DNA of 21,819 nucleotides from Candidatus Parvarchaeum sp. (lineage in GTDB: Archaea > Nanobdellota > Nanobdellia > Parvarchaeales > Parvarchaeaceae). The stretch covers positions 1 to 21,819 of the forward strand of contig JBMFWF010000009.1 of the NCBI GenBank assembly GCA_049965555.1. The letters are read 5' to 3'. Within the stretch, counting starts at the first letter, position 1; each line of letters begins with the position of its first letter. The notes under the pieces are model-generated. The model searched no databases. It was not told where the DNA came from and saw only the letters and a list, made by a program, of their open reading frames with translations. Below are positions 1 to 21,819 of this stretch, piece by piece. The position numbers were made by a program, and so were the translations under genes.

Positions 1-16
1 AGGCTTTGGATTGCAT
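1..16 (-). CDS. Probable 5' end of a gene running off the left edge (MQSKA...)
   Basis: ATG at 16-14 on the minus strand, open to the edge, with an AAATATTTATA TATA-like box about 25 nt upstream (around 41-51). This is the leaderless geometry seen at other genes here. Only 5 codons are visible. Confidence 0.35.
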
Positions 17-396
17 ATTATTTTATATAAAAACAAAGAATATAAATATTTCTTAATTTGAAGGAATTGCCTTTTTTATTAGTAAAGGTAAAAAGCACCT
101 CTGATCTAATAATAAACATTCTTAAAGCATTATAGATTATGGATTACCCAGGGTTTAGGAAATATTTGCTATAAATTAAATTTTATGAAGGTGCCGCTTA
201 AATCTATCTAGTGCAATTATTAGACCATTAGATTAGTAAAAAAATATACTCCAATGCTGATTGCGATTTATGTGTCGGACCCGTATAAGAGAGAATAAAT
301 AAATCGTTTACTTAAGTCACCGGCAAGTTGAATGCCGCCGCGTTTGAAGACGAAAAGAAAAACACTAAAAGTGACACACAGATAATTCTTACAAAT

Positions 397-1665
397 TTAG
401 ATTTTAAGCAGCCACTTCCACAGTGGAATGAACTTTATCTTCTTGCCTTTTATCTTCTCCTCAGCTTCATAGTCCCAGGTTATGACCAGGAGATTATTAC
501 AATGCAATTCTTCGGAAGCCCGGAGCAGCGAAAATAGCTCCCTATCTTGCAAGTTGGTCTTATGACTAGCATACGTCACCTGTATAAGATTTGTAGGTTT
601 GTTGTTTGTAGTTATTACAAAGTCAACTTCTCTCTGCTGATAATCCTTCCAATAAAAGATGTCATAATTGCCTTTTCTTCTCAGTAATTCTATAAAAACC
701 GCATTCTCCATCTGTCTCCCTACCTCTTTATCGCCAGAAATGTTTGCAAAACCGTTATCGTTTAGGTATACTTTCTTTACGGATAACGACGATTTTCTCA
801 ATGAGGTGGAGAACCGCGGGACGAAAAAACAGAAAAATGAATCCTCAAACAACTGTACGTAAGAATATACGGTCTTTTGACTGACGTTTATACCCATGCT
901 TTTCAACGTTTTGTATTGTTTGCTTATCGAGAACTCTTTCCCAAAAGAAGACAGTATCGAAGTCATTAGCAGCTTTACGACAGAAATATTCCTTATCCCA
1001 AACCGTTCCGTTAGGTCTTTAAAAACCACTAGATCTAGGTACTGCCTAAAGAACTGGACGGGTTTTACATTATCGAATACTATGTCCGGGAATCCGCCAT
1101 TGGCTAGATAATTCGACAGCTCGTATTTTATACCGCTCACTTTCCCGCTTGATAGCGGCAGCGACAGAAGCATGCTCTTCGCTTTTAGCACCTCCTCAAA
1201 GGAAAGAGGGAGGACAATCAGTGGCAAAGCTCTGCCGCGCAAAGAAGTCGCTATTTCTCTGCTCAGTAATTTAGACGATGAACCAGTAATTACAACCTTA
1301 TATCTTTTTTTCTCATATAGCGTATAAATCAAGCGCTCCCATCCTTCAAGACTTTGAATCTCATCAAAAAATAGGTAATCCGGTTCTTTGCCATAAATCT
1401 CCTTCGACAGATATGGTGACTTTAATAGATCGTCCCGCCTAAATCTTATGGTATCCTCATCCTCGAAGTTAATGAATATGTAGTCTTCGGGTTTAAGCTG
1501 CCTCTCTTTTATAAATTCATATATGAGATAAGTTTTCCCAGCGCGCCTTGGCCCTATGATAGAGGTTATGAAGTTCACTACTGGCTCCAGCTTCAACCCC
1601 CGAGTTTTTACATCTAATGAGGCTATATCTTGTTTTTTGTCTACAAGATAACCTTTTATATCCAT
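397..1665 (-). CDS. AAA+ ATP-binding protein, COG1373 type (AAA_14 + DUF4143, C-terminal PD-(D/E)XK-like region)
   Basis: 422 aa. Walker A GPRRAGKT, Walker B FFDEIQ, family motifs ITGSSSKLL, LRGRA, GGFP, KKVYLNDNG and MENAVFIEL, and C-terminal YWK...EVDFVI...IQV. Confidence 0.93.
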   Translation of the reverse strand: MDIKGYLVDKKQDIASLDVKTRGLKLEPVVNFITSIIGPRRAGKTYLIYEFIKERQLKPEDYIFINFEDEDTIRFRRDDLLKSPYLSKEIYGKEPDYLFFDEIQSLEGWERLIYTLYEKKRYKVVITGSSSKLLSREIATSLRGRALPLIVLPLSFEEVLKAKSMLLSLPLSSGKVSGIKYELSNYLANGGFPDIVFDNVKPVQFFRQYLDLVVFKDLTERFGIRNISVVKLLMTSILSSFGKEFSISKQYKTLKSMGINVSQKTVYSYVQLFEDSFFCFFVPRFSTSLRKSSLSVKKVYLNDNGFANISGDKEVGRQMENAVFIELLRRKGNYDIFYWKDYQQREVDFVITTNNKPTNLIQVTYASHKTNLQDRELFSLLRASEELHCNNLLVITWDYEAEEKIKGKKIKFIPLWKWLLKI

Positions 1666-1670
1666 AGTAG

Positions 1671-1708
1671 TATAGGGGTAAAGATTATATTTAAAGTTTT
1701 CCCGTATA
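1671..1708 (-). promoter_or_regulatory. Promoter of the COG1373 gene (BRE + TATA) bracketed by an imperfect 13-bp inverted repeat
   Basis: Minus strand GGAAAAC-TTTAAATA (1702-1688), 22 nt before the ATG at 1665. Arms TATAGGGGTAAAG (1671-1683) and GTTTTCCCGTATA (1696-1708) are complementary at 10 of 13 positions. Confidence 0.65.
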
Positions 1709-1733
1709 ATAAATTTGCTTATGTTGCTTAAAA

Positions 1734-2065
1734 TTATTGCACAGGATAATTAATCGTGAAGGTCACGCCTGAATCTATACCAATTGCGGCAGGGTTTGCA
1801 TAATCTTTTATTGTCCCATTTAACGCCCAGAGATCAGCAATAATAGCAGTTGATACTGGTTTGTAATCTAATCTTTCATTATAAATATCCGACAACTGGG
1901 CTTGAGTCAATGTTGTGTTATAAATCTGAAAATTGGCTAAGAACCCCTGCATGCCCTTGTGTCGTCTAGAATGAGTATTGCCGATGGGTTTGAAACATAC
2001 CAACTATTGAAGTCGGACTACCTCCATCCAGATAAAGAGCTTGGGTCTTTCCGTATTTATTATAC
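1734..2065 (-). pseudogene. Truncated, frameshifted LamG / concanavalin-A-like (Laminin_G_3) surface-protein remnant
   Basis: The frame ending at 1966 has Y-x-x-x-G-x-TQALYLDG. The overlapping frame ending at 1734 has GFLANFQIYNTTLTQAQLSDIYN...LWALNG..KDY...G....GVTF. These are consecutive LamG motifs in different frames (shift near 1985-2005), and the N-terminus is missing. Confidence 0.72.
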
Positions 2066-2197
2066 AGGTGTAGCACTTTCAGCCTCCACCGAGACATGCC
2101 TTTTACAATATAATATTTGATTTTCCTATATTTGTACTTTTCCTTACCATCTCTCATCTCCCATCTTCGAAAGGGGAATTCTCGGCGGATTAGTTAA
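2064..2197 (-). mobile_element. Probable terminal remnant of an IS200/IS605-family element (no transposase)
   Basis: Minus strand TTTAACTAATCCGCCGAGAATTCCCCTTTCGAAGATGGGAGATGA contains an imperfect GC-rich hairpin. An AT-rich spacer follows, then a second hairpin GGTGGAGGCTGAAAGTGCTACACC. The layout resembles IS200/IS605 subterminal hairpin ends as I recall them, and it lies exactly at the LamG truncation point. Confidence 0.5.
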
Positions 2198-3287
2198 AAA
2201 TTTGGTTCTTAAAAGATTGATTACTAGATAATTTGCTTTTAATGAAATCCATAAACTGCTTTAAGTTATTTACTCTATTTTCTCCAGATGCCTTTATGAC
2301 CCTGTTCCTTACAGCAAGATCGAATGACTTGAGTTTTATGTCCGATATTAAACCAATCTCTACATCTATTTCATCGAGTTTTCTAAATGAACTAAAAAGG
2401 TTCCTGGCAATCTCTTCTGGCTCATATATGCTTCCTAAGATTATTTTTCTATTAGAATTTACCCTTGCTTTGTATTCCTCTGGTATCAAAACGGCAAACT
2501 TCAAGCCTTTTGATTCAAGGAACCTGCTTGCAGAGATCAGTCCATCCACGTTATCAAATAAAAACAGCGGTTTTCTAGGCGAATAATGCCGATACTTCAT
2601 GCCCGGCGACAGGACTTTTCCCTTTTTTACAGTTTCATTTATGCTTTTTGGGATTTTTATCTTTCCTAAAAACTTTTCCAGTTTATTCACATCATAAGAA
2701 CCAGGTCTAAGCAGCCTGTAAGGCTTTCTACTTACATCTACAACTGTAGATTCCAATCCGAATTTTGACTTGCCTCCGTCAATTATAACTGCAACTTTCC
2801 CTAAGAAATCTGCAACTGCATGCTTAGCTTCAGTTGCGCTCGGTAAAGTAGAGATATTTGCACTGGGTGCAGCTATAGGAACATCGCTTTCCTTTATTAA
2901 TTCCAAGGCAATCTTATTGCTTGGCATTCTTACAGCTACAGTATCCAATCCAGCCGTAACCATCTTCGGCAGGTTAATGCTCTTAAATATAAAAGTCACC
3001 GGGCCGGGCCATACCTTCCTTAAAACTACAAACAGATTAGCCGGAACAGCCGCTATTTCTTTAAGTTGATCCAAACTATATATATGTACAATTAAGGGAT
3101 TATCAACTGCCCTGTTCTTTACTTTAAAAATCTCTTTGCATGCTTTTTCATTGAAAGCACTGGCTCCTATTCCATAAACTGTCTCTGTTGGAAACACCAC
3201 TAGCTTTCCGCCTTTAATTTGATTTGCAGCGTATATTATCCCTTTCCTATCAATTTTACTTTCAGACATTTTAATTATCTTTGTCAT
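2190..3287 (-). CDS. sua5: L-threonylcarbamoyladenylate synthase Sua5 (t6A tRNA modification; YrdC + SUA5 domains)
   Basis: FPTETVYGIGA, K-x-R..DNPLIVH, WPGPVT, VAVRMP, PIAAPSANIS, ESTVVD, LLRPG, linker SPGMKYRHYSP and C-terminal ARNLFSSFRKLD...AVRNRVIKAS. Confidence 0.97.
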   Translation of the reverse strand: MTKIIKMSESKIDRKGIIYAANQIKGGKLVVFPTETVYGIGASAFNEKACKEIFKVKNRAVDNPLIVHIYSLDQLKEIAAVPANLFVVLRKVWPGPVTFIFKSINLPKMVTAGLDTVAVRMPSNKIALELIKESDVPIAAPSANISTLPSATEAKHAVADFLGKVAVIIDGGKSKFGLESTVVDVSRKPYRLLRPGSYDVNKLEKFLGKIKIPKSINETVKKGKVLSPGMKYRHYSPRKPLFLFDNVDGLISASRFLESKGLKFAVLIPEEYKARVNSNRKIILGSIYEPEEIARNLFSSFRKLDEIDVEIGLISDIKLKSFDLAVRNRVIKASGENRVNNLKQFMDFIKSKLSSNQSFKNQIFN

Positions 3288-4453
3288 ACATTAATTTTCC
3301 ACCTTCTAAAATTAATATTATTCAATAAAAGCAAAACAATTATGAGCAAGATTATAAAAACAAATGTAATCTTGAAACCTACCTTGTCTATTGAAAAGCC
3401 AGACAATGTTGGAAGAACCACTCCGACCGCCATCATTATTGCAAAGAAGTAGCTATTTGCAGCGTTTCTAAATCTTGCCTTGAATGACCTGCCAAGCGTG
3501 ATTATTGAAATAGGATATGCAAGTCCATGCGGTATCCCTAAAATAAGAAATGAAACTAGGAATATTTCTAGATTCCTTGAAAAAACCATTACTATTATGC
3601 CTATAAGCGTCAAAATGATCGTTTCATTCATCATAAGTTTTATGTTGCGAGGGGGCTTAACCGATAGATATATTCTAGATAAAAAGGAAGTAAGGAAAAA
3701 CAGGGAAAACACCAATGTAACAAATGAAAAAGATACATTGAAGGCGTCTTTCTCATATATTCCTGCGAATGCTATCAATACTGCAAAAGGTATGTTATAC
3801 GCCATTATATTGAAAACCGCCGAACGAAAGCCGTAATTTGAAAACACTTTGACCTTAACCCTTTTCTGCTTTTCAGCCGGAAACTTCATCAAAGGAGAAA
3901 GAACAAAAGAGATTAGGCCGAATAATGCAAATATAAGGAATGCTTCCCTTATATCTACAAATTTAAGTAGCTCCGACTCTATTAATGGCCCTATTATAAG
4001 GCTAAAACTTAACACTACTGTGTAAATTGACAGTACTCTGTCCCTAATTTTTGGATCCTTAAAAAGCCCGGCTGCAGTTATTATGTTAGGCATTATAAAG
4101 CCCAGAAGAACACCCATTACTGCTGCTAATACCCAGATGCTGTAAAAATTGGAAACCCATATACTGATGAATACGAGCATGTAAATGAAATTAGAAACTA
4201 TAAAAGCTATGCGCCTTTTGCTTGCCGATAACTTGGTATTTAAAAATGCAGTCGTAAGAAAAGTGGTAAAAGACAACAAAGCTGCTATTAATCCGACTTC
4301 TGTTTCAGAGAAACCAAAGTAGTACTTAACCAGCAATGGAACAGAAGTGGTGAGCATGTTGTTGCTTGCCCGTATTGAAAAGGTAATTATCATTATAATT
4401 AAGACTATGCTAACAAATGATACACCAGAATCCTTGACCTTGTTTTTTATCAT
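3284..4453 (-). CDS. Major facilitator superfamily transporter
   Basis: 389 aa with about 12 hydrophobic segments in a 6+6 layout, a hydrophilic central loop (PAEKQKRVKVK) and G-x-x-x-DKVG near the C-terminus. Its stop overlaps the sua5 start (ATGA at 3284-3287). Confidence 0.88.
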   Translation of the reverse strand: MIKNKVKDSGVSFVSIVLIIMIITFSIRASNNMLTTSVPLLVKYYFGFSETEVGLIAALLSFTTFLTTAFLNTKLSASKRRIAFIVSNFIYMLVFISIWVSNFYSIWVLAAVMGVLLGFIMPNIITAAGLFKDPKIRDRVLSIYTVVLSFSLIIGPLIESELLKFVDIREAFLIFALFGLISFVLSPLMKFPAEKQKRVKVKVFSNYGFRSAVFNIMAYNIPFAVLIAFAGIYEKDAFNVSFSFVTLVFSLFFLTSFLSRIYLSVKPPRNIKLMMNETIILTLIGIIVMVFSRNLEIFLVSFLILGIPHGLAYPISIITLGRSFKARFRNAANSYFFAIMMAVGVVLPTLSGFSIDKVGFKITFVFIILLIIVLLLLNNINFRRWKINV

Positions 4454-4459
4454 GAAACT

Positions 4460-4678
4460 CTACTTGTACTTTATTTTCATTATTTTAAACAGCCCCTTCC
4501 AGCGGTATAAAACAAGCCAACCAACTGCTAGATATGCTATCCCTATAAAGCTTGCGCCGTTTGGGCCGAAATACTTGGTTAAAAAAACAAGTATTAAGAC
4601 AAAACCGACCAAAAAATAGAGTATGACCACAGAAAAGAATATTTTCTTCTTTTTGCTGCTCAAGGCTTCAATTATCAT
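4460..4678 (-). CDS. Small two-TM membrane protein, first gene of the MFS-sua5 operon
   Basis: 72 aa, two hydrophobic helices flanked by Lys-rich ends (positive-inside rule). Ends 6 nt before the MFS start. Confidence 0.65.
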   Translation of the reverse strand: MIIEALSSKKKKIFFSVVILYFLVGFVLILVFLTKYFGPNGASFIGIAYLAVGWLVLYRWKGLFKIMKIKYK

Positions 4679-4722
4679 TAATGATTAATAATCTAATCAG
4701 TTATATCATTTTAATGACCATG

Positions 4723-4736
4723 GAAAGCTATTTATA
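4723..4736 (+). promoter_or_regulatory. BRE/TATA promoter of the EhpF-like gene, within an 81-bp divergent promoter region
   Basis: GAAAGC-TATTTATA ends 23 nt before the ATG at 4760, consistent with a leaderless transcript. Confidence 0.65.
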
Positions 4737-4759
4737 TCACAACTAATCACTATTATAAA

Positions 4760-5899
4760 ATGAATAATTATATAAAAAATCTAAGGAAATATACAAGGAG
4801 AGAAGGCTTCTTTCAAGGAGAGTGGCAGGGTTTTAAAAAGCCATTCGAAGAAGCGCTTTCAAGTAAAAACGGCGAAGATGGGATGCTTCTTTGGCTTAAA
4901 GCAATAGCAAAATATCACATAAATGAAGAAACGGGTTCAAGATATTGGATAGAAAGAGCAAAATCCAATGATATAACAAATGAAAAGATAGACAAAGCTG
5001 AAAGTTTAGACTCGCTTGTTTCTCTGCTTGGAAATTCGGATTCTAGTCTCTTAAAAAAAGAGAATGGCTACAGAGATTATTACATGCCAAAGAATTTCAA
5101 GCTGGAAGACATGTTCAAAAGTTCCTCTTCTGGAACTACAGGGCCGGCAAAGACGGTTTACCATACCCCCCAGTCATTGTCGGTTTCTGCAGTAAATGAA
5201 TACACTGGGATAAAGGCACAGTATCCCGTAGAGAGATTAAAAAACAAGAAATTATTGGCCGCAGGCCCAGTAGGTGCTTATCAAGAGGAACACAAAAAAC
5301 TTGCGGAGCTTCTTGGAATGGAATATGTGGGAAATGGGTTCGAAACAAGGGGATTAAAGCTCTTAAGCCCGCAGCAGATGATGCAGGCGATGAAACCCGT
5401 AATGGAAAAGGAAGCCTACTTATTAAAGCAAGGCAACGTTGGAATAGCTACAGCCGCAATGGAAATGCTTTCAATGTTACCTAAAGACCTGTTTTACGAT
5501 ACTGATTTAATAAAGGTGTCGGGTACACAGATAACTTCGGAAGGATTAAAAAAAGCAGAGAAAGAAATCGGCAAAAAGCTTATACCTATGTATGGCCACT
5601 ATGCAGGAAAATCCTCAATAGGATTCGCAGACGGGATTAGAACAGTTCATATAGGCGACAATAGAATCTATTTCAGCAGCGATATAGTCTATTTTCCATC
5701 ATTTCCACTTACATGCCTTTATATGAACAATGATGGAAATCCTATAGCATACGATCAAAAAGCACAGACAAAGATGATAGTTGCTGAGCCTGAATTACTG
5801 CTGATAAATGATGAGGATTACGCCGTCAAAAGAAAGGCAACAGGAGTAACAAAAGCCTTCAAGAAAATAGACGGTATTTCCGACATCTCTAGATCCTAA
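4760..5899 (+). CDS. EhpF-like adenylate-forming (ANL superfamily) protein lacking the C-terminal subdomain
   Basis: P-loop SSSGTTGPAK. Colinear matches to Pantoea EhpF as recalled from memory: YHINEETGSRYW (WHFSKETGSPFW), LLAAGPVG (LAAIPTG), FETRGLK (IDPRWVK), SGTQI (GGTEL), YG, YFPSFP, DEDYAVKR (ERDTAIR) and DGISDI. Ends where EhpF ends. Confidence 0.78.
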   Translation: MNNYIKNLRKYTRREGFFQGEWQGFKKPFEEALSSKNGEDGMLLWLKAIAKYHINEETGSRYWIERAKSNDITNEKIDKAESLDSLVSLLGNSDSSLLKKENGYRDYYMPKNFKLEDMFKSSSSGTTGPAKTVYHTPQSLSVSAVNEYTGIKAQYPVERLKNKKLLAAGPVGAYQEEHKKLAELLGMEYVGNGFETRGLKLLSPQQMMQAMKPVMEKEAYLLKQGNVGIATAAMEMLSMLPKDLFYDTDLIKVSGTQITSEGLKKAEKEIGKKLIPMYGHYAGKSSIGFADGIRTVHIGDNRIYFSSDIVYFPSFPLTCLYMNNDGNPIAYDQKAQTKMIVAEPELLLINDEDYAVKRKATGVTKAFKKIDGISDISRS

Positions 5900-5900
5900 T

Positions 5901-7256
5901 CTAATAGTGTTCTATTCCTCTTTTATCCATAATCTTAGGGCTCTTTAGTTTCTTAAGATCGTAGAAAGGAATTTTGTCTTTATCGACTAATTCTGCATCA
6001 AGCAAAGCTAATTTTTTGTCCAGTACATACTTTATTTCCATCTCCTCTTTGGATAATTTATCTAAAATTAAATTAATCAATTCCTCTTTGCTCCCATTAA
6101 ATTCATTTTTATAGAAGTAAAAAGTAATTTTATCCAGACCGCTTTCTCTTGTTATTTCGGCGTATCCCTCACCTAAATTTAGTTTTCTTGAAGTGAAAGC
6201 AAGCACGTCATCTATTATAATATCATCTAATTTTGATACGCTAAAGTTAACAAGCTTATTTGTCCTTCCAAGAAATTCTAAGTACATATAATCTTTGTCT
6301 ATACCAATAAACCTAACTTTTTCCTTTGTGTTGTAATTTATTAACGGCATGTGGTCATAGCCTTTCAATCCTTTGCTTGTCAATAGCAATTCGCCTTCAA
6401 GGCCTTTAAGTTTATTATTAGAAGGGTAATAAACCTTACCATCGGAATAAACCCCAAACTCATTGTTATACCTAGAGACTTTGAATATAAATATGTCAGT
6501 GGTATCTTTATTCTTTAAAGTTTCCTCCGTATAAAATTTGCTGCCACAAACTCTTTCAGTCGAAGCGATTAAATTTATTATGCCCTTTACAGGCATAAAT
6601 GAATAAAGTAACCTGCTTCGCTCTAAATTTAGCGGTTCTCCTCCTAACGCGATGTAAACTTCATTTTTGCTTATTAGACTAGCCAATTCTTTCCTAGCCT
6701 CCTTATCTAAATTATATACCTCCCTAAAAAGCAGAGATGGTAAACTAGTTATAAGTATCTTTTTATTCATTTCTTTGTGCGAATTAATTATATTATCGCA
6801 TTTCTTGAGTATTTCCAACATGCCTTGACCTGGTCCAGGATTTAGTTCTATTGAATTCCCTAATTCAGATATAGAAGACATCCCAATCCCGCTTATTGCG
6901 GGTCTTGGTGGCGCAACATTTACAGTTAAATAAGGCATTTCTCCAATCAGATCTTCATACATATTCACAAAAGATTGGCCAAGGAGCCGAATATCTTTAT
7001 AACTTGTAGGTATAACTTTAGGCCTACCAGTTGAACCGGAAGTTTGAAACAATGAAATATTAGTTCTTATATCTGGTATAAATTTATAAAAATCGTCAAG
7101 AAAACTCTCTCCCGATATTACCGGAACATTTTTAAGAGTATCTTCTAAATTTTTATGGCCAAACTTTTTTAAAGCACTATAGGAACTTGATTTATAAAAG
7201 TCGATATTCTTTAATGCGTATTCAAAAACTGGTTTAACTTCAGGCTTTGATTTCAT
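5901..7256 (-). CDS. Phenylacetate-CoA ligase / coenzyme F390 synthetase-like adenylate-forming enzyme (divergent)
   Basis: YA..NIDFYK start, P-loop TSGSTGRPK, GGEP, ASTE, GELLLTS, MPLINYNTKE (for PLIRYRTGD), hinge FLGR and C-terminal K..PKIMDKR. Confidence 0.85.
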   Translation of the reverse strand: MKSKPEVKPVFEYALKNIDFYKSSSYSALKKFGHKNLEDTLKNVPVISGESFLDDFYKFIPDIRTNISLFQTSGSTGRPKVIPTSYKDIRLLGQSFVNMYEDLIGEMPYLTVNVAPPRPAISGIGMSSISELGNSIELNPGPGQGMLEILKKCDNIINSHKEMNKKILITSLPSLLFREVYNLDKEARKELASLISKNEVYIALGGEPLNLERSRLLYSFMPVKGIINLIASTERVCGSKFYTEETLKNKDTTDIFIFKVSRYNNEFGVYSDGKVYYPSNNKLKGLEGELLLTSKGLKGYDHMPLINYNTKEKVRFIGIDKDYMYLEFLGRTNKLVNFSVSKLDDIIIDDVLAFTSRKLNLGEGYAEITRESGLDKITFYFYKNEFNGSKEELINLILDKLSKEEMEIKYVLDKKLALLDAELVDKDKIPFYDLKKLKSPKIMDKRGIEHY

Positions 7257-7780
7257 GGTATCACCTCCAGTAAAAATTTACATTCTGTGTCTCCTTTTGC
7301 TTTACAGTATATTTCTTTTGTTGAATATTTTTTATCCAGTAAACCTGTAAACAATGCATTTAAGCCACCTGCTAAAAAGAAGCAAATAGGTTTTTCTGTT
7401 TTACCAAAAATCTCAGCATATGTCTCTGCAAAGGGAGAAGGATTAGTCGAAATCAAAATTTTATCTTTATCAAAATTAAATATCATCTTTCCAAGACCAG
7501 ATGTCGCAACTACATTTGATATTAAATCAATAATTTTATTTATGTTATTATTAAACCTATTCTTATAATCCTCTACTAAGCCAGCTATACTAATTGAACC
7601 GGCGTTGTATACTTCAGTTTCATCATATTTTATAAGCTTTCCAATTAAAGAAACAAATATGCTCATATTTATAAGTACACCTGGCCTATTCATAAGTAGC
7701 AACCTATTGTTCTCAAACTTTATGTTTTTAGTTAAAAGCATCTCATTTAAGAAGTTATTAGGACTAACCTCATTTGACAT
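7253..7780 (-). CDS. V4R (4-vinyl reductase) small-molecule-binding domain protein with XylR_N-like N-terminus
   Basis: SGLGK, SPFAE, PICFFLAGGLNALF and EIYCKAKGDTECKF give the V4R C...E-x-x-C-x-x-x-G-x-x-x-C-x-F signature. Confidence 0.9.
   Translation of the reverse strand: MSNEVSPNNFLNEMLLTKNIKFENNRLLLMNRPGVLINMSIFVSLIGKLIKYDETEVYNAGSISIAGLVEDYKNRFNNNINKIIDLISNVVATSGLGKMIFNFDKDKILISTNPSPFAETYAEIFGKTEKPICFFLAGGLNALFTGLLDKKYSTKEIYCKAKGDTECKFLLEVIP
7261..7268 (-). promoter_or_regulatory. Shine-Dalgarno site for the PaaK-like gene
   Basis: GGAGGTGA 4 nt upstream of the ATG at 7256, inside the V4R 3' end, with an ATGA start/stop overlap. Confidence 0.8.
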
Positions 7781-8435
7781 ATATGCCGCCTTTGTCTATC
7801 CTCATAGGAAGCATTGACCTGTCATTGTTTGTTCTTCTCATCTTAACTATCTGCATGCTCCTATCAAAATCGCCACCTAATCCTGTATAGAAAAGCTTTA
7901 TGACTGCGTCTGAAAGGTATTCGCCACTGAAATAAAGCGTGTCACTATCGGAAACCTGCGGCTGTTCATCGGTAACTATCGCAGTTACCTTGAACTTTTT
8001 AAGTTCGGTAACAAGATCAAGCATAAATTTCCTGAATTTGCCTCTATCTTCCATGTACATGGATATAGCTGACAAAGAATCGATCACTACCCTGGAAACT
8101 TTATTTTCCTGGATTATATCAAGTATCCCCAGATATTCAAAATTTATCGGTGAATTAAATGAAAGCAGCAGCTTTTTGTTAGAAACGAAATTCCTTACGT
8201 CATTTAAACCTATTGCCTCCATATCAAGTATTAAATCATCGACGTTTTCTTCAAATGACATCAGAAGGCATGTTTCTCCCCTTTTCAAGCCCTCATATAA
8301 AAACGACATTCCAAGCAGCGACTTCCCAGATCCGGGACCACCCAACAGGCTTATTACAGAACCGGCTTCAAATCCGCCCTCTATCTTTTCATCGAGGCCG
8401 TGTACACCGGTGGGTATCCTTTTTATTTCTGCCAT
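7770..8435 (-). CDS. Single-domain KaiC-like / RAD55-family RecA-superfamily ATPase
   Basis: RIPTGVHGLD..IEGGF, Walker A GGPGSGKS, catalytic SFEE, Walker B RVVIDS, EYLSDAVIKL and arginine-finger region IVKMR. Overlaps the V4R start by 11 nt. Confidence 0.93.
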   Translation of the reverse strand: MAEIKRIPTGVHGLDEKIEGGFEAGSVISLLGGPGSGKSLLGMSFLYEGLKRGETCLLMSFEENVDDLILDMEAIGLNDVRNFVSNKKLLLSFNSPINFEYLGILDIIQENKVSRVVIDSLSAISMYMEDRGKFRKFMLDLVTELKKFKVTAIVTDEQPQVSDSDTLYFSGEYLSDAVIKLFYTGLGGDFDRSMQIVKMRRTNNDRSMLPMRIDKGGIYVK

Positions 8436-8469
8436 AGTAATTACTATGTAATAATATAGAAAACTGTAT

Positions 8470-8483
8470 TTAATAAACTTTTG
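8470..8483 (-). promoter_or_regulatory. BRE/TATA promoter of the kaiC-V4R-ligase operon
   Basis: Minus strand CAAAAG-TTTATTAA, 34 nt upstream of the ATG at 8435. Confidence 0.55.
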
Positions 8484-8495
8484 TATTTTTATATT

Positions 8496-9419
8496 TTAAG
8501 AGAAATCAACCATCTTTCTTTGTTGTTTTTCTTCTTTTTCTCTATCCGGTAGATTTTTTACATTGCTCTTCTCAAATAGATCTTTTATCCCTTCTAATCC
8601 TACAGGCGTAGGTATACTGAATCCTTTGCTATCCGTTGGTATAAATATCATTAGATTTTTACCGCTTAGGCTTATTTCATACATCATGTTAAGTGACCTA
8701 AGCTGCATTGCAAACAAGTCTTTCTTATACTTAGAGCTTGCCTCTATAATTTTATCGGCAGCAAGGGATTCGCTCTCTGCTAATTTTACTCTCGCCTGTT
8801 TTTCTCTGTCAGCTACTGCCACCCTAGCCATTGCATCCTTCAAGTCAGGGATATGCTTACATCTCATATTTCAACAGAAATTGCCTCTATTCCCCAGTCT
8901 GCTACTCTGTCTTGAATCAGATTTTTTACATCTTTCCCGATTACGTCCCTGCCGGCAAGCATCTCTGACAATTCAGTCTTGCCTATAATGTCTCTTAAAG
9001 CAGTCTGTGCTGCCAATTGGACAGAATCCCTATATATTTGAACATTCAAAACGGCATTCTCTGAGTTTATAACCTTCCAGAAAAGAAGTGCATCTACATC
9101 AACTGGAACATTATCTTTTGTAAGCGTCTTCTCCGCCTTGAAAATAGTATTTATTACACGCAAATCCAAAGTTATTGGAGTAGTCTGTACAAAAGGTATT
9201 AGTATGCTCCATTATACCGACATATTTTCCAAAAGAAAGGGCTGCTTTTCTGTTCCATTGATTAACTATCCTAATAGCAGCAACTAAAAATACAATGAAA
9301 AGAAATACTGCAACCACTATCTCCACATATAAATTTGCAATTGAAAACAGGTAACCTACAACTGCAGGAATAATAATTACAAATAGTATGCCCAAAGCAT
9401 CGCCATTAAAATTTTTCAT
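8496..9419 (-). pseudogene. SPFH/band-7 (stomatin/slipin) family pseudogene in three fragments
   Basis: Continuous stomatin motifs across three ORFs: IRIVNQW.R.....GKY, LDLRV, LTKDNVPVDVDA, AQTALRDIIG, WGIEAISVEI, DAMARVAVADREKQAR and AMQLR. Lesions: a frameshifting deletion at about 9206 that removes the PGL motif, an in-frame TGA at 8864-8866 replacing R of EIRDV, and a -1 frameshift at about 8848-8851. Confidence 0.9.
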
Positions 9420-9510
9420 ATCCGCAGCCAGGATTATTAATCAAAACTCTTGGTTAAATGTTTTTTATCAGCAATTAAAGTAATAAATAGAACAGATTAT
9501 TAAAAATGAT

Positions 9511-10014
9511 ATGAAAGGGATTTTTCCTATAAATATAAAGATAGGCCAGATACATGGAGTAATTTCAATACTTAAAGAGCACGATGGCAAAATCTCCTTG
9601 CAGGAGCTTTCGGATGAGGCATTAGAGCAAGCAGATGATCTTGTAGACATACTCCAAGCCTGTAAACTTTTAGGATTCATAAAAATAGACAAGGGGGAAA
9701 TAAAACTAAATATGAAACTCCGAGAAAAGAACTTCCATGAGATAAACGCGGAGATAAAAAAGAACTTGTTGAAAATGGAACCATTCTTAGAAATAATAAA
9801 GACTATAAGAAAAAACAAAAATTTAACTACTACTGAACTATTTCAGTACCTAATAAAAAAAGGAGTAATAACATACAGGGATAATATATCGGGCATAGCT
9901 GCTTTTAAAAGAGACCTGCTTGTAATAGGAATAAGACTAAATATTCTTGCCTATGATCATGAAAATGACATTTGGAAAATAGCAAGCAAAAAAGATCTAC
10001 TCAACAAAGATTGA
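9511..10014 (+). CDS. Stand-alone AAA_assoc_C (winged-helix-like) domain protein associated with NitT/TauT ABC ATPases
   Basis: P.....GQIHGVI..L....GK..L.EL.......DDL..IL.A.KLLGF..I..GEI.L pattern of the C-terminal AAA-associated domain. Adjacent to the cognate ATPase with an 18-nt convergent overlap. Confidence 0.75.
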   Translation: MKGIFPINIKIGQIHGVISILKEHDGKISLQELSDEALEQADDLVDILQACKLLGFIKIDKGEIKLNMKLREKNFHEINAEIKKNLLKMEPFLEIIKTIRKNKNLTTTELFQYLIKKGVITYRDNISGIAAFKRDLLVIGIRLNILAYDHENDIWKIASKKDLLNKD

Positions 10015-10743
10015 GTATATCTCGTTTACTTTCTTTCTAAATTCTCTGCTGCCTCTATCTCTCGGCCGCTTTATATTTATGTCTAATACTTTTTTTACAA
10101 CGGCAGGTTTATTTGACAGAACTATTATTTTATCAGACATCTCAACTGCCTCTTCTATATTATGAGATACCATCACAATTGCTTTTGGAAGGGTTTTTTT
10201 GTCTTTTAAAACCTCAACGACGGTTTTACGGAGGCTGTTTGCAGTAAGTTCATCCAATGAGCTAAAAGGTTCATCCATTAGAAGAAGCGCGGGATTTGAC
10301 ACCAGAGCACGAGCAAGCCCAACCCTCTGCTTCATCCCCCCGCTTAAAAGGTTTGGGTAAGCGTCTTCAAAGCCTTTCAATTCCAGTTTATAAAGCATCT
10401 CCAATGCGGTCTTCTCTCTTTCCTCTTCCGTCATGGGCTTTGAAGCAAGCCCTATCTTCACATTTTCTAGGTTTGATAGCCAAGGCAGAAGCGCAAAATC
10501 TTGAAAAACGAATGAGATACTATCAGAAGGCCCGTTTATTTTCTTTCCTGCTAGCACTACTCTTCCACGGTCTGCATTTATCAATCCTGCTATTATCCTT
10601 AGAAGAGTGCTTTTTCCGCAGCCCGAAGGGCCAATTATAGAAATGAACTCTAATTCATTTGCTGAAAATGATATGCCGTCTAATACTGTTAAGCCGCTTT
10701 TGGGATAAGTAAATTTTATTTTCTCAATGTTTAGGAATGCCAT
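9997..10743 (-). CDS. NitT/TauT-family (nitrate/sulfonate/bicarbonate) ABC transporter ATPase
   Basis: Walker A GPSGCGKS, Q-loop FVFQDFALLPW, signature LSGGMKQR, Walker B LLMDEPFSSLD, H-loop VSHNIEEAV and RPRDR tail. Confidence 0.95.
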   Translation of the reverse strand: MAFLNIEKIKFTYPKSGLTVLDGISFSANELEFISIIGPSGCGKSTLLRIIAGLINADRGRVVLAGKKINGPSDSISFVFQDFALLPWLSNLENVKIGLASKPMTEEEREKTALEMLYKLELKGFEDAYPNLLSGGMKQRVGLARALVSNPALLLMDEPFSSLDELTANSLRKTVVEVLKDKKTLPKAIVMVSHNIEEAVEMSDKIIVLSNKPAVVKKVLDINIKRPRDRGSREFRKKVNEIYSIFVE

Positions 10744-10745
10744 AA

Positions 10746-12245
10746 CTATGAATAAACTGAATTTACTCTGTTATATAGCCTACGCCAGACGAAATAGTTT
10801 ACAATAATTATCATCGCAACCATATTTGCAAGAAGAACGCCCATCAAAAGTAGATTATTATTGGCCAAAGCTACGTTTAATGCCTTTCCCATGCCTATAG
10901 AAACTGAAGTTATGATTTTACCGCTGCCTGCAGAGAAATACTCTGCTACTATGCTTGCATTCCACTCCGCAGCTATCCCTGTTACTGCCCCGGTTATAAC
11001 TCCTGGCATAATTGCCTTTAAGTATATCTTCTTCCACGCAACTATCCCATTAAGATGAAAAATTTTTTTAACCTCGTTTATGCTTTCCGGCAGGTATTTT
11101 GTAGTCGCAACTATGCTGAAAATAACGTACCATAGACCACTTAAAAAGTAAATTATAAACGCGAGCAATTCAGAGTTTCCGTACACTAATTCTGCTATTG
11201 CTGGAAGGAGTATAGTTGCAGGTATGGATGCAAATATCTGAAATAAAAGAAGATACCTTTTTGTCCTGTTTGAAAGGAACACTACCTTTATGCTCAAAGG
11301 AATTGAAACAGCCATTATTGCAATAAAAGCACCCCATACCCTTAAAAATGAAAATGCTAATGACAGAAGAGAATAACCTTCGTAGCCGACAAGTTTGCTT
11401 AACAATTGTAGATTTACAAAGGGAATCACTTTGTAGATTATAAAACCAATGATGGATCCAATTATCACATAAAAAATTACATTTCCTATTAAAACTAATT
11501 TATACTTGATTTTCTCGTTTAGCATTGCTCTTTTGCCGCTGAAATAATTGAATGTAAAGATATCCCTTCTTCTTTTCTTATAGTCTTTCAGATAATATCT
11601 ATTTGCAAACTTATCAAATCTTTCAAATAAAAGTAAGCGGGTTGCAATAACGAATAAAACAAATATTATTATAGAATAAATGTAAAGGTAAAAGTTGCCG
11701 GTTGCGGCAGCCTTTACAAATTCGACCCCTATCCCATGCTTAACTGCATAGTTCTTTGTCCCTGCTGAGAATATTTCACTTGTAACCAAGTAAAAAAGCC
11801 CAATTGCCCATGATAAGCTCATTTGCTCCGACATCCTCGGAAGTGCCGCCGGTATAAATATTTTCCTAAGTCTCTGATAAAGATTAAGCTTGTATATCCT
11901 CGCCATATCAAAGTATTCGGATGGCAATGAGATTATCGCCTGGTAAACTCCGAAAATGATGTTCCATAGCATGCTTGTTACTATCAGGAATATGACTGCA
12001 GCGTTTACTCCTATTGAACCTGGGAGGTAAAAAACAAATAGATATATAGCAAATGGGAAGAATGCAAGTATCGGCAGGGTCTGTAGTATATCAACAATAG
12101 GCATTAGGATTTTGTTCAATTTTTTGGACCTTGCTGCAGCTATCCCTGTAAATAATGCGATTATCATAGAAATAAAAAGGGCTATAAGCATCCTTGCCCA
12201 AGAATACATAGTGTCTAATATGACCGAAAAAACCAGCTCTAACAT
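10746..12245 (-). CDS. ABC anion transporter permease with duplicated BPD_transp_1 domain (COG4986 type)
   Basis: Two homologous halves: SWARM...DILQTLPIL...LWNIIF...SWAIG and SFLRV...QIFASIPAT...LWYVIF...AEWNASIVAEY. Ends 2 nt before the ATPase start. Confidence 0.9.
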   Translation of the reverse strand: MLELVFSVILDTMYSWARMLIALFISMIIALFTGIAAARSKKLNKILMPIVDILQTLPILAFFPFAIYLFVFYLPGSIGVNAAVIFLIVTSMLWNIIFGVYQAIISLPSEYFDMARIYKLNLYQRLRKIFIPAALPRMSEQMSLSWAIGLFYLVTSEIFSAGTKNYAVKHGIGVEFVKAAATGNFYLYIYSIIIFVLFVIATRLLLFERFDKFANRYYLKDYKKRRRDIFTFNYFSGKRAMLNEKIKYKLVLIGNVIFYVIIGSIIGFIIYKVIPFVNLQLLSKLVGYEGYSLLSLAFSFLRVWGAFIAIMAVSIPLSIKVVFLSNRTKRYLLLFQIFASIPATILLPAIAELVYGNSELLAFIIYFLSGLWYVIFSIVATTKYLPESINEVKKIFHLNGIVAWKKIYLKAIMPGVITGAVTGIAAEWNASIVAEYFSAGSGKIITSVSIGMGKALNVALANNNLLLMGVLLANMVAMIIIVNYFVWRRLYNRVNSVYS

Positions 12246-12278
12246 ACAAGAATATGCCGATTTTAGGTTAAATTCCTT

Positions 12279-13058
12279 TTATTTTTTAAAGTGATTCCTT
12301 CTGAGCACAAGAGGGCCGTTGTCTATCCAGTACTTAACACCATTATCAGAGACTACGTATCTTTGCCCATCTTTTAATGGCTGGGCTACATTTGAAAGCC
12401 TATCAAGCAAAATTCTTTTTCCTTTCCTGTCTTTCAATTCTAACCAGCAGTGCTCGGCTTTCTCTCCGTCTTTTTCAACTATTCCCATAACGTAAAACGG
12501 CTTTAGACCAGTTCTTCTTTTTTCCTTATCAAGCAAAACACTTAGAGCAATAGCAAATTCATGACATAGAAAATGGCCATGAATTAATGAATAATCCGTA
12601 CTAATTGCCTTTCCACTACGCTTATCATTTCCTTCAAGATACAGCAAGTCTTCATTGGTCATTAACCCTTTCTCCTTGCTGTAATTGTCAGTATACTCTA
12701 CCAGGCGATAGTACATCTGTACATAAAAAGAATCCGCTATTGCTAAGGCCCTTTCCAGCCCATTTTTATTTGCAGCTGCATTTTTTGCAATCTTGTAAAT
12801 TTCATTGAAATATGGAGATTTATCCAATTCTTTGTTAATGTATATACCGTAGATATCTGAAAGAAAACGCTTTGTAAATCTGCCTTTATATATTTCAGGA
12901 GATATTTCTTCGGTCAATCCTGCATTCAATACTATATCTCCATTTTTAATCTTATTTGGGTACTTTAAGACAATCTTATATTTCTCTAATTCACTTAAGT
13001 TTATTTCCAGGCTTTTGTATTTTCTTTTTTTAAGGTCGTATGACAGCTTTATAGCCAT
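12279..13058 (-). CDS. Transglutaminase-like (papain-fold) cysteine enzyme
   Basis: Ordered Cys-His-Asp triad: GHFLCHEFAIALSVLL, EHCWLEL and ILLD. No signal peptide. TTTTATAT box about 24 nt upstream of the ATG. Confidence 0.8.
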   Translation of the reverse strand: MAIKLSYDLKKRKYKSLEINLSELEKYKIVLKYPNKIKNGDIVLNAGLTEEISPEIYKGRFTKRFLSDIYGIYINKELDKSPYFNEIYKIAKNAAANKNGLERALAIADSFYVQMYYRLVEYTDNYSKEKGLMTNEDLLYLEGNDKRSGKAISTDYSLIHGHFLCHEFAIALSVLLDKEKRRTGLKPFYVMGIVEKDGEKAEHCWLELKDRKGKRILLDRLSNVAQPLKDGQRYVVSDNGVKYWIDNGPLVLRRNHFKK

Positions 13059-13100
13059 TTATAACTATAGAAAAAGGGTAATATATAAAATTTTAATTAA

Positions 13101-14387
13101 TCAAACTTTGTTTCCGAAATCTCTTATTTTATGCCCGTCTACATACGCTCTGTTGAATACCAGAATTGAAGATAATGTAAAGAGTATGCTTAATATGAAG
13201 GTAAATATATATCCAAGATAAAGAGACAAAAAGCCAGAAGATATTGCGCCTAATACGCCTGATAAACCTATTATTGCAGACCACACTCCTATGTAATGGG
13301 CTTCCATTTTTCCGACTATATTTACGTAAATTATTACAGAAGCAGAGATATTCCAAAGTGCATATCCTAATCCTGCTATAAAGTAAGAAAACAGATTAAG
13401 ATAGAAAACAGCAGTCAATGAAATAATTGATATTATTGCAATCAGATAACCTGCTGACCTTACAATAGTTGAAAGCCTATAATATTTCCTTAAAGTATTC
13501 TTTGCTTTCCCAAGCATGAAAACTAAGTATATGACTATCTGGCCGAAGCCATTAAGCATGTTTATAAGAAATATTTCTGAATAGGAAATCTTATATGAAT
13601 AAAGAAATGGGATGTAGGAGGTATTAAAAAGGTAGATCCCAAAATTTACAAGAGCAATAGCGGCAAATATGGTCATTATCCTTATTGTCTTTTTCCTTTT
13701 CCTCATCTCTGCAATCTGAATTATAAGATGGTGGCCTGCAAGTATCTGAGGGAACTTGCTTATAGCATTGAACATTGGAAACATTCTATGCAGATGCTTT
13801 TCCTTGTCTTCTTTAATTCTTTGTTTTTCTTCCTTTACGAAAAAGATTGTAAATAACAATGATGCTATGTTGAATGCAAACAGTATTAATAAGTACCTTG
13901 CAATTACATCACTGAAAAGCAGTACCCCTGGCAGATACCCTATAAGGTTGCCTATTATGCTCATCAACCCATATATTCCGTAATAGGATCTTAATACTGT
14001 CTTTTTCCTCCTGTTCATTATCAGCATGTTTATGGCTGGGGAAGAAGCAGTTAGTATAAAAGCATAGGCTGCATAGATTATGACAGCCAGCAATATGCTA
14101 TGCAATAGGTACAAAAGCACTATTAATGGTATAACACCAATAACTGAGAGCATTATGAAAAATTTTATCTTTTTAAGGCGCTGTGTAAGCTCTCCCCAGA
14201 ATAATGAAGCAGGTATTACAGCGAGCGAATAAGCAGTTGTTGCAAGGCTTACATCAACTACATTTCCATGCAATTCCAATATGTATAAAGGGATGATAAC
14301 GCTGAAACCCGATGATATAGCAGCAATTGGGAATATAACTGAAAGCCAGTACTTATCTTTTTCCATATGATATCCAAAATTATACAT
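13101..14387 (-). CDS. Major facilitator superfamily transporter
   Basis: 428 aa, 12 TM segments in 6+6, motif-A-like WGELTQRLKKIK and a long basic central loop. The start could be 14366 (MEKDKY). Confidence 0.88.
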   Translation of the reverse strand: MYNFGYHMEKDKYWLSVIFPIAAISSGFSVIIPLYILELHGNVVDVSLATTAYSLAVIPASLFWGELTQRLKKIKFFIMLSVIGVIPLIVLLYLLHSILLAVIIYAAYAFILTASSPAINMLIMNRRKKTVLRSYYGIYGLMSIIGNLIGYLPGVLLFSDVIARYLLILFAFNIASLLFTIFFVKEEKQRIKEDKEKHLHRMFPMFNAISKFPQILAGHHLIIQIAEMRKRKKTIRIMTIFAAIALVNFGIYLFNTSYIPFLYSYKISYSEIFLINMLNGFGQIVIYLVFMLGKAKNTLRKYYRLSTIVRSAGYLIAIISIISLTAVFYLNLFSYFIAGLGYALWNISASVIIYVNIVGKMEAHYIGVWSAIIGLSGVLGAISSGFLSLYLGYIFTFILSILFTLSSILVFNRAYVDGHKIRDFGNKV

Positions 14388-14501
14388 GATTAGGTATTAA
14401 ATTTTTAGGTTTTGTTATATTTAATGGATATAGAATAGTTTTGCTCTTTTTAAGCAATACCAAAACGCAAGTAATTAAAGCATGTCTTTTCTAATATAAT
14501 T

Positions 14502-15851
14502 ATGCCTGACTTTCAAAACCAAGAAAAAGCTGGAACAGCCGATATTACAGTAAAAAAAGAAAGGCTTAACAAAATAAAAAAAGTCATGACAGAAGTGAAG
14601 AGGCATTTTATACCTTTTAATGATTTGGTAAAAACGCCTGCATCTTTGAAATACCCTGATTACAACTTAATGTGGAATAGGGATGCTGCGTATTCTTCTT
14701 ATTATATTACAGAATTTATAGGAAACGCCAAAAAAAGCCCTCTGTATGAGTTATTAAGCGAGGAAATTGATGAATTAGAGGTTTTAAATGGAAAACTTAT
14801 AGCAACGCTTTGGGAAAACTTAGATTCTGAAGCAAAAAAGATAAAGATGAATGGTTATGAAACGGACATATCAAAATTAGAGTCAAAATTAGGTGATAAC
14901 CACATATTATCAAGATTTGATGTCGATGAAAATGGAGTAAAGAGAGCTGAAAACGATAAAAAGGAGGGAAAGACAACAAGAAGCTGGACTATGCAGTATG
15001 ATTCCGCCCCTTTAGTAATTATGGCTACTGAAAAGTATATTCAAGAATTTGGTTTAGAAGGTTTAAAAGATACAAGCAAAAAAATTGCAAAGAACCTTGA
15101 TTTCTTGGTGAATTATATGTATAATTTCCATAAAACTCCGTGCGCAGACGCATGGGAGCAATACTACTTTTATGACAGAGATAACACTTTGAATGGTCAA
15201 AATTACGTGGGCAAAACCATTGATTCCTATACTGTGTCTTCTCTTTACAAGGGGATAAAAAGCGCAAAGGAAATTGCAAAAACTTTGGATATTAAATTAA
15301 CAAATGTTGATGAATCAGAGATATCTAATTTTTTAAAGGAGAATTTCATTGTAAATGATGAAAAAAGAGGGGCTTTTCTTGCGAAGTCGAAAATAGAATA
15401 CGGTGAAACCATGCCAAGCGTAGGGGCAGAGGAAATTGAGATATTCAATACGTTTAAGCCGGGTGGAATAGAAGCTATGGAAGAGAATACTGTAAATGTG
15501 ATAGAAAGCGAACTTTTCCACGGGGATTACCTGCCGATAAGATATAGGTTTTTTGGGAAATACCGCGGCATAATAGACACCTATTTTGGCAGAGGCTCTT
15601 GGTTTCATTTGGGTCTTCAATATGCTATGTACCTTATGAAAAGAGGCAGGAAAGAGCAAGCGGAAACGATAATAAACTATGTAGAAAGCAAAATAGAAGA
15701 AGACGGATCAATTCCGGAACAAGAGATTTATGATAGAAACAGAGTAAATGACGCAAATGGCTTCTTTGAAAGGAACGGCAATTCAACAATAAAGTGTCTT
15801 TTTTGGGCGGAAACCGCTTACCTTGCCGCTGTCTCCGAATTGATAAATTAA
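14502..15851 (+). CDS. Glycoside hydrolase family 15 (glucoamylase/trehalase-like), cytoplasmic
   Basis: YNLMWNRDAAY (W-x-RD), QYDS, DAWEQ (for DLWEE, catalytic acid retained), W in GSWF, IPEQ (catalytic base) and LFWAETAY (for L-x-WSHA). Confidence 0.85.
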   Translation: MPDFQNQEKAGTADITVKKERLNKIKKVMTEVKRHFIPFNDLVKTPASLKYPDYNLMWNRDAAYSSYYITEFIGNAKKSPLYELLSEEIDELEVLNGKLIATLWENLDSEAKKIKMNGYETDISKLESKLGDNHILSRFDVDENGVKRAENDKKEGKTTRSWTMQYDSAPLVIMATEKYIQEFGLEGLKDTSKKIAKNLDFLVNYMYNFHKTPCADAWEQYYFYDRDNTLNGQNYVGKTIDSYTVSSLYKGIKSAKEIAKTLDIKLTNVDESEISNFLKENFIVNDEKRGAFLAKSKIEYGETMPSVGAEEIEIFNTFKPGGIEAMEENTVNVIESELFHGDYLPIRYRFFGKYRGIIDTYFGRGSWFHLGLQYAMYLMKRGRKEQAETIINYVESKIEEDGSIPEQEIYDRNRVNDANGFFERNGNSTIKCLFWAETAYLAAVSELIN

Positions 15852-15883
15852 TTTAAACTACAAAATGCCTTTTATAAGTATAT

Positions 15884-16318
15884 ATGATAAAAAGCCAAAG
15901 AATACTGATAGGCTTTGATGGTTCTGAATACTCAAAAAAAGCTGTTGAATATACCATTAATAACTTTGACAAAAAAAGCACAATTTACCTTTTGTATGTA
16001 GAAGAGATGTTTGCTCCTTTGTATCTTTCTAACCCCAGCCTTTTTATAGACGATAGCGTAATTAGAAAAATCAGAGAAAAAACTAGAAATGAACTCAAAC
16101 GCCAAGTAGAAATAATAAAAAAGAAAGGGTTTAAGGCAGAATATGAATACGCTGAAGGCTACCCTCCTAATGAAATAATAAATGAAGCAAAACGTAAAAA
16201 TGTTGATATAATAGTAGTCGGAAGCAGAGGCATGGGAAAGTGGAAGGGCTCTGTCATCGGCTCAGTAAGCCAAGCACTGACTGTAATTAGCAAGTTGCCT
16301 TTACTTATAATAAAGTGA
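15884..16318 (+). CDS. Universal stress protein
   Basis: RILIGFDGSEYSKKA start and ATP-binding motif IVVGSRG-x8-GSVS. Confidence 0.95.
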   Translation: MIKSQRILIGFDGSEYSKKAVEYTINNFDKKSTIYLLYVEEMFAPLYLSNPSLFIDDSVIRKIREKTRNELKRQVEIIKKKGFKAEYEYAEGYPPNEIINEAKRKNVDIIVVGSRGMGKWKGSVIGSVSQALTVISKLPLLIIK

Positions 16319-16319
16319 T

Positions 16320-16826
16320 TTAAGGCAGATATTCCCAAAGATAATAATCCTTTTCCCCAATGTATTTTTTTAGCTTTCCGACCTTTCTAAAACCCGCCTT
16401 TTTAAGGAACTTCTTTGATTCTTTGTCTGAAACAAGGGACAGACACTGTATATTGTGTATTTTATGTTTCCTAGCGAAGTCTATAATCTTCTTTAAAATA
16501 GAAAGGCCGATTCCCTGCCGTCTATACTTGTTATCCACAGCTAACAAGTTTACATGAAGAAGCCCGCTTTGGTATAACTCCGATACGCATGCTCCTATTA
16601 TTTTTCCATTGCCGGATTTAGCAGAAAGAATCGGATAGGAATCGGCAGATTTAAAAATAGGGCCATTGTTTTGATATAAGTAAGGATAAGATTCTTGACT
16701 TTTGCTATTCCCAATAGAACTTAATTTAATAAAGTTTCTTAGAAATTTTATGACTTTCCTGCGGTTATTCTGCTCTTTTTCCAAGTTTACTTCAAATTCT
16801 ATTCTTTCCTTAATCTTGAATTCCAT
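16320..16826 (-). CDS. GNAT-family N-acetyltransferase
   Basis: Motif A LAVDNKYRRQGIG and motif B FLKKAGF..VG....Y. Confidence 0.88.
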   Translation of the reverse strand: MEFKIKERIEFEVNLEKEQNNRRKVIKFLRNFIKLSSIGNSKSQESYPYLYQNNGPIFKSADSYPILSAKSGNGKIIGACVSELYQSGLLHVNLLAVDNKYRRQGIGLSILKKIIDFARKHKIHNIQCLSLVSDKESKKFLKKAGFRKVGKLKKYIGEKDYYLWEYLP

Positions 16827-17003
16827 GTTTTAGTTTTTAATAAATTCTATTTTTAATGATTTGATACAGCTGTACTTTTTATAATTTCTTTAGAATTGTA
16901 TAGTTATTATGTCTTTTCAATCTGCCTCATGCCTTTAAATTGTATATTTTATTATTTTTAAGTGATAATAAAGTATTTATATATGCAATTTTCATATAAA
17001 AAT

Positions 17004-17894
17004 ATGGATTTAGCAGAAAATACAAATAAAATAGAGATTATATTGCAAGAAGAACTGCTGTACAAAAGCATTTATAAGTTTTTAAACCATGCAGAGAATG
17101 CTGGATATAGATATTCTGATTTACATACTAACAAGGACAAAAACGAAATAACGTTAACTTTTGGGGATTATAAAAAAAATGGAGAATATTATCGAATAAA
17201 GCTTTCTAATATTTTGTATGAAGATAGTGAAAACAAAAAAACGGTAAAAAGCGACATAAGCCTGGAAAAGCTAATTGGCTACAATGAAAATGACCAAAGC
17301 TACAACAAAATAGAAAATCTCTCAGATAAAAGCACTGTCAATACTAATCCTAGAAGATACACTAGTATTTTCATAAACAAATATAATTTAAGCAAGGCTG
17401 AAAACGCTCCAAAAATAAGAAATTATGATTTAAACAAAGTAGTTCTTTATTCTTTTGCTGCGGCGTATGGTGCAACGGTGGTATCTGCAGTTGATAATAC
17501 TCCGCTTGTGAATAACCCGTATTATGGAGTTTTGCATTTAGGCATGCTTATTGCGCCTTATATACCATTGCAATTCAGCAAGAAAATAAGATCAATACCG
17601 CAGATGTTTAGCTTAGCTCTTGTCTCTTGGGTGGCCAACAGTCTGGCGTATTATCCTATTGGAATGCTTATGGGACATACCGCAGAAAACTTAACAGACG
17701 TGATAAACTTCTATAAATTTCAGATAGGTTTGGGAAGCGGCAATTATGTTGATAAATACGGGCCCTTATCTTTGAGGATAAATTCTCAAACAAAGGCTTT
17801 ATCATATGCTCTAAGGCTCGGATTGGCAGTGATTTTATCAGAAACTGATAAAATCCTTAAGGAAATTAAAAATGGGAAAGGAGGTAAAATATGA
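17004..17894 (+). CDS. Hypothetical membrane protein (soluble N-terminal domain, about 4 C-terminal hydrophobic segments)
   Basis: ORF 16962-17894. The start is more likely ATG 17004 because AAAG-TATTTATA (16970-16981) lies 22 nt upstream. The C-terminal half is hydrophobic. Confidence 0.7.
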   Translation: MDLAENTNKIEIILQEELLYKSIYKFLNHAENAGYRYSDLHTNKDKNEITLTFGDYKKNGEYYRIKLSNILYEDSENKKTVKSDISLEKLIGYNENDQSYNKIENLSDKSTVNTNPRRYTSIFINKYNLSKAENAPKIRNYDLNKVVLYSFAAAYGATVVSAVDNTPLVNNPYYGVLHLGMLIAPYIPLQFSKKIRSIPQMFSLALVSWVANSLAYYPIGMLMGHTAENLTDVINFYKFQIGLGSGNYVDKYGPLSLRINSQTKALSYALRLGLAVILSETDKILKEIKNGKGGKI

Positions 17895-18535
17895 AAAACA
17901 GTAATTTAATGAATCTAATAGAAGAAACTAATAAAGGATCAAAATATGTAAATATTAAATCTCTGCCAAATAGGACAGAACTGGAAAATCAGGGTTATCA
18001 CTTTATAGATGAAAAGGCCTATATAACTGAAATTAGCGCATTCATTTCAATGTCTTATCCGGAAACTGTTGATTTTGCACCTTATTTGGTAATGAAAAGG
18101 AATTTTAAGCACGAATTTGAAGAACTAGGTAAAATAAACGAAATAATACCTGAAAACTCTGTAAAGCCTATTGCGTTAGTGTATGACGATTCAATTTCAA
18201 AAAATTATATAAGAGGGTACATTACAAAAATCGATGGTAGAGTTACCCCTCTTAAAAATTACCTGACTTTAGAAAAAAAAATCAATTCAGGCATTGAAAA
18301 TATAATCGATATAGAAAATCAGCTCTATGCAAGCGTAAACAAACTTAAATCAGCTAAAATATACAGCAAACTTCCAGAAGGTACTTTATCTTTAGATAAT
18401 ATATATGTAACAGAAAAAAATAAAGTGGTTTTAATGAATCTGAATTATTTTCTAGATTTTTCAGATAAAAATCCAAAATACTTAGACAAAGAGCTTAAAA
18501 GAACCATAAGATACATAGAAAAAAGTTTGCCATAA
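17891..18535 (+). CDS. Protein-kinase-like fold protein with degenerate catalytic motifs (probable pseudokinase)
   Basis: Kinase motif order: LVMK, alphaC HEFEEL, KPIALV...GYIT..DG..L..YL, EGTLSLDNIYV (for HGDL..NI.V) and VVLMNL (for LIDF). SD GGAGGT at 17880-17885 and ATGA overlap with the upstream gene. Confidence 0.65.
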   Translation: MKNSNLMNLIEETNKGSKYVNIKSLPNRTELENQGYHFIDEKAYITEISAFISMSYPETVDFAPYLVMKRNFKHEFEELGKINEIIPENSVKPIALVYDDSISKNYIRGYITKIDGRVTPLKNYLTLEKKINSGIENIIDIENQLYASVNKLKSAKIYSKLPEGTLSLDNIYVTEKNKVVLMNLNYFLDFSDKNPKYLDKELKRTIRYIEKSLP

Positions 18536-18602
18536 AAACTGTATACCTCCAAATGCCTCTACATAAAGGATAAATTCGCAGGAGCTAAGATAACTTTACC
18601 AA

Positions 18603-19988
18603 TTAACTAAACAGGAAATTCGTTGGAACAACCTCTATATTATTTGAAGCCCCATACAAAACCACACTATTACCAATTTGAATCACATTTTCAGGCCCTG
18701 CAGCTATTCCTACATACCTCTTATTTATTAATTTTCCGTAGGTATTTATAACGTATAATTCGCCTGCAGAATTAAGAAGCACTATTGAGTTGTTTATTAT
18801 GTTCACATTTGCTGATGTTGGCCCTGTATAAAATTGCCACAAAAGGGTCCCATTACTTGCATTTAAGGCATATAAGACACCTATTGTCGGAGAATCAGAA
18901 TAAACAACTCCGTTATAGCTCGTAAGAGGGGGCAGCTGAATGTAAGGCGAGCTGATATTTCCACGTTCTGGGGTGGTGAAATTCCAGTCTAAATCGCCAG
19001 TGGAATAATTTAAGCCCAAAATACTTATTGTATTATTAAATAAACCAGAAGAGTATCCGGTTATTATTTGGCCATTTGAAAACACTGGGGAGCTATCTTG
19101 CATCCCAAAACTAGAATTAAACTTGTCTACCCAAAGCACTGACATTTTTCTTAGGCTTATCGCATAAAACTTATTTTTAAAATTTTCTTGATAAGAAGGA
19201 GAACCAGAAGAGAAATTAAAAGCAGCTGCTCCAAAATAACCAGTGCCATTGACCACCAAAATAGATGACATCGCACTTTCACTGCTTGTGTTTATTTTTA
19301 TTATAGTCCTGCCATTAGTTGCATTCAAAAAATATAGAATTCCGCTTGAATTACTTATTGGCTTACCTAAGCCAGGAGCTACTACCAAAGTATCGTTATA
19401 GTATACGAAGGTAGGCATATGCTCTGAATCTAGATATCTGGTCCAGATCAATCTTCCGTTCGTAGAATTTACGGCTATAACTCCATTAGAATTTATGTTC
19501 GAGTTGTAAAATGCTGAGCCTAAACCTATGTAAGCTACTCCGTTAAAAACAATCGGCTCAGTCATTACTTGATTATTAAAGTAATCTATCCAGATTATAT
19601 TGCCATTTGTACCATTAACCGCTGCTAACCCTCCCCAATATTGACTAAAATTAATGGACATTGATTCAGAGGAAAGTGGTATTAACAACTCATTTTTATA
19701 ATAAGAAACTGGGCCGAGAACAGATGGATTAGTTGAGCCTAAACCAGAGATAGAGATATTAAAATTTGAAATAGAGCTATTGATAAAATAGAAATGTGAG
19801 CTGCTGTCTTCGAATTGATAAGCAAAAGGTTTTGCAACCAGTTTAGATATAGTCGGATAAATCGAATTGGAATTATTATAATTGTATATATAAATATTAT
19901 AAACATTGCTCATAGATTCAGTATATATATAAAACAGGATCAATAAAAGGGATAATAAAATAATCACGGGCAAAATCCTTATTTTCAT
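18603..19988 (-). CDS. Membrane-anchored PQQ-like/BamB-type beta-propeller surface protein
   Basis: N-terminal hydrophobic anchor and repeated A-x-N-x-x-NG-x-x-x-W blades (AVNGTNGNIIW, AVNSTNGRLIW, GLNYSTGDLDW, ALNASNGTLLW). Confidence 0.85.
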   Translation of the reverse strand: MKIRILPVIILLSLLLILFYIYTESMSNVYNIYIYNYNNSNSIYPTISKLVAKPFAYQFEDSSSHFYFINSSISNFNISISGLGSTNPSVLGPVSYYKNELLIPLSSESMSINFSQYWGGLAAVNGTNGNIIWIDYFNNQVMTEPIVFNGVAYIGLGSAFYNSNINSNGVIAVNSTNGRLIWTRYLDSEHMPTFVYYNDTLVVAPGLGKPISNSSGILYFLNATNGRTIIKINTSSESAMSSILVVNGTGYFGAAAFNFSSGSPSYQENFKNKFYAISLRKMSVLWVDKFNSSFGMQDSSPVFSNGQIITGYSSGLFNNTISILGLNYSTGDLDWNFTTPERGNISSPYIQLPPLTSYNGVVYSDSPTIGVLYALNASNGTLLWQFYTGPTSANVNIINNSIVLLNSAGELYVINTYGKLINKRYVGIAAGPENVIQIGNSVVLYGASNNIEVVPTNFLFS

Positions 19989-20024
19989 AAACTTTAATAC
20001 CAGTAGAGCATTTTAATTTTTGTG

Positions 20025-21819
20025 TTAAGAGACAAACCCGTTTTTACTGTTTATTTGGAACACATCGGAGATTATGTCATTAGTTGGGAAACCAGTATTT
20101 GCCGCACCTTTTTGATCTTCAAAATGCACGTTATAAGGCCACTCGTTTAATGGAGGCAACCCGTAAGGTCCCTTAAAGGTAGCGATTGGACCTTGGACTA
20201 TATTACTTGTAGAGAACACATATGTTTCATCCTTGCCATAGCTTGCAACATAAAGATAATTACCATTCGGAGATAATGTAGCATAATCCAAGGTTTCATC
20301 ATTTAGATTATAGCTATTTTCTAAGGAATATGAAGCAGAGTCAATGGGCCCATACTCATAAACATAACCATTATTCCCGTCTATTACGAAGAATTCGTTA
20401 TATTGATTATCTATCGCAACAACAGGAACATAGTTATTGCTTGTAGTAGCCCCTGGCAATGATGCATAATTATGACTTGAAAGCGATGGCTGTATCACAT
20501 TAAAACCATTGTTTTGTGTTGCTTCTAAATTGGTTCTATACTGGTAAGGAACATATATCCATCCGGATTCACTTATTGAAACTCCATACGCGCCTTTCAT
20601 ACCTATGTCTGTACCCTGTCCTTGACCGTTATTTGTAGTTGGGGTGTTATAAAATTCCCCATAACCTGTAGAATAAATATTATATTCACCACTGACTCCA
20701 TTGAAAAAGGTATTACCCCCCACATCGTAAGTACCAAAACCAAATGTACTATCTGGGCTATCTTGAGCGCATAATCCTTCGGGTATATAAGTTACTGTAG
20801 AAGCCGAAGAGATTTCCTCTAAATAGCAAGTAACTAGATTTTGGTATATTTGGCCGTTTGTATCGCCAGAAGGAGCGAGTAGGACTCCTGAGTAATAACC
20901 GGAACTGTTTTCTCCCGCATAACCATAAGCTACTTCATTACCAGAACCAATGCTGGGTAATGCCGTAACTGTAATTATTTCATCGTCCCCTTGTTGCGGA
21001 TTCCAGGTATATATATTACTTATGGCATTGTTATACGGATTCAAGGTGGCGCTCGTTGTATAATGTGATGTCGAATTCTTACATCTTCCAATTAAATTTA
21101 ATACTCCATTAGGATTAGCAGCACCGCTTACAACATAACCAAAATTACCTGAATTACACGTTGGATATCCTGCACTTATCACATCCGCTAACTCATATTG
21201 CCCAGAATTTGGACTCTCAACGGTTATATTATTAGGGCCCAGAAGATAAAGTTCATTGCAAGTAAAAACTGTTGCAACGCCCGTGTTTCCTGCAGTGACA
21301 GAGTAATCATAACCACTACAGGTTAAAGAACCAGAAATTGAAAGATCTGTATTAGCAACACCTAGACCAGTATTTAGGATTCCATTTGAATTCCCAGTAA
21401 TACTGGTACTTGCTCCATTAAAGTTTACTGACCAGCTCCAGGAATTACTAGAGTAACCGGAACTAGGCAAGCCAGTACCAACAAAAGTAGTAGTACATTG
21501 CCAGGGTATGCTTGATACTGTAGAACCAGCCAATTCTTTTGGAGGGTTGTTTGAGTAACAATCATAAGTCCCAGTAGAAGAGGAATAAGAAAAGCTTCCA
21601 AGTATTGACGGTCCTTGAGAAGATGTGACAACCAAATTTGCGGAAGTTGATCCTGATGCAGAATTACTATCAAAGCTTACAGACCAACCGTCTGGATAAT
21701 CATTTGATAACACAGAATTTGTGTCAAATGTTGTTTGGCAATTCCATGGAACATTGGAAATAGTGCTTCCTGCTAGTGTAGAAGACGAAGAGCTGCAGGA
21801 ATAGCTGTTTATGCTTGTC
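20025..21819 (-). CDS. 3' part of a large Ser/Thr/Gly/Asn-rich surface protein: Cys-paired beta-rich repeats plus a C-terminal YVTN-like propeller
   Basis: The frame stays open from 21713 to the window end (..TSINSYSCSSSSTLAGSTISNVPWNCQTTF..), so the true start is outside the window. Contains repeats C..LAGST....W.C.TTF...WSV.F and propeller blades VAIDNQYNEFFVID and LSPNGNYLYVA. Confidence 0.8.
   Translation of the reverse strand, partial: TSINSYSCSSSSSTLAGSTISNVPWNCQTTFDTNSVLSNDYPDGWSVSFDSNSASGSTSANLVVTSSQGPSILGSFSYSSSTGTYDCYSNNPPKELAGSTVSSIPWQCTTTFVGTGLPSSGYSSNSWSWSVNFNGASTSITGNSNGILNTGLGVANTDLSISGSLTCSGYDYSVTAGNTGVATVFTCNELYLLGPNNITVESPNSGQYELADVISAGYPTCNSGNFGYVVSGAANPNGVLNLIGRCKNSTSHYTTSATLNPYNNAISNIYTWNPQQGDDEIITVTALPSIGSGNEVAYGYAGENSSGYYSGVLLAPSGDTNGQIYQNLVTCYLEEISSASTVTYIPEGLCAQDSPDSTFGFGTYDVGGNTFFNGVSGEYNIYSTGYGEFYNTPTTNNGQGQGTDIGMKGAYGVSISESGWIYVPYQYRTNLEATQNNGFNVIQPSLSSHNYASLPGATTSNNYVPVVAIDNQYNEFFVIDGNNGYVYEYGPIDSASYSLENSYNLNDETLDYATLSPNGNYLYVASYGKDETYVFSTSNIVQGPIATFKGPYGLPPLNEWPYNVHFEDQKGAANTGFPTNDIISDVFQINSKNGFVS

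Follow-up and report, generated by a model that had tools for sequence, protein, structure and literature searches.

A V4R protein and an adenylate-forming enzyme exchanged as one cassette within a conserved Parvarchaeaceae gene module, a candidate chemical sensing or signalling circuit

The genome of Candidatus Parvarchaeum sp. (GCA_049965555.1) encodes, side by side, a KaiC-like ATPase, a stand-alone V4R protein and two adenylate-forming (ANL) enzymes, here termed ANL1 and ANL2, which raises the question of whether these genes belong together and what they would do as a unit. The window analysed comprises 21,819 nucleotides of contig JBMFWF010000009.1 (forward strand), and its relevant features are collected in Table 1. 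The open reading frame coordinates, gene overlaps, Shine-Dalgarno-like string and convergent gap given in a sequence-only reading of this DNA could all be reproduced: the KaiC and V4R genes overlap by 11 nt (7770-7780), the V4R stop and ANL1 start share an ATGA (7253-7256), and the convergent ANL1 and ANL2 stops lie 1 nt apart (position 5900). The string TTTATTAAATA upstream of KaiC is plausible as a TATA promoter in its surroundings of 33 % GC, although in an AT-rich genome such a string is weak promoter evidence. The host, a tiny acid-loving archaeon, belongs to the DPANN group (homologues named Parvarchaeota) and has, as that reading supposed, a reduced genome, of 784 kb at 92 % completeness; neither paa nor phenazine genes occur in the window, again as stated there.

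Table 1. Coordinates of the module and its immediate surroundings in the window
Feature	Position	Strand	Description
KaiC	7770..8435	-	Single-domain KaiC-like (RecA-fold) ATPase, 221 aa; operon gene 1; constant module part
V4R	7253..7780	-	Stand-alone V4R protein (175 aa), presumed to bind a small molecule; variable cassette half
ANL1	5901..7256	-	PaaK-fold adenylate-forming enzyme, two domains, 451 aa; second cassette half
ANL2	4760..5899	+	EhpF-like adenylate-forming enzyme, N-terminal domain only, 379 aa
V4R + ANL1 allelic cassette	5901..7780	-	Replaced between strains as one unit
GGAGGTGA, Shine-Dalgarno-like	7261..7268	-	Within the V4R end, 4 bases 5' of the ANL1 ATG; read off the sequence
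Presumed promoter spacer of the KaiC-V4R-ANL1 operon	8436..8495	-	TATA-like strings, TTTATTAAATA at 8477-8467
Divergent intergenic spacer, ANL2 vs 72-aa ORF/MFS/Sua5 operon	4679..4759	.	AT-rich, 81 nt
Genus-specific non-core neighbours	3284..4678	-	72-aa hydrophobic ORF (4460-4678) and MFS transporter (3284-4453)

All four gene identities initially proposed, the EhpF-like call included, are borne out by Pfam, profile and fold matches. The KaiC protein matches PF06745 above the Pfam cut-off (E 6e-46), while it scores 125.7 bits against the NCBIfam model KaiC_arch_3, under the cut-off of that model, and 70.5 bits against circ_KaiC, for which the cut-off is 546. Its catalytic motifs (Walker A, EE, Walker B Asp and RR) are intact, and GGPGSGKS, E62-E63, D119 and R200-R201 are invariant among thirteen sequences. 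The V4R protein matches PF02830 (E 1.7e-11; 44.5 bits against a Pfam cut-off of 31), resembles the V4R part of MsvR (E 7.5e-9) and matches the V4R protein BchJ weakly. Four residues, C133, E156, C159 and C167, are invariant among thirteen V4R sequences; in kind (three Cys and one Glu) they correspond to the zinc site of DmpR (C151/E172/C177/C185), which in an excerpt of PMC7264223 lies beside the phenol pocket, in a protein whose V4R sensor controls an ATPase.

ANL1 reaches only 15.9 bits against Pfam AMP-binding, under the cut-off, and 14.5 bits against the NCBIfam PaaK equivalog (cut-off 700). A profile built on it matches PaaK in the PDB (2y4o, E 1e-5), and Foldseek places its AF2 model (pLDDT 87.3) with the putative acyl-CoA ligase BT_0428 and PaaK2 (TM 0.63-0.68, E ~1e-20). 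Seven residues (S73, G74, G77, K80, E234, R331 and K438) are invariant among seventeen sequences. ANL1 thus shares the two-domain fold, the P-loop (TSGSTGRPK at 72-80) and the C-terminal lysine of the PaaK-family AMP-ligases (PaaK1/2, BT_0428, NatL2, AjiA1, ClxA and 2-hydroxyisobutyryl-CoA ligase), but differs from them in scoring below both cut-offs and in having no paa genes nearby. The usual ANL ribose-contact motif has the consensus [STG]GD, while that of ANL1 reads NYNTKE; as this motif is without a clear Asp, competence for adenylation is likely, not certain, on the residues present.

As a single sequence, ANL2 gave no Pfam, NCBIfam or PDB matches. Its profile, however, matches EhpF (3hgu, E 4e-7, profile positions 35-325), and the best five Foldseek matches of its AF2 model (pLDDT 78.7) are all EhpF chains (TM 0.61-0.69). 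Like EhpF of the D-alanylgriseoluteic acid/phenazine pathway (PDB 3hgu/3hgv/3l2k), ANL2 lacks the ANL C-terminal domain, is of similar size (379 vs 369 aa) and keeps its P-loop (SSSSGTTGPAK at 121-131, intact); the two differ in that identity is only 12-15 %, and in that phenazine genes and an EhpG-type aldehyde dehydrogenase are absent from the window. The ANL2 family is rare, with 80 representatives at E<=1e-3 among 1.84 billion. For both ligases the nearest folds are small-molecule enzymes (EhpF, PaaK, NatL2, AjiA1, ClxA and 2-hydroxyisobutyryl-CoA ligase), not protein-modifying ones. Atlas neighbours of the ligases carry the names phenylacetate-CoA ligase family and arylcarboxylate reductase, and acyl-protein synthetase LuxE is the name of one ANL2 neighbour; these names serve as leads only.

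Conservation of the linkage, on which the sequence-only reading had made its proposal depend, was found on comparison of gene neighbourhoods across three genera, the genus of the window (g1) and two others (g2 and g3). KaiC, V4R and ANL1 are adjacent in 12/12 related Parvarchaeaceae loci, and ANL2 adjoins them in eleven, the contig of the twelfth stopping 83 nt beyond KaiC. The orientation of ANL2 varies: the gene converges on the operon in g1, whereas in g2 and g3 it lies upstream and is transcribed in the same direction. The flanks also vary, with SPFH and MFS genes in g1, and glutamine synthetase and sulfatase genes in the g2 loci L022 and L023, and no neighbour other than the four module genes is constant across the related loci. 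The MFS operon (MFS_1 match, E 2e-33) is indeed divergent from ANL2 as first described; together with the 72-aa ORF, however, the MFS gene adjoins the module in 7/7 related g1 loci and in none from g2 and g3, and is not a module part. Likewise, the related loci share no conserved carrier protein, exporter or CoA-dependent follow-up enzyme beside the module. Purifying selection acts on each of the four genes (dN/dS of 0.01-0.15 within allele types), and since the linkage is kept over three genera despite changes in gene order, it goes beyond chance. The distribution of the module is patchy (12/27 other family genomes and 7/22 other genus genomes). An orthologous KaiC is missing from all five congeneric genomes that lack ANL1, where the paralogues are only 28-34 % identical, which indicates that this KaiC is dedicated to the module.

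Within this conserved unit, V4R and ANL1 form a discrete cassette that has been exchanged by recombination with breakpoints at the gene borders, while KaiC and ANL2 are conserved. When loci L021 and L001 are compared, nucleotide identity is 82-92 % in the flanks and falls to 49-66 % over positions 5453-7407 of L021. Over the same positions L021 and L020 are 86-96 % identical, as opposed to 60-90 % in their shared flanks, and their dS values are 0.14 and 0.38 inside the cassette against 0.86 and 1.56 outside. KaiC is 57-94 % identical over the three genera; V4R identity among loci ranges from 20 to 84 %, and ANL1 falls into twelve classes at 70 % identity (31 sequences). Within the genus, V4R co-varies with ANL1 (r = 0.95) and KaiC with ANL2 (r = 0.90), while the cross pairs give 0.27-0.52. 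A matched pair of binder and enzyme predicts both joint exchange and co-variation, and the observations fit this prediction.

Outside the Parvarchaeaceae, V4R is the common element, or hub. The expectation that KaiC-like genes often sit beside V4R genes is supported, with the adjacency recurring in 4/17 V4R loci outside the family (V4R-KaiC pairs in f10, f13, f23 and f61). A transglutaminase-like gene is also often found with V4R elsewhere. The V4R-ANL1-ANL2 arrangement recurs in another family at 25-33 % protein identity: in f18 (locus L078) a small protein precedes V4R and ANL1, followed by a convergent ANL2, with KaiC absent from the 9.8-kb contig, which indicates that KaiC is dispensable for the role of V4R and the ligases. 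In f14 the order is the small protein, V4R and an ANL2-like gene. The small protein matched no Pfam family and is called winged-helix-like from the look of its sequence. Such a change of partner, between a DNA-binding-like protein and KaiC, is in keeping with a sensor whose outputs can be exchanged.

Tentatively, and with a likelihood a little short of even, we propose that V4R binds a hydrophobic carboxylate which the two ligases produce or alter, with KaiC as the output. We infer the nature of the ligand, its binding by V4R, the communication between V4R and KaiC and the downstream effect as follows. ANL1 and ANL2 would act on an aryl or acyl carboxylate, ANL2 contributing an adenylation half only and ANL1 both domains with the C-terminal lysine retained, and the stand-alone V4R would bind this carboxylate or its product. 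In the Parvarchaeaceae the occupancy of V4R would be relayed to the dedicated single-domain KaiC-like ATPase, which the small winged-helix-like protein would replace in the two other Nanoarchaeia families. Specificity would be set by the V4R and ANL1 pair, with KaiC and ANL2 as constant parts.

Parts of this proposal have counterparts in known systems. MsvR, a redox-sensing regulator of methanogens, combines a winged helix with V4R, and the ~100-aa winged-helix-like protein encoded directly before V4R in f14 and f18 resembles a split MsvR, whereas in the window this protein is absent and KaiC occupies the adjoining position. Makarova, Galperin and Koonin (2017, mBio) reportedly proposed archaeal KaiC-like ATPases as signal-transduction hubs. 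That idea is quoted in an excerpt of PMC5847659, and the single-domain KaiC homologue linked here to a sensor-type protein resembles the hubs so proposed. In the phenol and toluene sensors of the XylR/DmpR/MopR type, as excerpted from PMC7264223, an oligomeric ATPase is controlled by a V4R domain whose Cys/Glu/Cys/Cys zinc site lies next to a small hydrophobic pocket; the V4R of the window has the same kinds of residue, and its gene overlaps an ATPase gene. Those sensors are fused to an AAA+ ATPase, whereas here V4R and ATPase are separate proteins, the ATPase has a RecA/KaiC fold that is not AAA+ or sigma-54-dependent, a DNA-binding domain is lacking, the host is an archaeon, and two ligases take the place of a catabolic operon. 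The cassette may further be likened to the bacterial quorum-sensing pherotype loci agrBDC of staphylococci and comQXP of Bacillus, where the enzyme that makes the signal and its cognate binder split jointly into deep allelic classes and are swapped as a cassette, while the neighbouring genes of that pathway stay conserved; V4R and ANL1 show the same pattern of divergence and exchange. The likeness is one of analogy only: the protein families are unrelated, and the ligand here would be an acid derivative and not a peptide.

The V4R-ANL1 co-variation fits an enzyme with its accessory subunit equally as well as a synthase with its sensor. V4R could be a substrate-binding accessory subunit of a metabolic or salvage complex, delivering a hydrophobic acid, such as an aryl, fatty or isoprenoid acid taken from the host, to ANL1 and ANL2, which would activate it; KaiC would then be an accessory ATPase (scaffold or chaperone), and no signalling would take place. 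Such a complex is unlikely, although DPANN archaea rely on imported metabolites, a role in carrying substrate has been proposed for BchJ, the genome of only 784 kb and the MFS transporter adjoining the module in the genus of the window are in keeping with it, V4R, ANL1 and ANL2 occur without KaiC in L078, and V4R and ANL1 are translationally coupled and co-vary tightly, as expected of subunits of a single enzyme. Twelve deeply divergent ANL1 classes and cassette exchange among close relatives are not what the salvage of a common nutrient predicts; many genomes of the genus lack the module (seven of the 22 others have it), no downstream enzyme using acyl-CoA or acyl-AMP is conserved with it, and the partners of V4R, a KaiC ATPase or a winged-helix-like protein, look regulatory. 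Direct recognition between V4R and ANL1, which their pairwise exchange and co-variation also fit, would be expected if ANL1 adenylated the acid and attached it to V4R (e.g. to a cysteine), the liganded sensor then acting on KaiC, much as p-coumaroyl ligase charges photoactive yellow protein (PYP) or LuxE-type acyl-protein synthetases act. The pyp operons commonly include the chromophore-supplying ligase and PYP-V4R fusions exist, according to an excerpt of PMC12826048, and three invariant V4R cysteines and the LuxE-named Atlas neighbour of ANL2, a lead only, point the same way. These cysteines are probably not free, since the Cys/Glu set resembles the structural zinc site excerpted from PMC7264223; no LuxE or p-coumaroyl ligase match in fold or sequence exceeds those to PaaK or EhpF, literature searches found no precedent for an acylated V4R, and covalent loading is thus improbable.

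Patchy distribution, deep allelic classes and recombinational exchange are also typical under conflict-driven selection, and V4R-ANL1 could be the variable specificity module of a system for anti-virus defence, toxin action or self/non-self discrimination. This is very improbable, as PADLOC gives nothing for ANL1, ANL2 and V4R and only a P-loop-level match for KaiC (mad8, E 1.8e-7, residues 16-71), the module is free of effectors such as nucleases, proteases or pores, mobile-element genes are absent from its flanks, and dN/dS is low within allele types. Finally, the loci come mostly from one family of related genomes, so that some of the synteny is inherited; nevertheless, the chance that the genes share no function and are neighbours by descent only appears exceedingly small, considering that they overlap, that the unit is gained and lost whole and outlasts rearrangement while all other neighbours change, and that V4R-ANL1-ANL2 is found again in another family at such low protein identity.

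The absence of a known description for the four-gene combination, suspected from the outset, agrees with full-text literature searches, which found no KaiC-V4R-ligase combination described and did not cover the supplementary neighbourhood tables of the 2017 mBio KaiC survey. The exchange of the cassette and the role of V4R as a hub are additions to the sequence-only reading. Since V4R and ANL1 are replaced together from strain to strain, as matched partners, the module makes a good candidate for a chemical circuit, in sensing or signalling, that has not been described so far.

The KaiC, V4R and ANL1 genes form an operon, upon which the ANL2 gene converges (see table). The gene chain described in the sequence-only reading, with its 11-nt and ATGA overlaps, the GGAGGTGA site and a convergent gap of 1 nt, was confirmed by the ORF list and the sequence. 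TATA-like strings occur in the 60-nt spacer upstream of KaiC and, because the DNA is only about 33 % GC, constitute weak evidence of a putative promoter for this operon. A divergent operon, comprising a 72-aa ORF, an MFS transporter and Sua5, is set apart from ANL2 by an 81-nt spacer. The window represents the initial 21.8 kb of a contig spanning 37.8 kb, in an assembly of 784 kb (28 contigs; 92 % complete), and the homologues of its proteins are named Candidatus Parvarchaeota or Parvarchaeum. A tRNA scan of the window yielded no tRNA, and no public sequencing runs containing the locus, RNA runs included, are listed. Three overlapping ORFs of 102, 101 and 123 aa directly upstream of KaiC make up a split SPFH/Band 7 (stomatin-like) gene (window 8496-9419, -), for which relatives have one ORF of 315-321 aa (positions 3787-4752 of the related locus L001; Band_7 E 2e-38). 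Either two frame changes have turned the gene into a pseudogene, or the assembly is in error here.

Genes and site of the four-gene locus in the window
Feature	Position	Strand	Details
KaiC	8435-7770	-	221 aa ORF; 11-nt overlap with V4R
V4R	7780-7253	-	175 aa ORF; ATGA overlap with ANL1
ANL1	7256-5901	-	451 aa ORF
ANL2	4760-5899	+	379 aa ORF; 1-nt gap to the ANL1 stop
GGAGGTGA	7268-7261	-	four bases 5' of the ANL1 start

Pfam, profile and AF2/Foldseek matches bear out the identities originally assigned to all four genes. KaiC matches PF06745 over residues 7-220 (157.1 bits; cut-off 26.6; E 6e-46), and 13 orthologues all retain its GGPGSGKS sequence, E62-E63, D119 and R200-R201. The first three of these are taken to be the Walker A motif, the catalytic Glu pair and the Walker B Asp, respectively, and given their invariance an active ATPase would be expected. 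It is not a circadian KaiC proper, being a single-domain protein of 221 aa as opposed to the duplicated CI and CII domains (~500 aa) of the latter, with scores of 70.5 bits against the circ_KaiC model (cut-off 546) and 120 bits against PRK09302 (cut-off 408). Two more strong KaiC paralogues are encoded in the genome outside the module. The V4R protein matches PF02830 over residues 125-172 (44.5 bits; cut-off 31) and shows similarity to the V4R region of MsvR. Residues C133, E156, C159 and C167 are invariant, and their spacing, compared at the sequence level, is similar but not identical to that of the zinc site of DmpR, for which passages of PMC7264223 place the ligands C151, E172, C177 and C185 beside the phenol pocket. 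A second, weaker V4R-like gene is found on another contig of the genome (C3:58744-59418, +; 345-aa ORF with two V4R-like stretches), with counterparts of 345-373 aa in many congeneric genomes.

The relationship of the two ligases to PaaK and EhpF is that of a shared fold class, not of orthology. The Pfam AMP-binding model scores ANL1 at 15.9 bits, below the cut-off of 29.9, although one homologue bears a precomputed PF00501 label, and while single-sequence matches are weak, a 17-sequence profile finds PaaK and other ANL enzymes. The AF2 model of ANL1 (pLDDT 87.3) retrieves the putative acyl-CoA ligase BT_0428 and PaaK2 in Foldseek (TM 0.63-0.68; E ~1e-20), followed by the PaaK-family AMP-ligases NatL2, AjiA1 and ClxA and 2-hydroxyisobutyryl-CoA ligase. 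The TSGSTGRPK sequence, E234, R331 and K438 are invariant, the first and last of which are presumably the P-loop and C-terminal catalytic Lys of the ANL fold. ANL1 is thus predicted to adopt the two-domain ANL fold with both of these elements. It was rejected as a PaaK orthologue, with 14.5 bits against the equivalog cut-off of 700, while F390 synthesis was considered as a candidate function. For ANL2 no Pfam, NCBIfam or PDB match was obtained with the single sequence, but a 12-sequence profile identifies EhpF over nearly its full length (E 4e-7; positions 35-325), and EhpF chains occupy all of Foldseek ranks 1-5 (TM 0.61-0.69) for the AF2 model (pLDDT 78.7). Similarly to EhpF (369 aa), ANL2 (379 aa) ends after the N-terminal domain, and is an EhpF-like ANL protein without the C-terminal domain. 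The sequence-only reading was also correct as to the surroundings, with neither paa genes nor a phenazine context (phz/ehp genes, EhpG) occurring among the window ORFs scanned.

ANL1 is present in 14/201 genomes sampled from the class, namely the source genome, 12/27 other Parvarchaeaceae genomes and one genome elsewhere with a P-loop-only match. Within the family it occurs in 7/22 other genomes of the same genus, 4/4 of a second genus (g2) and 1/1 of a third (g3). When twelve related loci were compared by tblastn, KaiC, V4R and ANL1 were neighbours in all twelve, and ANL2 adjoined them in eleven, with the exception (L025) stopping 83 nt past KaiC. The linkage on which the sequence-only reading depended is therefore conserved in other genomes. 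ANL2 is convergent in the seven loci of the same genus, as in the window, while the loci of g2 (L022-L024) and g3 (L026) carry ANL2-KaiC-V4R-ANL1 on a single strand. The SPFH, 72-aa ORF, MFS and Sua5 neighbours are all absent beside the g2 and g3 modules, with glutamine synthetase and sulfatase flanking those of L022 and L023. As the four genes are kept together while their neighbours differ, the unit consists of four genes, and the MFS operon, which is not kept outside the genus, was rejected as a part of it. Furthermore, five genomes of the same genus without ANL1 (90-100 % complete) encode only KaiC paralogues with 28-34 % identity, and the module KaiC has thus been gained or lost with the module. 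The dN/dS values for all four genes range from 0.01 to 0.15 within allele types. In yet another genome, KaiC (OH318_00915) and ANL1 (OH318_00925) are spaced alike, to judge by their locus tags.

Within this unit, V4R and ANL1 behave as an exchangeable allelic cassette. The related locus L021 shares 94 and 88 % identity with the window in KaiC and ANL2, respectively, but only 48 % in V4R and 45 % in ANL1, whereas it matches L020 at 95-96 % in V4R and ANL1, with 90 % for KaiC and 75 % for ANL2. A 200-nt sliding nucleotide comparison of L021 with L001 gave 82-92 % until KaiC ends, 49-66 % over V4R and ANL1 (L021 5453-7407) and 82-92 % again from ANL2, while L021 and L020 share 86-96 % inside the cassette and 60-90 % in the flanks common to both loci. 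The switch in identity falls at the gene borders of V4R and ANL1. Between L020 and L021, synonymous sites have diverged by 0.14 and 0.38 within the cassette and by 0.86 and 1.56 outside it, which shows an old allele that was recently transferred. Pairwise identities within the genus are correlated for V4R and ANL1 (r=0.95) and for KaiC and ANL2 (r=0.90), with 0.27-0.52 for the cross pairs, values which are descriptive only, the loci compared being related by descent. At 70 % identity, 31 ANL1 sequences fall into twelve classes. A matched specificity pair between constant parts would give such a pattern. In the pherotype loci of bacterial quorum sensing, an exchangeable synthase-binder cassette likewise lies between conserved parts, and by analogy V4R-ANL1, an enzyme and a presumed binder which diverge together, recalls a pherotype-like specificity cassette. 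With regard to the exporter of such loci, the MFS transporter adjoins the module in one genus only.

V4R has alternative partners elsewhere in the class. PF02830 is present in 47/201 class genomes, and when 17 V4R loci outside the Parvarchaeaceae, with 1.5-kb flanks, were scanned with HMMs of the four module alignments, KaiC was found beside four, ANL1-like genes beside three and ANL2-like genes beside two. Longer stretches were examined for these nine loci, of which L049 was already a complete 2.7-kb contig. In family f18 (L077, L078 and L079), V4R precedes ANL1, which a convergent ANL2 abuts just as in the window, and the proteins are 25-33 % identical to the window counterparts, which are their best matches in the source genome. 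No KaiC is encoded anywhere on the 9.8-kb contig of L078. In f14 (L080 and L081), the sole ligase gene after V4R is ANL2-like. A protein of ~100 aa is encoded directly before V4R in 5/5 of the f14 and f18 loci (36 % identity between the L078 and L080 copies; E 1e-21), and appears from its sequence to be winged-helix-like, with no Pfam match and no homologue in the source genome. V4R-KaiC pairs without ligases occur in f10, f13, f23 and f61. In the last of these, KaiC lies between two V4R genes (L084 5010-7520, +), the second of which encodes a 415-aa protein in which XylR_N and V4R make up the complete sensor module known from XylR/DmpR-type regulators. Transglutaminase-like genes stand beside the cluster in L077, L078, L080 and L081, and in f13 (L082 5271-7179, -) V4R, KaiC and a transglutaminase-like gene are co-directional, with the last directly after KaiC. 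The transglutaminase-like family is thus another recurrent V4R partner (f13, f14 and f18), of which no member was found in the source genome (92 % complete). Since V4R is paired with the ligases in some families and with KaiC in others, the Parvarchaeaceae module looks like the union of two recurrent associations.

Several other genes were observed near these clusters. A RuBisCO large-subunit gene lies within a few kb of the f14 and f18 V4R-ligase clusters (L078 7174-8376, -; L080 2323-6003, +), and that of L080 is also near an AMP-phosphorylase-like and an IF-2B-family gene, which together we take to resemble the archaeal AMP-salvage pathway. ANL enzymes release AMP, although the proximity may reflect shared synteny alone. 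GNAT genes likewise occur near the f14 and f18 clusters, and the window has a GNAT acetyltransferase gene (-) back to back with a gene for a universal stress protein (+) at 15884-16826, ~7.5 kb from the module.

ANL2 belongs to a rare family. The ANL2 profile detected 2/401 genomes sampled from the phylum, both of them Parvarchaeaceae, and 80 representatives among 1.84 billion proteins, ten of these at E<=1e-30. Sulfolobus sp. E5-1-F, a member of a different phylum, has a close relative (profile E 1e-97), a hypothetical protein (WP_153422597; GFS03_03870) which is encoded on a 2.55-Mb contig and is 35-46 % identical to the other members of the ANL2 alignment. No Sulfolobus protein was retrieved in word-based searches with the ANL1 and KaiC alignments (for KaiC, among the best 120 of 1638 matches), and none of the 594 pattern matches from a metagenome scan with the ANL2 alignment was confirmed by tblastn. 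Among the same best 120 of 1638 matches, the KaiC orthologues cluster closely (E<1e-74) and are set off from the next matches, which start at 1e-55. Those with names come from Parvarchaeota, Candidatus Rehaiarchaeum and two short contigs that bear the label Conexivisphaerales archaeon. The proteins on the latter (P0131 and P0132; 57-58 % identity; 2.9- and 3.5-kb contigs) could reflect mis-binning or gene transfer, Conexivisphaerales presumably being a Thermoproteota lineage.

The favoured reading, held tentatively and with somewhat less than even confidence, is that of a V4R-centred small-molecule module. The ligases would make or modify a hydrophobic carboxylate, V4R would bind this ligand, and the output would be KaiC in the Parvarchaeaceae and the winged-helix-like protein elsewhere, with specificity set by V4R-ANL1. 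Both the coupling of V4R to KaiC and the biological read-out would follow from this scheme; a complex prediction for the two proteins (score 0.00; mark 0.32) speaks neither for nor against contact. Alternatively, V4R may be a substrate-presenting subunit of a salvage enzyme, which is unlikely but deserves consideration next to the favoured module. ANL1 could also load V4R covalently, for which PYP and its ligase (PMC12826048) provide a parallel, but this we regard as improbable.

A conflict system is more doubtful still, as PADLOC-DB 2.0 holds no family for ANL1, ANL2 or V4R and the module KaiC matches mad8 only in the P-loop stretch. That the genes stand together through inherited synteny alone is the explanation to which least credence is given, and it would be surprising if correct. 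The cassette pattern led to the consideration of a further possibility, a strain-specific signal-receptor pair, in which the V4R-ANL1 allele would provide a strain-specific ligase and its cognate receptor, ANL2 a common precursor step and KaiC the response, serving kin or host recognition in the manner of an archaeal pherotype. Such a reading is a long shot, and quorum or host sensing, as suggested in the sequence-only reading, is at this stage hypothesised.

The component families and the idea of KaiC as a hub are already known, while the four-gene unit, the ancient V4R-ANL1-ANL2 triad, its interchangeable partners and the allelic cassette are new. In agreement with the initial impression that the four-gene combination was undescribed, no account of KaiC with V4R and ligases was found in full-text searches of the literature, although one may be listed in supplementary neighbourhood tables. 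An apparent report of V4R with adenylation (PMC13714276) was rejected, as V4R there is the start of UniProt accessions and not a domain. KaiC-like ATPases occur widely in archaea and are proposed to act as signalling hubs, yet to our knowledge hardly any has a known input. The module offers a compact testable case, its four proteins (a binder, two enzymes and an ATPase) being small, soluble and suited to production in E. coli, and the natural series of matched V4R-ANL1 alleles offers a ready specificity experiment. The association of V4R with ligases, winged-helix-like proteins, KaiC or transglutaminase-like proteins, depending on the Nanoarchaeia family, points to a wider system centred on V4R, of which the literature searched holds no description. 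The module may also bear on host sensing by DPANN archaea, which live in attachment to their hosts. Should the pherotype reading prove true, the module would represent the first defined input of a KaiC-like "hub" ATPase and, for DPANN archaea, the first circuit of self- or host-recognition to be chemically specified.
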